A stretch of 64,000 nucleotides of DNA. Origin: Candidatus Omnitrophota bacterium. Lineage in GTDB: Bacteria; Omnitrophota; Gorgyraeia; 2-01-FULL-45-10. The notes beneath the pieces were generated by a model. The model had not been told where the DNA came from. It made no database searches and was given only the letters and a program-made list of their open reading frames with translations. The stretch lies in the NCBI GenBank assembly GCA_030695905.1, contig JAUYOL010000004.1, positions 2,874 to 66,873 of the forward strand. The letters run 5' to 3'. The position numbers and the translations under genes are program-made. Positions 1-64,000 of this stretch are shown one piece after another. Each line of letters starts with the position of its first letter. Within the stretch, counting starts at the first letter, position 1.

Positions 1-1394
1 TATCCTTTTTCCAGGAAAACCTTAATCGTAACCAGGCGGCAAAAGATTACCTGGTCTCAAGAGGCATAGGCGAAGAGATAATAAAAAACTTCAGGATAGG
101 CTATGCCCCTGACGGCTGGGAAAACGGATTGAATTTTTTTAAGAAGAGAAGCATTGATGGCGCGATCCTTGAAAAGGCGGGCCTGGCGATATCCAATGAG
201 AAGGGCGGCTACTACGACAGGTTCAGAAAACGCCTCATGTTCCCAATATTTGATCTTAAGGGCAGGGTGTTAGGGTTTGGCGGGAGAGTGCTGGATTCGA
301 GCCTTCCAAAATATATGAATTCACCTGAGACATGCATATATTCGAAGGGCCGGCATTTATATGGGTTAAATCTCAGCAAAGACGAAATAAAGAAGCAGGG
401 TTATGCGCTGATAGTGGAAGGTTATCTCGATTTTATCATACCCTATCAGGCCGGCGCGAAGAATATAATAGCTACGCTGGGCACGGCTCTTACTATAGAC
501 CAGGTGAAGCTTTTAAAGCGGTTTGCTAACACCAGTATAATGGTATATGACCCGGATGAGGCAGGCGAAGCGGCAAGCCTGCGCAATATGGATATGTTCA
601 TAGGTGAAGGGGTGAATGTTTATATAGCGGAGCTGCCCAAAGGATTTGACCCCGATAATTATATACGAAAATTCGGGACGGATGATTTCATAAAGATGAC
701 AAAGTCCAGTAAGAACCTATTTGATTACAAGCTGTACAAACTGTCATCCAGATTCGATATTAAAACAGCGCATGGCAAGGCTGCGATAGCCGGAGAGATG
801 CTGCCGACCATTTCCAGGATAGAGAACGCGGTGTTGAGATCGAATCTCGTGAAGAAATTAGCTGAAAAATTATCCGTGGACGAAGAGTCAATAAGGACCG
901 AATTAAGAAAAGTAAAACCGGATTATGGGGCGCGTACCTATAATGTTACGCCGGTGGAAGCAAGGAAGGATTCGAAGAGCGCCGAGAAGATGGTATTGGC
1001 CCTGCTGCTTGAAGGGGAGAGTTTTGTGCGGCGCGCCAAGGAGTCGCTGACATTGGATGAGTATAAGGACTCGCTGGTAAGAGATGTTATCAAAGCGGTT
1101 TACGATCTATCAAGAGAAGAAAAGAATATAACAGCCGTCAGGCTGATGAATCATTTCGACAATAACGAAGACGCTTCAGATCTTATATCCGAGGTTGTCC
1201 ATATATCGGAGACGCTGGATAATAAAGACAAGATACTCTTGGATTGTATAGCAAAGATAAAGAGGGACAACGTAAAGGACAGGCTCTCAAGGCTTCAGGA
1301 CGCCATAAAGGTTGCGCATGCTTCTAACGATGACAATTTGGTTACGAAGCTTGTTAGTGAGTATACCGAGCTTTTGAAAGTGAATAAGACTTAA
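1..1394 (+). CDS. dnaG: DNA primase DnaG, 5'-truncated by the window edge (TOPRIM and C-terminal helicase-interaction regions present)
   Basis: The frame is open from nt 3, and upstream of the listed ORF it reads ...[25 protein letters not shown], the conserved DnaG linker. A TOPRIM motif ([17 protein letters not shown]) is present. The gene sits in the canonical dnaG-rpoD operon context. Confidence 0.9.
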
Positions 1395-1396
1395 GA

Positions 1397-3085
1397 ATGA
1401 AAAAAAGTAAAAGGAAGATAATGAAAAGAAGAAAAATAATCAGAAGGCCCAGGATGAAGAGTATCTTCAAGAAATTCGACCTGAGGGCCAAGAACAAAAA
1501 AGAAGTGAAGCCGGAAATTAAAGAACCGGCGGCAAAGAGGAAGATATCCAAGGAACTTTCCGAACTGATAGCCCTGGGTAAGGAGAAGGGGCATCTTACG
1601 TTCGAAGAGGTCAATAATATACTGCCTGTAGATATAGTTTCTTCGGAAGAGATAGATGAAATACTAAGCGTATTAGGCGATGAAAATATAAAACTTGTAG
1701 ATACAGAAGAGGAACTTACCGAAAAACCCGCGGAAGAAGGAGTGGAAGAAAAGAAGGAAGAGGTGGCGCCGGTTGTGGAAGAGCCCGCCAGGACGGTGCA
1801 GGTAGACGACCCGGTAAAGATGTATCTGCGGCAGATGGGCCAGATATCGCTTTTGACCAGAAAAGAAGAACTTGAAATAGCCGGTAAGATAAAAGATTCG
1901 GAAGGTAAGCTGAGGGATGTCGTTTCAGATCTTCCGGTTGCTAAGACTAAAGCGCTTGAAATACTGGACAAGGCCTTAAAGGAAGAGGTAAATGTAGAAG
2001 AGTTCCTCAATATAGATCCAAAGTTTAAGCTTTCAAGACTGAAGAAGAAGATGGCGAGCCTGGCGGATGGCTTGAGAAAAGCCAGGACCCCTTCGAGCAT
2101 AGGACGGCTGGTAAAAGAGGCTAATTTCGCGATGCCGGTTGTTGAAGAGATGGTGAAGAAAATAGAGGAATGCCTTGTAGAACATTCCAAAGTCGAAGGG
2201 CAGTTAGCCAGAGCCAGAAAATCAAGAAGCAGGGATGATATTAAAAGGCTGCGTAAGCAAAAGAACAGAATTGAAAGGGATCTTGGTGAGCCCGCTGACG
2301 AAATGCGGGAACATTTTAAGCTCGTAAAATCATGCGAGATTAAACTTAATAAGCATAAGAAGGAACTTGTTGCGGCAAATTTAAGGCTTGTGGTAAGCAT
2401 TGCCAAAAAATATACCAATAGAGGCCTCTCATTTTTAGATCTCATACAGGAAGGTAATATCGGGCTTATGAAGGCTGTCGATAAGTTCGAATATAAGAGA
2501 GGATATAAATTTTCCACATATGCGACATGGTGGATAAGGCAGGCTATAACACGTTCGATAGCCGACCAGTCCAGGACGATAAGGATACCTGTGCATATGA
2601 CAGAGACTATAAATAAATTGATAAGGATATCCAGATCGCTCGTCCAGGAAAATGGAAAGGAGCCGACGCCTGAAGAGATAGCGCACAAGATGAGGATGCC
2701 CGTAGACAAGGTAAGAGGCATCCTTAAGATAGCGCAGGAGCCAATTTCACTGCAGACGCCTATAGGCGAAGAGGGTGATACGCATTTCGGTGATTTCATA
2801 GAGGACAAAAGAGCTGTGTCTCCTGCAAATGCTACGGCCTATTCCATGTTGAAGGAAGAGATGGATGACGTATTGGGTACTTTGACAGAGCGCGAAAAGA
2901 AGGTATTGAGGCTGCGGTTTGGAATAGGTGACGGTTATCCGAGGACGCTTGAAGAGGTGGGTGCCATATTTAAGGTTACCAGGGAGCGCGTCCGACAAAT
3001 AGAAGCGAAGGCATTGAGGAAGCTGAGACATCCGACGCGTTCAAGAAGATTGAAGAACTTTTTGGCAATGGGCTCGGGCGAGTAA
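1397..3085 (+). CDS. rpoD: RNA polymerase primary sigma factor (sigma-70, RpoD), 562 aa
   Basis: It has the region 1.1 acidic stretch, region 2 ([46 protein letters not shown]), region 3, and region 4 ([30 protein letters not shown]). It lies immediately downstream of dnaG. Confidence 0.95.
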
Positions 3086-3088
3086 GTT

Positions 3089-3394
3089 ATGCTGAAAAAA
3101 AGCGTTATCTTTTTTATCGCGACTTGTCTGTTAATGTTAGCCGCAGATTATGCGCATAGCGTATACCTAAAGGACGTTGGCCAGCAGGTGGAAGGCAGAC
3201 AGCTGACCAATAAGAAGATGTGGACAAAGATTTTAAGGGATATGCCGGCCCGGCAGATAAAGGATATATTAGGAGAGCCGGAACGCGCGGTGGAAGGTGT
3301 TACTACGATATGGTTTTATCAAAAGGGCGGCAGCGTGGAATTTTCTAATGGCAAAGTCATTAAATGGATCAAGCCCTATTCCTGGGATTATTAA
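3089..3394 (+). CDS. Small secreted hypothetical protein (101 aa, N-terminal signal peptide)
   Basis: The ORF starts 3 nt after the rpoD stop. It has a hydrophobic N-terminus (MLKKSVIFFIATCLLMLAADYA). I recognise no family. Confidence 0.45.
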   Translation: MLKKSVIFFIATCLLMLAADYAHSVYLKDVGQQVEGRQLTNKKMWTKILRDMPARQIKDILGEPERAVEGVTTIWFYQKGGSVEFSNGKVIKWIKPYSWDY

Positions 3395-3400
3395 ATCCGC

Positions 3401-3429
3401 TTTACACTTTCCTGATAATTCAGTATAAT
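3401..3429 (+). promoter_or_regulatory. Consensus sigma-70 promoter (TTTACA, 17-nt spacer, TATAAT) driving the tRNA pair
   Basis: The -35 TTTACA is at 3401-3406, followed by an exact 17-nt spacer and the -10 TATAAT at 3424-3429. The -10 ends 18 nt upstream of the tRNA 5' end. Confidence 0.7.
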
Positions 3430-3447
3430 AACACCTTCTAAAATAGT

Positions 3448-3523
3448 GGGCCCGTAGCTCAGTCGGTAGAGCAGGAGACTCATAATCTCTTGGTCCAAGG
3501 TTCGAGTCCTTGCGGGCCCACCA
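3448..3523 (+). tRNA. tRNA-Met (anticodon CAT). Elongator Met or lysidine-modified Ile2; G1:C72 argues against initiator.
   Basis: The cloverleaf was read by eye. Acceptor GGGCCCG pairs with CGGGCCC. D-arm is TAGCTCAGTCGGTAGAGC. Anticodon stem GGAGA/TCTCT carries loop CTCATAA. T-arm GGTTCGAGTCC is followed by an encoded CCA. Confidence 0.85.
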
Positions 3524-3572
3524 TACTAGTTCAGTTTACGAGTTGTTTGTAAGGTTAGCGGGTATAGAGGGC

Positions 3573-3649
3573 GGGCACTTAGCTCAGCTGGTTAGAGCGC
3601 TGCGCTCACATCGCAGAGGTCAGAGGTTCGAGTCCTCCAGTGCCCACCA
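3573..3649 (+). tRNA. tRNA-Val (anticodon CAC)
   Basis: Acceptor GGGCACT pairs with AGTGCCC. D-arm is AGCTCAGCTGGTTAGAGC. Anticodon stem CTGCG/CGCAG carries loop CTCACAT. T-arm GGTTCGAGTCC is followed by an encoded CCA. Confidence 0.85.
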
Positions 3650-3667
3650 CTTCCTGGAAATTATTTT

Positions 3668-4381
3668 ATGATAAATCTCGAAGAACAGATTAAGTTACTG
3701 GTCGAACTCCAAGGGCTCGATACGCAAATTTTCAGGCGCGAAAAAGACCTATTTGACATGCCTGAAAATTTAAAGAAGCTCGACGAAGAGTTTAAAGCCA
3801 AGATGGCAGGCCTGAAAGCCCTCGAGGATAATTTAAAATCCATGCAGGTAAAGCGCAGGGACAGGGAGAATGATCTGGCGACTAAAGAAGGCTCTATAAA
3901 GAAACTGCAGACGCAGCTGTATCAGCTTAAGACAAACAAAGAATTCTCTACGATGCAGGAAGAGATAGCCAGGATCAAAGCGGATAACTCTTTGATAGAA
4001 GAAGATATTTTAAAGATATTCGATCAGGTTGATATTGAAAATGGGAAGATCTCAAAGGAAAAAGAATTTTTGAAGGGCGAAGAGGTAAAGCTGAATGACC
4101 AGAAACGTAAAGTAGAAGAAGAGACCAAGCGCATAAAAGCAGAAGCAGATTCACTAAAGACGCAAAGGGTTGCGCTTGTGGAAAAGGTGGATAAGACAAT
4201 TCTTGCCAGATATGACAGGATAATAAAGGCGAAAGACGGCCTTGCGGTAGTGCCGGTGGCAGGCGGATCATGCCAGGGATGTTTCAGGATACTTCCTTTT
4301 CAGGTTATACACGAGATAAGGATGAAGAAGGATCTTGTTATTTGTGGAAGCTGCGCTCGGATACTTTACCTTGAAGAATAA
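3668..4381 (+). CDS. COG1579/DUF164 coiled-coil protein with C-terminal C4 zinc ribbon (237 aa)
   Basis: A long coiled-coil region is followed by CQGC...x20...CGSC at the C-terminus (VPVAGGSCQGCFRILPF...LVICGSCARILY). Confidence 0.7.
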   Translation: MINLEEQIKLLVELQGLDTQIFRREKDLFDMPENLKKLDEEFKAKMAGLKALEDNLKSMQVKRRDRENDLATKEGSIKKLQTQLYQLKTNKEFSTMQEEIARIKADNSLIEEDILKIFDQVDIENGKISKEKEFLKGEEVKLNDQKRKVEEETKRIKAEADSLKTQRVALVEKVDKTILARYDRIIKAKDGLAVVPVAGGSCQGCFRILPFQVIHEIRMKKDLVICGSCARILYLEE

Positions 4382-4787
4382 GCGCCTTGAAATTTATGTA
4401 GATGGCGGTGCCAGAGGCAATCCGGGTCCTGCGGGGGTCGGAGTTGTTATACTGGATGCCGGTGGCAAGAAGATAAAAGATGTTTCGAAATATATAGGCG
4501 AGGCCACAAATAATATCGCGGAATACAACGCGCTTATCTATGGCCTGGAAGAAGCTCTGATGCTAAGAGCCGACGAGGTAAAAATAAATCTGGATAGCGA
4601 GCTTGTAGTCAAGCAGATCAATGGTGAGTATCGAGTAAAAGATGCGAACCTGAAACCGCTTTTTGAAAGAGCGCTTAATATGTTGAAGAGTTTTAAGAAT
4701 TTCGAGATTAATCACATAGACCGCTCAAAGAATAAAGAAGCGGATAAGCTGGTAAATAGAGCTATTAACTTAGCGAGTTTAATATAG
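4335..4787 (+). CDS. rnhA: Ribonuclease HI family protein. The true start is probably the internal TTG at about 4371, overlapping the upstream stop.
   Basis: RNase H fold motifs are present (EIYVDGGARGNPGPAG, ..AEYNALIYGLE, and D/E/D residues). The annotated ORF start overlaps the upstream gene by 47 nt, so a later start is likelier. Confidence 0.8.
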   Translation: MLFVEAALGYFTLKNKRLEIYVDGGARGNPGPAGVGVVILDAGGKKIKDVSKYIGEATNNIAEYNALIYGLEEALMLRADEVKINLDSELVVKQINGEYRVKDANLKPLFERALNMLKSFKNFEINHIDRSKNKEADKLVNRAINLASLI

Positions 4788-4791
4788 TTTT

Positions 4792-5168
4792 AGCGAGCCG
4801 GATGGTCGCCCGCCGATAAGATCGGCGAGAGGAAAGTCCGAGCTCTAAAGAGCAGCGTAACGGCTAATGGCCGTCCGTCGAAAGACGAGGATTAGAGGAC
4901 AGAGACGAGGCTCCGTCAATTGTTGTATGACGGAGAGTGAGACGACCAATCTCTACGCGGAGCAAGACCAAATAGGTCTCGATTAAGGAGTTGCTCGCTC
5001 CTACTGCAAATTGATCTTCGTTAGCGGGTAGTAAATTCCGCGAAGCGAAACACGTCAGTATCGAGACGGGTAAGGTCGCTTGATCCTGCCAGTAATGGCG
5101 GGACTAGATAGATGACCATCTCATTCTGTGCAAACAGGATAAGACAAAACTCGGCTTACAGGCTCGCT
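4792..5168 (+). ncRNA. rnpB: RNase P RNA, bacterial type A (rnpB), about 377 nt
   Basis: The P4 strand GAGGAAAGTCCGAGCTC matches the universal GGAAAGTCCGGGCTC motif. GGAGCAAGACCAAATAGG matches the E. coli GGAGCAAGGCCAAATAGG. ACAAAACTCGGCTTACAGG corresponds to ACAGAACCCGGCTTA. The terminal P1 helix pairs AGCGAGCC (4792-4799) with GGCTCGCT (5161-5168). The region has no ORF. Confidence 0.9.
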
Positions 5169-5175
5169 AATATTT

Positions 5176-5209
5176 AAAGGGCGCTTCAATTCGAAGCGCC
5201 CTTTTTGTT
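5176..5209 (+). terminator. Rho-independent terminator after rnpB
   Basis: GGGCGCTTC-AATT-GAAGCGCCC is a perfect 9-bp GC-rich stem followed by TTTTTGTT. Confidence 0.8.
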
Positions 5210-5255
5210 CCTCATCCCATCAGTACTATTAGCAATAAATATACATGATAAATGC

Positions 5256-5284
5256 TTGACATGGGTGGTGGCATAGTGTATACT
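5256..5284 (+). promoter_or_regulatory. Near-consensus sigma-70 promoter (TTGACA, 17-nt spacer, TATACT) upstream of mraZ and the dcw cluster
   Basis: TTGACA is at 5256-5261, followed by a 17-nt spacer and TATACT at 5279-5284, about 50 nt upstream of the mraZ GTG start. A GGAGG RBS precedes the start. Confidence 0.65.
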
Positions 5285-5333
5285 TTATATCACGTAGTGG
5301 TGAAAAGTGGTATAAAGTGGAGGAAGGCCATCT

Positions 5334-5777
5334 GTGTTCTACGGTGAATATGAGCATACAATAGATAAGAAGGGCAGGATCATCATCCCGTCGAAGTTCC
5401 GTGATTTTTTAAAGGAATACGACATAAAAAAGATGTTCGTCACAAGAGGCCTTGATAAGTGCCTCTTTTTATTTACCGAAGATGAATGGAAGACGCAGGA
5501 GGCAAAATTTAAATCCATTCCGTTTACAAAATCTGAATCGAGAAAATTTAACAGGCTTTATTTTTCCGGCGCGGCTCTGGTCGAATGCGATGCGCAGGGC
5601 AGAATCCTTCTTCCGAAATATCTTAAGGATTTTGCCGAGATAAAAAGGGACATAATGTTTATCGGCGTTTCGAACAGAATGGAAGTCTGGTCGAAAGAAG
5701 TATGGCAGGAGTATTATAAAACTTCCAAAGGCTCTTACGAAGAGATAGCCGAAAGCCTAATGTCTGCGGAAGGGTAA
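5334..5777 (+). CDS. mraZ: Transcriptional regulator MraZ (147 aa)
   Basis: It has the duplicated DUF/MraZ fold with DxxxR-like motifs (IDKKGRIIIPSKFR ... DAQGRILLPKYLK). It is the first gene of the dcw cluster. Confidence 0.9.
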   Translation: MFYGEYEHTIDKKGRIIIPSKFRDFLKEYDIKKMFVTRGLDKCLFLFTEDEWKTQEAKFKSIPFTKSESRKFNRLYFSGAALVECDAQGRILLPKYLKDFAEIKRDIMFIGVSNRMEVWSKEVWQEYYKTSKGSYEEIAESLMSAEG

Positions 5778-5792
5778 TAATATAGATCGGAG

Positions 5793-5987
5793 GTGGCTTG
5801 TATGAGTCCCAGATATCGCAAGTGCGGCAAAAAAGTAAAACTCTATAATGCCAACATGGACGCGTTTATCGAGCGCTTAAGAAGAGTAAGGGCTCTTAAC
5901 AGCGATCCGTCCTTTTTTGGCATGGATTCAGATAACGTGAAAAAATTTTCTTTCCATAAGTTCGAGATATTAACAAAACTTTTATAA
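5793..5987 (+). CDS. Small basic hypothetical protein (61-64 aa) between mraZ and rsmH. Likely start is ATG 5802 after a GGAGG RBS.
   Basis: The ORF fills the 230-nt mraZ-rsmH gap. A GGAGGTG Shine-Dalgarno sits 8 nt upstream of ATG 5802. I recognise no family, and it could be spurious. Confidence 0.35.
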   Translation: MACMSPRYRKCGKKVKLYNANMDAFIERLRRVRALNSDPSFFGMDSDNVKKFSFHKFEILTKLL

Positions 5988-6006
5988 TAAGCGGAGTATC
6001 TGTAGT

Positions 6007-6891
6007 GTGCATCAGAGTGTAATGATTGAAGAGGCTATAAGTTCTTTGAATTTGAAACACGGTTCAATCGTGGTAGACGGGACGGTCGGCGGCGGCGGGC
6101 ATTCTCTCCAGATACTTAAGATGATAACCCCGGCCGGCCGCATGATAGGCATAGACGCGGACGCCAGCGTGTTAAAGATAGCGCAGGAAAGATTAAAAGA
6201 TTTTAGCGGCTCTTTCACATTAGTGAATGACAACTTCAGGAATATCGACAGGATACTCTCGAAAGAGAACGCAAAAGACTTGGACGCCATCCTTTTGGAT
6301 ATCGGCATATCGTCTTACCAAATAGAAGATACGTCAAGAGGGTTTAGTATAAAAAACAATAGCCGTCTCGACATGAGGATGGATCCCAGGTCCGGCATAA
6401 CGGCCTATGATATCGTAAATAGGTACAGCGAAAAAGACCTGTCGGATATTATAGAAGAATACGGCGAAGAGAGGTTCCATAATAAAGTTGCCCGCTACAT
6501 AGTTTACGCAAGGCAGAAAAAACCGATAGAGACAACTCAGGAATTGGCGCTGATTGTGCGCAGGGCAGTCGGATACAGATACAGAAATTCCAGGATAGAT
6601 CCTGCGACGCGGACATTCCAGGCTATAAGGATAGAGGTAAACGACGAACTTAGATCCCTGGAAGAAGGTTTAAAGAGCGCTATATTTTGGCTGAAAACCG
6701 GCGGACGGATAGTAGTGATATCGTTCCATTCGCTTGAAGATAGAATAGTAAAGAATTTGTTTAAAGGGTATGCGGAATTAGGGATTTTAAAAATTATAAC
6801 AAAAAAGCCTTTGACGCCTTCGCAGGATGAAGTATTTAATAATCCGCGCGCAAGAAGCGCAAAGATGAGAGTAGCGGAAAGGATTAAATAG
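6007..6891 (+). CDS. rsmH: 16S rRNA (cytosine1402-N4)-methyltransferase RsmH/MraW
   Basis: VVDGTVGGGGHS is the SAM-binding motif. Overall length and position after mraZ also fit. Confidence 0.9.
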   Translation: MHQSVMIEEAISSLNLKHGSIVVDGTVGGGGHSLQILKMITPAGRMIGIDADASVLKIAQERLKDFSGSFTLVNDNFRNIDRILSKENAKDLDAILLDIGISSYQIEDTSRGFSIKNNSRLDMRMDPRSGITAYDIVNRYSEKDLSDIIEEYGEERFHNKVARYIVYARQKKPIETTQELALIVRRAVGYRYRNSRIDPATRTFQAIRIEVNDELRSLEEGLKSAIFWLKTGGRIVVISFHSLEDRIVKNLFKGYAELGILKIITKKPLTPSQDEVFNNPRARSAKMRVAERIK

Positions 6892-6896
6892 CAATT

Positions 6897-7283
6897 ATGA
6901 GAATCGCAAGGTACGCGATATCGATATTGATATTAACGGTCGCGGCGTTAGTATATGTTCACCAGCAGATAGAGCTGGTTAAGTTAAGTTACGAAATAGA
7001 TTGCAAGGATAAAAAGGTCAAGGAGATGCTTGACCAGAGGGATATCCTGCGTTATAATATATCCAATTTAGAGTCACCCTCCAGGTTGGAGAACGCTCTT
7101 TCGCTGAAGAAGGTCGCGGTTTCTTACCCTAAGAAGGGGCAGGTTATTATTTTGTCAAAGGCGCATTCGTATTCAAGAGCTTTGCCTGTTTTGGGCACAT
7201 CTAATCTCGAAGAACGGACGCCCATTTTTAGATTTTTTGATTTTCTCGCAGGACGCGCAGAAGCGCACGCCAGAGAAAAATAG
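6897..7283 (+). CDS. ftsL: Cell division protein FtsL-like (single TM plus coiled coil)
   Basis: It is a 128-aa protein with an N-terminal TM (ISILILTVAALVYV) and a coiled coil, located between rsmH and ftsI. Confidence 0.7.
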   Translation: MRIARYAISILILTVAALVYVHQQIELVKLSYEIDCKDKKVKEMLDQRDILRYNISNLESPSRLENALSLKKVAVSYPKKGQVIILSKAHSYSRALPVLGTSNLEERTPIFRFFDFLAGRAEAHAREK

Positions 7284-7323
7284 ATTTTAATAGCATAAGC
7301 ACAGTTTTAAGGATTTTCAGTTC

Positions 7324-9033
7324 GTGCATAGCGGAATTTTTAGGACTCGCCAGGTATTCGTCTTTCTTTTTTTTCTCCTATCTTTAATGCTTCTTATCGT
7401 ACGTCTATTTTATCTCCAGGCAGTAAGATATCCTTTTTTTCATAAGTTAGCCAATGAAGAGCACGCATTTTCTGAAAAACTACAGCCGAAAAGAGGAACC
7501 ATATTCGACAGAAATATGCGCGTTCTCGCGGTTAATCTTAACAGGGAATCAGTATTTGCAAATCCACGCCAGATAAAAGATAAAAACCAGGCCGCAAAAA
7601 TCCTCGCTTCCGTATTAAGTTTAGATAAAAATGTTGTTGCGGAAAAAATTTCCAGAGACAAAGGGTTCGTGTGGATAAAGAGGAAGATTACCACAAAAGA
7701 AGCCCTTGACCTGAAAAAATGCAATCTTAAAGGCATAGACTTTGTCGAAGAGTCAAAGAGATTCTATCCCAACCTGCAGTTAGCATGCCACGTTCTCGGC
7801 TCTGTCGATATCGACAACAAGGGCTTGGAAGGCCTCGAATCCCTTTATAATAGTTATCTTAAAGGCGAGGGCGGGTGGCTGGTATCTATGCAGGACGCGA
7901 AGAAAAACCTGTTAAAATCCTACCAGGAAGAATTTTTGGCCCCGAGAAATGGTTACAACCTTGTACTTACGATAGACGACGTTATACAGAATATAGCCGA
8001 AAGAGAACTATTTAAAATGTACGATAAATATCACGCGAAAGGCGCGTCTATTGTAGTGATGGATCCAAAGAATGGCGATATCCTCGCGCTTGCCAGTTAT
8101 CCCAATTTTAACCTTAACAATGTGTCTAACAGGTCAACGGAATCTTTAAGAAACAGGGCTATAAATGATTTTTTTGAACCGGGAAGCATATTTAAGATCA
8201 TTACCGCGAGCGCCGCTCTTGAAGAAAATGTAGTAAATTTCAATGACAAGTTTAATTGCGAAAACGGCGCCTGGAAGATAGGCAAAAGGGTTTTACATGA
8301 CCACAGGCCGCATGGTATATTAACATTTAAGGAGGTCATTGAAAAATCCAGCAACATAGGTACGGTAAAAGTAGCCAGTCTTTTTGGACCCAAGAAGATG
8401 TATGAGTATATGCGTCTTTTCGGATTTTATGAAAGGACAGGCATAGATTTGCCGGGTGAGGTAGTAGGCATGAACAGGCCCCTGGCTGGCTGGACCCCAT
8501 CAAGCATGTATGCGATACCGATGGGTCAGGAGGTGACCTCCACGACCATGCAGCTTGCGCGCGCGATGGCGGTTATAGCGGATAACGGATTTTTAGTCAA
8601 ACCCCGTATAGTTAAAAAGATCATAGATGAAGATGGCGAAGTGGTGAAAGAGTTTCCTATCCAGGTGACGAGGAAGGTCATTTCTCCACAGGTTGCGGCC
8701 AAGGTAAGAGGGCTCCTGATGGGTGTCATTGAATCCGGCACAGGGCAAAAGGCCAAGATGGAAGAGTTCAGCGCGGGAGGAAAGACCGGCACGGCGCAGA
8801 AGGTAATCGGTGGTTTGTACTCGCACGATAGCTTTGTGGCTTCATTTATAGGTTTTGCTCCGGTGTCGAAACCGGTCCTCGCTGTAGCTGTATGTGTTGA
8901 TGAGCCGCGGCCTGTATATTATGGAGGTGATGTGGCCGCTCCTGTTTTTAAAAATGTCGTAGACGAGTCTTTAAAATACCTTAATATAAAAGATGCATAT
9001 ATGCCTGTGAGGCAGGCCATCGCGAAGCGATAG
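7324..9033 (+). CDS. ftsI: Peptidoglycan D,D-transpeptidase FtsI (class B PBP, PBP3)
   Basis: It has an N-terminal TM and PBP dimerisation domain. The transpeptidase motifs SIFK (SxxK), SSN and KTGT are present. Confidence 0.9.
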   Translation: MHSGIFRTRQVFVFLFFLLSLMLLIVRLFYLQAVRYPFFHKLANEEHAFSEKLQPKRGTIFDRNMRVLAVNLNRESVFANPRQIKDKNQAAKILASVLSLDKNVVAEKISRDKGFVWIKRKITTKEALDLKKCNLKGIDFVEESKRFYPNLQLACHVLGSVDIDNKGLEGLESLYNSYLKGEGGWLVSMQDAKKNLLKSYQEEFLAPRNGYNLVLTIDDVIQNIAERELFKMYDKYHAKGASIVVMDPKNGDILALASYPNFNLNNVSNRSTESLRNRAINDFFEPGSIFKIITASAALEENVVNFNDKFNCENGAWKIGKRVLHDHRPHGILTFKEVIEKSSNIGTVKVASLFGPKKMYEYMRLFGFYERTGIDLPGEVVGMNRPLAGWTPSSMYAIPMGQEVTSTTMQLARAMAVIADNGFLVKPRIVKKIIDEDGEVVKEFPIQVTRKVISPQVAAKVRGLLMGVIESGTGQKAKMEEFSAGGKTGTAQKVIGGLYSHDSFVASFIGFAPVSKPVLAVAVCVDEPRPVYYGGDVAAPVFKNVVDESLKYLNIKDAYMPVRQAIAKR

Positions 9034-9042
9034 ATAATATTT

Positions 9043-10509
9043 ATGCCCCGAATAAAAAATATATTTAATGGAATAAAATACAAGTCAGGCGCGGACTATT
9101 CAGCTATAAATATAAAAGCCATCAAGGATGATTCCAGGCAAGTCAAAAAAAGAGACCTATTTATAGCGACGCGCGGATATAGCACGGATGGGTACAGGTT
9201 TATAGGCCAGGCCATAAAGAATGGCGCGAGTGTTGTAGTTTCAGACAGGGACTTCAGGGCTCCCGGAGATATAAAAAAGATAATAGTCAAAGACGCCCGC
9301 CTCGCAGTTCCCGCGATAGCGAGTAATTTTTATGGTCATCCATCAGGCGTTTTAAAGCTCGTTGGAATTACCGGTACGAACGGGAAGACCACTATAACAT
9401 ATTTAATGGAAAACATCCTTAAGGCCGCGAAGAAGAGATCCGGAGTCATAGGTACGATAAATTACAGGATAAATGGTAGCCAGATACCCGCCACTAACAC
9501 TACGCCGGGGGCGTTGGCCCTACAGTCGCTATTGTATCAAATGCTAAAGAACAAGACGAAATATGTGCTGATGGAAGTATCGAGCCACTCACTTGATCAG
9601 GATAGGGTGGGCAAAGTATTTTTTGATGTGGGTGTGTTTACAAATATCACAAAAGAGCATCTCGACTATCATAAGACGCTCAAGAATTATCTTAAAGCCA
9701 AAACAAAATTATTCGAAAAATTGAAAAGAGATGGTGTGGCCGTGCTTAATAATGATGACAGGATGGTCGCGTCATTAAGATCCGGCATAAATAAAAAAGT
9801 TCTCACCTATGGTATCAATAAAAATTCAGATGTGACGGCAAGCAATATCAGTTTATCGATGGATTCCTCAAGCTTTACAGTCAAAACTCCAAAGGGGTCG
9901 TTTAATGTTACAACGAGGCTTATAGGCAGGCATAACATTTCGAATATTTTGGCAAGCGTGGCAGTGTCAATAGCGCTGGGTATCAAGCCGGGCGCTATAA
10001 AGAGCGGGATAGAATCTTTTAAGGTTGTGCCCGGCAGATTAGAGCCTGTAGAGGAAGGTCAGCAGTTTAAGGTATTCGTAGATTATGCTCATACGGAAGA
10101 CGCTCTGCATAATGTTTTGAGCCTTTTGAAGGATGTGACCACGGCAGGCAGGATAATAACAGTCTTTGGCTGCGGAGGGAACAGGGACAGGGCGAAGCGG
10201 CCGCTTATGGGCAGTGTGGCATGTAAATTCTCCGACAGAGTCGTAGTGACGTCCGACAACCCGAGATTTGAGGATCCAATGTCGATCATATCGCAGATCG
10301 AAGAAGGCATAAAAGATAAATTTGCAAATTACGATATAGTTCCGGATAGACATGACGCGATAAACAAGGCATTGACAATGGCACGGAAGGGAGACGTTGT
10401 ATTGATTGCCGGCAAAGGGCATGAAAAATGCCAGATAGTTAATGACAAGGCGCTTGCTTTTGATGATTGCGAAGTGACCTCATCAATACTTAGGACGATT
10501 ATAGTATGA
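9043..10509 (+). CDS. murE: UDP-MurNAc-L-Ala-D-Glu:meso-DAP ligase MurE
   Basis: Has the GITGTNGKTT P-loop. The DNPR motif (TSDNPRFEDP) indicates meso-diaminopimelate specificity. Confidence 0.9.
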   Translation: MPRIKNIFNGIKYKSGADYSAINIKAIKDDSRQVKKRDLFIATRGYSTDGYRFIGQAIKNGASVVVSDRDFRAPGDIKKIIVKDARLAVPAIASNFYGHPSGVLKLVGITGTNGKTTITYLMENILKAAKKRSGVIGTINYRINGSQIPATNTTPGALALQSLLYQMLKNKTKYVLMEVSSHSLDQDRVGKVFFDVGVFTNITKEHLDYHKTLKNYLKAKTKLFEKLKRDGVAVLNNDDRMVASLRSGINKKVLTYGINKNSDVTASNISLSMDSSSFTVKTPKGSFNVTTRLIGRHNISNILASVAVSIALGIKPGAIKSGIESFKVVPGRLEPVEEGQQFKVFVDYAHTEDALHNVLSLLKDVTTAGRIITVFGCGGNRDRAKRPLMGSVACKFSDRVVVTSDNPRFEDPMSIISQIEEGIKDKFANYDIVPDRHDAINKALTMARKGDVVLIAGKGHEKCQIVNDKALAFDDCEVTSSILRTIIV

Positions 10510-11864
10510 AAATTGAAGAAATTTTGAAAATAACAAAAGGGAAACTGTTATCCGGTGATATATCGGCCGAGATAGACCCCGCGTTGATATCGACCGATTC
10601 CAGAAATATAAAAAAAGGCGAATTCTTTTTGCCGTTGAAGGGTAGTAATTTTGACGGCGAAGAATTTATCGGCGATGTATTTAAAAAGGGCGCTATAGGC
10701 ACATTTACAACGCATAGTGCGCGATATGCGGCGCATGCCAATAAGATAATTGTAAAAGTCAGCGATACGACACTGGCGCTGCAGAAGATAGCGCATCACC
10801 ACAGGATGAAATACGATATCCCTGTCATAGGCGTTACCGGCAGTAACGGGAAGACAACGACTAAAGATATGATATCCCAGGTGCTTTCCAAAAAATTTAA
10901 TATATTAAAGAATGAAGGGACTAAGAATAACCACATCGGTTTACCGCAAACGCTTTTAAAGTTGAATAAGAAACATGATATATGTGTACTGGAGATGGGG
11001 ACGAATCATAAAGGCGAGATACGCCTATTGGCGGATATCGCAAGGCCGGGAATAGTGGTAATAACGAATATAGGGCCATCCCACCTGAAATTTTTGAAAG
11101 ATTTGAAAGGGGTTTTTGAGGCCAAGAAAGAGATATTCGAGTTCTTAGGCAAGGATGGCCTGGCGGTAGTTAATGGTGATGATAAATATCTGTCGGAGCA
11201 CAAGGGCGGAGCTTTTAAGATCGTAAAATTCGGCTTTGATGAAAGAAATGACTTCAGAGCCTCTCTTATTAGCGCCGGATTTGATGGCATAGAATTTTTA
11301 TTGAATGATAGTACGCGATTTACACTGAATGTATTGGGAACGCATAATACCTACAATGCTTTAGCCGCTATAGCCCTGGCTCGCCATTTTAAGTTAAGTT
11401 TTGAATTAATAAGAAAAGGCCTCGCCGAATATAAGCCTACCTACATGAGGCTTAATATAAAAGAGATAGGCGGATTGATAGTTATAGATGACTCGTACAA
11501 TTCAAATCCTTCATCAATGGTATGCGCTCTCCAGACCATGAAAGATCTGCCCGCAAGGTCCAAGTGGGTAGTAAGCGCTGATATGCTTGAGTTGGGATTG
11601 AGGGAGGATTATTTTCACAGGATGGTAGGCGAGTCTGTGGCTAAATTGGGTTTTAAGGGGTTACTTACCTATGGAAGCTTATCCCAGCATACATATTGCC
11701 GCGCCCTTGAGTGCGGAATGGATAAAGAGAACATATGGCACTGTTCTACCCGCGACCAGGTAGCCGATATACTGCGTAAAGTAGCCAAAAAAGGTGATGC
11801 TATATTGGTAAAGGGGTCGCGCGCGATGAAGATGGAAGAGATAATAGAAAAGCTGAAGGCTTAA
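10506..11864 (+). CDS. murF: UDP-MurNAc-tripeptide:D-Ala-D-Ala ligase MurF
   Basis: GVTGSNGKTTTKDMI is a Mur ligase motif. The gene overlaps the murE stop by 4 nt. Confidence 0.9.
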   Translation: MKIEEILKITKGKLLSGDISAEIDPALISTDSRNIKKGEFFLPLKGSNFDGEEFIGDVFKKGAIGTFTTHSARYAAHANKIIVKVSDTTLALQKIAHHHRMKYDIPVIGVTGSNGKTTTKDMISQVLSKKFNILKNEGTKNNHIGLPQTLLKLNKKHDICVLEMGTNHKGEIRLLADIARPGIVVITNIGPSHLKFLKDLKGVFEAKKEIFEFLGKDGLAVVNGDDKYLSEHKGGAFKIVKFGFDERNDFRASLISAGFDGIEFLLNDSTRFTLNVLGTHNTYNALAAIALARHFKLSFELIRKGLAEYKPTYMRLNIKEIGGLIVIDDSYNSNPSSMVCALQTMKDLPARSKWVVSADMLELGLREDYFHRMVGESVAKLGFKGLLTYGSLSQHTYCRALECGMDKENIWHCSTRDQVADILRKVAKKGDAILVKGSRAMKMEEIIEKLKA

Positions 11865-11867
11865 AAA

Positions 11868-12956
11868 ATGTTATACTATATTTTTTACTCATTAACAGGT
11901 TCTTGGTCAGGGTTCAATGTTTTCAGGTATATAACATTTCGCGCCGCCATGGCGGCGCTTACCGCGCTGGTATTGTCGCTGATATTCGGGCCTCTTGTAA
12001 TAAGCTGGCTCAAAAAGTTAAAGTTCGGACAATATATAAGGAAGGAGCATGTAGAATCTATATACGATCAGCACAGGCACAAAGAAGGCACGCCTACCAT
12101 GGGCGGCGTTCTTATAATAATTTCCATAACGCTTGCCACTATCCTGTGGGCCGATATATTAAATGTATATGTGCTGATGACGTTGGGTTCTTTCTTATTT
12201 CTTGGGGCGGTGGGATTCGCGGATGACTACATAAAGATAGTCAAGAAGAGGAACCTGGGCCTTAAGCCGGGGTCTAAATTTTTAAGCCAGGTATTACTGG
12301 CGTTTATAGTAGCTATATTCGTTATGGTCTTCACGCATATTCCCACCACATTGAATGTCCCGTTCTTTAAATTCTTTTCGCTGGAACTGGGGTTGCTCTA
12401 TGTGCTTTTTGTGCTTATCGTGATAGCGGGCTCCAGCAACGCCGTCAATCTTACCGATGGCCTGGATGGCCTTGCGATAGGCTGCACAATAATAGCGGCG
12501 CTGGCTTACACGGTGCTTACCTACATTACCGGACACTTTAAGTTTGCTGAATATCTTAACGTATTTTATTTGGAGGGCGCGGGTGAATTAGCGGTGTTTT
12601 GCGCCGCGATGGTGGGGGCAGGATTAGGATTTTTATGGTTCAATTCATACCCCGCCACGGTATTTATGGGCGACACGGGATCTCTGGCCCTGGGCGGGGG
12701 GCTGGGAGTCGTGGCTGTATTCATAAAGAAGGAGTTGTTGCTATTTTTGGTAGGCGGCATATTTGTAATCGAAGCGCTGTCAGTGTTATTACAGGTGATA
12801 TGGTTTAAGACGACAAAGAAGAGATTGTTTCTAATGTCGCCCATACATCACCACTTTCAGCTTCTGGGATGGCCTGAAGCCAAGATAACTACGCGCTTTT
12901 GGATAGTAGCCATAATACTGGCGCTGTTGAGTTTATCAACATTAAAACTACAATGA
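11868..12956 (+). CDS. mraY: Phospho-MurNAc-pentapeptide translocase MraY
   Basis: Polytopic membrane protein with the conserved NAVNLTDGLDGLA, MGDTGSLALGG and PIHHHF motifs. Confidence 0.92.
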   Translation: MLYYIFYSLTGSWSGFNVFRYITFRAAMAALTALVLSLIFGPLVISWLKKLKFGQYIRKEHVESIYDQHRHKEGTPTMGGVLIIISITLATILWADILNVYVLMTLGSFLFLGAVGFADDYIKIVKKRNLGLKPGSKFLSQVLLAFIVAIFVMVFTHIPTTLNVPFFKFFSLELGLLYVLFVLIVIAGSSNAVNLTDGLDGLAIGCTIIAALAYTVLTYITGHFKFAEYLNVFYLEGAGELAVFCAAMVGAGLGFLWFNSYPATVFMGDTGSLALGGGLGVVAVFIKKELLLFLVGGIFVIEALSVLLQVIWFKTTKKRLFLMSPIHHHFQLLGWPEAKITTRFWIVAIILALLSLSTLKLQ

Positions 12957-14293
12957 AGAATATGAAAGTTACGGTAATAGGTTTAGGGAATAGCGGACTG
13001 AACGCGGCTTTATTGCTCAAAGATTTAGGCGCCGAAGTAAGGGTTACGGAGGCTGCCGATAATGACGGAGTCAGGAGCAGCTTTAATAGGCTCGAACGCA
13101 AGGATGTGCCCTGTGAAATAGGTGGGCACACAAAAGGTTTTATGGAGGGCAGCTCCCTGGTGGTGGTTAGTCCCGGCGTCGAAGATTCATCCAGCGCGAT
13201 AAAGTGGGCGAACGAGCTTAAGATACCGATAATAAGCGAGATGGAGCTGGGGTACAGGTATTGCAAGGGCAAGATCATCGCTATTACCGGCACGAACGGT
13301 AAGAGCACGGTAACGACTTTAATAGGCGAAATACTTAAAGACGGCGGATTGCACACGGTGGTATGCGGTAATATAGGGAATTCGCTTTGCGGCGAAATAG
13401 CCCGCGTAAAGAATGAAACATGGGTTGTTCTTGAGGTTAGCTCATTTCAGCTTGAAAGAATAGAGGATTTTAGGCCAAGGATAGCCATTATATTAAATAT
13501 AACCGATGATCATCTGGACAGGTATTCAAAATTCAGCGATTATTTTAATGAAAAACTTAAGATATTCAGTAATCAGAATGAGAAAGACGTCCTGATTCTA
13601 AATCATGATGCCAAAGAATTGGAAGGGCTGGAGAGTAAGGCGAGGTCAAAAGTTTTGTATTATTCCAGGATTTCAAGCGTAAATGGCGCTTATTTGAAGG
13701 GTAGCGACATAATTTATAACCATAATGGCAAAGAAACGCAGATTTGTAATACCAGGGATATCAGGCTAAAGGGTTTGCATAACGTGGAGAACGTACTTGT
13801 ATCAAGCCTTGCGGGAATTAGCGCGGGCGTAAAGCCCTTATTGATAAAAAATACCGTTAAAAATTTTAAAGGTTTAAGCCACAGGTTTGAGACTGTCAGC
13901 GCTATGGGCGGAGTAGAATATATAGACGATTCCAAAGGAACGACAGTCGATTCCACATACAGGGCATTGCAGTCATGTCAGAGGCCCGTGATATTGATAG
14001 CCGGCGGTAAAGATAAGAACAGCAATTACTCGGTAATAAAGGATCTTGTTAAGGATAAAGTTAAACATCTTATTCTTATAGGAGAGGCCAGGCAAAGGAT
14101 AAGACAGGCGCTGGGCGATGTGGTCGAGACGCATGAGGCTGCCACAATGAACGAGGCTGTGGAGATGGCCAGAAAACTTGCCGAGGAAAATTACATGGTT
14201 CTTTTATCTCCCATGTGTTCAAGTTTTGATATGTTCAGGGACTATAAGGAGCGCGGCGATATTTTCAAAAAAGCCGTGTTAGCTATTAAATGA
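12953..14293 (+). CDS. murD: UDP-MurNAc-L-Ala:D-Glu ligase MurD (start taken at ATG 12953, overlapping the mraY stop as ATGA)
   Basis: Has MKNMKVTVIGLGNSG and ITGTNGKSTVTTLIGEIL motifs. The ORF-track start at 12899 lies inside mraY, whereas the in-frame ATG at 12953 gives a canonical 4-nt overlap. Confidence 0.9.
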   Translation: MKNMKVTVIGLGNSGLNAALLLKDLGAEVRVTEAADNDGVRSSFNRLERKDVPCEIGGHTKGFMEGSSLVVVSPGVEDSSSAIKWANELKIPIISEMELGYRYCKGKIIAITGTNGKSTVTTLIGEILKDGGLHTVVCGNIGNSLCGEIARVKNETWVVLEVSSFQLERIEDFRPRIAIILNITDDHLDRYSKFSDYFNEKLKIFSNQNEKDVLILNHDAKELEGLESKARSKVLYYSRISSVNGAYLKGSDIIYNHNGKETQICNTRDIRLKGLHNVENVLVSSLAGISAGVKPLLIKNTVKNFKGLSHRFETVSAMGGVEYIDDSKGTTVDSTYRALQSCQRPVILIAGGKDKNSNYSVIKDLVKDKVKHLILIGEARQRIRQALGDVVETHEAATMNEAVEMARKLAEENYMVLLSPMCSSFDMFRDYKERGDIFKKAVLAIK

Positions 14294-15384
14294 GGGGAAC
14301 GAGGACTTCTTTACTGATTATCGTGATGATGCTCGTTGCCATAGGCATAGTCATGATATACTCCACCAGCGCTATATATGCAAATGAAAAGATGGATGAC
14401 AGCCTTTATTTTTTGAAAAGACACCTCACATATCTTATCGCCGGATTTTTTATGATGCTTCTCGCGATGGCAGTAGATATCCAGACCTTAAGAAAATATT
14501 CGAAGCCCATAATGGCGCTGTCGATAATACTTTTAGTCCTTGTCCTTATCCCGCACATAGGCAGGCAGACTGCCGGGGCGAGAAGGTGGTTTAGGCTAGG
14601 CCCCTTGAATTTTCAGCCGTCGGAATTCGCCAAGATAGTTATCATGATATACCTGGCAGACTTACTGGCCAGGAAAGAGAAGGTGATAAAAAGTTTTTTA
14701 CACGGATACTTACCGCCCGTTCTTGTTTTAGGGTTTGTCCTTGGGCTGGTATTGCTGGAGCCGGACCTGGGCACCGCGATAGCTATATCGGTTATAGGCA
14801 TGCTGATGCTTTTTGTAAGCGGTATAAGGCCCTTATACATAGTCGGTTCAATTTTAGCGAGCTTGCCCGCGCTTTACATGTTATTATTCAGGGTGCCCTA
14901 TAGAAGAAAACGCATGATGATATTTTTAAACCCATGGTCGGATAAAAGAGGCGCGGGGTTTCAGATAATACAGTCGTTTATTGCGTTGGGCTCGGGCGGG
15001 TTGTTAGGTGTTGGATTGGGGCAATCACGGCAAAAACTATTCTATCTACCTGCCTCTCACACAGATTTTATATTTTCTATAATAGGCGAGGAGTTGGGAT
15101 TTTTGGGTGCCGCGAGCGTAGTCGTGCTATTTATTCTATTTGTTTGGGAGGGCATGAAGATAACATTTAAAGCGGCGGGGCAATTTGAAAAACTTTTAAG
15201 CATGGCTTTAGTCTGTCTTATAGCGCTGGAGGCTCTTATAAATATCGGAGTAACGGCAGGGGTTTTGCCGACTAAAGGACTGCCGCTTCCTTTTATAAGT
15301 TACGGAGGGACGTCGCTTATGTTTCATCTTGCCGCGGTAGGATTATTGCTTAATATAGCCAAGTCCGGCGAGGTGCATAGATGA
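14290..15384 (+). CDS. ftsW: Peptidoglycan glycosyltransferase FtsW (SEDS family)
   Basis: FtsW/RodA topology with 10 TM segments and conserved Gly/Pro motifs, sitting between murD and murG. Confidence 0.88.
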   Translation: MRGTRTSLLIIVMMLVAIGIVMIYSTSAIYANEKMDDSLYFLKRHLTYLIAGFFMMLLAMAVDIQTLRKYSKPIMALSIILLVLVLIPHIGRQTAGARRWFRLGPLNFQPSEFAKIVIMIYLADLLARKEKVIKSFLHGYLPPVLVLGFVLGLVLLEPDLGTAIAISVIGMLMLFVSGIRPLYIVGSILASLPALYMLLFRVPYRRKRMMIFLNPWSDKRGAGFQIIQSFIALGSGGLLGVGLGQSRQKLFYLPASHTDFIFSIIGEELGFLGAASVVVLFILFVWEGMKITFKAAGQFEKLLSMALVCLIALEALINIGVTAGVLPTKGLPLPFISYGGTSLMFHLAAVGLLLNIAKSGEVHR

Positions 15385-16481
15385 AGGTTTTAGTCGCTTG
15401 CGGAGGGTCGGGCGGGCATATATTTCCGGCTATAGCGCTTACGCAGGGCCTGAAAGAGAGAGATAAAACTATAGAATTATTGTTTGTCGGAAGCAATAAT
15501 GTCCTGGATAAACGTATATTCGAAAAGGAGCACCTTCATTATTCTTTGCTATCTTCCAACAAATTGCCGTATAAAGCATCCATGAAAACTATAATATTCT
15601 TCGTCAAACTATTTTTTGATATAATAAAATCGTTCTTTATAGTTATAAAGCATTCTCCCGACGCCGTTATAGGTTTCGGCGGTTATGTGTCAAGTCCTGT
15701 AATATTCGCGGCATATATTTTAAGAGTGCCTACAGTGATTCATGAACAGAATGTTGTGCCCGGCAGGTCGAATAGCGTCTTATTCAGGTTTGCGGACAGG
15801 ATAGCTGTAAGCTTTGAGGAAACGAAAAAATATTTGGGCCGATTCAGCACCAAGGCCGTATTTACAGGGAATCCTATCAGAGCCAATCTGTTTAAGGACG
15901 ACAAGGCGGAAAGCATAAAAAAATTCGGGCTTGACGCCGCGAAGTTTACGATTCTTATTATAGGCGGAAGCCAGGGCGCGCATAGTCTAAACAAAAATTT
16001 TTTACAGGCAATGGCAAAGCTCGACACGCAGAAGAGTTCGCTATTGCAGATAATACATATAACCGGCATAACAGATTATGAGTGGGTGAGCCGGGCGTAT
16101 GAAGAAATCGGCATCGAGCATAGGGTATTCTCTTTTATCGATAATATAGAGCAGGCTTATAGCGTATCCGATCTTGTAGTGACGAGGTCCGGCGCTTCGG
16201 CGATATTTGAAATAGCGTATTTTGGCAGGCCCATGATACTGGTTCCGTATCCATTTGCGATGAGCCATCAGGCGGAGAATGCGAAGGTATTTTCCAGAAA
16301 TGGGGCGGCGATACAGATAGATGAAAAAGAGATGTCGCCGGATATCGTAAAGAACAGGGTCGAAAGTCTTTTAGATAACAGGGCAGTTCTCGATCAGATG
16401 GCTAAAAGGGCGAAGGATTTAAGCGTTCCGGACTCATCATATAATCTTGCGGGCGAAGTTTTAAAAATTGTAAAGGGGTAA
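15381..16481 (+). CDS. murG: UDP-GlcNAc:lipid I GlcNAc transferase MurG
   Basis: MKVLVACGGSGGHIFPAIAL is the GT28 N-terminal motif. The C-terminal GT-B domain is also present. Confidence 0.9.
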   Translation: MKVLVACGGSGGHIFPAIALTQGLKERDKTIELLFVGSNNVLDKRIFEKEHLHYSLLSSNKLPYKASMKTIIFFVKLFFDIIKSFFIVIKHSPDAVIGFGGYVSSPVIFAAYILRVPTVIHEQNVVPGRSNSVLFRFADRIAVSFEETKKYLGRFSTKAVFTGNPIRANLFKDDKAESIKKFGLDAAKFTILIIGGSQGAHSLNKNFLQAMAKLDTQKSSLLQIIHITGITDYEWVSRAYEEIGIEHRVFSFIDNIEQAYSVSDLVVTRSGASAIFEIAYFGRPMILVPYPFAMSHQAENAKVFSRNGAAIQIDEKEMSPDIVKNRVESLLDNRAVLDQMAKRAKDLSVPDSSYNLAGEVLKIVKG

Positions 16482-16488
16482 TTATTAA

Positions 16489-17862
16489 ATGATATTAGAA
16501 AAAAAGAAGATGCATTTTATCGGTATAGGCGGTATAGGCATGAGCAGCATAGCAATTATACTATTGAAGATGGGGTATAAGATTTCCGGATCGGATTTAG
16601 AGTCAAACAGCCTTACCGAAAAGTTGAAAAAATTGGGCGCGGATATTTTTATCGGGCACAGCGAGGGTAATGTTGGGCCGGATGTGGAGATAGCGGTTTA
16701 CTCCTCATGTATAAATAATGCAAATCCCGAGATAGTCCAGGCAAGGCAGCGCGGTATCCCTATAGTAAAAAGGGCCGAAGTATTAGGGGAATTGCTGAAC
16801 AGTAAAAAAGGCATAGCTATAACGGGTACGCATGGAAAGACCACAACCACCTCTCTTATTTCGGTGATGCTTGAAAACGGCGGACTCGACCCTACCGTTA
16901 TAATAGGCGGAGAAGTAGCGCTATTCGGCAGTAACGCCAAATATGGCAACGGGGAATTTCTCGTTGCCGAAGCGGATGAGAGCGATGGCTCATTCATTTA
17001 TTTAAAGCCATTTTATTCCGTAATAACAAATATAGAAATGGAACACGTGGATTACTATGGGACGCTTGAGGATTCGATAACCGCGTATGCCGCTTTCGCG
17101 AATAATACAAAGAAGCAGGGGGCATTATTTTACAATAATGACGACGAAAACATAAAGAAGATGCTTAAAAATTTTAAGGGTAAATCAGAAAGCTTTTCGT
17201 TGTATAAAGGGGCGGATATATATCCTCATGAAATAAAGATGAGCGAATTTCGTTCGTCATACCTGTGTGTCTATAAAAATGAAGTTCTCGGCAGGGTATT
17301 TTTAAAAATTCCGGGCAGGCATAACATACTTAATAGCCTTGCCGCGATACAGGTAGGTTTAAAGGCCGGGCTTTCGTTTGAAAAGATAACCCAGGGCATT
17401 CAGGATTTTACCGGCACAAAAAGGCGTTTTCACTTAAGGGCTGATTGCGAAGGGGTAATGCTCATAGACGATTATGCGCACCACCCTACAGAGATACGCG
17501 CCGTACTTGAGGCATGCGGTAATTGGAAGGGGAGGCGGCTTGTGGTGATATTCCAGCCGCACAGGTATTCGCGCACGAAGTTCCTTGCGGAAGAGTTCGG
17601 CCGCTGTTTCAAAGGCTGCCATAAGCTTATATTGACAGACATATATGCGGCCAGCGAAGAACCGATAGAGGGGATCTCTTCCAAAGTTATTTATGACAGA
17701 GTGAAAAAGCATGGTCCGGATGATGTAATAATGCTGGGTAAAAAAGAGATAGCCGATCATATTATGAAATCGAAGAAAAGCGGCGATATGATATTGGTGT
17801 TGGGCGCGGGAGATATAAAGGATATTGCGAATGAACTTTCCGAAAAACTTAATAAAAGGTGA
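16489..17862 (+). CDS. murC: UDP-MurNAc:L-alanine ligase MurC
   Basis: Has IGIGGIGMSSIA and GTHGKTTTTSLI motifs. Confidence 0.9.
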   Translation: MILEKKKMHFIGIGGIGMSSIAIILLKMGYKISGSDLESNSLTEKLKKLGADIFIGHSEGNVGPDVEIAVYSSCINNANPEIVQARQRGIPIVKRAEVLGELLNSKKGIAITGTHGKTTTTSLISVMLENGGLDPTVIIGGEVALFGSNAKYGNGEFLVAEADESDGSFIYLKPFYSVITNIEMEHVDYYGTLEDSITAYAAFANNTKKQGALFYNNDDENIKKMLKNFKGKSESFSLYKGADIYPHEIKMSEFRSSYLCVYKNEVLGRVFLKIPGRHNILNSLAAIQVGLKAGLSFEKITQGIQDFTGTKRRFHLRADCEGVMLIDDYAHHPTEIRAVLEACGNWKGRRLVVIFQPHRYSRTKFLAEEFGRCFKGCHKLILTDIYAASEEPIEGISSKVIYDRVKKHGPDDVIMLGKKEIADHIMKSKKSGDMILVLGAGDIKDIANELSEKLNKR

Positions 17863-18730
17863 TTTAAGGGAACTCGAGGCGCTGTCCAGGCACACATCCT
17901 TTAAAATAGGCGGTCCGGCCGCTTTATGGGCACAGCCAAAGGATGTCAGTGAGTTAAAAAAGGTGGTGCTCTTTGCCAAAGAGAACAAGATCCACACATT
18001 TGTTATTGGCGGAGGCACAAATGTGCTTGCAAGCGATAAAGGTTTTAATGGGATAGTGATCCATCTTGGCTCACCCGAATTCAAGAAGGTATCCATAAAG
18101 GGTACGACCTTGAAGGCTGGGGCAGGATCCGCTACACCCGGACTGGTAAGGCTAAGCTGCGGTAAAGGTTTAAGCGGGCTTGAGAGCCTTGTCGGGATTC
18201 CCGGGACGATAGGCGGCGCGGTATATATGAATGCCGGCGGATGGTCGAGCCCGTTATACAAGAATATAGGCGACTATGTCAGCTCCCTTAAGGTAATGGA
18301 CTATAATGGTCGTTTAAAGACGCTTGAAAGAGAAGACATCGAATTTGGATATAGGAGATCCAGTCTTTCAGACTATATAATAACAGAGGTAACGTTGAAA
18401 CTTGGCAGAGAGGATAGTTCGGCGTTAACATCGAGATGTTTTAAATTCCTGAAGATGAAAAAAGAGAAACAGGTTCTTGATATGCCAAGCGCAGGATGTG
18501 TTTTTAAAAACCCTAAAGATTTTCAGTTCACTACCGGGCAGATGATAGACACTCTGGGCCTTAAGGGCCGCAGGGTTGGCGGCGCCGAAGTATCCGAAAA
18601 ACATGCTAATTTTATAATCAACAGGAATTCCGCCACCTCGGAAGATGTATTGAAGCTTATAGATTTTGTAAGCAAGAAGGTCATGGATAGTTACAAGGTA
18701 CCGCTTGAATTGGAGATCAAGATCATATGA
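17825..18730 (+). CDS. murB: UDP-N-acetylenolpyruvoylglucosamine reductase MurB (start uncertain between 17825 and 17831)
   Basis: FAD-binding FKIGGPA and GGGTN motifs are present. The gene overlaps the murC 3' end. Confidence 0.85.
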   Translation: MRMNFPKNLIKGDLRELEALSRHTSFKIGGPAALWAQPKDVSELKKVVLFAKENKIHTFVIGGGTNVLASDKGFNGIVIHLGSPEFKKVSIKGTTLKAGAGSATPGLVRLSCGKGLSGLESLVGIPGTIGGAVYMNAGGWSSPLYKNIGDYVSSLKVMDYNGRLKTLEREDIEFGYRRSSLSDYIITEVTLKLGREDSSALTSRCFKFLKMKKEKQVLDMPSAGCVFKNPKDFQFTTGQMIDTLGLKGRRVGGAEVSEKHANFIINRNSATSEDVLKLIDFVSKKVMDSYKVPLELEIKII

Positions 18731-19653
18731 CGCGGGCGAAGTTCGGCAGGATAGGAGTGCTGGCGGGCGGGCCGTCGAACGAAAGAGAGATAAGTCTGCG
18801 TTCAGGCGAAGCCGTCTATAACGCTCTTAAGGGTGAGGGGATCGACGCTATATTTCTGGATATAAAAGACGATATACATGATGTGGTGAAAAGGAACGCT
18901 GTAGATGTAGCGTTTATAGCCTTACACGGCAGGTTTGGCGAGGACGGTACCGTGCAAAAGATGCTGGAAGACGCGCGTATTCCTTATACGGGATCCGGAC
19001 CAGAGGCATCGGCCCTGGCGCTCGATAAGATAGCTTCCAAAGAAGCCTTCGTAAAAAGCGGTATTCCTGTCCCCAGATATATAGCATTCGAAAAGAACCG
19101 ATTCTCTTCTACTGACGCGGATGGTATCGGGTATCCTTTGGTGGTCAAGCCGCGGTTCGAGGGCTCGAGCATAGGCTTATCGATAGTTAAAGACAGTAGC
19201 CTGTTAAAAGAGGCGCTCGAAAAAGCGTTTAAATATGGCGATGTTGTGATGCTGGAGGAATATATACACGGCAGAGAGCTCACGGTAGGCATTCTCGACG
19301 ATAAGGCGCTGCCGGTTATAGAAATAGTCACGAGAAATAATGTCTATGATTATGAGGCAAAGTACAAGAACAACGATACCAGATATATCGTTCCGGCCGA
19401 GATAGGCCCGGATGCGCAAAAAAAAGCGAAAGAGCTTGGCGTAATGGCGCACAACGCGTTGGGTTGCAGGTCCTTTTCGCGTGTCGATATCATAATGGAT
19501 GATAAGGGAGAGATGTTTGTGCTGGAGGTTAATACGATACCGGGAATGACCCAGCGCAGTCTCTTACCGAAAGCTGCCCAGGCTATAGGTTTGCGTTTTA
19601 ACGAGCTTTGTGTTAAAATCCTTGAAAATACATTATCGGGAGCGAAAAAATGA
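18727..19653 (+). CDS. ddl: D-alanine--D-alanine ligase
   Basis: Has the ATP-grasp fold with LHGRFGEDGTVQKMLE and EVNTIPGMT motifs. Confidence 0.9.
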   Translation: MTRAKFGRIGVLAGGPSNEREISLRSGEAVYNALKGEGIDAIFLDIKDDIHDVVKRNAVDVAFIALHGRFGEDGTVQKMLEDARIPYTGSGPEASALALDKIASKEAFVKSGIPVPRYIAFEKNRFSSTDADGIGYPLVVKPRFEGSSIGLSIVKDSSLLKEALEKAFKYGDVVMLEEYIHGRELTVGILDDKALPVIEIVTRNNVYDYEAKYKNNDTRYIVPAEIGPDAQKKAKELGVMAHNALGCRSFSRVDIIMDDKGEMFVLEVNTIPGMTQRSLLPKAAQAIGLRFNELCVKILENTLSGAKK

Positions 19654-20453
19654 CGGTAAGAAGACAGAAAAAAAATAAGAAGATGCAGATGCCTAAGGCT
19701 ATAGAGGGCCTTAAAGAATATCTTATTAAGAAGGTGGGTATTATAATAGTCTCTGTGGTATCCGTAGCTTTAGTATGGGCCTTGACTACGGCATTTTTTG
19801 AGAAGAGCGACTATTTCAGGCTCAGAGCCGTTGAAACTAAGGGCGCCCAGGACGCAAGCCTTGCCGGTATAAGAAACGATATTTTGAAGCAATATAAGGA
19901 CAGGAACCTATTCAGGATAGATATAAAGGCCATCGCCAAAAGCATCGAACCGAAGTATCCCGACGCCAAAGAGATAGCGGTAAAGAGGGTATTGCCGGAT
20001 AAATTATTGCTGGATCTGAAATTTCGCAGGCCCGTCGCGCTTTTAGGTAACGGCCAGGTGTACCCTATAGACAGGGAAGGCGTGATACTTGTCAATATAA
20101 ACTCTATGAAATTAAAAGATTTTCCGATAATAAGAGGCATAGACCCACGGCTCGCCGGCAAGTCTTATAAGAAAAACGAGTCGAAGAATCTGGTAGTTGC
20201 GCTTAATCTTCTTGATGAGATAAGAAGGACCAGGTTTTTGGAAAAATATAATGTTCGCCTTGTTGACGCGGGCGATGTAAAGAGCCTTTCTTTTTATTTG
20301 GGGGATGGCGGCCCTGCCGTGATAATAGGGCATGAAGATTTTAGGGAGAGGCTGGCTGTATTAAAGGATACATTGCGCGATCCCAGGCTTGTGTTAGAAA
20401 AGATAAATTATATCGACGTAAGATTTAATAATGTTGCTATAAGTCCAAAATGA
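19650..20453 (+). CDS. ftsQ: Cell division protein FtsQ (TM plus POTRA domain)
   Basis: Has an N-terminal TM and a POTRA-like FRLRAVETKG segment, sitting between ddl and ftsA. Confidence 0.75.
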   Translation: MTVRRQKKNKKMQMPKAIEGLKEYLIKKVGIIIVSVVSVALVWALTTAFFEKSDYFRLRAVETKGAQDASLAGIRNDILKQYKDRNLFRIDIKAIAKSIEPKYPDAKEIAVKRVLPDKLLLDLKFRRPVALLGNGQVYPIDREGVILVNINSMKLKDFPIIRGIDPRLAGKSYKKNESKNLVVALNLLDEIRRTRFLEKYNVRLVDAGDVKSLSFYLGDGGPAVIIGHEDFRERLAVLKDTLRDPRLVLEKINYIDVRFNNVAISPK

Positions 20454-21520
20454 GCAAATCTACTATAATAACCGGTTTGGATATAAGTTCATCAAAAGTT
20501 TCCACGTTGGCTATGGAAATTTTTGGCGATGGCCATTCCGCGGTTCTTGCTTATGAAAGCCAGCCGTCAAAAGGCGTTTCCAGGGGGGGATTTTCCGATA
20601 TAGCCCAGGCGTCAAATTCGGTTGCAAAGGTTTTGACGAGACTGTGCGAGAAGATAGGTAGGCCCCCCGATAATATATATGCTAACGTAAGCGGCGACTC
20701 AATAAGAGCCGAGAGGTCGAAGGGGATGGTGCCTATCTCTTCGAGAGGCCGAGAGATTACGCAGTCCGACATCTCGCGCTGTATAGACGCGGCCAGCACG
20801 ATAAGGCTTACGTTCGACAGAGAGATCATACATAAGATAGTCCTGAACTTCTCGATAGACGATCAGTCGAGCATAAAGAACGCATTGGGCCTTTACGCGT
20901 CACGCTTGTACTGTGAAGTGTATATGGTAACGGCCAATCTTAACCATATTCAGAATATGTATAAGTGTGTGAATGACGCGGGGTATGATTTAAAAGAGGT
21001 TGTATATTCCGGTGTTGCGGATGGTGCCAGTCTTCTGGAGGATCCATGGAAAGACGAGGGGGTGGCTCTTGTGAATATAGGCGCATCCATTACCGAGCTT
21101 TCGATATTTTCAGGCGGAGCGCTGACATTTCTCGACGTACTTTGCTCAGGTGCCAATGATATAAAAGGACCATTAAAAGATAGTGTTGAATTTAGCAGCA
21201 TAACATCACGCCTTAAATCCGATATAGAAGAATTCTCAAAAAAAGGCAGCGGGATAAAATCGGTCGTTATTGCCGGCGGCCTTGCGCTTTCGGAAGGTAC
21301 CGCCGAATGTCTGGAAGAGAGGCTCGGTTATCATGTAAGAATGGGCACCGTAAAGAATGTCCATGGAAACATTTCCAGCACAGACAGCCTGCGGGCTGCT
21401 ACAGCGATAGGCTTAGCCAGATACGCACTTGGTCAATATCAGCCCAGGGCGATGCAGGCGAGAAATTTTGTCCAGAACATATCTAACAGAGTGGTAGAGA
21501 TATTCAATAATTATTTCTAA
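20450..21520 (+). CDS. ftsA: Actin-like cell division protein FtsA (356 aa, short C-terminus)
   Basis: N-terminal GLDISSSKV matches the FtsA GLDIGTSKI phosphate-1 motif. It has an actin/Hsp70 fold with ALVNIGASITELSIF and the 1C subdomain pattern. It sits at the canonical position after ftsQ. Confidence 0.8.
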   Translation: MSKSTIITGLDISSSKVSTLAMEIFGDGHSAVLAYESQPSKGVSRGGFSDIAQASNSVAKVLTRLCEKIGRPPDNIYANVSGDSIRAERSKGMVPISSRGREITQSDISRCIDAASTIRLTFDREIIHKIVLNFSIDDQSSIKNALGLYASRLYCEVYMVTANLNHIQNMYKCVNDAGYDLKEVVYSGVADGASLLEDPWKDEGVALVNIGASITELSIFSGGALTFLDVLCSGANDIKGPLKDSVEFSSITSRLKSDIEEFSKKGSGIKSVVIAGGLALSEGTAECLEERLGYHVRMGTVKNVHGNISSTDSLRAATAIGLARYALGQYQPRAMQARNFVQNISNRVVEIFNNYF

Positions 21521-21537
21521 AATTAGGAGAGCTTAAG

Positions 21538-21981
21538 ATGCTTTACACCGGCGAGAAAAGGCATTTTATAAGGCATCCTATCTGTTATCCGCTTGAATTT
21601 GAACACGCCCCGAAGAAAATCTCGGAAAAGACCAAGACCCTCAATGTAAGCGAAGGCGGCCTGATGTTTTTATCCAAATACGCGCTTAAGCGCGGTGAAT
21701 TGATAATATTAAAGATGCCTATGCAGAATAAGATGTTCAAAGTCAAGGGCAAGGTCATGCATATAACCAAAGACAGGGATAATCCCAGCTTTTTTAATGT
21801 AGGAGTGTCATTTTATCGCTATTCTGACGCTTTTAAAGTAAAGCTTATAGAACAGTTATATCTGATAGATGAATACAGGATACTGCGATCTCTTCAGCTG
21901 GGCTATGAGATTTCGATGCATAAGGCATCGGAGGAATGGGTCAAACGATATTCCAAAAGATTTGCGCGGTTATATTGGTAG
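21538..21981 (+). CDS. PilZ-domain protein (predicted c-di-GMP receptor), 147 aa
   Basis: Both PilZ signature motifs are present: RxxxR (RHFIRH) and D/NxSxGG (NVSEGG). It is tightly coupled (17 nt, RBS AGGAGAG) to the ftsA stop. Confidence 0.7.
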   Translation: MLYTGEKRHFIRHPICYPLEFEHAPKKISEKTKTLNVSEGGLMFLSKYALKRGELIILKMPMQNKMFKVKGKVMHITKDRDNPSFFNVGVSFYRYSDAFKVKLIEQLYLIDEYRILRSLQLGYEISMHKASEEWVKRYSKRFARLYW

Positions 21982-22001
21982 TCTAATTATGAGGCAGCCA
22001 A

Positions 22002-22826
22002 ATGAAATATTTTGCGGTAGATAAATTTAAATGCGTCAGGTGCGGCGCATGCATAGCAGTTTGCCCGATAAAGATCTTAAAGATAGATGAAGCAAGCCGC
22101 CTTCCCGCTATGGTTAACAGGGGAGATAAGATATGCATAAAGTGCGGACACTGCATTACGGTATGTCCGCATAGAGCTATCTCTATGCAGCATATGCGCG
22201 CGGAGAGCCACCACCCGTTAAGACATGATTGGCGCATAACACCGGAAAAAGTGGAGCAACTATTAAAAGGGCGAAGAAGTATTCGTAACTATAAAAATGA
22301 GGCGGTGGACAGGGAAAAACTGAAAAAAGTTATCGATATAGCGCGATACGCGCCATCGGGGATAAATAGACAGCCGGTAAGATGGGGAATAATATACTAT
22401 AAAGAAAGGGTAAGACGACTTTCGGAAGTAGTTATAAAGTGGATGCGCTTCCAAATGTCGATAGATTCGCCGCTTGCAAAGTCCATGCGCATGAAGCGTA
22501 TAGTAGCCGCATGGGAGAATCATAATGACTGGATATGTCGCGGCGCTCCCCATGTCGTCATAGCTTACGCGCCAAAAAATGATTTAAGCGCCGCTCAAGA
22601 TACTACCGTTGCCCTCACATATTTTGAAATTGCCGCGGCGTCGATACACCTGGGCACTTGTTGGGCGGGATATCTGGCCATTGCGATAAATATGAGCCCT
22701 GAAGTGCGCAGATTTGTATTCTTGTCGAGCAGAATGGCATGTTTTGGCGCTATGATGGTGGGTTATCCCAGATTCAGTTATCATCGAATCCCGATCCGCA
22801 ATAAGCCGCATATTATATGGCGGTAA
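22002..22826 (+). CDS. Fusion of a 2x[4Fe-4S] ferredoxin domain and a nitroreductase-family flavoprotein
   Basis: Has two CxxCxxCxxxCP motifs (CVRCGACIAVCP and CIKCGHCITVCP). These are followed by nitroreductase-fold motifs (RRSIRNY and APSGINRQPVRW). Confidence 0.75.
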   Translation: MKYFAVDKFKCVRCGACIAVCPIKILKIDEASRLPAMVNRGDKICIKCGHCITVCPHRAISMQHMRAESHHPLRHDWRITPEKVEQLLKGRRSIRNYKNEAVDREKLKKVIDIARYAPSGINRQPVRWGIIYYKERVRRLSEVVIKWMRFQMSIDSPLAKSMRMKRIVAAWENHNDWICRGAPHVVIAYAPKNDLSAAQDTTVALTYFEIAAASIHLGTCWAGYLAIAINMSPEVRRFVFLSSRMACFGAMMVGYPRFSYHRIPIRNKPHIIWR

Positions 22827-22843
22827 ATAGGAGATAGAATAAT

Positions 22844-23629
22844 ATGCCATTTATGCAGTCCGTATTATTTACGATACCAACGCCTGTATTGTGTCTTTTA
22901 ATTGTCGGAGGGTCTGTGGCTATATCTGTGGGCGCGTTGCTCGTAGTCCGATCATTTGTTCCTCACCACAGGTTGAAACAACATAATGACGTAACAGGCT
23001 CTGTATTTGCTACCGTCGGGGTACTTTACGCGGTATTACTTGCATTTGTTGTAATCGCGGTGTGGCAGGACTTTGATAAGGCTATCATTAATGTGCAAAG
23101 AGAGGCAAACTGTCTTGTGGATCTTTATAGGGATGCCGAAGCTTTTTCGCCCGATTTTAGAAGCCAGGTGCGGGGACTGTTAAAGGACTATGCGAATGCT
23201 GTTACTGGTGAAGAGTGGAAGTCTATGGAAAGAGGCCAGCCCAGCATGCGCGTTACGGAGATAGTGAAGAATGTGTGGCTTTTATATAGCTCTTATATGC
23301 CTAAGAATATTACCGAACAAACCTTTTTTGAAGAATCCGTACGCAAATTAAATGAATTAGGCGAATCGCGCCGGATGCGAATTATGTCTTCGCGTAGCGG
23401 TGTTCATCCCGTACTGTGGTTTGTGCTGGCGGTAGGCGGGATAGTTACCATGATCTTCATATCTTTTTTCGGCGCGGAAAACCTAAGAGCGCAAATTATT
23501 ATGGCGTTTCTTCTCGCCATGCTGGTGGGCCTTATACTATTTACGATCGCCGTTATGGATTATCCTTTTACCGGCGGCGTATCTGTATCTTCAGAAGTAT
23601 TTAAGTCAATGGCGCCATGCGTGGAATAG
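22844..23629 (+). CDS. Hypothetical integral membrane protein (about 4 TM; resembles the DUF4239 family)
   Basis: Has two hydrophobic helices at each end flanking a soluble central segment. The family assignment is recalled and unverified. Confidence 0.45.
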   Translation: MPFMQSVLFTIPTPVLCLLIVGGSVAISVGALLVVRSFVPHHRLKQHNDVTGSVFATVGVLYAVLLAFVVIAVWQDFDKAIINVQREANCLVDLYRDAEAFSPDFRSQVRGLLKDYANAVTGEEWKSMERGQPSMRVTEIVKNVWLLYSSYMPKNITEQTFFEESVRKLNELGESRRMRIMSSRSGVHPVLWFVLAVGGIVTMIFISFFGAENLRAQIIMAFLLAMLVGLILFTIAVMDYPFTGGVSVSSEVFKSMAPCVE

Positions 23630-24138
23630 TTGTTTTGGCGCTGATATATTTACTCAACCCCGTATTTGCGGATGCCGCAACCGATAAGGAGACAGATATG
23701 AAACTTACCAGTCCGGCGTTTGAAGACAATTCGAATGTGCCATCCAAATTCACCTGTGAGGGGCAGGATGTAAACCCTTCTCTTGTTATCGAAAATATTC
23801 CGTCCGGGACAAAAAGCCTGGCATTAATAGTGGACGATCCTGACGCGCCGATGAAGACATGGGTTCATTGGGTAGTGTATGATATAGCTCCTGTAAATAA
23901 GATAGATGAGAATAGCGTACCCGGCAAACAGGGGGTCAATGATTTTGACAGGATGGATTGGGGAGGGCCATGTCCTCCGTCGGGAACACACCGGTACTAT
24001 TTCAAGCTATATGCGCTGGACAAGATCCTGGGCCTTAAAGAGGGTGTTGGTAAAGCAACTTTAGAAAAATCCATGGAAGGGCATATAATTGCCAGAGCCC
24101 AACTGGTCGGATTATATAAACTTGGCCCCAAAAAATAG
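23617..24138 (+). CDS. YbhB/YbcL-type PEBP family protein, secreted
   Basis: Has a signal peptide followed by the PEBP motifs DDPDAP and WVHWVVYDI, and GPCPPSGTHRYYFKLYALD. Confidence 0.8.
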   Translation: MRGIVVLALIYLLNPVFADAATDKETDMKLTSPAFEDNSNVPSKFTCEGQDVNPSLVIENIPSGTKSLALIVDDPDAPMKTWVHWVVYDIAPVNKIDENSVPGKQGVNDFDRMDWGGPCPPSGTHRYYFKLYALDKILGLKEGVGKATLEKSMEGHIIARAQLVGLYKLGPKK

Positions 24139-24165
24139 TTTTAAATAAAATTTTAGGAGGCACTA

Positions 24166-24528
24166 ATGTCTAAGCATAGGATTATGGCCGTAATTATTAT
24201 CCTTTTTTTGGCAGCGCTATTTTCTGTAGTGCCATCTTACTCTCAAGATGACAATCCCCCTATATGGGATAGGCGCGGCAGTGATCCTATAGTTAGGACG
24301 ATCGATGGCAAGGTAATATCGGTTGACCCGCAGGATTCGACGATTACGGTGAAGATGGTGGAGGCGCTCGTAATTTCTGTTCCATCTTCAGCCAGCGTTA
24401 CTAATAAAGATGGTTTTAGCATACAGTTGTCGCAGATAAATCCCGGCAATTATGTTATGGTGGAATATTATGACGACAAGTCAGGCAAGCATATAGCCAG
24501 GGGAATTAATGTCGAATACGGCGATTAG
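24166..24528 (+). CDS. Small secreted hypothetical protein (120 aa)
   Basis: Has a signal peptide (MAVIIILFLAALFSVVPSYSQ) and an RBS (AGGAGG). I recognise no family. Confidence 0.5.
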   Translation: MSKHRIMAVIIILFLAALFSVVPSYSQDDNPPIWDRRGSDPIVRTIDGKVISVDPQDSTITVKMVEALVISVPSSASVTNKDGFSIQLSQINPGNYVMVEYYDDKSGKHIARGINVEYGD

Positions 24529-25327
24529 GCTGATAATAACCGCAGCACTTATTCTGGCCACATCTATTTTCACGCGACCTGCTTTTTCTCAGGAAGAAAC
24601 CGAATATAAAAAATTCAAACTCGAGGACGCTTCTTGCGACGTAGGTGTGCGTTATAAGAATACTCCGCAAGGCCTGATCGTCGGTATCTGCGCCATCGCG
24701 ACCGGCAAGGGGGCAGAATTCCGAAAATGGAGCGTATCCGAAATAAAAATTCGCGTAGGCGATAAAAGATTAAGGCCGGACAAGGACGGCAAGTCCTATG
24801 TTACTGAAGAATCGCTTTTCAGAGTGCCTGGAGCTGTTATATTCGCCGCGATAGGCGCGTTTGGGGAATATGGCGGAAGTAATTTTAATAATAATTTTTC
24901 AAAAGTGGGAATGGCGCTCGGCTTGGGCCTTATAGCCTTACAGGCAAAAGGCGAGATAACGGGTGAACGCTGTGTATTTTATATACCCAAAGAAGTTGCC
25001 GAAAAGATAGAGGAAGGCAAAGATAATATTGAAATTGTCGTAGAGAATGAGGGCCTGCATATTAAAGAAAATATAAAGATAGGGCTTGTTATACCTACAG
25101 GCGATACTGTGAAGAAATATAATTTTGACAATATGAATGAAGACGAGTTATCAAATAGGATGGACATAATCAGATCCGAGATAGTTTCGCTTGAAGAGCG
25201 GCAATCGTCATATAAATATGGCCAAGATCCGCAATACGACGCTATTCAAAAGAAGATAGAGGGTCTTGAAACAGAGCGTGGTCTCGCCTACAACGCATGG
25301 TTCGAAAAAAGGCATGGACGAGATTAG
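24509..25327 (+). CDS. Secreted hypothetical protein (272 aa)
   Basis: Has a signal peptide and a glycine-rich hydrophobic segment. I recognise no family. Confidence 0.5.
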   Translation: MSNTAIRLIITAALILATSIFTRPAFSQEETEYKKFKLEDASCDVGVRYKNTPQGLIVGICAIATGKGAEFRKWSVSEIKIRVGDKRLRPDKDGKSYVTEESLFRVPGAVIFAAIGAFGEYGGSNFNNNFSKVGMALGLGLIALQAKGEITGERCVFYIPKEVAEKIEEGKDNIEIVVENEGLHIKENIKIGLVIPTGDTVKKYNFDNMNEDELSNRMDIIRSEIVSLEERQSSYKYGQDPQYDAIQKKIEGLETERGLAYNAWFEKRHGRD

Positions 25328-25583
25328 TTACAGCAAAAAACAGGACGCATATTTTCTTGAGCATGAAGCGCTGTGCAAGCGATGCGGAAGGTGTTGCGGC
25401 GCCGATACGGCAGAACCTTGCTCAAACCTCGTCAAAGATCCAAGCGGTAAATTCTATTGCAAATCCTACGAAAATAGACTAGGGCTTCAGCGCACAATCT
25501 CCGGCCGCACCTTCACATGTGTCGATATAAGAGATGTCCTCGCCAAAGGCCTTCCATACGAAGGCTGCGGCTACGCTGCCTGA
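25314..25583 (+). CDS. YkgJ/UPF0153 family Fe-S/zinc cluster protein (CxxCxxCC motif)
   Basis: Has the CKRCGRCCG signature plus downstream Cys residues. I chose the ATG 25314 start because the longer ORF start overlaps the upstream gene. Confidence 0.6.
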   Translation: MDEISYSKKQDAYFLEHEALCKRCGRCCGADTAEPCSNLVKDPSGKFYCKSYENRLGLQRTISGRTFTCVDIRDVLAKGLPYEGCGYAA

Positions 25584-25605
25584 AAATTTGACATCCCACT
25601 TCTGC

Positions 25606-25634
25606 TTGACTTTTGACGGCATTTGTGATATCTT
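25606..25634 (+). promoter_or_regulatory. Putative sigma-70 promoter (TTGACT, 17-nt spacer, TATCTT) upstream of yggS
   Basis: It lies in a 70-nt gap that is the first real intergenic break after the dcw block. The -10 is weak. Confidence 0.35.
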
Positions 25635-25653
25635 ATCCCGTCATTAAAACCTT

Positions 25654-26325
25654 ATGATAGCCGATAACTTAAGAGACGTAACGCTAAGAATATCAAGGTG
25701 TTGCGAGAAGTCTGGCAGGTTCGCATCGAGCGTTAAGCTGGTATGCGTTTCCAAGCAGGCATCCATAGACCAGATGAGAGAAGTTATGGGCCTTAATCGT
25801 AGGGATTTTGGCGAGAATAGACTCCAGGATGCCATTGTTAAGTATAAGTCTATAGGTGATAGGGCGATATGGCATCTGATAGGGCACCTGCAGACGAACA
25901 AAGTTAAAGATGCTGTAAAAATATTCTCGCTTATACATTCCGTAGATAGCGTCCGCCTGGCTAAAGAGATATCCAAAGAGGCGAATAAGATAGATAAAAT
26001 ACAAGATATACTCATCCAGGTCAATACATCGGGGGAGATGAGTAAATTCGGCATTGCTCCGGGGGAAGTTTTAAGTTTAGTTAGGGAAATTAGTTTATAT
26101 CCTAATATTAATATATTAGGCCTTATGACTATAGCCCCTGAAGTGGATGATCCCGAGAAGGTTAGGCCATATTTCAGGAGATTAAGACAGCTTAGTGATG
26201 AAATAGCGGGCTTACAGCTTACAGCTTATAGCCTACAGCTTTCGATGGGCATGACAAACGATTTTGAAGTTGCCATAGAAGAGGGCGCGACGATGGTGCG
26301 AATAGGGAGGGCGATATTCAAATGA
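25654..26325 (+). CDS. yggS: YggS family pyridoxal-phosphate homeostasis protein (alanine-racemase N-terminal fold)
   Basis: Has the KLVCVSKQ lysine motif, the length of a TIM-barrel, and conserved context with proC and yggT. Confidence 0.85.
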   Translation: MIADNLRDVTLRISRCCEKSGRFASSVKLVCVSKQASIDQMREVMGLNRRDFGENRLQDAIVKYKSIGDRAIWHLIGHLQTNKVKDAVKIFSLIHSVDSVRLAKEISKEANKIDKIQDILIQVNTSGEMSKFGIAPGEVLSLVREISLYPNINILGLMTIAPEVDDPEKVRPYFRRLRQLSDEIAGLQLTAYSLQLSMGMTNDFEVAIEEGATMVRIGRAIFK

Positions 26326-27137
26326 TGAATAAAAAGATAGGGATTATCGGCTGCGGCAATATGGGCGAAGCGATCCTTGGCAGACTCGTTAACGTAATGG
26401 AGAAGAGCACCTCTATTATGGTCAGCGAGTTCGACGCCAAGAGAAGAGATTATCTTCAGGGTAAATATAAGATGATAATCGAAATAGATAACAACGAAAT
26501 CGTTAAATTCTCCGACGTTATTATACTCGCGGTGAAGCCTAAAGATATCGATGGCTTATTGAAGCAGGAAGTATGCTGCGGCGTTTCAAAAAATAAGCTT
26601 ATAATCTCAATAGCGGCCGGAATTACAATAAAACATATCGAAGATATGGTAGGAAAAGATGTGCCGGTTATAAGGGCTATGCCTAACCTGGGCGCTATAA
26701 TCGGCCATGCAGTGACAAGCTTGAGCGCGGGAGAGTCGGTGAACAAAGAAGATATCGAGCTTGCCAAAAATATATTTTCTCTTATAGGAGACGTTGTAGA
26801 GGTTGATGAGAAATTAGTGGATGCCGTTACGGCAGTAAGCGGGAGCGGGCCGGCATATTTCTTCTATTTTGTGGAATCGCTTTATGAAGTGGCACAAGAG
26901 CTAAAACTGCCGCCTGGAATAGCGAAGGCGCTTGTTATTAAGACGGCCCTTGGAAGCATAAAATTGCTTGACGAACTTAAAGAAGACCCCGCGGCCTTAA
27001 GGAAAAAGGTTACATCAAAGGGCGGGACGACAGAAGCGGCATTCAAGGTGCTGGAGTATAAAAAAGTAAAAAATATAATCAAGGACGCGGTAAAGGAAGC
27101 CTGCAAGCGTTCGAAAGAAATATCTAAGGGGAAATAA
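26322..27137 (+). CDS. proC: Pyrroline-5-carboxylate reductase
   Basis: IGIIGCGNMGEAIL is the Rossmann motif. The C-terminal P5CR dimerisation domain (SGSGPAYFFYFVESL) is present. Confidence 0.88.
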   Translation: MMNKKIGIIGCGNMGEAILGRLVNVMEKSTSIMVSEFDAKRRDYLQGKYKMIIEIDNNEIVKFSDVIILAVKPKDIDGLLKQEVCCGVSKNKLIISIAAGITIKHIEDMVGKDVPVIRAMPNLGAIIGHAVTSLSAGESVNKEDIELAKNIFSLIGDVVEVDEKLVDAVTAVSGSGPAYFFYFVESLYEVAQELKLPPGIAKALVIKTALGSIKLLDELKEDPAALRKKVTSKGGTTEAAFKVLEYKKVKNIIKDAVKEACKRSKEISKGK

Positions 27138-27141
27138 CCAT

Positions 27142-27441
27142 ATGTTCGTAGCGGGTAATTTTGTAGTGGCGATCGCCACAATATTGGATTACATCCTGAC
27201 AATAGCGAATTGGTTGATAATAATAAGGGCTCTTATAAGCTGGGTCAATCCGGATCCATACAATGTGATAGTGCGGTTTTTATACAAGACGACGGAGCCT
27301 TTGCTGGCTCCTTTTAGAAGATTTCTGCCGGCATATTCTATAGGTATAGATCTATCGCCCATATTTGCGCTCTTGGTAATATGGTTCCTGAAATTATTTT
27401 TGGTAAGAACTCTATACGGTTTCGCTATGAGATTGGGATAG
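27142..27441 (+). CDS. yggT: YggT family membrane protein
   Basis: A 99-aa 2-TM protein with the YGGT signature region (IIIRALISWVNPDPYN). Confidence 0.8.
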   Translation: MFVAGNFVVAIATILDYILTIANWLIIIRALISWVNPDPYNVIVRFLYKTTEPLLAPFRRFLPAYSIGIDLSPIFALLVIWFLKLFLVRTLYGFAMRLG

Positions 27442-27451
27442 GAAGGATTTT

Positions 27452-28321
27452 ATGGCTGGAAAGATTGGTATCATAGGCGGAAGCGGTTTTTATCACATAG
27501 ACGGCATAAAAGATATTAAAGAGGTGAAGGTAAAGACGCCTTTTGGGGATCCGTCCAGTGAATTTATAACCGGTGGTCTGGAAGGTAAAGAAGTCGTATT
27601 TTTGGCAAGACACGATAAGGGCCACAGGATCCTTCCGAGCGAAATAAATTACCGTGCCAATATATACGGGATGAAGAAGCTCGGCGTTGAGAGGATAATA
27701 TCCGTGTCCGCATGCGGAAGCCTTAAAGAGGAGTTGAAGCCACTCGACATAGTGATACCTATGCAATTCGTAGATAGGACAAATTACGGCCGACAGATGA
27801 CGTTTTTCGGCAGCGGTATAGTGGCGCATATACAGTTTGCCGAGCCTATATGCCCGCATCTATCCAAGGCGCTGTACGAGGCGGGAATGGCCCTGGGAGC
27901 CAATATGCATCTGGGCGGCACATATTTAAACATGGAGGGGCCGCAATTTTCCACAAAGGCGGAATCTTATCTCTACAGGTCATGGGGGATGGATATAATC
28001 GGTATGACAAATTTAGCGGAAGCTAAGCTTGCCAGGGAAGCCGAAATTTGTTACTCGACACTCGCTTGCATTACGGATTACGATTGCTGGCACATGGATC
28101 AATCCGTAGAGTCAGTATCTATAGAGATGATAGTGCAGAATCTTTGCAAAAATGTGGATAAGTCAAAAGGCATAATCAAGACGGTATTGAAGAAATTGGG
28201 CAACGAACGAACCTGTGTATGCGCGTCAGCGCTTAAGGATTCTATCGTAACGAGGCCTGAATCTATACCTCAAAAAACGAAGAAGGATTTGGATCTGATA
28301 ATTGGAAAATATATTAAATAA
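27452..28321 (+). CDS. mtnP: S-methyl-5'-thioadenosine phosphorylase (PNP/MTAP family)
   Basis: Has IGIIGGSGFY and the MTAP-type active-site region (FLARHDKGHRILPSEINYRANIYGMKKLGVERIISVSACGSL). Confidence 0.85.
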   Translation: MAGKIGIIGGSGFYHIDGIKDIKEVKVKTPFGDPSSEFITGGLEGKEVVFLARHDKGHRILPSEINYRANIYGMKKLGVERIISVSACGSLKEELKPLDIVIPMQFVDRTNYGRQMTFFGSGIVAHIQFAEPICPHLSKALYEAGMALGANMHLGGTYLNMEGPQFSTKAESYLYRSWGMDIIGMTNLAEAKLAREAEICYSTLACITDYDCWHMDQSVESVSIEMIVQNLCKNVDKSKGIIKTVLKKLGNERTCVCASALKDSIVTRPESIPQKTKKDLDLIIGKYIK

Positions 28322-28322
28322 G

Positions 28323-31043
28323 ATGGACTACAAAAATACATTAAATCTACCGAAGACGGATTTCCCGATGAAGGCGGATCTGCCCAATAGGGAGCCGAAG
28401 TTTGTGAAGCATTGGCAGGATATAGGCCTTTATGAGAAGCTGCGCAAACTTTATAAAGGAAAGAAGAAATTTATTCTTCATGACGGGCCGCCATACGCTA
28501 ATGGCAATATACACATGGGCCATGCTCTTAATAAAATATTGAAGGATATAGTGATACGGTATCAAACTATGCGCGGGTTCGATTCGCCATATATCCCCGG
28601 ATGGGACTGCCACGGGCTTCCCGTAGAGCATCAGCTCTTCAAGGAATTGAAGATGACGAAGTACGATATCGACCAGGTAAAGTTTAGGAAGAAAGCGTAT
28701 GACTACGCCATGAAATATGTGGCCATCCAGAGGGAGCAATTTAAGCGTCTTGGAATAATGGGTGGATGGGAAACGCCGTACCTGACTCTTTCAAGGGATT
28801 ATGAGGCCCAGATCGTAAGGTCATTTGGCAAACTGGTGGACAAAGGCTACGTATACAAAGATCTAAAACCGGTCAACTGGTGCGCTACCTGCGAAACGGC
28901 ATTGGCGGAAGCGGAGGTTGAATATGAGAATAAAACCTCGCCGTCCATTTATGTAACGTTTAATCTTAAGGATAATGTCTATTTTATCATCTGGACCACG
29001 ACACCATGGACATTATTGGCAAACGTCGCGATAGCTCTTCACCCTGAAGCTGAATATGTATTTGCGGATGTCGCCGGAGGCAAGACATATATACTCGCTA
29101 AAGCGCTTCTCGATAATGTTATGGCCAAGATCGGGATCAAGGATTATAAGATATCGAAGACCGTTAAAGGTAAAGAACTCGAAGGCCTTGAGGTGAAGCA
29201 TCCTTTTATAGATAGAAAAGCGAAGGTGGTTACCGCAAGCTACGTTTCTATGGAAGATGGCGCCGGCTGTGTTCATACCGCGCCCGGCCACGGGCAGGAA
29301 GATTATATGACGGGTAAGCGCTATAACCTGCCGACTATAATGCCCGTAGACTCAAAAGGTAAATTTGACAGTTCTTGCGGCGAATTCAGCCATATGGATG
29401 TTATAAAAGCGAATAAGCCTATACTTGAAAAACTGGCATCCATTAAACATCTTTTGCATGAAGAAGAGGTCACGCACTCATACCCGCATTGCTGGCGCTG
29501 CAAGAGGCCGATCATCTTCAGGGCAACGGAGCAGTATTTTTTAAGAATAGACCATAAAGATTTAAGAAAGCGCATGCTTAAGAGTATATCTTCGGATATA
29601 AAATGGATACCGCAGGTCGGAGAGTCAAGGATCTCCTCAATGGTAGAGAACAGGCCCGACTGGTGTTTGTCGCGTCAACGGTACTGGGGCGTGCCTATAG
29701 TGGCTTTCTATTGCACTTCATGCAACGAAGTGCTGTTAGACGCAAAAGTTATAGAACATGTGGCGTCTATCTTTGAAAAGGAGAGCGCGGATGCCTGGTT
29801 TATCAATAAAGAAGAGGATCTAATACCAGCGGGAACAAAGTGTAAAAAATGCGGCAAGTCCGGATTCAGAAAAGAGACCGACATCCTTGACGTATGGTTC
29901 GATTCCGGTATAAGCCATCAGGCTGTATTGAAAAATAACAAAGATCTTGATTATCCATGTGAGCTGTATCTGGAAGGCTCCGATCAGCACAGGGGATGGT
30001 TTCAGTCGGCTTTGATAACCGGTATGGGCATCGACGAAAGACCGCCCTATAAGAGCGTACTCACGCATGGTTTTGTTGTAGATGGCGAAGGTAAAAAGAT
30101 GTCGAAGTCTTTGGGGAACGTAATAACGCCCGAAGAAGTCATGAAGAAATATGGCGCAGATATATTGAGATTATGGGTAGCGTCGAGTGACTATTCGGAA
30201 GATATAAGGATGTCGGGTGAGATATTGACGCGCCTGGCAGATGCCTATAGAAAGATCCGCAATACATACAAGTATCTATTGAGTAACTTATATGACTTCG
30301 ATCCTGAAAAAGACAAAGTCGAGTACAAGAATATGCTCGAGATAGACAGGTGGATACTGAATGAACTCGCAGCTCTTGTAAAAGACTCGAGTCGTAACTA
30401 TGAGACTTACGCGTTCCATAAAGTGTATCGGGATGTGTATAATTTCTGCGTTAATGAAGTCTCGTCTATATATCTTGATGTGTTGAAGGACAGGATGTAT
30501 ACATTTTCAAAGTCTTCTCCGGAGAGGAAAAGCGGCCAGACCGCGATGTTCGAGGTGCTTTCGGCGCTATTAAAGATAATGGCGCCTCTGTTAGCGGTTA
30601 CGACCGATGAAGCATGGGGATATCTGTCGGTCAAAGATAAAAAAGAGTCGGTTCATTTAGAGTCATGGCCGGATGAGAGCATATGTCAAAAGTGGATAGA
30701 TAAAGAGCTTGAGGATAAATGGAAAGTCCTGGCGGGTGTCAGAGAAACGGTATTGAAGAAGATAGAAGAGAAGCGTTCCCGGGGAGATATAGGCGCGAGC
30801 CTCGAGGCGGCGGTTACAGTGGTGACCAACGATGCTAAGACAATGAAGATATTGTCAGAGGATAAAGATTTCCTGCGGTATCTATTTATAGTTTCACAGG
30901 CCAATATTGAAGAAGGTGAGCCGGACATATTGGTTCAGAAGGCCGCAGGGATAAAGTGTTCAAGATGTTGGAATTATAGCGACACGGTAGGCATGGATAA
31001 GGCCCATCCTACACTTTGTGAAAGATGCATAAAGAATATTTAG
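28323..31043 (+). CDS. ileS: Isoleucine--tRNA ligase (start taken at ATG 28323)
   Basis: Has HMGH and KMSKS motifs. The N-terminus MDYKNTLNLPKTDFPMKADL is canonical. A C-terminal zinc finger (CSRCWNYS...CERC) is present. Confidence 0.95.
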   Translation: MDYKNTLNLPKTDFPMKADLPNREPKFVKHWQDIGLYEKLRKLYKGKKKFILHDGPPYANGNIHMGHALNKILKDIVIRYQTMRGFDSPYIPGWDCHGLPVEHQLFKELKMTKYDIDQVKFRKKAYDYAMKYVAIQREQFKRLGIMGGWETPYLTLSRDYEAQIVRSFGKLVDKGYVYKDLKPVNWCATCETALAEAEVEYENKTSPSIYVTFNLKDNVYFIIWTTTPWTLLANVAIALHPEAEYVFADVAGGKTYILAKALLDNVMAKIGIKDYKISKTVKGKELEGLEVKHPFIDRKAKVVTASYVSMEDGAGCVHTAPGHGQEDYMTGKRYNLPTIMPVDSKGKFDSSCGEFSHMDVIKANKPILEKLASIKHLLHEEEVTHSYPHCWRCKRPIIFRATEQYFLRIDHKDLRKRMLKSISSDIKWIPQVGESRISSMVENRPDWCLSRQRYWGVPIVAFYCTSCNEVLLDAKVIEHVASIFEKESADAWFINKEEDLIPAGTKCKKCGKSGFRKETDILDVWFDSGISHQAVLKNNKDLDYPCELYLEGSDQHRGWFQSALITGMGIDERPPYKSVLTHGFVVDGEGKKMSKSLGNVITPEEVMKKYGADILRLWVASSDYSEDIRMSGEILTRLADAYRKIRNTYKYLLSNLYDFDPEKDKVEYKNMLEIDRWILNELAALVKDSSRNYETYAFHKVYRDVYNFCVNEVSSIYLDVLKDRMYTFSKSSPERKSGQTAMFEVLSALLKIMAPLLAVTTDEAWGYLSVKDKKESVHLESWPDESICQKWIDKELEDKWKVLAGVRETVLKKIEEKRSRGDIGASLEAAVTVVTNDAKTMKILSEDKDFLRYLFIVSQANIEEGEPDILVQKAAGIKCSRCWNYSDTVGMDKAHPTLCERCIKNI

Positions 31044-31169
31044 GGTCTATTTCGCTGTTCAACATGTATAATTCGGGTACAGCTTCGTAGGACTTCGCTA
31101 CTGATTCCTGCGAAGCCCTACCAGTTATGATAGGTTGAAGGGCGGAGCAGAAAAGGAGAATAAGGTAAT

Positions 31170-31646
31170 ATGAAGAAAAAGAATAAGATGATCAAGAAGA
31201 AAGCGGTAAAAAGAATGAAAGTAAAAGCGAAGAACGCTGTGAAGAAAGCAGAGAAGACGTTTAAGATTAAAAAAATGTCAAGCAAGGATCTGAAGAAATA
31301 TAAAGAGCTTCTTCTCAAGGAACGCGAGAAGATCGGGAGCGGCATTAATCACATAGCCCAGGATACGCTCAAGACATCCCAAAGGGACGCGTCGGGGGAT
31401 CTTTCCGGTTACTCATTTCATATGGCGGATATGGCCAGCGACAACTATGAAGTAGAATTCTCTTTAGGCAGAGCCAGTGACGAACAGGATGTTCTCTACT
31501 CTATAGATGAGGCATTGAAGAGGGTGGCGGATGGCACATACGGCAATTGTCCGCAGTGCGGAAAACAGATACCGAAAAGACGGCTTGACGCCATACCGCA
31601 TACGGAACTTTGTATAGCTTGCCAGTCCAAGAATGAAAGCAAATGA
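31170..31646 (+). CDS. DksA/TraR family C4-type zinc-finger protein with a lysine-rich N-terminal extension
   Basis: The C-terminus has CPQCGKQIPKRRLDAIPHTELCIAC. A good SD (AAGGAG) precedes ATG 31170. Residues 1-35 are K-rich. Its position between ileS and lspA mirrors ylyA in Firmicutes. Confidence 0.75.
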   Translation: MKKKNKMIKKKAVKRMKVKAKNAVKKAEKTFKIKKMSSKDLKKYKELLLKEREKIGSGINHIAQDTLKTSQRDASGDLSGYSFHMADMASDNYEVEFSLGRASDEQDVLYSIDEALKRVADGTYGNCPQCGKQIPKRRLDAIPHTELCIACQSKNESK

Positions 31647-32092
31647 CCTGTCTGGTTTTGATAGCGTCGCTGGTTATCATAATTGACAGACTTGCCAAGT
31701 TTCTGGTATTCAACAATATGCTCGAAGGGCAGTCCGTAGAAATCTTGCCCAAGATTTTTCACATCACACTGGTGTTGAATACCGGTGCAGCCTTTGGATT
31801 ATTCAAAGACAAAAACCAATTCTTCATAGTCATGTCTTTCATCGTTGTCGCGCTTATATTTGCGTACGTATGGCTCGGCAAGCGCAAGGACCTCGTCAGC
31901 TTAAGCGCGCTGGGCCTTATTCTTGGCGGAGCGGCCGGCAACGTGATAGACCGCCTTATATTTGGCCATATTATAGATTTCCTGGATTTTCGCGTATGGC
32001 CCGTATTCAATGTGGCCGATTCATCAATAACTATTGGCGCTGTATTACTGGTTTTGAGGTTATTCTCCGGTAAAAAATGCTGTACTCAATAG
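31643..32092 (+). CDS. lspA: Lipoprotein signal peptidase II
   Basis: Has the conserved NTGAAFGLF and FNVADSSITIGAVLL motifs and 4 TM segments. Confidence 0.9.
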   Translation: MTCLVLIASLVIIIDRLAKFLVFNNMLEGQSVEILPKIFHITLVLNTGAAFGLFKDKNQFFIVMSFIVVALIFAYVWLGKRKDLVSLSALGLILGGAAGNVIDRLIFGHIIDFLDFRVWPVFNVADSSITIGAVLLVLRLFSGKKCCTQ

Positions 32093-33309
32093 GATTTTTT
32101 ATATTTTCACTGCTTTATCTGCCTACCCTTATCTTTAAGGGCAAGCTTCACGCGGATTTTGGCGAGAGGTTTGCCATATTTGATAAGATGAAGGAGAGGG
32201 CTCTGCTTTCCGGCAGGGACCGCATATGGATACAGGCGGTTAGTGTAGGCGAAGTCGCGCTTTGTAAGAGCTTTATACCGGTTTTGAAAGAAAAATTCCC
32301 GGATCGGGATATAGTCATTTCGACTATAACCAAGGCAGGGAATGACCTGGCCCGAAAAATTTTCGGCAAAGATGTTGTAATCATATATTTTCCTCTCGAT
32401 TTTAAGGCTATAGTTAGAAAAACGATAAGCCTGATTAAACCCGCTTTATATATAATGATAGAGACTGAGATATGGCCCAATCTTTTGGCGGAGCTTTCTT
32501 CGCGCGCTATATCTTCAGCGCTTATTAACGGCAGGATATCCGATCGTTCCATAGGAAAATACAGGTTCGCAAAGCCATTTTTGAAGAAGACCCTGGAAAG
32601 TATAAATATATTTTGTATGCAGGATAGCATAGATGCCGAGAGAATAATAGAATTGGGCGCGCCGAAGGAGAGGGTAAGGATAACGGGCAATATGAAATTC
32701 GATATAGAGCTTCCGGCAAATGTAAAAGATATCGAGGCGGTACGCGACCTGTTTGGGCTCAAAGCTGGCGAAGAGCTATTCGTAGCAGGGAGTACGCGCG
32801 AGGGCGAAGAAGAGATTGTTCTCGATGTATTTAATAGGCTTTTGGCCGATTTCCCGAATTTAAGGCTGCTCATAGCCCCAAGGCATATTGATAGGGCAGT
32901 CCAGATCGATAAGTTAATACAGACCCTGACCCCAGATTCTAAATCCCGGATTATATTGCTCGACACGATAGGCCATCTTAATGAGGCGTACTCTGTCGCA
33001 ACTATTGTTTTTGTAGGCGGCAGTCTTATAAAACACGGGGGGCATAATCCTATAGAGCCGGCATATTTTGCCAAGCCGATACTCTTCGGGCTTAATATGT
33101 TTAATTTTAAATATATCGCAGCCGTTTTTTTAAGGAACAAGGCCGCGCTGCAGGTTTTTAACGGTGAAGACCTTTACGAAAAATGTAAACTTCTTTTACG
33201 TGATGCCGCAGCAAGGGGCCTTTTGGGTAAAAATGCGAAGAAGACGATCGTTGAAAATGCCGGCGCGACGGGGAAAAATGTTATCGAAATCGCGGGAGTC
33301 TTGAAATGA
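32077..33309 (+). CDS. waaA: 3-deoxy-D-manno-octulosonic acid (Kdo) transferase
   Basis: N-terminal RIWIQAVSVGEV matches the Kdo transferase signature. It has a GT-B C-terminal domain and lies adjacent to lpxK. Confidence 0.88.
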   Translation: MLYSIGFFIFSLLYLPTLIFKGKLHADFGERFAIFDKMKERALLSGRDRIWIQAVSVGEVALCKSFIPVLKEKFPDRDIVISTITKAGNDLARKIFGKDVVIIYFPLDFKAIVRKTISLIKPALYIMIETEIWPNLLAELSSRAISSALINGRISDRSIGKYRFAKPFLKKTLESINIFCMQDSIDAERIIELGAPKERVRITGNMKFDIELPANVKDIEAVRDLFGLKAGEELFVAGSTREGEEEIVLDVFNRLLADFPNLRLLIAPRHIDRAVQIDKLIQTLTPDSKSRIILLDTIGHLNEAYSVATIVFVGGSLIKHGGHNPIEPAYFAKPILFGLNMFNFKYIAAVFLRNKAALQVFNGEDLYEKCKLLLRDAAARGLLGKNAKKTIVENAGATGKNVIEIAGVLK

Positions 33310-34343
33310 GGGACTTCATATATTCGTTAATGACCGATAAGAAGAATGGTTTTTTCTACGACATCTTTAAATTTAAGCTCTATCTGGTTTCGCTTATATA
33401 TGGTTTCGCTATAGCGGTCAGAAGAGTCTTTTATAAATTCGGCATATTTAAGATGCGTAAGGCGCCCCTTAAGGTTATAAGCGTCGGGAACATAACTTTA
33501 GGCGGTACGGGTAAGACGCCTTTCGTGGTGACACTGGGCCACATTTTAGAGTCGGAGCTTAAGAAGAACGCGTGTGTGCTTATACGCGGTTATGGCTGGG
33601 ACGAGCAGGCGATGCTGAAGAATAAACTCACCGATATACCGGTTCTTGTAGGCGAAGACAGGGCGCGCTCGGCTTTGAAAGCGGTTAAGCTTTATGGTTC
33701 AAATACAGCGATACTTGACGATGGATTTCAGCATTGGGAGCTTGGCCGGGATCTTGATATAGTGCTTGTCGATTCAAGGAATCCTTTCGGTAATTTGCAA
33801 TTATTTCCCAGGGGAGTATTAAGAGAGCCCAAAAAGGCTTTGCAGAGGGCTGACATTATAGTTTTTACGAAAACTGACGGAAAGAATATCAATTTGGAAA
33901 ATTTAAAGGCCGAGGCAGGCAATATAAACAGAACCGCTGTTTTTTTGGAAGCTGTTCATAAGCCGACTTATTTATATGAGAACAAAACTAGGATCACGCG
34001 CGATCTTTCTTATGTAAAGGGCAAGCGCGTTATCTTATTCTCAAGCATAGGCGATCCGTCGCATTTTGAAGAGACCGTCAGGGCCATGGGCGCGGAAGTG
34101 GTCGAGCACATAAAATTTACGGATCACCATAACTACAAGAAGAGCGACATAGAGCATATTTTAAAAAGATGCAGCGAAAGAAGTTTTGACTTCGTGCTTA
34201 CGACAGAAAAGGATATCGTGAAATTAAACAGGCTCGGGCTGTATATTGGATCCTATACAGTCATGGTTGTAGTGATAAACCTTGAAATAACGCTGGGGAA
34301 GGAGATCTTGATTGATAGACTCAATCGCCTCTATACTCGTTAG
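33306..34343 (+). CDS. lpxK: Tetraacyldisaccharide 4'-kinase
   Basis: VISVGNITLGGTGKTP is the LpxK P-loop. The gene overlaps waaA by 4 nt. Confidence 0.9.
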   Translation: MRDFIYSLMTDKKNGFFYDIFKFKLYLVSLIYGFAIAVRRVFYKFGIFKMRKAPLKVISVGNITLGGTGKTPFVVTLGHILESELKKNACVLIRGYGWDEQAMLKNKLTDIPVLVGEDRARSALKAVKLYGSNTAILDDGFQHWELGRDLDIVLVDSRNPFGNLQLFPRGVLREPKKALQRADIIVFTKTDGKNINLENLKAEAGNINRTAVFLEAVHKPTYLYENKTRITRDLSYVKGKRVILFSSIGDPSHFEETVRAMGAEVVEHIKFTDHHNYKKSDIEHILKRCSERSFDFVLTTEKDIVKLNRLGLYIGSYTVMVVVINLEITLGKEILIDRLNRLYTR

Positions 34344-36255
34344 AGGGCTGAATATCATATTTCATTTTATTCCAATAGAGTTCAACCTTTGGATAGGCAG
34401 GCGTATAGGTTCCGCTGCCTTCTTTATTAATAAGAAAAGGCGCATGATAGCCTACGCCAATCTTAAGGCAGCGTTCGCGAACGAGAAGCCCCCGAAAGAG
34501 TTGCGTGCGATCACTAAAAGAGTTTATATAAACCTCGTCCAAAGCTTTGCCGAGATCTTAAGCCTTACCAAGGTAAGTAAATCCTATGTGAATAAATATG
34601 TTGAAGTTGTAAATATGAACCGTATAGAGGACGCCGGGAAATCAGGCAGGGGCACCATACTTCTCACGGCTCACTACGGCGACTGGGAACTGTCGAGCCT
34701 GGTAAGCGCTATGAAGGGTTTTCCTATAACGGTCCTTGCCCGCGAGCAGAAGATGAAACGGCTTAATGAACTTTTAAACCGCCTCAGAGAGTCGAAGGGA
34801 TGTAAGGTTGTAAGGAAGGGGATGTCCACAAAGCTTATCTTCAAAGAACTTTATAAGAAGGATATGGTAGGGATATTGTCGGATCAGGATGCCGGCAAGA
34901 ACGGTACTTTTGTAAACTTTTTTGGCAGGCCAACATCGGCGCATGTCGGGCCTTTTGAAATAGCCAAGCATACGGATTCTATAATATTACCCAATTTTAT
35001 CGTAAGGACGGCCGGTCCATTTCATAAATTATACCTGGAAGATTACATAGATATGAGGGATGCCAAAACTCAGGAAGATGTGAAGGATAGTCTGCAGAAA
35101 TATATGTCTTTGCTGGAAAAGTACATCAGGCAGTATCCTGATCAGTGGTTATGGCTTCACAAGAGGTGGAAATCCACCCCAAAAAGGACCATCCTTGTTT
35201 TAAATGACGGCAAGGCGGGCCATCTGAACCAATCGCTTGCGGTAGCGCGCGAGATACAGAGGGCGAGGATGACCCAGGGATACAAAATAGAGGATACTTC
35301 AATAGTTACGGTGAGTGTTGAGTATAAAAACAAATTATTAAGACTTCTATTGGCATGTATTGTGCCCTTTGCAAGTTGGCGCTGTCAGGGCCGCATGTAT
35401 TGCTTGAGGATGTGCCTGAAGAAAGATTCTTACGAAAATTTAATGAAGACATACGCGGAATTTATAGTCTCCTGCGGTTCGAGCTTAGCTCCCGTGAATG
35501 TATTTATGAAAAAGGAAAACAACGCCAGGAATGTTGTAATTATGAAGCCGTGCCTTTTATTCGGTTTAAGAAAGTTTAATTTTATAATCGCGCCCAAACA
35601 TGACAGAATATGTGAACGTAAAAATGTTGTTATTACGACTTTAGCGCCCAATCTGGTGGACAGCCAGGCGCTGAAAGCCGCGGGAGAGAAATTGTCGGCC
35701 GGTGTGCGACTTGAAGGCAACAAGGTTATGGGGCTTCTGATAGGCGGCGATAATCCGGAGTTCAGGCTTTCGGGAGATTTATTAAAAAAAGTCATAAACG
35801 ATGTGCTCAAAGTTTGCGAATCGAATAACGCGGATCTGCTGGTAACGACTTCCAGGCGCACAAATAAAGAGCAGGAGTCGATTATAAAATCTATGTTACA
35901 GGGTAACTCCAGATGTAAACTGCTTGTAATAGCGAATGAGAGCAATCCAGAAGAGACGCTGACAGGCATACTGGCCTTAAGTAACGTCGCTATCGTTTCG
36001 GGCGAATCAATATCAATGATTTCCGAGGCGGTGAGTTCAGGTAAAAAGACAGTAGCTTTTGGCCTTAAGAAGAAGAAAAATTCTATTACAAAACACGAAC
36101 GTGTTCTCGAAAATCTGGCAAGAGATGGGTACATATCAATAGCCAGGGCCGGAGAGATGATATCGCTGGCCTCAAGAGCGCTAAAAGACACGTCGCCCGC
36201 GAAAAAGGTCGGAGATACGGACAAAATTTACGAAGCCATGAGGGCGCTCATATAA
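34312..36255 (+). CDS. Two-domain protein: N-terminal LpxL/HtrB-family lipid A acyltransferase fused to a C-terminal ELM1/GtrOC1-like putative glycosyltransferase domain (647 aa)
   Basis: Residues 1-290 have the lysophospholipid-acyltransferase HX4D-type motif (LTAHYGDWEL) and the LpxL fold. Residues 300-647 resemble the ELM1/DUF1022 family (KAGHLNQSLAVA ... LLIGGDNPEF ... VIANESNPEE). The C-terminal domain assignment is recalled and unverified. Confidence 0.65.
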   Translation: MIDSIASILVRGLNIIFHFIPIEFNLWIGRRIGSAAFFINKKRRMIAYANLKAAFANEKPPKELRAITKRVYINLVQSFAEILSLTKVSKSYVNKYVEVVNMNRIEDAGKSGRGTILLTAHYGDWELSSLVSAMKGFPITVLAREQKMKRLNELLNRLRESKGCKVVRKGMSTKLIFKELYKKDMVGILSDQDAGKNGTFVNFFGRPTSAHVGPFEIAKHTDSIILPNFIVRTAGPFHKLYLEDYIDMRDAKTQEDVKDSLQKYMSLLEKYIRQYPDQWLWLHKRWKSTPKRTILVLNDGKAGHLNQSLAVAREIQRARMTQGYKIEDTSIVTVSVEYKNKLLRLLLACIVPFASWRCQGRMYCLRMCLKKDSYENLMKTYAEFIVSCGSSLAPVNVFMKKENNARNVVIMKPCLLFGLRKFNFIIAPKHDRICERKNVVITTLAPNLVDSQALKAAGEKLSAGVRLEGNKVMGLLIGGDNPEFRLSGDLLKKVINDVLKVCESNNADLLVTTSRRTNKEQESIIKSMLQGNSRCKLLVIANESNPEETLTGILALSNVAIVSGESISMISEAVSSGKKTVAFGLKKKKNSITKHERVLENLARDGYISIARAGEMISLASRALKDTSPAKKVGDTDKIYEAMRALI

Positions 36256-36270
36256 AATTTTTCTCATGCT

Positions 36271-36471
36271 GCACGGCGGACCTTGCGGGATTCCACCTTC
36301 AGCGGACATAAATTTGGATTGGGCATCCAAATTTACTCGGAAAATTTTTGATGGCCGTCTAACCTGGCAACTATTATACAATTGCCCAGTTTGTCCGGCC
36401 GTTCTGGATCGCCAAAAGGAATCAAAATTTTTGACGCCGCTTCAGGCGGAATCCCGCAAGGTCCGCCTGTG
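36271..36471. repeat. GC-rich 201-nt structured element bounded by 35-nt imperfect inverted repeats (20-bp perfect core GGCGGACCTTGCGGGATTCC), with internal hairpins. Candidate ncRNA or MITE-like element.
   Basis: The left arm (36271-36305) pairs with the right arm (36437-36471). An internal hairpin AAATTTGGAT-tgggc-ATCCAAATTT lies at 36311-36334. Further complementarity includes TGGCAA/TTGCC and GGCCG/CGGCC. The only ORFs here are two mirror-image artefacts. Confidence 0.55.
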
Positions 36472-36803
36472 AAATGGGCGAAAAATTTTACGATCTGAGG
36501 CAGTTTAGGCCTAACCCTTTTGATCAAGAACAGCTCAGGCTAATATTAAGAGAGCAAGAAAAAATATTGAAAAAATAGTAAATGATAATTTATGATTTGG
36601 GTAGATTTGGCAGGTTGGGAAGCACAAAGGATTTTGTAAGTGGCCATTGTAAAACCTAAAATTATAGTTATGTAAGCACAATAAAAATGTTAGGTCTTTT
36701 GTAATGACGAAAAACGGTTATATTTAACATTTTTCTTATAAGATTTTTATCTTATTTGTGCGAACATAACGAGTTTTAGGTTTAAAGGAAGCACGAAAAG
36801 TTT

Positions 36804-38906
36804 ATGAACATATTACAGATATTACCATCACTGGAAGTTGGCGGGGTCGAGACCGGGACGATTGATCTGGCGAGGTACCTTGTAAAGAAATGCCACAAGG
36901 TGATCGTCATTTCGGGAGGCGGCCGGCTTGTAAGAGAGCTCGATAAGATGGGCGCGCGCCACTATACGTTACCGGTAGGGAAGAAGTCTATTTTTAATAT
37001 GATACGCATGGTTCGCGCGGTGGCCGATATCATAAAAAATGAAGATATCGATATCGTACATGTGCGCTCGCGCGTGCCGGCGCTTATAGCGTTTATAGCT
37101 TCCAGAATGACCAATCGTGTATTTATGACTACCGCTCATGGTTACTACAAAAAAAGTTTTATGAGTAGCGTAATGGGTTGGGGCAGATTCGTGATAGTGC
37201 CATCCAATATAATAGCTAAGCATATGGTAAGCGATTTTGGCGTGCCCCATGATCGCATACGTTTTATTCCCCGCGGCGTGGATCTGACAAGATTCAAATT
37301 CAGGAATCCTAAGACGCATTCCTCAAAGGGTTTTACCGTGGGGATGATATCAAGAATAACGCCTTTAAAAGGCCATGCCTATTTTATAAAAGCGATATCT
37401 CTTTTATATCGAAAGATCCCCAATCTTAAAGTTGTAATAGTAGGCAGCGCCCCAAAAGAAAAATACAAAGAGGACCTGGATCTGTTAGTAAGAAGGCTCG
37501 GCCTTGCAAATATTGTGCAGTTTGTGGGCGCCAAAGAAGATATCCCATCTGTAATGAAAGACCTGGATTGTCTTGTATCCGCTACAATCACCCCGGAAGC
37601 GTTCGGCAGGTCCATTGTGGAGGCACAGGCGTCCGGTGTACCGGTGGTTTCGACCAGAGTGGGCGGCGTTGTCGATATCATAGAGGATAATAAAACGGGC
37701 CTATTCTGTGACGCGCAGGACCCGCGCGATATGGCCGATAAGATATCGAGGCTTTACCAGGACAGAGCCTTATGGGAAGAGTTTGTGATCCAGGGCAGAA
37801 AGCGCGTGGAGGATAATTTTAATCTCGATCTTATGATGACCAAGACTATTAGCGTATATGAAGAAGCCTTGAAAAGTTTAAATATTCTGGTGATAAAATT
37901 AAGCGCGATAGGCGATGTTATATTAAGCACGCCTTCGCTTCGTTCAATACGCGCAAAACACAAGGACTCTGTGATAAAGGTTCTCGTTGGGCTCCAGGCC
38001 AAAGAAGTGTTGGATAGATGCCCGTATATAAATGACAGGATAATATGTGACTTTAAGGGCAAGAATAAAGGCTTTATTGGGCTATGGAGGTTGTCAGAGG
38101 AATTAAGGAAGGGCTGTTTTGATATAGTAATAGATCTGCAGAATAATAAAAAGAGCCACATACTTTCATTTTTGTCTATGGCGCCGCTTCGCTACGGTTA
38201 CGACAACGGAAAATTTTCTTTTCTATTGAACAAGAGGATAAAGGATGACGCGCCGTATCTGGATCCTATAGACCATCAGTTCAGGGTATTAAAGCTCGCG
38301 GGTATAAAACCTCTGGATAAACATCTGGAGATATGGCCTTCGCCTTCCGACGATGAAAAGGTAAGCGGTTTGCTCAATGAGAGCTGGATCAAATCAACGC
38401 AAAATATAGTAGGTATAAACGTGAGAGCCTCTTCGCGCTGGCTTTCTAAGAATTGGCCGGCTAAGTATATAGCCGAACTTTGTGACAGGCTCGCGAAAGA
38501 ATTCAACGTGCGCACAGTGCTTACAGGGACTAAGGATGATATCCCTTTCATAGAAAGGATAAGCCAGAACACTTCCTCGAAACCTATAGTGGCCGCAGGT
38601 AAGACAGGCATGCTTGAATTGGCGAGCCTTATAAAAAGATGCCGGGCTTATATAACGCCCGATTCCGCGCCTATGCACATCGCCTCGGCCGTAGGCACCC
38701 CATTTATAGGCTTGTTCGGCCCTACGGATCCGGCAAGGCATATAGCGCCATCAAAAAAATACGTAGTAATGAAGAAGGATCTAAAGTGCAGCCCATGCTA
38801 TAACCCGAACTGTTTGAAAAAAGTTAAATGCATGAAAGAGATAACGGTCGACGAGGTTTTTAAAGCTACCAAGGATATCTTAACCCAGAATGGCGCCGGA
38901 CAATGA
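36804..38906 (+). CDS. Bifunctional glycosyltransferase: N-terminal GT4 (GT-B, EX7E motif) fused to a C-terminal GT9 heptosyltransferase-like domain (700 aa)
   Basis: The N-terminal half has EAFGRSIVEAQASGVPVVSTRVGGVVDIIE, a GT4 EX7E region. The C-terminal half has ILVIKLSAIGDVILSTP and DSAPMHIASAVGTPFIGLFGPTDP, the GT9/WaaC-WaaF-WaaQ signatures. Confidence 0.8.
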   Translation: MNILQILPSLEVGGVETGTIDLARYLVKKCHKVIVISGGGRLVRELDKMGARHYTLPVGKKSIFNMIRMVRAVADIIKNEDIDIVHVRSRVPALIAFIASRMTNRVFMTTAHGYYKKSFMSSVMGWGRFVIVPSNIIAKHMVSDFGVPHDRIRFIPRGVDLTRFKFRNPKTHSSKGFTVGMISRITPLKGHAYFIKAISLLYRKIPNLKVVIVGSAPKEKYKEDLDLLVRRLGLANIVQFVGAKEDIPSVMKDLDCLVSATITPEAFGRSIVEAQASGVPVVSTRVGGVVDIIEDNKTGLFCDAQDPRDMADKISRLYQDRALWEEFVIQGRKRVEDNFNLDLMMTKTISVYEEALKSLNILVIKLSAIGDVILSTPSLRSIRAKHKDSVIKVLVGLQAKEVLDRCPYINDRIICDFKGKNKGFIGLWRLSEELRKGCFDIVIDLQNNKKSHILSFLSMAPLRYGYDNGKFSFLLNKRIKDDAPYLDPIDHQFRVLKLAGIKPLDKHLEIWPSPSDDEKVSGLLNESWIKSTQNIVGINVRASSRWLSKNWPAKYIAELCDRLAKEFNVRTVLTGTKDDIPFIERISQNTSSKPIVAAGKTGMLELASLIKRCRAYITPDSAPMHIASAVGTPFIGLFGPTDPARHIAPSKKYVVMKKDLKCSPCYNPNCLKKVKCMKEITVDEVFKATKDILTQNGAGQ

Positions 38907-40012
38907 AAGTACTGCATGTAAATACGCACATGAATATAGGCGGTATCGGCCGGTATATACTTTCATTGTGCAATGCGATGAAGAAGATGGGGATAGATTG
39001 TTCCGTTGCCTCAAGCGGAGGCAACCTGGAAGATGAGTTAAAAGAAAACGGTATAAAGCATAAGTACATAGGTATAAAGACAAAATTTGAATTTGGCCCG
39101 AAAGTTTTTAGCGCGGTATCGCCTTTAGCTAATATAATTATGGAGGAAGGCGTAAATTTGGTCCATGCGCACACAAGGGTTTCGCAAGTTGTCTCTTTCC
39201 TGGCATCACGTAAAGCAGAGGCTCATTATGTATCGACGTGCCATGGTTTTTTTAAACCCAAATTATCGAGAAAACTGTTTGATACATGGGGAGAGAGAGT
39301 AGTCGCGATAAGTGAGCCTGTAAAGGCCCATCTGGAAAGAGATTTTGGTATAAATTCAGAACGCATAGGGCTTATACATAACGGAGTCGATATGGATAAA
39401 TTCTCGAAAAATTTTTCGAACGACGAAATATCCAAACTAAAAAGATCAATAACGCTTAAAGAAGGCCCTGTAGTGGGGACTATTGGCAGGCTCTCCTCTG
39501 TTAAAGGCCAGAAATTTCTTATTGAGGCGATGAAGAACGTGATTTCTAAAAATAATCTGGCGCAATGTCTTATCATAGGTGAGGGGCCGGAAGAAGATGA
39601 ATTGAAAAAGTTGGCCGTTGATTTGGGCATAGAAAATAACGTAAAATTCGCGGGCCCTATCTATAAAGACGCTAATATGTATCTTGCATGCATGGATGTA
39701 TTTGTGCTGCCTTCGATAAAAGAGGGGCTGGGCCTTGCGCTGCTCGAGGCGATGGCCGCCGCAAGACCGTGCGTAGCATCAGATATAGGCGGAATAAGGG
39801 ATATAGTTAAGGACAGGGATAATGGCATGCTCGTCCCTGTGGCCGATATCAGCGCGATGGCAGATTCTATATCGAAACTTTTGAGTGATAAGGCCGCCGC
39901 GATGCGGCTTGGGCAAAATGGAAGAGAGTTTGTGAAAGAAAATTTCTCAATTACCGTTATGGCTGAAAAGATGAGCAGGCTCTACAGGGAGGTAGTAAGT
40001 GGCAAACAGTAA
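38903..40012 (+). CDS. GT4-family glycosyltransferase (369 aa)
   Basis: GT-B fold with an EX7E region (EGLGLALLEAMAAARPCVASDIGGIRDIV). It overlaps the upstream gene as ATGA. Confidence 0.8.
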   Translation: MKVLHVNTHMNIGGIGRYILSLCNAMKKMGIDCSVASSGGNLEDELKENGIKHKYIGIKTKFEFGPKVFSAVSPLANIIMEEGVNLVHAHTRVSQVVSFLASRKAEAHYVSTCHGFFKPKLSRKLFDTWGERVVAISEPVKAHLERDFGINSERIGLIHNGVDMDKFSKNFSNDEISKLKRSITLKEGPVVGTIGRLSSVKGQKFLIEAMKNVISKNNLAQCLIIGEGPEEDELKKLAVDLGIENNVKFAGPIYKDANMYLACMDVFVLPSIKEGLGLALLEAMAAARPCVASDIGGIRDIVKDRDNGMLVPVADISAMADSISKLLSDKAAAMRLGQNGREFVKENFSITVMAEKMSRLYREVVSGKQ

Positions 40013-40793
40013 GAAGCGCATATTATTAGTTGCCGCTACTACAATAGCAGTCCTGTTAATTGCCTCGATAGGTTATGTTGATGTAAAATCTTCCTCGGTC
40101 GTTCCGATATTAATGTACCATTCTTTTGAGGTTGAGGATCCCGGAACCACGCCCAATGTTACGCCCGAAATATTCCGTAAGCAGATAGAGTTTTTTGTTA
40201 AACATAAATATAATATAGTAGGTCTGGACAAGGTTGTAGTTTATATGACAAAAAAAGAAAAGATGCCTTCAAGGGCAGTCGCTATAACAGTTGATGACGG
40301 CTTGCGCAGTTTTTATAAAAATGCTTATCCTATATTAAAAGAGTACGGTGTGCATGCCGCGCTCTTTATGGCTGCGGATCGCGTAGGAGAGCCGGGTTAT
40401 ATGAGCTGGAAAGAGTTGCGCGAAGTCTCCGATTCAGGCTTAGTTATGGTTGAAAGCCACACGGCGTCGCATCCATGGCTTCCGACTATTTCTGTTGATG
40501 AAAAAAAACTGCATGAAGAAATTATAGGCTCTAAGGAGATTTTTGAGTACGGGCTACGAAAAAAAGTGGACTATATATGTTATCCTAACGGCGGATTCAA
40601 TGACCTGGTAAAGGAGACGGCAAGATTGGCAGGGTACGAGGGTGCCTTTACAACCAATCCGGATAAGAAAAGCGCGATCAATGATATATACGCGATAAGA
40701 CGGCTTAAGATGTCATCGTCGTCCAGGACCCCTCTGGTGATTTGGGGCAAGGTAAACAGATTTTATGCTTGGTGGAAGGAGACCAGATGGTAG
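39999..40793 (+). CDS. Polysaccharide deacetylase (CE4 / NodB homology domain) with N-terminal TM anchor
   Basis: Has the NodB motifs TVDDG, a catalytic His/Asp pattern (ESHTASHP) and YPNGGFN. An N-terminal TM is present. Confidence 0.75.
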   Translation: MANSKKRILLVAATTIAVLLIASIGYVDVKSSSVVPILMYHSFEVEDPGTTPNVTPEIFRKQIEFFVKHKYNIVGLDKVVVYMTKKEKMPSRAVAITVDDGLRSFYKNAYPILKEYGVHAALFMAADRVGEPGYMSWKELREVSDSGLVMVESHTASHPWLPTISVDEKKLHEEIIGSKEIFEYGLRKKVDYICYPNGGFNDLVKETARLAGYEGAFTTNPDKKSAINDIYAIRRLKMSSSSRTPLVIWGKVNRFYAWWKETRW

Positions 40794-41812
40794 GCGGTAG
40801 TAAAAAAATACTTATAGTAAACGTGAACTGGATAGGGGACGTAATATTTTCGACTCCGTTTATAAAGACCATCCGCGACGCCTATCCGGATAGCTATATA
40901 GCCTGCCTTTTACATCCGCGCTGTATCGATGTGTTGAAAGACAACCCGCGTATCGACGAGATAATAATCTACGATGAAGAAGGCGCGCACAAAGGCCTTA
41001 TCGGTAAATTAAAATTAATAGCTTACTTAAGAAAGAAGAGATTTGATATAGCGTTTATACTGCACAGGTCATTTACAAAAGCGCTTATAACGTTTTTAGC
41101 TGCGGTTAAAGAGCGGGTAGGATATCCTACCAAGAAGCGCGGCATGTTTTTAACTAAACTTGTGGAGATTTCGGATGAAGAGATCCACAAGGTAGAGTAT
41201 TTTCTTAATTTAGCCAGAGCATACGGGATAGCGGTAGGCGATGTCGCGTATGAATTTTTCGTAAAACAGTCAGACCGGCAAAAGATAAAGCAGTTTTTAA
41301 ATGAAAATGGTATAGGCGATAAAGATCTTCTAATAGTGCTTTGCCCGGGCGGTAACTGGAATCCTAAAAGGTGGCCAAGGGAAAATTTCGCGCAATTAGC
41401 CGATATATTTATAGAAAGACTTAACGCGAAGGTGGTAATATCCGGAGCGAAAAAGGATATCGCGCTGGCAGAAGATATAGGAAGATCAATGAAGAATAGG
41501 CCGGTCATTTCCTGCGGCAAAACAGATTTAAAAGGGCTGGGAGCTTTGATGGAGCGCGCAAACCTGGTAGTGGCAAATGATACGGGTCCTATGCACATTG
41601 CCGTAGCGATGAAAAGTAATGTTATAGCGTTATTCGGGCCGACATCCGCTGGGCTTACGGGCCCTTACGGGAAGGGCAGTTATAACGTAATCTCGAAAAA
41701 CGAAGAATGCGACGTCCCTTGTTATGATATGACATGCACAGATAACCGTTGTATGGCGCTTATAAAACCGGAAGACGTGTTTAAGGAAGCCCTAAAATTA
41801 ATTAAACCATGA
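40787..41812 (+). CDS. GT9 ADP-heptose:LPS heptosyltransferase family protein (paralog 1; start at ATG 40787 after GGAAGGAG)
   Basis: Has ILIVNVNWIGDVIFSTP and NDTGPMHIAVAMKSNVIALFGPT motifs. Confidence 0.85.
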   Translation: MVGGSKKILIVNVNWIGDVIFSTPFIKTIRDAYPDSYIACLLHPRCIDVLKDNPRIDEIIIYDEEGAHKGLIGKLKLIAYLRKKRFDIAFILHRSFTKALITFLAAVKERVGYPTKKRGMFLTKLVEISDEEIHKVEYFLNLARAYGIAVGDVAYEFFVKQSDRQKIKQFLNENGIGDKDLLIVLCPGGNWNPKRWPRENFAQLADIFIERLNAKVVISGAKKDIALAEDIGRSMKNRPVISCGKTDLKGLGALMERANLVVANDTGPMHIAVAMKSNVIALFGPTSAGLTGPYGKGSYNVISKNEECDVPCYDMTCTDNRCMALIKPEDVFKEALKLIKP

Positions 41813-42786
41813 AAATAGATAAAGATCAGATAAAGCGAATACTCGTTATAACTTTGAGCAACATAGGCGATATTATTCTTACCACGCCTGTTATAAGGAC
41901 GCTTTCAAAAGAGTTTCCATCTTCAAGAATAGATGTGATGGTAGGGCCAAATGGCAGAGATATTTTTAATAAGGATCCGCGGATCTTTAAGCTGGTCATA
42001 TATGATAAGCATATATCTATAGTCGAAAAGAGAAGGCTGCAGTTAAAATTAAAGAGGTTAAAATATGATCTCGTAGTCGATCTAAAGAATACGGCCTTTC
42101 CTATTTTGCTGATGCCAAAGTATAGAACCAGCTCTATGCAGACATTTCCCAAAAGCATTATCCATAAAAAAGAAAAACACCTGTATAGGCTTCACCCGCT
42201 TGGGATGCAGAATATCAAGGAAGATTCATATATTTACATTCCGCAAGAGGATGAAAGATATGTGCAGAACCTGCTGGCGGAGTGTAATATATCCGATCCT
42301 ATAGTTGTTATCAATCCGGGCGCTAAGAGCCACCTTAAAAGATGGACGGCCGAGGGATTTGCCAGTGTCGCGGATAGGCTGGCCAGCGAAAGCAGTGCGA
42401 GCATTGTCTTCATAGGCATGGGAGAAGACGGCGGGGTTGTTAGCGAAGTAACTAGAAGGATGAAGGGCAAATTTTATAACTTTACGAACAAGACCAATAT
42501 AAGGCAGTTGGCGGCATTATTGAAAAGAGCGAAATTGCTGATAACAAACGATAGTGCGCCATTACATCTGGGTTGCACTATGGGAACAAGGGTATTGGCC
42601 ATATTCGGCCCAACCGATCCTAAAAAATACGGCCCAACGGGAGAGCTTGACGCGGTTATCAATAAAAAGTTGTTTTGTTCCCCCTGCGAAAGTGCTGTAT
42701 GTAAGTATAATCACGAATGTATGAAACTGATTTCGCCGGACGAGGTCTATGACTTTGCAAAGATGATGGTGGAAGGATATGAGTAA
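41809..42786 (+). CDS. GT9 heptosyltransferase family protein (paralog 2)
   Basis: Has ILVITLSNIGDIILTTP and NDSAPLHLGCTMGTRVLAIFGPTDP motifs. It overlaps the upstream gene as ATGA. Confidence 0.85.
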   Translation: MKIDKDQIKRILVITLSNIGDIILTTPVIRTLSKEFPSSRIDVMVGPNGRDIFNKDPRIFKLVIYDKHISIVEKRRLQLKLKRLKYDLVVDLKNTAFPILLMPKYRTSSMQTFPKSIIHKKEKHLYRLHPLGMQNIKEDSYIYIPQEDERYVQNLLAECNISDPIVVINPGAKSHLKRWTAEGFASVADRLASESSASIVFIGMGEDGGVVSEVTRRMKGKFYNFTNKTNIRQLAALLKRAKLLITNDSAPLHLGCTMGTRVLAIFGPTDPKKYGPTGELDAVINKKLFCSPCESAVCKYNHECMKLISPDEVYDFAKMMVEGYE

Positions 42787-43840
42787 AATCCCAAATCCCA
42801 AATCCCAAATTACAAAGTACAAAAAAATTCTTATTGTCAGGACGGATAAGATAGGGGACCTTGTTCTATCCACACCTGTTATAAAGGCCGTGCGCGACGC
42901 GTATCCGGATAGCTACATAGCGGCGGTCGTCAGGCCTTACGCGCATGAAGTAATTAAGGGCAATCCGTATCTAAACGAGGTTATAACATATGAGAAGTCA
43001 AAAAAAGGCATGAGCATCTTAAGTGACCTCAAATTTATATTAGGGTTAAGAAAAAAGAAATTCGATCTGGCGTTTATACTTCACCCAAAAAACAGGACGC
43101 ACATAATAATGTTTCTGGCCGGAATTCCCAAAAGGATAGGCTACGACAAAAAGCTTGGGATTCTTTTGACGAAGAGGATCCCGCATCTGAAGGAATATGG
43201 GCTGAAACACGAAATAGACTATACGCTCGATATAGTGCGTTATGCGGGTATTGAACCAAAAGAGAAGACCCTGCATGTGACCGCGGATGGGGCCGCAGAA
43301 AAAAAAGTGGACGATATTTTTGCCAAGAGCGGCATATCCAAGGACAATATGGTGATAGCGGTACATCCCGGCGCAAGTTGTCTTTCAAAAAAATGGAAAG
43401 TAGAGCGTTTTGCGAAGGTAGCGGATTCACTCGCCGAAAAGTATAATGCGAAGATTGTTATAATAGCAGGGTCTGTGGACAAAAAACTTGGAGACAGGAC
43501 GGCGGAGCTGATGATTTCCGGCAATGTGAACCTGTCGGGCAAGACCACCGTATCGGATGTCGTAAGCGTGTTAAAGCGTTCGAACCTATTTATATCGAAT
43601 GATTCAGGCCCAGTACATATAGCCTGCGCTGTGGGAACGCCGACAATATCTATATTCGGACGAAATGACAGAGGGCTTTCGCCGCAGCGCTGGAGGCCCA
43701 TAGGCAAGAAAGACATAGCTTTGCATAAGGATGTCGGATGCAAATTATGCCTTGCCCATAACTGCAAGCGCGGCTTCGCGTGCCTGGAAGCTATAAGCGT
43801 AGATGACGTGCTTGCCGCCGCGCAAACAATATTGCGTTGA
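42779..43840 (+). CDS. GT9 heptosyltransferase family protein (paralog 3). A 7-nt x3 tandem repeat sits at its 5' end.
   Basis: Has ILIVRTDKIGDLVLSTP and NDSGPVHIACAVGTPTISIFG motifs. The N-terminal codons KIPNPKSQI are encoded by (AAATCCC)x3. Confidence 0.85.
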   Translation: MSKIPNPKSQITKYKKILIVRTDKIGDLVLSTPVIKAVRDAYPDSYIAAVVRPYAHEVIKGNPYLNEVITYEKSKKGMSILSDLKFILGLRKKKFDLAFILHPKNRTHIIMFLAGIPKRIGYDKKLGILLTKRIPHLKEYGLKHEIDYTLDIVRYAGIEPKEKTLHVTADGAAEKKVDDIFAKSGISKDNMVIAVHPGASCLSKKWKVERFAKVADSLAEKYNAKIVIIAGSVDKKLGDRTAELMISGNVNLSGKTTVSDVVSVLKRSNLFISNDSGPVHIACAVGTPTISIFGRNDRGLSPQRWRPIGKKDIALHKDVGCKLCLAHNCKRGFACLEAISVDDVLAAAQTILR

Positions 43841-43881
43841 CGAGGCTCGACGCCTTGTGATAAGATATTGATTCTTTAAGG

Positions 43882-44826
43882 ATGTATTTAATGCAAAAGA
43901 GAGTAGACCTATCCAAAATAAGGACCATACGCCTTGATACTCGCAAGTGCAAGGTGTCCGTGAAGGACTTTGCGCACCTTGTAAAAAAGGGGTCGAGTTT
44001 TAAAGATTTTTACAATTCATTGCCCGCTATTCTCGCCGCCAATAATTTTAAAACTGTAGTAGACGATATCATTGCCGCCCACAAAAAGAAGAAGATGGTT
44101 ATATTTATGATGGGCGCGCATGTAATAAAGTGCGGCCTGTCGCCGTTGGTCATAGACCTGATGAAGCGTGGTGTTGTAAGAGCAGTCGCGTTAAATGGAG
44201 CCGGCATAATACATGATACCGAGGTCGCTATGATAGGCAGGACGAGCGAAGATGTCGGTGAGGGCATAGTTGACGGCTCGTTCGGCATGGCGGAAGATAC
44301 AGCTTCGTTTATCAACGGCTCGATAAACTATGGGTTTAGAAACGGCGTTGGTATAGGAGAGGCCCTTGGCAGCCGAATATTGAAGTCAAAATTTTCGTGC
44401 AAAGGTTTAAGCATTTTGGCGGAAGGTTACAGATTAGGCATACCGGTAACGGCTCATGTAGCGATAGGAACAGACATAATACACCAGCATCCCAGTGCGG
44501 TAGGGATGGCTATAGGAGAGGGGTCGCTTCTTGACTTCAAAAACTTTATCTACAGCGTTTCAAAGCTTGATGGAGGCGTGGCCGCCAATATCGGTTCGGC
44601 CGTGATTTTACCCGAAGTATTCTTAAAAGCGGTAACAGTCGCCAGAAATTTAGGATACAAGGTAGATAAATTTACGACGGCAAGTTTTGATATGATTAGC
44701 CAGTACAGGGTGCATCAGAATGTCATATCCAGGCCGACATCAAAGGGCGGCAAAGGGTACAGCATTATAGGGCATCATGAAATAATGATTCCGCTGCTTC
44801 ACAGATCGATAATAGAAAAGATATAA
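43882..44826 (+). CDS. Deoxyhypusine synthase-like family protein (314 aa), function unknown in this context
   Basis: [42 protein letters not shown] aligns by eye with eukaryotic DHS [55 protein letters not shown] resembles HNIPVFSPALTDG. The similarity is recalled and unverified. Confidence 0.4.
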   Translation: [314 protein letters not shown]

Positions 44827-44830
44827 AATT

Positions 44831-45838
44831 ATGGAAAAACAGAATTTCAACAAGCTGAAACAGATAGTATCAAATTTTAAGGACGCGAACGTTCTGGTCA
44901 TAGGCGACCTTATTCTTGACGAATTTATATGGGGAGACGTTTCCCGCATATCTCCCGAAGCGCCTGTGCCGGTGGTGTGGGTCAGACGTGAAAGTTTCAT
45001 GCCCGGAGGGGCGTCAAATGTCGCGAATAATTTGAGAAGTTTGGGTGCGCACACCTTCATAGCCGGAGTGATCGGCGATGATGAAAGGGGCGCTATACTC
45101 AAGGGAGAGCTTGAGCAGAAAGGCATCGATACCGGCGGTATAGTCGTGGATGAGTCCAGGCCGACCACTCTAAAGACGCGCGTTGTCGCCCATCACCAGC
45201 AGGTTGTTAGAATAGATAAGGAGAAAAAGGACGCGTTAAGCGACGTGATGATATCGCGTATCATCGATTATACTAAAAAGATAATAGACAGTATAGACGC
45301 GGTTATAATCGAGGACTATGGCAAAGGAGTCATAACTCCTAAGCTGCTGAAGAGTATAGTGCCGTTAGCCAGATCGCGAAAAAAGATAATATCTGTCGAC
45401 CCCAAAGAGGAACATCTGAAATATTATCAGGGGATAAGCCTTATCACTCCGAATAATCATGAGGCGTCCAAGGCCGTTGGCTTTGAAATAAAAGATAACG
45501 CGACATTAAAAAAGGCCGGTGAGGCCATGCTCAAAAAATTCAAATGCAAAATAGCCCTGATAACACTGGGCGAGAATGGTATGGCGGTTTTTCAGAAGGA
45601 TAAACCTATGAAGCATATACCTACGGTGGCGCAGGAAGTATTCGATGTGTCCGGCGCGGGAGATACAGTGATAGCCTCTTATACGCTTGCGCTCGCGTCC
45701 GGAGCGAGTCCTGTGCAGGCGGCGCATATTTCTAACTGCGCGGGCGGCATTGTTGTCGGCAAGGTAGGTATCGCGGTTGTAACGCCGGATGAATTGATAG
45801 ATAGAGTAAGAAAAGAATCCGGAATAATAAATAATTAA
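44831..45838 (+). CDS. hldA: D-glycero-beta-D-manno-heptose-7-phosphate kinase (HldE domain I only; PfkB carbohydrate kinase)
   Basis: Has VLVIGDLILDEFIWGDVSRISPEAPVPVV and DVSGAGDTVIA (PfkB signature 2). There is no C-terminal cytidylyltransferase-like domain II. Confidence 0.85.
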   Translation: MEKQNFNKLKQIVSNFKDANVLVIGDLILDEFIWGDVSRISPEAPVPVVWVRRESFMPGGASNVANNLRSLGAHTFIAGVIGDDERGAILKGELEQKGIDTGGIVVDESRPTTLKTRVVAHHQQVVRIDKEKKDALSDVMISRIIDYTKKIIDSIDAVIIEDYGKGVITPKLLKSIVPLARSRKKIISVDPKEEHLKYYQGISLITPNNHEASKAVGFEIKDNATLKKAGEAMLKKFKCKIALITLGENGMAVFQKDKPMKHIPTVAQEVFDVSGAGDTVIASYTLALASGASPVQAAHISNCAGGIVVGKVGIAVVTPDELIDRVRKESGIINN

Positions 45839-45859
45839 AAATCGGAGGAGTCAGTAAAA

Positions 45860-46606
45860 GTGAAAGCTATAGGGGTAATACCCGCAAGATGGGGTTCCAC
45901 AAGATTTGAAGGTAAGGTACTGGCGGATCTTCTGGGTAAGCCGGTGATACAGCATGTTTGGGAGAGCGCGAAAAAGGCGAAGACGCTGGACGACCTTGTT
46001 GTTGCGTGTGATGATGAGCGCATAATGAAGGTTGTGCAGGAGTTCGGCGGGAAAGCGGTCTATACGTCCGTCGACCAGCCGTCCGGCACCGACCGGCTCG
46101 CGGAAGTAGTGAACCCTCTGGACGTGAAGATAGCGGTAAATATACAGGGCGATGAGCCGCTTGTTAAGCCCATCATGATAGATAATCTCGTGATGGCTCT
46201 TGAAGATGAGAAGACCGCGCAGATGGCGACTATGGTAAAGAAGATAGAAGACGAAGAAGAGCTTACGAATTCAAATGTGGTAAAGGCTATCTTTGATAAG
46301 AATGGATACGCGATATATTTTTCGCGTTACGCTATACCGTATAATAGGACAAACAGCGTCGATAAAGATAAGAAGCCGGTATATTATAAACATATAGGCA
46401 TGTACGCGTTTACCAAGGACTTTTTATTCACATTCAGAAATCTGCCTAAATCATCTCTCGAAAACGCGGAAAAACTTGAACAGCTGCGCGTGCTGGAGTA
46501 TGGTTACAAGATAAAGATAGTTGAAACGAAGTTCGATACAATCGGTGTTGATACGCATGAAGATCTGTTGAGAGTAAAAGAGATGATGTTGTCTGAAAGA
46601 TACTAA
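45860..46606 (+). CDS. kdsB: 3-deoxy-manno-octulosonate cytidylyltransferase (CMP-Kdo synthetase)
   Basis: IGVIPARWGSTRFEGK is the nucleotidyltransferase motif. The length is as expected for KdsB. Confidence 0.9.
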   Translation: MKAIGVIPARWGSTRFEGKVLADLLGKPVIQHVWESAKKAKTLDDLVVACDDERIMKVVQEFGGKAVYTSVDQPSGTDRLAEVVNPLDVKIAVNIQGDEPLVKPIMIDNLVMALEDEKTAQMATMVKKIEDEEELTNSNVVKAIFDKNGYAIYFSRYAIPYNRTNSVDKDKKPVYYKHIGMYAFTKDFLFTFRNLPKSSLENAEKLEQLRVLEYGYKIKIVETKFDTIGVDTHEDLLRVKEMMLSERY

Positions 46607-46618
46607 AGGTAAAATATA

Positions 46619-47443
46619 ATGCAGTCTACCAAAGAGATAAAGATAGGCAATGTAAAGATAGGGGCGGGTAATCCGCTTGTCCTTATCGCGGGGCCATGTG
46701 TTATAGAATCCGAATCAAGCGCCGTAAGGCACGCGAAGGCGTTAAAAGATGTAACGAGGCGGCTTGGAGTGCCTTTTATATTCAAATCAAGTTACGATAA
46801 AGCGAATAGATCCTCCGTGAATTCATTCAGGGGCCCCGGACTTAAGAAGGGATTGAAGATACTGCATAAGATAAAAGAGGAATTGGCCCTACCCATCCTT
46901 TCCGATGTACACTGCAAGGAAGAGGTTAGGGAAGCTTCAAAGGTGCTGGACGTAATCCAGATACCGGCTTTTCTCTCAAGACAGACGGATCTGATATTGG
47001 CGGCGGCCAATACAGGCAAAGTAGTCAATATAAAGAAGGGGCAGTTCTTAGCGCCCTGGGACATGCGCAATGTAGTTAAGAAGATAGAGTCGAGCGGAAA
47101 CAAAAAGATAATTCTTACCGAAAGGGGAGTAAGCTTCGGTTATAATAATCTTGTAAGTGATTTCAGGTCTGTGCTGATAATGAAAGAGATGGGTTATCCG
47201 GTTGTATACGACGCGACTCACTCTGTCCAGATGCCGGGGGGGTTAGGGGATAAATCCGGCGGTGAAAGCAAATTCATACCATATCTATCGATGGCCGCGG
47301 TTGCCTGCGGTGTCGATGGTATCTTTATAGAGGTACACGAAAATCCTTCAAAGTCATTGAGTGACGGTCCCAATATGGTAAAGCTCTCCGAGCTTGAAAA
47401 AATACTGATGAAGTTAAAGAAGATAGAAAGGGCGGCAAGATAA
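46619..47443 (+). CDS. kdsA: 2-dehydro-3-deoxyphosphooctonate aldolase (Kdo-8-P synthase)
   Basis: Has LIAGPCVIES of the DAHP/KDO8P synthase family. The gene is 274 aa. Confidence 0.9.
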   Translation: MQSTKEIKIGNVKIGAGNPLVLIAGPCVIESESSAVRHAKALKDVTRRLGVPFIFKSSYDKANRSSVNSFRGPGLKKGLKILHKIKEELALPILSDVHCKEEVREASKVLDVIQIPAFLSRQTDLILAAANTGKVVNIKKGQFLAPWDMRNVVKKIESSGNKKIILTERGVSFGYNNLVSDFRSVLIMKEMGYPVVYDATHSVQMPGGLGDKSGGESKFIPYLSMAAVACGVDGIFIEVHENPSKSLSDGPNMVKLSELEKILMKLKKIERAAR

Positions 47444-48402
47444 TGGCTAAAAGAATAGCCAAAAATGTCCTTACGATAGAACGCGACGCTTTATCTGATC
47501 TGATAAAGAGGATAGACTCCGGTTTTGAAAAGGCTGTAAACGCCTTGTATAAAACAAAAGGGCGCGTGATAGTCACGGGAATGGGCAAGCCCGGTTTTAT
47601 CGCGCAGAAGATATCGGCAACACTCTCTTCTACCGGCACACCTTCGCTGTATCTGCATCCGGCAGAAGCGTTGCACGGCGACTTAGGTAGAGTGACGAAG
47701 GAAGATATTATACTGGCGCTTTCAAATAGCGGCGAGACGGATGAAATAATCAAATTTTTACCTATTGTGAAGAAGATAGGCGCGAAATTGATCGCTATGG
47801 TCGGAAATACAAAATCCACACTCGCGAAGAACGCGGATTATATTATAAATACCTCGGTAAAGAGAGAGGCGTGTTCGTTAGGACTGGCTCCCACAACATC
47901 GACCACAGCAATGCTCGCCATGGGAGACGCTCTTGCGGTAGCCCTGCTTGATAAAAAAGGTTTTAAGGAGAATGATTTTGCTTTCTTTCACCCGGGAGGG
48001 ATACTGGGCAAGAGGTTATTGTTAAGCGTAGGCGATATCATGAGGAAGGGCAGCGATAACCCTATAGTTAACGAGAATTGCCCTGTCAAAAGAGTTTTGC
48101 TTGCTATAACAAAGGCACGCGCGGGAAGCGCAAGCGTGGTTGATTTTAAGGGTAAGCTGATCGGAATATTTACCGACGGTGACTTAAGAAGGCACATAGA
48201 AGGCCAACCCGATCTTATTAATAAAAAAGTCAGGGACGTCATGACTAAAAATCCGGTAACTATAAGCAAAGACAGGCTGGCGGCGGAAGCCTTTGATATA
48301 CTCCGATCAAAAAAGATAGACGAAATTCCGGTTGTCGATAACAAAAAGCGGCCTGTTGGATTGTTAGATGTGCAGGATCTGCTTAAAGCAGGGCTCGTAT
48401 GA
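47443..48402 (+). CDS. kdsD: Arabinose-5-phosphate isomerase (SIS domain plus tandem CBS)
   Basis: Has the SIS motif (VIVTGMGKPGFIAQKISATLSSTG) and two C-terminal CBS domains. Confidence 0.88.
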   Translation: MAKRIAKNVLTIERDALSDLIKRIDSGFEKAVNALYKTKGRVIVTGMGKPGFIAQKISATLSSTGTPSLYLHPAEALHGDLGRVTKEDIILALSNSGETDEIIKFLPIVKKIGAKLIAMVGNTKSTLAKNADYIINTSVKREACSLGLAPTTSTTAMLAMGDALAVALLDKKGFKENDFAFFHPGGILGKRLLLSVGDIMRKGSDNPIVNENCPVKRVLLAITKARAGSASVVDFKGKLIGIFTDGDLRRHIEGQPDLINKKVRDVMTKNPVTISKDRLAAEAFDILRSKKIDEIPVVDNKKRPVGLLDVQDLLKAGLV

Positions 48403-48929
48403 TAAGTAAAGAGATCGTGGAAAAAGCGAAGCGCGTGAAGATGCTTATCAGCGACATAGACGGTGTTATGACCGACGGCCGTATAGTATACAGCATTTAC
48501 GGCGATGAACTGAAATTTTTTGATGTCACAGACGGTTTCGGTATGTCGCTTTTGAACAGGGCCGGCATAAAGACCGTCATAATGACCGCGAAAAAATCCA
48601 GGATAGTGAAGATGCGCGGCCGCGATTTAAAGGTGGCAAGAGTGTATGCCGGGTTCCTGGATAAGATGATACCTTTTAACGACCTATTAAAAAGATTCAA
48701 GATTAATCCCGAAGAGATATGTTTTATAGGGGATGACCTAATAGACCTTCCGGTATTGAAGAGGGTGGGCTTTGCCGTATCTGTGCCAAACGCTATGGAA
48801 GAGGTAAAAGTAGCCGCGCACTACGTTACCTCAAAATCAGGCGGACGCGGCGCTGTGCGCGAAGTCTGCAATCTTATCTTAAAGAGCCAGGACAAGTGGG
48901 ACCAGGCCACAGCCAAATACTTCAAGTAG
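48399..48929 (+). CDS. kdsC: Kdo-8-phosphate phosphatase (HAD-IIIA)
   Basis: Has LISDIDGVMTDGRIVY (HAD motif I), together with FIGDDLIDLP. Confidence 0.88.
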   Translation: MISKEIVEKAKRVKMLISDIDGVMTDGRIVYSIYGDELKFFDVTDGFGMSLLNRAGIKTVIMTAKKSRIVKMRGRDLKVARVYAGFLDKMIPFNDLLKRFKINPEEICFIGDDLIDLPVLKRVGFAVSVPNAMEEVKVAAHYVTSKSGGRGAVREVCNLILKSQDKWDQATAKYFK

Positions 48930-48980
48930 CATCCATCCGCCTTGACATTGTAACCTTATTATTATATATTTATATGGTTT

Positions 48981-49874
48981 ATGAAATATAAGTATAGGAG
49001 GTATTATCTATATTACCTCGGAAGGGTTGCCGCGTTTTTAGTATATTTACTGCCTATGAGCGTCAGTTCGGCGATTGCCGCTTTTTTCGGCAGATGCGCG
49101 TTTTTCCTTCTTCCCAAATATAGAGATATAGCCATAGATAACCTTACTCACGCTTTTGGCGCGGAAAAGACACCGCGCCAGATTAAGGATATCGCGATTA
49201 AGGTATTTGAAAATCTCGGCAGAAACGCCGCCGAGCTTATCAATTTTCCGAAGATAAAAGAAGATAATATAGACCGCTTTGTTAGCGTAGAAGGCCTTGA
49301 TACTGTAGACGGATCTTTCGCAAGAGGTAAGGGTACCATAATACTGGCATCCCACTTCGGTAATTGGGAGCTTTTGGGGCTGACATTCCGCGTTAAAGGC
49401 TATCCGGGCTCTACCATAGGCCGGAAGATATATTTTTATAAATACGACAACTGGCTTAATAACCTGCGAAGGGCGCGGGATATCAATGTCATCTACCGTG
49501 ATGAGTCGCCAAGGAAGATGCTAAGGGTGCTGAAGGATAACAAGATACTTGGCATAGTCGCGGACCAGGATGTTGATTCGGTCGAAGGCGTATTCGTGAA
49601 TTTTTTCGGGAGGCCCGCTTATACACCAGTGGGTCCGGCGGTGTTGGCTCAAGCTACAGGAGCCAGCCTGATACCGACTTTTGTGATCCGCGAAGGCAAT
49701 CGTCACCGTTTTGTTGTAGAAAAACCGGTAGAATTGATAAATACCGGAAATAAAGAGGCGGATATAGTAACGAATACTCAAAAATGGTCGGATGTTGTAG
49801 AATCGTACATAAGACGCTACCCGGAACAGTGGGTATGGGTGCATAAACGCTGGAAGACCAAAAAAGAAAGTTAA
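48981..49874 (+). CDS. Lipid A biosynthesis lauroyl/myristoyl acyltransferase (LpxL/LpxM family), stand-alone paralog
   Basis: Has the HX4D-type motif (ASHFGNWEL), an N-terminal TM, and QWVWVHKRWK near the C-terminus, as in LpxL. Confidence 0.8.
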   Translation: MKYKYRRYYLYYLGRVAAFLVYLLPMSVSSAIAAFFGRCAFFLLPKYRDIAIDNLTHAFGAEKTPRQIKDIAIKVFENLGRNAAELINFPKIKEDNIDRFVSVEGLDTVDGSFARGKGTIILASHFGNWELLGLTFRVKGYPGSTIGRKIYFYKYDNWLNNLRRARDINVIYRDESPRKMLRVLKDNKILGIVADQDVDSVEGVFVNFFGRPAYTPVGPAVLAQATGASLIPTFVIREGNRHRFVVEKPVELINTGNKEADIVTNTQKWSDVVESYIRRYPEQWVWVHKRWKTKKES

Positions 49875-49875
49875 A

Positions 49876-50667
49876 ATGAAAAAATATTTATTATTAGGAT
49901 TGCTTATAACGGCCTTTATATCCACCGGCTGCGGCAAGAAAGAACCGCCCAGGGTGGAAGACGCCGCGTCTTCGAGCGATACTCAAGAGGCAAGCTCTTC
50001 CGGAGCGAAAAAAGACGGTGTAGAGCATAAGGTGCTTTCTTTTAACCTCGAAGGCCTTACCGACAAGGGAGAAAAGAAGTGGGAGGTTATAGGCAGGACA
50101 GCCCGCTCCATATCAGAAAATGAGATAAGGCTGGGCGATATTATCGCTAAGACATATGGCGATCAGGAAGCTGTTATAACCGCGGATCAGGGTGTATACG
50201 ATAAATCGAAGAATAATGTCAGGCTTGAAAAGAATGTAAAGGCGACTATAGAGAATGCCGGTTCGGTAATGAAAGATCAGATAGGTTTTCCGATAGATAC
50301 TGTCGCTTCAGAAAAAAAAGATCTTCCAGGTAACAGGAAGAAGATAGTGATTACCTGTGACGGAGAGGTGGAATTCGATTATGCAAAGAACCTGGCGTAT
50401 TTCAGGAAGAACGTAAAAGTAAGAAGTGAAGACGGTGACATAGACGCGGACAGGATAACCGTTAATCTGGATCCGAAGACGAAGAAGATAAACGATATAG
50501 TTGCTGATGGGCGGGTAAAGATCACGCAGAAAGAGAATGTGGCCTACAGCGACAACGCTAAATATAGCGAAGCGGATAAGAAAGTTCTATTGAGCGGAAG
50601 CCCCAAGATAGAGATGGCTCAAGACACCGGTGATAGTTTTGTAAAAGACAGATTCCCAGAGAGGTAA
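49876..50667 (+). CDS. LptC/LptA (OstA-like fold) LPS-transport protein, predicted lipoprotein (lipobox ISTGC)
   Basis: Has a lipoprotein signal peptide and an OstA-like beta-jellyroll segment (ITADQGVYDKSKNNVRLEKNVKA). It lies immediately upstream of lptB. Confidence 0.6.
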   Translation: MKKYLLLGLLITAFISTGCGKKEPPRVEDAASSSDTQEASSSGAKKDGVEHKVLSFNLEGLTDKGEKKWEVIGRTARSISENEIRLGDIIAKTYGDQEAVITADQGVYDKSKNNVRLEKNVKATIENAGSVMKDQIGFPIDTVASEKKDLPGNRKKIVITCDGEVEFDYAKNLAYFRKNVKVRSEDGDIDADRITVNLDPKTKKINDIVADGRVKITQKENVAYSDNAKYSEADKKVLLSGSPKIEMAQDTGDSFVKDRFPER

Positions 50668-50670
50668 AAT

Positions 50671-51393
50671 ATGCATCTATTAGAAACGACCGGTTTGGTA
50701 AAGGTGTATGGTAAAAGGTGCGTCGTTGATTCTGTAGATATAAATGTCAAGAGGGGCGAAGTTGTTGGGTTGCTCGGCCCAAACGGCGCCGGCAAAACTA
50801 CCACATTTTATATGATAACCGGCCTGATACAACCTGACCGGGGCAGAATAATATTTGACAGGCAGGATATTACCGGTACGCCGATGCATATACGCGCGCG
50901 TTCCGGGATAGGGTATCTATCCCAGGAGCCGTCCATATTCAGAAAACTGACCGTTGAAGAAAATATCATGGCCGTTTTAGAGACGCTCGATTTTTCTCCC
51001 CGCGAAAGAAAAAGAAGATGTGATGAGTTATTGGGTGAGCTTAAAATAAGCCACTTGAGGAAGAACATGGCATATACGCTTTCGGGCGGAGAGAAGAGGC
51101 GTGTTGAGATAACGAGGGCGCTGGTAACGAATCCTATGTTTATTCTTCTGGACGAACCTTTTAGCGGCATAGACCCGATAGCCGTGGGCGAGTGCCAGGA
51201 GATAATAAAAGAGTTGCGCGACAAAGGGTTGGGCATACTCTTAACCGACCACAATGTGAGAGAGACGCTCACGATATGCGACAGGTCGTACTTAATGGCA
51301 GATGGAAGGATATTGATTTCAGGGCCAAAGGAAGATCTAATATCAAATCCCAGGGCCAGAGAGATATACTTAGGCGAAAAATTTACGATGTAA
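50671..51393 (+). CDS. lptB: LPS export ABC transporter ATP-binding protein LptB
   Basis: Has Walker A (GLLGPNGAGKTT), signature (LSGGEKRR) and Walker B (ILLDEPFSGID) motifs. The gene is 240 aa. Confidence 0.88.
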   Translation: MHLLETTGLVKVYGKRCVVDSVDINVKRGEVVGLLGPNGAGKTTTFYMITGLIQPDRGRIIFDRQDITGTPMHIRARSGIGYLSQEPSIFRKLTVEENIMAVLETLDFSPRERKRRCDELLGELKISHLRKNMAYTLSGGEKRRVEITRALVTNPMFILLDEPFSGIDPIAVGECQEIIKELRDKGLGILLTDHNVRETLTICDRSYLMADGRILISGPKEDLISNPRAREIYLGEKFTM

Positions 51394-51407
51394 ATTAAGC
51401 ACCTTTG

Positions 51408-51416
51408 TGATATAAT
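51408..51416 (+). promoter_or_regulatory. Possible extended -10 promoter (TGA-TATAAT) for tig
   Basis: TGnTATAAT is at 51408-51416, about 40 nt upstream of the tig ATG. I found no good -35. Confidence 0.35.
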
Positions 51417-51456
51417 CTACACTTCCCAAAAAAAGAAAGATAAGGTAAAAGATAAG

Positions 51457-52734
51457 ATGAAGTCAAAAGTAAAACCGATAGAAGAATGTACGACGCTTTT
51501 TGAGATAGAAGTGCCCAAAGAGACTATAGATCAGGCGTTCGAAGAGGCATATGCCCAGATAACAAAGGTGGCTTCGTTGCCGGGTTTCAGGGCGGGAAAA
51601 GTACCCAGGGATCTCGTTAAGAAGCATTTCGCTAAAGAAGCCAAGAAGGATGTCATAGACCGTGTGATATCGGATGCCTACCAGAAGGCCCTCGAAGAGC
51701 ACAAGATAGAGCCCATAGGTTTCCCCGACATAACCGACCTGGTGCTGGAAGAAGGCAGTCCGATGTCTTTTAAGGCCAGTGTAGACACGCGCCCGAAGTT
51801 TAAGATTAAAAATTATAAAGGTATTCAGGTTGACAAGAAAAAGGTGCAGATTAAGGACGAGGACGTAAAAAAAGCTATAGATAATCTTCGTGAGTATACG
51901 GCGAAATATGTAGCCGTCGAAGACAGGCCCGCGCAGTGGGAAGATTATATCGTAACCGATCTTGAACGCTCCATCGAGGGTAAGCCTGGGTGCGAGAAGA
52001 AGGATAATTTCTGGCTGCTGCTTGATAAAGAGTCCCTGCTAAGCGGATTAACGGAAAAAATAATAGGCATGAAGAAGGGCGAAGAACGCGATATAGAAGT
52101 TAATATGCCGGAAAAATATCCCGATAAGGATTTGGCCGGTAAAAAAGCGAAGTACCATGTAAAGATCAAAGAGATAAAGTTGAGACAGTTGCCCAATATA
52201 GATGACGATTTTGCCAAGGATCTGGGTAAGGAAAATTTAGAAGATCTAAAAAAAGAGATAGCGGCGGAGTTGGAAAAAAAGATGAAGTCGGATAGCGAGA
52301 TAGCTACGGAGAACCAGCTCCTCAATAAGCTCATGGATGAGAACAGCTTTTCCGTGCCGTCATCTTTGGTTAACAAACAGATACGCCTTATGACGGAGAA
52401 CGCGAAGGCGAAACTTACGCAAAAAGGATTCAGCAAAGAAGACCTCGAAAAAAAGAATGAAGAATTTACGGGCCGGTTCAAAGATGACGCGGTAAGGCAG
52501 GTCAGGCTTCTGTTTATTCTGGACAGGATAGCTACCAGCGAAAATATAGATGCTGACCAGAAGGATCTCGATAGCGCGTACAAGTCGATATCCATTCAGT
52601 CGGGCAAGGGCGAACAGGAAGTAAAAAGTTATTACGAAAAAGAGGGGTTGGTAGATAATCTTTTGGAGAGGATAAGAGAAGAGAAGACGATAGAATTCTT
52701 ACTCAAGTCCGCTGACGTAAAAGAAAAGGATTAA
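51457..52734 (+). CDS. tig: Trigger factor
   Basis: Has the N-terminal ribosome-binding domain (GFRAGKVP), a central PPIase domain and a C-terminal domain. It sits in the canonical tig-clpP order. Confidence 0.9.
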
Positions 52735-52751
52735 CCTTAAGGAGGGGCCAG

Positions 52752-53351
52752 ATGAGCGTATTAGTTCCTATGGTAATTGAGACTACGGGAAGAGGCGAGA
52801 GAGCTTACGATATCTACTCCAGACTGTTAAAGGACAGGATAATCTTTGTAGGCACCGCGATTGACGATGTGGTCGCCAATCTTATTATCGCTCAATTGCT
52901 TTTCCTGCAGATGGAAGAACCCGACAAAGAGATATCGATGTATGTAAATACGCCGGGTGGTTCTGTTACCAGTGGGCTCGCTATATACGATACAATGCAG
53001 TTTGTTAAGCCGGATGTGAGCACTTATTGTGTTGGCCAGGCCTCAAGCATGGGAGCGCTATTGTTGTCGGCGGGTACAGCCGGTAAGCGCTACGCTCTTC
53101 CGCATTCACGTATAATGATACATCAGCCTTGGGGCGGCGTGCAGGGTGCCGCGGCGGATATAAGCATACAGGCCCAGGAGATCTTAAGGCTGCGCGCGAG
53201 ATTAGAAGAGGTGCTCGCAAAGCATACGAAGCAGCCGCTGGAAAAGATAAAGAAAGACACTGACAGGGACTATTTTATGTCCGCGGAAGAGGCAAAGGCT
53301 TACGGAATAGTGGATGAAGTTATAGAGAATATCGCAAAGAAGAAGAAGTAA
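52752..53351 (+). CDS. clpP: ATP-dependent Clp protease proteolytic subunit
   Basis: Has [19 protein letters not shown] and the catalytic Ser context ([11 protein letters not shown]), with His and Asp downstream. Confidence 0.92.
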
Positions 53352-53374
53352 TTTAGCTATTAAGAGAGGACGAC

Positions 53375-54505
53375 ATGAGTAAGAAGTATTTGATGACGCC
53401 CGGGCCTACACCGGTACCAGAAGATATACGGCTTGAGATGGCAAAGCCTATAATTCACCACAGGACAAAGGAATATCAGGCCATATTCAAAGACGCTACG
53501 GAAGGCTTAAAAAAGATATTCAAGACATCTAATGATGTGTATACTTTTACGTCCAGCGGTACGGGAGCCATGGAGGCGTCTATAGCGAATGTTCTTTCGC
53601 AAGGTGATAAAATAATAGTGGTGCGCGGCGGAAAATTCGGTGAAAGATTTGGCGAGATAGCCAAAGCATATGGCGTGGAACCGATAAATATTGATGTCCA
53701 GTGGGGTTCTGCACCTAGTCCGGAATTGATAAAAGATACCTTAAAGAAGAACCCAGGCGTTAAGGGTGTGTATACAACGCTCTGTGAAACATCTACCGCC
53801 ACAGTATTTGATATAAAAGCTATCGGCGAAATTGTGAGGGGTACCAATGCTTTGTTTGTGGTAGATACGATAAGCGGTCTTGGCGCGGATAAATTTGAAA
53901 ATGACGCATGGAACGTTGATATAGCAGTCTGCGGTTCGCAAAAAGGCTTAATGATACCGCCAGGACTTGCTTTCTGTTCTGTCAGCGAGAAGGCATGGAA
54001 AGCTGTCGAGAGCTCTAAAATCCCGAAATTTTATTTCAATTTCAAAAAGTATAAGAAGGCTTGGATGGATACCGATACACCGTTTACATCAGCGATAACA
54101 CTTGTTATAGGGTTGAAGAAGGCGGTGGAGATGATAAATAAGAAGGGCATAGACAGCGTTATAGCCGAGCACGATGCCCAGGCCCGCGCGTTCCGTGATG
54201 CATGTAAAGCGATTGGGTTAGGTGTATTCTCCAAATCGCCTTCATCGGCGGTCACAGCTATTAATACACCCGTTGGCATGGATGCGGATAACCTAATAAA
54301 ACTTTTAAAGACCGAATTTGGGGTAACATTTGCCGGGGGGCAGGAGAGCCTTAAAGGCAAGATATTCAGATGCGCTCACATGGGCGGCATAGATAAAGAG
54401 CATACTATAGAGTCGGTAAAGGCGCTTGAGCAGGCATTAATAAAGCTGGGGCATAATTTTAAAACAGGAACAGCCGTGGCGATAGTAGAGAAAGCACTGC
54501 GGTAA
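53375..54505 (+). CDS. Class V aminotransferase (AGXT/phosphoserine aminotransferase-like), likely SerC-type given the adjacent serA
   Basis: Has a PLP-fold V with SQKGLMIPPGL (the lysine region). It lies immediately upstream of serA. Confidence 0.7.
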   Translation: MSKKYLMTPGPTPVPEDIRLEMAKPIIHHRTKEYQAIFKDATEGLKKIFKTSNDVYTFTSSGTGAMEASIANVLSQGDKIIVVRGGKFGERFGEIAKAYGVEPINIDVQWGSAPSPELIKDTLKKNPGVKGVYTTLCETSTATVFDIKAIGEIVRGTNALFVVDTISGLGADKFENDAWNVDIAVCGSQKGLMIPPGLAFCSVSEKAWKAVESSKIPKFYFNFKKYKKAWMDTDTPFTSAITLVIGLKKAVEMINKKGIDSVIAEHDAQARAFRDACKAIGLGVFSKSPSSAVTAINTPVGMDADNLIKLLKTEFGVTFAGGQESLKGKIFRCAHMGGIDKEHTIESVKALEQALIKLGHNFKTGTAVAIVEKALR

Positions 54506-54530
54506 ACTTTTAGATAATAGGGAGAAGGTT

Positions 54531-56120
54531 ATGCCATACAAGGTTCTTATAAGCGATTCGCTTTCCAAGGAGGCTGTAGAGATCCTCGAGAAAGAGAAAG
54601 ATCTTAAAGTAGACGTTAATACAAAGCTTACGCCCGAGGAGCTCAAGAAAGTCATAAAAGATTATGACGCGCTGTTAGTCCGCTCCAGCACTAAAGTCAC
54701 AAAAGACGTAATAAACGCTGCGGATAAGCTCAAAATAATCGGTCGCGCAGGGGTAGGATTGGATAATGTCGATGTTGAAGCTGCTTCCAAGAAGGGCATT
54801 ATTGTAATAAATACTCCCGGCGGTAATACTATATCTACAGCCGAACATACATTCTCGATGATGTTATCGCTTTCCCGCCGCATACCGCAGGCTGACCTAT
54901 CTATGAAAAAAGGCGAATGGGAAAGAAAGAAATTTATGGGCGTCGAACTCTATGGTAAGGTGCTTGGCATTGTAGGACTTGGAAGAATAGGAACAGAGGT
55001 GGCGAAGAGGGCGTTAAGTTTTAATATGAAGGTCGTGGCATATGATCCGTATCTTTCGTTCGAAAAAGCCAAAGAGCTTGGAATAGAATCTTCAGACCTG
55101 GATAATCTATTAAAAAAATCCGATTATATTACGGTCCATACACCTCTTACAGATGACACAAGGCATGCTATTTCCGATAAGCAGTTTGAGATGATGAAGA
55201 AGGGTGTGAGGATAATAAACTGTGCCAGGGGCGGTATTATAGATGAAGCCGCGCTTATCAAGGCCATAGAATCCGGTAAAGTAGCCGGAGCGGCGATGGA
55301 TGTATACGAAGAAGAGCCGCCGGCGAAAGATTCGAAACTCTTAAAATTGGACAAAGTTGTTTTAACCCCTCATCTTGGCGCGTCGACCGAGGAGGCGCAG
55401 GTCAATGTAGCCATAGATATAGCGAATACGGCCCGCGATATACTTTTGGGCCGCTGCATAAGAAATGCAGTAAATATGCCCTGTGTGGACCCGGAGGTAT
55501 TTAAGGTTATCGAGCCCTATTTAAAGCTTTCGGAAAAGATAGGTTTGATAACAGCGCAGATAGTTGAAGGCCATATTAAGAAGGTTAAGGTAAGATACGT
55601 AGGAGATATATTAAAGTATGATCTTTCGCCCTTTACGGTATCTGTTATGAAGGGTATGCTTACGCCGATATTGCAGGAGACAGTTAATTTTGTAAACGCC
55701 CTGGTGATAGCCAAAGAGCGCGGGATAAGCGTAGTTGAATCAAAGACCACGGAAATCCAGGACTTCGCGAGCCTTATAATAGTGGATGTCGAGACAGACA
55801 AAGCCAAGAGCATGGTGGCAGGAACTTTGTTTACAAAGACGGACCTGAAGATAGTGAAGGTAAATGAGTTTTGGGTCGACTGCGCACCTGAAGGGAATAT
55901 GCTATTCGTATTTAACAAGGACGTTCCCGGCATCATAGGAGAGATAGGAACGATATTCGGCAAGAATAATATAAATATAGCCAGTGTCTCGTTTGGAAGA
56001 GATGTCAAAGGCGGTAAGGCTGTGAGCGTATGGAATGTCGATAGCGATGTGCCCAAAAAAGTGCTGGACGATATTAGAAATGCTAAGAATATACAGGAAG
56101 TGAAGTTAGCAAAATTATAA
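54531..56120 (+). CDS. serA: D-3-phosphoglycerate dehydrogenase with C-terminal ACT domain
   Basis: Has GIVGLGRIGTEVAKRA (NAD-binding) and the 2-hydroxyacid dehydrogenase catalytic region. The 529-aa length allows the ASB and ACT domains. Confidence 0.9.
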   Translation: MPYKVLISDSLSKEAVEILEKEKDLKVDVNTKLTPEELKKVIKDYDALLVRSSTKVTKDVINAADKLKIIGRAGVGLDNVDVEAASKKGIIVINTPGGNTISTAEHTFSMMLSLSRRIPQADLSMKKGEWERKKFMGVELYGKVLGIVGLGRIGTEVAKRALSFNMKVVAYDPYLSFEKAKELGIESSDLDNLLKKSDYITVHTPLTDDTRHAISDKQFEMMKKGVRIINCARGGIIDEAALIKAIESGKVAGAAMDVYEEEPPAKDSKLLKLDKVVLTPHLGASTEEAQVNVAIDIANTARDILLGRCIRNAVNMPCVDPEVFKVIEPYLKLSEKIGLITAQIVEGHIKKVKVRYVGDILKYDLSPFTVSVMKGMLTPILQETVNFVNALVIAKERGISVVESKTTEIQDFASLIIVDVETDKAKSMVAGTLFTKTDLKIVKVNEFWVDCAPEGNMLFVFNKDVPGIIGEIGTIFGKNNINIASVSFGRDVKGGKAVSVWNVDSDVPKKVLDDIRNAKNIQEVKLAKL

Positions 56121-56139
56121 TAATAGAGGGGTGTGATAA

Positions 56140-57378
56140 ATGAAGAAGCAGGGCAAGATTTACATACTTGATGTTACGAACAGAGACGGTGTGCAGACAT
56201 CCAGGCTGGGTCTGGCAAAACTACAAAAGACGATGATCAATATCTACCTGAATGAAATGGGTGTCGCGCAGTCTGAGTTTGGTTTTCCGGTTACGCGCCA
56301 TGAAACAAATTATCTTAACGCCAACCTTGAGCTTGCTAAGATGGGTGTGCTAAAGCCTATAGTTTTAAGCGGCTGGATCAGGGCGATAAAAGAAGATGTC
56401 GAAAAGGCGTGCAAGATGACGAAGATCGAAAATCTTAACCTTTCGATATCTACATCCGATCAGATGATAGGTGGAAAGTTTCAGGGTAAATATACAAAAG
56501 ATGATGTTATAAAAGAGATGACGGAAGCCGTACGCACCGCGCGTAAGCTCGGTGTAAAACTTATCGGCGTAAATTCCGAAGACGCCTCAAGGACACGCAT
56601 AGACTATCTTATAAAATTTGCCAGAGCCGCGAAGAAAGCAGGCGCTGACAGGATCCGCTATTGTGACACGCTTGGGTATGACGACCCATTTTCGATTTAT
56701 GACAGGATAAAGATCCTGGCAGAGGAAGTTAAACTTCCCATAGAATTGCATTGCCATAATGATCTGGGTATGGCCGTCGCCTGTTCGGTTGCGGGCGCGA
56801 AAGCCGCCATAGATGCGGGTGTAAACGCTTATATCAATACCACGGTCAATGGCATGGGCGAAAGAGCGGGTAATGCCGATCTGGTGAGCGTAATACTGGC
56901 GATAAAATATTCCAGCGGTCTGCGGGATAAGTATATTTTGGACGAGAGAATAAAGCTCTCCTGCGCATGGAAGATAGCGAAATACGCATCATATGCTTTT
57001 GGTGTGCCGCTGCCGATAAATCAGCCGGGTGTGGGGGCCAATGCTTTTGCGCACGAATCCGGTATACACGCGGATGGCGCTTTGAAGGATAGAAGAAATT
57101 ATGAATTGTATGATTTTGAAGAGCTGGGCCGGGGAGAACCAGAACTGATAGAGACCGGCAGGCAGATTACCGCCGGAGAATATAGCGGTATAAAAGGCTT
57201 CAGGAACGTTTATGAAAAGCTCGAGATAAAATTTAAAGATGAAAAAGACGCCGCAAAGATCCTGGAGCTTGTTCGCTATGCGAACGTCCACACCCAGAGG
57301 CCTCTCACAGAAGATGAGTTAAGGTTTATTGCGACCTATCCAGAAATCGCGCGTAAAATATTTACGATGACCCCATAA
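56140..57378 (+). CDS. HMGL-like (pyruvate carboxyltransferase) family synthase. It is 2-isopropylmalate/homocitrate/citramalate synthase-like, and the substrate is unclear.
   Basis: YILDVTNRDGVQTS corresponds to the DTTLRDGEQ motif. Has the TIM-barrel HxH region (ELHCHNDLGMAVA). Confidence 0.6.
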   Translation: MKKQGKIYILDVTNRDGVQTSRLGLAKLQKTMINIYLNEMGVAQSEFGFPVTRHETNYLNANLELAKMGVLKPIVLSGWIRAIKEDVEKACKMTKIENLNLSISTSDQMIGGKFQGKYTKDDVIKEMTEAVRTARKLGVKLIGVNSEDASRTRIDYLIKFARAAKKAGADRIRYCDTLGYDDPFSIYDRIKILAEEVKLPIELHCHNDLGMAVACSVAGAKAAIDAGVNAYINTTVNGMGERAGNADLVSVILAIKYSSGLRDKYILDERIKLSCAWKIAKYASYAFGVPLPINQPGVGANAFAHESGIHADGALKDRRNYELYDFEELGRGEPELIETGRQITAGEYSGIKGFRNVYEKLEIKFKDEKDAAKILELVRYANVHTQRPLTEDELRFIATYPEIARKIFTMTP

Positions 57379-57395
57379 TATAAGGAGGGTGAGTC

Positions 57396-58028
57396 ATGAG
57401 GAAGATGCTTTTTTTTGCAGCAGCTATGATTATTGTATCGGTTCTGTTTTTAGATATGGCTAAATGCGAAGAAAAAAAACAATCCGGTCAGGCGCCTGAA
57501 AGAATGAGCGTGCTGGACAGGATCAAAAAAAGTTATAACGATTTTAGGAATCGCGGCCAAGTGAAAAAAGCGAGCGTTCCTGTGCCGGCGCCTATAGCCA
57601 AAAAAGAAGAGAAGAAAAAGCCCGCCACCAAAGAAGAATTGCTGCAAGATATTAAAGATGACCTCAAGACGCAGGAAGAGATACTTGAGGCTATGCCTTC
57701 TCTAAAGGCGGAAAAAGACAGCGAAGGAAAAGTGTTCTACGCATTCAATGGCGTAAAAATAGATGACATGAGCAAGGAGGAATTGGAGCAGCTGTTCAGC
57801 AAAGTTGGGCAATTAGCTGTAAAATTCAGGACAGAAAGAATACAGAGGCAGTTAGATACGGTAAGACAGGCTAATCAGGGCGGGCCGGGTAGAGTCCCTG
57901 TGGCAGCGCCTTCCGCGCCTCAATCCCTGCGTGCCCCAACGCTGCCAGCACCCCCAAGAGCATCGGCACCACCGCCAGCTCCGCCAAGAGCATCGGCACC
58001 ACCGCCAGCTCCGCCTTCGCGAAGGTAA
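57396..58028 (+). CDS. Secreted protein with Pro/Ala-rich C-terminal tandem repeat tail
   Basis: Has a signal peptide (MRKMLFFAAAMIIVSVLF). A KE-rich middle region is followed by ...LPAPPRASAPPPAPPRASAPPPAPPSRR at the C-terminus. Confidence 0.55.
   Translation: MRKMLFFAAAMIIVSVLFLDMAKCEEKKQSGQAPERMSVLDRIKKSYNDFRNRGQVKKASVPVPAPIAKKEEKKKPATKEELLQDIKDDLKTQEEILEAMPSLKAEKDSEGKVFYAFNGVKIDDMSKEELEQLFSKVGQLAVKFRTERIQRQLDTVRQANQGGPGRVPVAAPSAPQSLRAPTLPAPPRASAPPPAPPRASAPPPAPPSRR
57954..58013 (+). repeat. Perfect 30-bp tandem duplication (CCAAGAGCATCGGCACCACCGCCAGCTCCG x2, plus a degenerate third copy upstream) inside the Pro-rich protein gene
   Basis: The repeat was read directly from the sequence. 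It is a GC-rich island in an AT-rich genome. Confidence 0.85.
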
Positions 58029-58038
58029 TGGATAATAA

Positions 58039-59316
<1,278 letters not shown>

Positions 59317-59338
59317 CCTTCTTTAAATTTCGATCAAA

Positions 59339-60037
59339 ATGTCTAATACACCAGAACACGTCGCGATCATAATGGACGGTAACGGCAGGTGGGCGAGGAA
59401 AAGAGGCCTGCCTAAAATAGCCGGGCACCGCGCCGGCGCAAAGTCGGTTAGGGAAGTTATCAAGGCCGCTAAAGAGTCCGGTGTAAAGATCCTTACCTTA
59501 TATACATTCTCCACAGAAAACTGGAAGAGGCCTAAACATGAAGTGGCCGCGCTCTTCAAATTACTCGAAGATTATCTATGCAAAGAGATTGAATCCTTTC
59601 ATAAAAATGATATAAAACTATCGGTTATAGGCAGGATGGAAGAGCTGCCTGAGAACACGCAAAGAAAGTTGGCGGATGTTATTAATAAGACAAAAGATAA
59701 TAAATCCCTGATATTAAATCTGGCGCTGAACTATGGGAGCAGGACTGAAATATTGGATGCCGTGCGCAAGATAGCGGATGACTGCGTCTTGGGAAGGCTC
59801 AAGGCGGACCAGGTGGACGAAAAAACCTTTAGCAGATATCTTTATACAAAGGATCTTCCGGACCCCGACCTTTTAATAAGAACCTCCGGGGAGATGAGGG
59901 TATCAAATTTTCTTTTATGGCAGATATCGTACGCGGAATTATATGTGACAAGTAAGCTTTGGCCTGATTTCAGATCGTCCGATTTTAAGAAGGCGGTAAA
60001 AGAGTATCAGGACAGGGAGAGAAGATATGGCGGATAA
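59339..60037 (+). CDS. uppS: Undecaprenyl-diphosphate synthase (cis-prenyltransferase)
   Basis: Has HVAIIMDGNGRWA and FSTENWKRP motifs. Confidence 0.92.
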   Translation: MSNTPEHVAIIMDGNGRWARKRGLPKIAGHRAGAKSVREVIKAAKESGVKILTLYTFSTENWKRPKHEVAALFKLLEDYLCKEIESFHKNDIKLSVIGRMEELPENTQRKLADVINKTKDNKSLILNLALNYGSRTEILDAVRKIADDCVLGRLKADQVDEKTFSRYLYTKDLPDPDLLIRTSGEMRVSNFLLWQISYAELYVTSKLWPDFRSSDFKKAVKEYQDRERRYGG

Positions 60038-60848
60038 TAGTTCCCTGGGCAAAAGAGTTGTAAGTTCCGTAATAATACTTACTCTGGTGGGGCTCGTTAT
60101 ATTTTGTTTTCCGAATTGGGTCTTCGCGCTGCTTGCCTGCGCGATGATAGGCCTTGGGTTATGGGAATTTTTCAGCCTCGCGGAGAAGAAGGGTATATTC
60201 GTCTATAAATATTTTGGCATACTTATAGGTATGCTCGTTCCGGTAATAATATATTTTCAAATGGGTATGGAAGGCTATGTCACGACCGAGCCATTTATTA
60301 TAGTGATAGCGTGTCTATTCACATTCGTTCTTTTATTTACAAGAAGGGAAAACTCACAGGCTCTTGCCAGCGTAGCGGTGACGATGTTCGGCCTTTTATA
60401 CATAGCATGGTTCTTTTCATTTTTTATAAAACTGAAGTTTCTGCCGCAAGGGTCATTATTGGTGGTCTTTTTGATAGTTGTAACCAAGATGGGTGATGTA
60501 GGAGCGTATTTTATAGGAAAATCTTTCGGTAAACACAGTCTTATACCGCGCATCAGCCCCAATAAAACCGTTGAGGGGACAATAGGAGGCCTGCTTTTCA
60601 GCGTAGGCAGCGCCCTTGCGGGCAAACTATATCTTCCCAATTTTTCATTTGCGCATCTTTTGACCTTAGGGTTTCTATTGGGGATACTGGCGCAGATGGG
60701 AGACCTTGCCGAGTCGCTTATAAAAAGAGATTGTTCGGTCAAGGACGCCAGTGGCAGCATACCAGGATTCGGAGGCATGCTCGATATTATAGATAGTCTT
60801 ATCTTCACCGTCCCCATATTTTATTTTTACGTAAAGGTGCTGGTTTAA
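60027..60848 (+). CDS. cdsA: Phosphatidate cytidylyltransferase
   Basis: Polytopic membrane protein with the C-terminal CDS signature region (SLIKRDCSVKDASGSIPGFGGMLD). Confidence 0.85.
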   Translation: MADNSSLGKRVVSSVIILTLVGLVIFCFPNWVFALLACAMIGLGLWEFFSLAEKKGIFVYKYFGILIGMLVPVIIYFQMGMEGYVTTEPFIIVIACLFTFVLLFTRRENSQALASVAVTMFGLLYIAWFFSFFIKLKFLPQGSLLVVFLIVVTKMGDVGAYFIGKSFGKHSLIPRISPNKTVEGTIGGLLFSVGSALAGKLYLPNFSFAHLLTLGFLLGILAQMGDLAESLIKRDCSVKDASGSIPGFGGMLDIIDSLIFTVPIFYFYVKVLV

Positions 60849-62000
60849 ATGCCAAGAAGAATTGCCATCCTCGGCTCGACGGGCTCAATAGGAGTTAATG
60901 CGTTAAAGGTAGCGTCTTCCCTCGGTAAAGAGGTAGAAATTATCGCCCTTTCCGCCGATTCCAATATAAAGGTGTTAGCCCGGCAGGTTAATATTTTTAA
61001 TCCCAAGGTAATATGCGTAAGGGATGGATCTTATGCGCAAAAAATAAAAAAAATAATCCCTTCGTGTGTAAAAGTGCTCTGCGGCAATGACGGCCTCGAA
61101 GAAATAGCTTCAAGAGCAGATATCGATACGGTTCTATTCGCTATAAGCGGCTTATCATGCACTAAACCCTTGATAAAGGCCATAGAAAGCAAAAAAAAGA
61201 TAGCCCTTGCCAATAAAGAAGCGCTGGTAAGCGCGGGCTCTATCATAATGCGCCTTGCAAAAGAGAATGGCGTTAATATCATACCGATAGATAGCGAACA
61301 TAGCGCGATATTTCAGTGCCTGGAAGGCAAAAGAGAGTATCTGAAGAAGCTCTATCTTACAGCCACCGGAGGGCCGCTTCGCGATATTCCAAAAAGCAGG
61401 TTTGATAGGTTATCCCCCAATTTTATTCTAAATCACCCTAAGTGGAAGATGGGTAAAAAAATATCAGTAGATTCAGCGACTATGATGAATAAAGGACTGG
61501 AGATTATTGAGGCTAAATGGCTTTTTGACGTGGACGCAGGCGATATTGAGGTCGTAGTGCATCCCGAAGCTATAATACATTCGATGATAAGTCTTATAGA
61601 CGGCACTTTTTTCGCTCAATTGAGCGTTCCGGACATGCGCCTTCCGATTCAGTATGCGATAACATATCCGGTCCGCTTTGATACAAAATTGAGAAGTTTG
61701 AATTTTTCGCAGATAAGGAGTCTTTCGCTGGAAAGACCCGATACGAAGAAATTTCCGTGTCTTAACCTTGCGCAAAGAGCGCTTGAGATGGCAGGAGTGT
61801 ATCCGGCGCTTCTCAATGCCGCCAATGAGGAGGCTGTGAAAAAATATTTGGAATGTAAAATTAAATTTAGCCGCATACCTTATATAATAGAGAAGGTGCT
61901 GGCCGGATACACCGGCTCAAAGATAAAGGAATTATCGTTGAATGAAATAATCGGTGCGGAATGTTGGGCAAGAGAGGAGGCCTTAAGACTTTGTCATTAA
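60849..62000 (+). CDS. dxr: 1-deoxy-D-xylulose 5-phosphate reductoisomerase
   Basis: IAILGSTGSIGVNAL is the NADPH-binding motif. The gene is 383 aa and sits in the uppS-cdsA-dxr-rseP order. Confidence 0.92.
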   Translation: MPRRIAILGSTGSIGVNALKVASSLGKEVEIIALSADSNIKVLARQVNIFNPKVICVRDGSYAQKIKKIIPSCVKVLCGNDGLEEIASRADIDTVLFAISGLSCTKPLIKAIESKKKIALANKEALVSAGSIIMRLAKENGVNIIPIDSEHSAIFQCLEGKREYLKKLYLTATGGPLRDIPKSRFDRLSPNFILNHPKWKMGKKISVDSATMMNKGLEIIEAKWLFDVDAGDIEVVVHPEAIIHSMISLIDGTFFAQLSVPDMRLPIQYAITYPVRFDTKLRSLNFSQIRSLSLERPDTKKFPCLNLAQRALEMAGVYPALLNAANEEAVKKYLECKIKFSRIPYIIEKVLAGYTGSKIKELSLNEIIGAECWAREEALRLCH

Positions 62001-63070
62001 TCTATTTTTTGATCGTATTAAGCATCCTGGTTTTGATACATGAATTCGGCCATTTTATCGTGGCAAAAAAATTGGGTGTGCGTGTAGAAAAATTTTCTTT
62101 TGGTTTTGGCCCGAAGCTTTTTTCCATCAAAAAGGGCGAAACAGAGTATCTGATATCCGCGATTCCTTTGGGTGGATATGTGAAGATGGCCGGAGACGAG
62201 CCTGGCGAGGCATTAAAGGGCGAAAGATGCGAATTTTTATCGAGATCGATACTGGATCGCTTCAATATAATATTCGCGGGCCCACTTTTAAACTATATCC
62301 TGGCATTCGTAATATTCTCTGTTATATTTATGTTCGGAAGCCCTACTCTTACCACAGAGGTAGGGTCTCTCATGAACGACTATCCCGCGGCCAAGAGCGG
62401 TATATCTATAGGGGATAGAGTAATGCAGATAGACGGTAAAAGTGTCAAATACTGGGAAGATATGACGGCTATTATACATAAGCATCTGGATGGCCCCATA
62501 AAGTTGAAGATCCAGAGAAAGGATGCAATTGTAGATTTTGAGATACAGCCCGTCATCCGTGACATGAAAGATATCTTCGGCAAGACAAATAGAATTGCCC
62601 TTCTTGGCATAGCGCCGTCACAGAAGATAGAAAATGTTAAGTATGGATTTTTCGACGCGTTTGGAATGGGTTTTAAGAAGCTCGTGGACCTCACTGTTAT
62701 AACCTACAGGGCGTTGTGGTCAATAATATGCGGCAAGATGTCGCTTAAAGAGTCTATGACGGGTCCTATAGGTATATTTATAATAACGGGTAAGGCGGCG
62801 CAGATGGGCCTGATATATCTTGTGCATCTTATGGGGCTATTGAGCGCGTCTCTTGCGATATTTAATTTGTTGCCTCTGCCTGTGCTTGACGGGGGGCATA
62901 TATTGTTTCTCGCGATAGAGAAGTTGAGGGGGAAGCCTCTTTCTATGAAGACCCAGGAAGTTATCGCAAATGTCGGGGTGGCCTTTCTGATATTATTAAC
63001 GGTATTTATATTTTACAATGACATAATAAAGTTCGGTGTGTTTAAAAATATGGCTAAATTTTTCAAATGA
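61961..63070 (+). CDS. rseP: RIP metalloprotease RseP (site-2 protease, HExxH plus PDZ)
   Basis: Has HEFGHF, a PDZ segment, and a C-terminal LDGG motif (NLLPLPVLDGGHILF). Confidence 0.88.
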   Translation: MLGKRGGLKTLSLIYFLIVLSILVLIHEFGHFIVAKKLGVRVEKFSFGFGPKLFSIKKGETEYLISAIPLGGYVKMAGDEPGEALKGERCEFLSRSILDRFNIIFAGPLLNYILAFVIFSVIFMFGSPTLTTEVGSLMNDYPAAKSGISIGDRVMQIDGKSVKYWEDMTAIIHKHLDGPIKLKIQRKDAIVDFEIQPVIRDMKDIFGKTNRIALLGIAPSQKIENVKYGFFDAFGMGFKKLVDLTVITYRALWSIICGKMSLKESMTGPIGIFIITGKAAQMGLIYLVHLMGLLSASLAIFNLLPLPVLDGGHILFLAIEKLRGKPLSMKTQEVIANVGVAFLILLTVFIFYNDIIKFGVFKNMAKFFK

Positions 63071-64000
63071 TAACCAGACGCAAAACAAGACAGGTTAAAG
63101 TCGGGAATGTAAAGATAGGAGGCAACGCGTCCGTATCGATACAGTCGATGGCGAAGTTTGACACATCTAACGTGGCAAGAGTTGTATCTCAGATTGAGGG
63201 CCTTGAAAAATGCGGATGTGAGATCATAAGAGTCGCGGTCAAGACAACCGAAGACGCGAAGGCGATCAAAGAGATAAAGAAGAAAATAGGCATACCGCTC
63301 GTTGCGGATATCCATTTTGATTATAGACTGGCGCTCGAGTCCATAAAAAGCGGCGCGGATAAGATACGCCTTAATCCCGGGAATATGAAGAATCGCGACG
63401 AGATTGCGCAGGTAGTGCGGGCCGCGAAGAAGGCAAGGATACCGATAAGGATTGGCGTCAATTCAGGATCGACATCGTGCGACTTCGTTGATTCGGCGTT
63501 AAAATACGTCAAATTATTTGAGGATTTGGATTTTCATGATATAATCATCTCTCTTAAAGGATCGGATGTTTCACAGACCGTAGAAGCTTATAGGAGAATA
63601 TCGAAGCGGTGTGATTACCCACTGCATCTGGGTGTTACGGCTTCCGGTCCATACGATTGCGGTATAATAAAGTCATCGATAGGGATAGGTACGCTGCTTT
63701 TAGACGGCATAGGGGATACTATAAGAGTATCATTGACGGCCGAGCCCAAAACCGAAGTGGTGGCGGCAAAGAGAATTTTAAGCTCTTTAGGCTTGAGGAA
63801 ATTCGGTCCGGAAATTATTTCGTGCCCTACATGCGGCCGCTGTCAGGTGGATCTTGTGAGCATAGTCCAGGAGTTAGAGGATGAGTTTGCGGCCTATGGC
63901 TCAAAGTCCAAAACAAAGAAGCCCGTAACAATAGCGGTGATGGGTTGCGAAGTGAATGGGCCCGGCGAAGCCAGTCAGGCCGATATAGGGATAGCATTCG
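63067..64000 (+). CDS. ispG: 4-hydroxy-3-methylbut-2-enyl diphosphate synthase IspG/GcpE, 3'-truncated by the window edge
   Basis: The N-terminus is TRQVKVGNVKIGGNASVSIQSM, followed by the TIM-barrel region. The frame is open to the window end. The ATG overlaps the rseP stop as ATGA. Confidence 0.88.
   Translation, partial: MITRRKTRQVKVGNVKIGGNASVSIQSMAKFDTSNVARVVSQIEGLEKCGCEIIRVAVKTTEDAKAIKEIKKKIGIPLVADIHFDYRLALESIKSGADKIRLNPGNMKNRDEIAQVVRAAKKARIPIRIGVNSGSTSCDFVDSALKYVKLFEDLDFHDIIISLKGSDVSQTVEAYRRISKRCDYPLHLGVTASGPYDCGIIKSSIGIGTLLLDGIGDTIRVSLTAEPKTEVVAAKRILSSLGLRKFGPEIISCPTCGRCQVDLVSIVQELEDEFAAYGSKSKTKKPVTIAVMGCEVNGPGEASQADIGIAF

Follow-up and report, generated by a model that had tools for sequence, protein, structure and literature searches.

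The ADP-heptose pathway builds the inner core of lipopolysaccharide (LPS), yields the innate-immune agonist ADP-heptose and is a target for antibiotic adjuvants. Textbooks present it as complete with four or five enzymes. Classical operons such as gmhA-hldE-hldD-gmhB of H. pylori include the gene for the epimerase HldD, a protein of the SDR class whose nicotinamide cofactor remains bound and oxidises the substrate transiently. Transient transfer of a hydride to bound NAD, referred to as hydride-borrowing, is the mechanism of deoxyhypusine synthase (DHS) and is used as well by the AgrE domain. AgrE-type C-terminal domains reportedly act on ornithine with NAD. In human DHS, the catalytic residue is Lys329 and the contacts to NAD involve S105/N106, T131-G133, E137, D238, G282-G284, T308/A309 and D342.

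Here we describe a protein encoded in an LPS gene cluster that is related in fold to DHS and that belongs to the GSU2086 family, whose entry NF052581 is a name without an assigned function, without a Pfam family and without a solved structure. Literature searches for a published function of this family returned nothing beyond one Tn-seq table; it is catalogued yet uncharacterised, and the one earlier mention of its link to heptose is an annotation in Geobacter. We extend this link across phyla and to gene fusions, and we estimate the probability that the family belongs to the heptose-precursor pathway for the LPS inner core at about 85%.

Results

The gene and its surroundings

The window, a stretch of 64,000 nucleotides (64 kb), contains an uninterrupted open reading frame of 314 amino acids on the plus strand (43882..44826), confirming the frame that had been described in a previous reading of the DNA made from the letters alone (the sequence-only reading). 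Its longest form starts at the ATG at 43882, which is directly abutted by a Shine-Dalgarno-like AAGGA read from the sequence (43878..43882, plus strand). The same element lies 8 nt before the ATG at 43891, a spacing that suits this second start and not the first. A database copy (P0001, from a Candidatus Omnitrophota MAG) that is 100% identical counts 311 residues, as do nearly all close homologues. Given this spacing and these lengths, the probable coding sequence is 43891..44826, with a product of 311 residues and a predicted DHS / LOR-SDH fold. The gap to the upstream gene amounts to 41 nt for the start at 43882 and to 50 nt for that at 43891. The short gap and the ribosome-binding context that the sequence-only reading had ascribed to the gene are both present, except that the latter fits 43891 rather than the start at 43882. 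A weakly supported promoter-like motif in this gap (TTGACG-18 nt-TAAGAT with a TG before the -10 element, 43837..43866, plus strand) is one of five such sites in the region, where 2.4±1.7 would be expected, and their number is thus not above chance.

The gene is placed, as had been proposed, between a GT9 heptosyltransferase and the heptose-7-phosphate kinase, with all features listed in the following residing on the plus strand. The GT9 gene immediately upstream (42779..43840) matches TIGR02195 with 146 bits at a cut-off of 134.6. HldA (44831..45838), which begins 4 nt past the stop codon, is a kinase-only protein that matches TIGR02198 with E=8e-120 and 400 bits at a cut-off of 345, and that aligns in phmmer with the kinase half only of E. 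coli HldE (202 bits). Further upstream we find a second GT9 heptosyltransferase (41809..42786; heptosyltransferase III/II models, E ~1e-39), a WaaF-like third (40742..41812; TIGR02195, 183 bits; E. coli WaaF, 109 bits) and a fused GT4-GT9 glycosyltransferase (36804..38906) with matches to GT4 models in residues 1-356 and to TIGR02195 in residues 360-693. Before these, the LPS cluster also holds waaA, lpxK and an lpxL-Elm1 fusion (32077..36255). Downstream of hldA, the same gene string continues with the Kdo genes kdsB, kdsA, kdsD and kdsC (45860..48929), followed by lpxL, lptC/A and lptB. The 64 kb contain none of gmhA, gmhB, hldC and hldD.

Family assignment and distribution

The protein matches NF052581 ('GSU2086 family protein') with E=2e-125 and 418.1 bits at a cut-off of 250. 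The alignment spans residues 8-308 and positions 2-300 of the 301 of the profile and thus the full length, which makes the protein the same in kind as the type member GSU2086 of Geobacter sulfurreducens. That DHS-like proteins of bacteria are poorly characterised, as the sequence-only reading had it, agrees with the lack of an assigned function for this entry. A search of PDB chains with the single sequence returned no match. In a library clustered at 50% identity, 2594 cluster representatives match at E<=1e-3, of which 538 also reach E<=1e-30, and a pattern scan covering one genome per species places the family in at least 599 species. Carriers include Omnitrophota, Thermodesulfobacteriota, Nitrospirota, Poribacteria, Planctomycetota, Verrucomicrobiota, Acidobacteriota, Bacteroidota, KSB1 and Binatia.

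Predicted fold and relationship to deoxyhypusine synthase

An alignment of 58 diverse family members (A1) served as input for profile searches and for structure prediction by AlphaFold2. The resulting model (pLDDT 96.6, pTM 0.92) shows a six-stranded parallel α/β protein, and its top matches in Foldseek are DHS chains (E 3e-8, TM ~0.6). On the basis of this predicted structure, the protein shares the fold of DHS, and the likeness is genuine as far as fold and remote homology are concerned. The scores of sequence models are conversely low. The Pfam family PF01916 (DS) is matched with E=0.007 and 16.2 bits at a cut-off of 27 in residues 53-120, and PF21570 (ArgZ-like_C_2nd) with 15.6 bits at the same cut-off, again only in this N-terminal stretch (residues 53-120). 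The NCBIfam equivalogs of DHS score equally far below threshold (NF002630, 16.3 vs 364 bits; TIGR00321, 14.9 vs 304 bits). The sequence-only reading had noticed the similarity to DHS by eye and had considered that it would be spurious without a significant match to PF01916. Such a match is missing, and the likeness is all the same not spurious, as DHS ranks first in the structural comparison. What holds of the claim is the fold and what fails is membership in the DHS family.

Comparison of single residues points in the same direction. With a human DHS query whose sequence was checked to be identical to the PDB chains, hhalign places residues 73-113 on DHS 99-139, an alignment of 41 columns of negligible probability, and a forced global alignment is meaningless. 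Equivalences outside residues 73-113 were thus drawn by eye from the order of strands. In such a mapping, D198 of the family would correspond to D238 of DHS (the TD motif in 'IPVFSPALTD238') and G238 ('NIG238SAV') to G283 ('LGG283GVV'), both of them kept, and a third loop of the family would lie at the NAD-contacting position of DHS 'VYADASLVFPLL'. In this third loop ('VYAD342ASLVFPLL' in DHS), D342 would be replaced by a histidine (H298), and E137 would be changed to H111. By strand order, some of the loops contacting the dinucleotide thus appear to be kept and others to have turned to histidine. Binding of NAD by the family is in this way suggested by the predicted fold and by the strand mapping to DHS.

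The loop equivalent to that of Lys329 by strand order, as opposed to a residue-level structural alignment, comprises residues 271-292. In the 58 sequences, its lysines K288 and K291 are found in six and 17 members, respectively, and its conserved residues are Y275, R276, N280 and R284. The catalytic lysine that was to be looked for according to the sequence-only reading is thus not conserved. We have rejected the assignment as true DHS on the basis of this loop and of the scores of all DHS models, which fall far below their cut-offs.

By sequence, the family is slightly nearer to the LOR/SDH-type domain of ArgZ and AgrE than to DHS. The A1 profile matches ArgZ, AgrE and the M. maripaludis LOR/SDH protein 3c2q with E=1.4e-5 to 1.6e-4 and archaeal DHS with E=0.01, in all cases at positions 56-119 only (~64-65 residues). 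In common with the C-terminal domain of ArgZ/AgrE (PDB 6JUY, 6LRF) and with 3C2Q is a motif A-x-HD-x-E-x-A-x-x-G, whose HD-E residues are H111, D112 and E114 in the protein of the window. A few family members clear the PF21570 cut-off, among them P0122 (32.6 bits) and P0167 (29.4 bits). A homologue search with the 64-residue fragment of ArgZ retrieved 13 short fragments only, and the overall identity to DHS and LOR-SDH enzymes is 9-16%.

Within A1, residues E114, T121, D218, S239 and E300 are invariant, and those conserved in at least 90% of the sequences include H80, K83, H111, D112, H192, D198, H203, E245, K249, D270, Y275, R276, R284 and H299. In total, five invariant and about 45 near-invariant residues are maintained across phyla at an overall identity of ~40-55%. 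In the predicted model, most of the positions conserved to at least 90% are found at the C-terminal ends of the strands and thus at the ligand edge of the sheet, a pattern that is typical of the active site of an enzyme. Its unusual richness in His, Asp, Glu, Lys and Arg (with H80, K83, H111, H192, H203, K249, R276, R284 and H299) could equally reflect a metal centre or phosphate chemistry.

Genomic neighbourhood and gene fusions

To place the family in its genomic context, we took a census of the open reading frames within 10 kb on either side of the 80 best loci, using E. coli GmhA, GmhB, HldE, HldD, WaaC and WaaF and the LPS proteins of the window as queries. In 54 of the 80 loci, from about ten phyla and in several gene orders, a heptose-biosynthesis gene is immediately adjacent to the family gene. 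The gene for GmhA is found in 45 loci, and in about 42 of the 80 it lies directly upstream on the same strand, mostly in Thermodesulfobacteriota, Nitrospirota and Binatia. In 11 loci, from Omnitrophota, Planctomycetales and Verrucomicrobiota, hldA is found directly downstream. The co-occurrence with heptosyltransferases that the sequence-only reading had suggested as a check is encountered in the 12 of 80 loci that contain GT9 genes.

With X denoting the family gene, the order GT9-X-hldA-kdsB of the window recurs in other Omnitrophota and in Planctomycetales (L001, L002, L019, L030, L036, L044, L067, L071). A further locus (L004) is organised as X-hldC::gmhB-gmhA-hldA-GT9, and in Nitrospira hldC follows about 2 kb downstream of the family gene. 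Among homologues that score above the NF052581 cut-off, one on a Solidesulfovibrio plasmid is arranged as hldC/hldA-X-gmhA and one on a Chloroflexota plasmid as HAD-X-hldA-gmhA, the latter in a catabolic-looking cluster without HldC. More distant members are found in the orders gmhA-X-BON-hldE and X-hldA, and the contigs retrieved for the members P0228 and P0268 measure about 2 kb. The remaining 26 of the 80 loci are often truncated, or contain GT9, O-antigen ligase or LptE genes. The loci of Desulfobacterales have haem genes (hemC, cobA-hemD) in their outer flanks, which we judge to be unrelated.

Some homologues are found in other settings. One resides in an S-layer glycan cluster of the GDP-heptose-like type with a GHMP kinase and an NTP-transferase. 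In IMG/VR, 17 contigs contain homologues, one of them in the order hldC-X-hldA. Copies of ~37% identity in this resource adjoin terminase and portal genes, and those of 46-50% identity adjoin SLOG (YAcAr), DHH/DHHA1 or ARPP, with no heptose genes nearby. Because these phage-like homologues occur away from heptose genes, the family is not solely linked to heptose and may have a wider role related to nucleotide sugars or NAD. At some loci, namely those of the S-layer, Chloroflexota and phage-like type, an epimerisation of ADP-heptose makes little sense.

The association extends to fused proteins. In a survey of the 150 best cluster representatives, with partners recognised by phmmer using the E. 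coli proteins, ten are joined to a heptose-pathway enzyme: five to HldC (P0127, P0134, P0149, P0167 and P0181, the last also with a DUF89/ARMT1 phosphatase), two to GmhA (P0160, P0166) and one each to HldE (P0206), HldA (P0171) and GmhB (P0256). No fusion to HldD was found among the 150. Since the family coexists with each of the four enzymes that lead to ADP-D,D-heptose, it replaces none of them, and we have rejected a substitution for GmhA, HldA, GmhB or HldC, each of which co-occurs or is fused with it.

HldD and the Geobacter operon

In phmmer searches with E. coli HldD, no HldD was detected in the ~1.2 Mb surrounding the 80 homologues or in the 64 kb of the window. The only two SDR proteins in these neighbourhoods score 73 and 86 bits at a TIGR02197 cut-off of 274.6. 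The operon of G. sulfurreducens consists of GSU2084 (gmhB), GSU2085 (hldE), GSU2086 and GSU2087 (gmhA), and Tn-seq scores for growth on electrodes are -3.2 for GSU2086, -3.1 for hldE and -3.7 for gmhA (PMC5585712). The curated metabolic models available for G. sulfurreducens and G. metallireducens include the reactions S7PI, GMHEPK and GMHEPAT and stop at ADP-D,D-heptose, with neither an ADP-L,D-heptose metabolite nor an epimerase reaction in either model (PMC2640342). Evidently, the curators of these models found no HldD.

Discussion

Our assignment of the family to the heptose-precursor pathway is founded on its conserved adjacency to genes of this pathway, on the fusions to their products and on a Geobacter operon with a matching Tn-seq defect. 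It probably constitutes an unrecognised fifth step. The role in LPS or core-sugar metabolism proposed in the sequence-only reading is well supported by the adjacency and the fusions, and its interpretation was thus partly right, with the fold of DHS and a role in LPS heptose being retained and the identity as DHS abandoned. The protein would be a soluble cytoplasmic enzyme in the synthesis of activated heptose for the LPS inner core, in which the GSU2086 family would supply the fifth activity. Alone among the classical activities, HldD was never encountered beside the family or fused to it, and the hydride chemistry of DHS and AgrE would fit its reaction, for which reason we tentatively favour an NAD-dependent C6-epimerase of heptose that replaces HldD as a non-homologous enzyme, a proposal by analogy to which we give somewhat less than even odds. 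In such a protein, the bound NAD would mediate a transient oxidation and re-reduction resulting in the inversion of C6, from D-glycero- to L-glycero-D-manno-heptose, and the family would thereby stand in for the unrelated SDR epimerase.

Different observations bear on its substrate. A heptose or heptulose 7-phosphate is favoured by the tight pairing with gmhA together with the DHS-like pockets for a dinucleotide and a small substrate, and clusters without hldC or with a GHMP kinase and an NTP-transferase, as well as a pocket lined by Lys and Arg, also suggest a heptose or heptulose phosphate. Conversely, the frequent fusions to HldC favour ADP-heptose.

The rivals that sever the tie to heptose fare worst. 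A chance insertion of an unrelated gene into the LPS cluster, which the sequence-only reading had kept as its alternative, might appeal to the slightly larger upstream gap of 41-50 nt with its promoter-like motif. This account is refuted by the neighbourhood census, in which the linkage to heptose genes is encountered across about ten phyla and the order GT9-X-hldA-kdsB is repeated in other Omnitrophota and in Planctomycetales, and the distance to hldA of only 4 nt in the window also speaks against it; we regard it as the least credible of all. Hardly more plausible is a genuine deoxyhypusine or homospermidine synthase, or an amine enzyme of the ornithine-cyclodeaminase or LOR-SDH type, with an incidental position among LPS genes. 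Although the fold is the same, weak N-terminal matches to PF01916 and PF21570 are found and the HD-E motif is present in ArgZ and AgrE, the scores far under the cut-offs, the missing conserved lysine in the Lys329 loop and the identity of 9-16% all argue against it, as does a linkage to heptose that is kept through many gene orders and fusions.

Other rivals retain the pathway and alter the role. The most serious, which we consider rather unlikely without dismissing it, is an enzyme of heptose metabolism that catalyses a reaction other than the epimerisation at C6. It could either perform another redox or epimerisation step on sedoheptulose-7-phosphate or heptose-7-phosphate next to GmhA, or accommodate the ADP moiety of ADP-heptose in the former NAD pocket for hydrolysis, proofreading or transfer. 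Such a reaction would account for a linkage that is strongest for gmhA, the first step, and not for hldC, for members in clusters without HldC and one with activation of the GDP type, for a site whose richness in His, Asp, Glu, Lys and Arg is atypical of a pure NAD site, and for phage-like homologues beside the nucleotide-processing proteins SLOG, DHH and ARPP. Against it, we know of no further reaction that would be required between sedoheptulose-7-phosphate and ADP-heptose, and the closest structural relatives, identified here by fold only, are to our knowledge all enzymes that borrow a hydride via NAD. Moreover, the phenotype of the Geobacter mutant is that of a loss of the pathway, which a required step explains better than proofreading. 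The hub-like behaviour of the family, which is joined or adjacent to every enzyme of the pathway in turn, would agree with the role of a regulator or scaffold without catalysis of its own, binding NAD or ADP-heptose and controlling or organising GmhA, HldA and HldC. We consider it improbable, as invariant and near-invariant, often polar residues at the ligand edge form the pattern of an active site.

A widespread and strongly conserved family, with thousands of sequence clusters and at least 599 species, is joined to or neighbours each enzyme of the pathway and is missing from the textbook scheme. It follows that for a sizeable share of bacterial lineages one step of the heptose pathway would have gone unrecognised, or would be the work of an enzyme unrelated to the known one. 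If the proposed epimerase is correct, it would explain how L,D-heptose for the LPS core could be made in many phyla (Thermodesulfobacteriota, Nitrospirota, Omnitrophota, Planctomycetota, Verrucomicrobiota, Acidobacteriota and others), should these lack HldD, as is seen only in the neighbourhoods examined and in the two Geobacter models.

With respect to known systems, the epimerase proposed here would be an analogue of HldD in function only, since HldD is an SDR epimerase of unrelated fold that shares no homology with the GSU2086 family. The family gene sits in heptose operons in much the same way as hldD does in classical ones. The family shares its predicted fold with an enzyme (PF01916; human protein, PDB 1DHS and 6XXJ) to which the protein of the window is only 9-15% identical, and whereas DHS works on eIF5A and polyamines, the GSU2086 family is found in the context of sugar-nucleotide synthesis. 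If our proposal is true, it would extend the DHS / LOR-SDH fold from the chemistry of amines to that of sugar phosphates and constitute its first member to act on a sugar.

Start codon and genomic surroundings in the window

The GSU2086-family gene is preceded by the sequence AAGGA, which is followed after a gap of 8 nt by an ATG at position 43891 (window 43878-43893). Since this spacing fits the start at 43891 and a length of 311 aa is typical of the homologues, position 43882, which marks the start of the longest ORF and was used as start in the sequence-only reading, is probably not the true start of the gene. The surrounding LPS cluster contains hldA, encoding only the kinase, without hldC, and none of the genes gmhA, gmhB, hldC and hldD is present in the whole 64-kb window (1-64000), so that the remaining heptose-pathway genes must be located elsewhere in the same Omnitrophota genome. 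Elsewhere in the cluster, a single protein of 647 aa (window 34312-36255) combines, as assigned by Pfam, an LpxL-like lipid A acyltransferase (PF03279) with a Mito_fiss_Elm1 domain (PF06258), which is an uncommon architecture, and a second fusion of 700 aa (window 36804-38906) links a GT4 glycosyltransferase to a GT9 heptosyltransferase. A GT9-containing ORF of about 700 aa is again found upstream in other Omnitrophota and in one Planctomycetales locus (L001, L002, L019, L071).

Fusions and gene neighbourhoods of homologues

Among database homologues, the 826-aa protein P0181 is a triple fusion with the order DUF89/ARMT1 'damage-control phosphatase', HldC and GSU2086-family domain, an arrangement that hints at a possible role of the DUF89 domain as a GmhB-like heptose phosphatase. 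In P0122 and P0222, the GSU2086-family domain is duplicated in tandem.

Homologues are also encoded on plasmids. On pDCAR1 of Solidesulfovibrio carbinolicus (L084:9435-17941), an HldC-HldA protein with reversed domain order is followed by the homologue, a gmhA-like gene and three radical SAM genes, all enclosed by a nonulosonic-acid, transketolase and methyltransferase glycan cluster. The Chloroflexota plasmid CP069395.1 (L085:1-14144) carries the order HAD, homologue, hldA-like and gmhA-like gene. Adjoining genes encode a sugar ABC transporter, two Gfo/Idh/MocA oxidoreductases and a sugar-phosphate isomerase/epimerase, together with deoC and a GntR regulator. LPS is generally missing from members of this phylum, and from its gene content the region looks like a cluster for the utilisation of a sugar, perhaps heptose.

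In Desulfobacterales-type loci (L008, L011, L015, L022, L037, L049, L053), the pair of gmhA and homologue is flanked by haem-biosynthesis genes, with porphobilinogen deaminase and uroporphyrinogen methyltransferase/synthase, identified by eye from N-terminal sequences, located downstream. The same two families adjoin the homologue in other loci (Pfam: PF01379 and PF02602); this recurrent arrangement is probably functionally unrelated.

Phage-like IMG/VR contigs (L090, L091, L094, L097-L101) carry homologues neighboured either by genes for terminase gpA and for a portal of the lambda type, or by those for SLOG (YAcAr), DHH/DHHA1 and ARPP-1/2; up to a distance of 8 kb from the homologues, heptose genes are absent. 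Finally, in L087:8001-13299 a GHMP kinase is encoded directly downstream of a distant homologue, and SLH, SDR and NTP_transferase genes lie in the vicinity; this locus resembles a cluster for a GDP-heptose S-layer glycan and not the ADP-heptose route.
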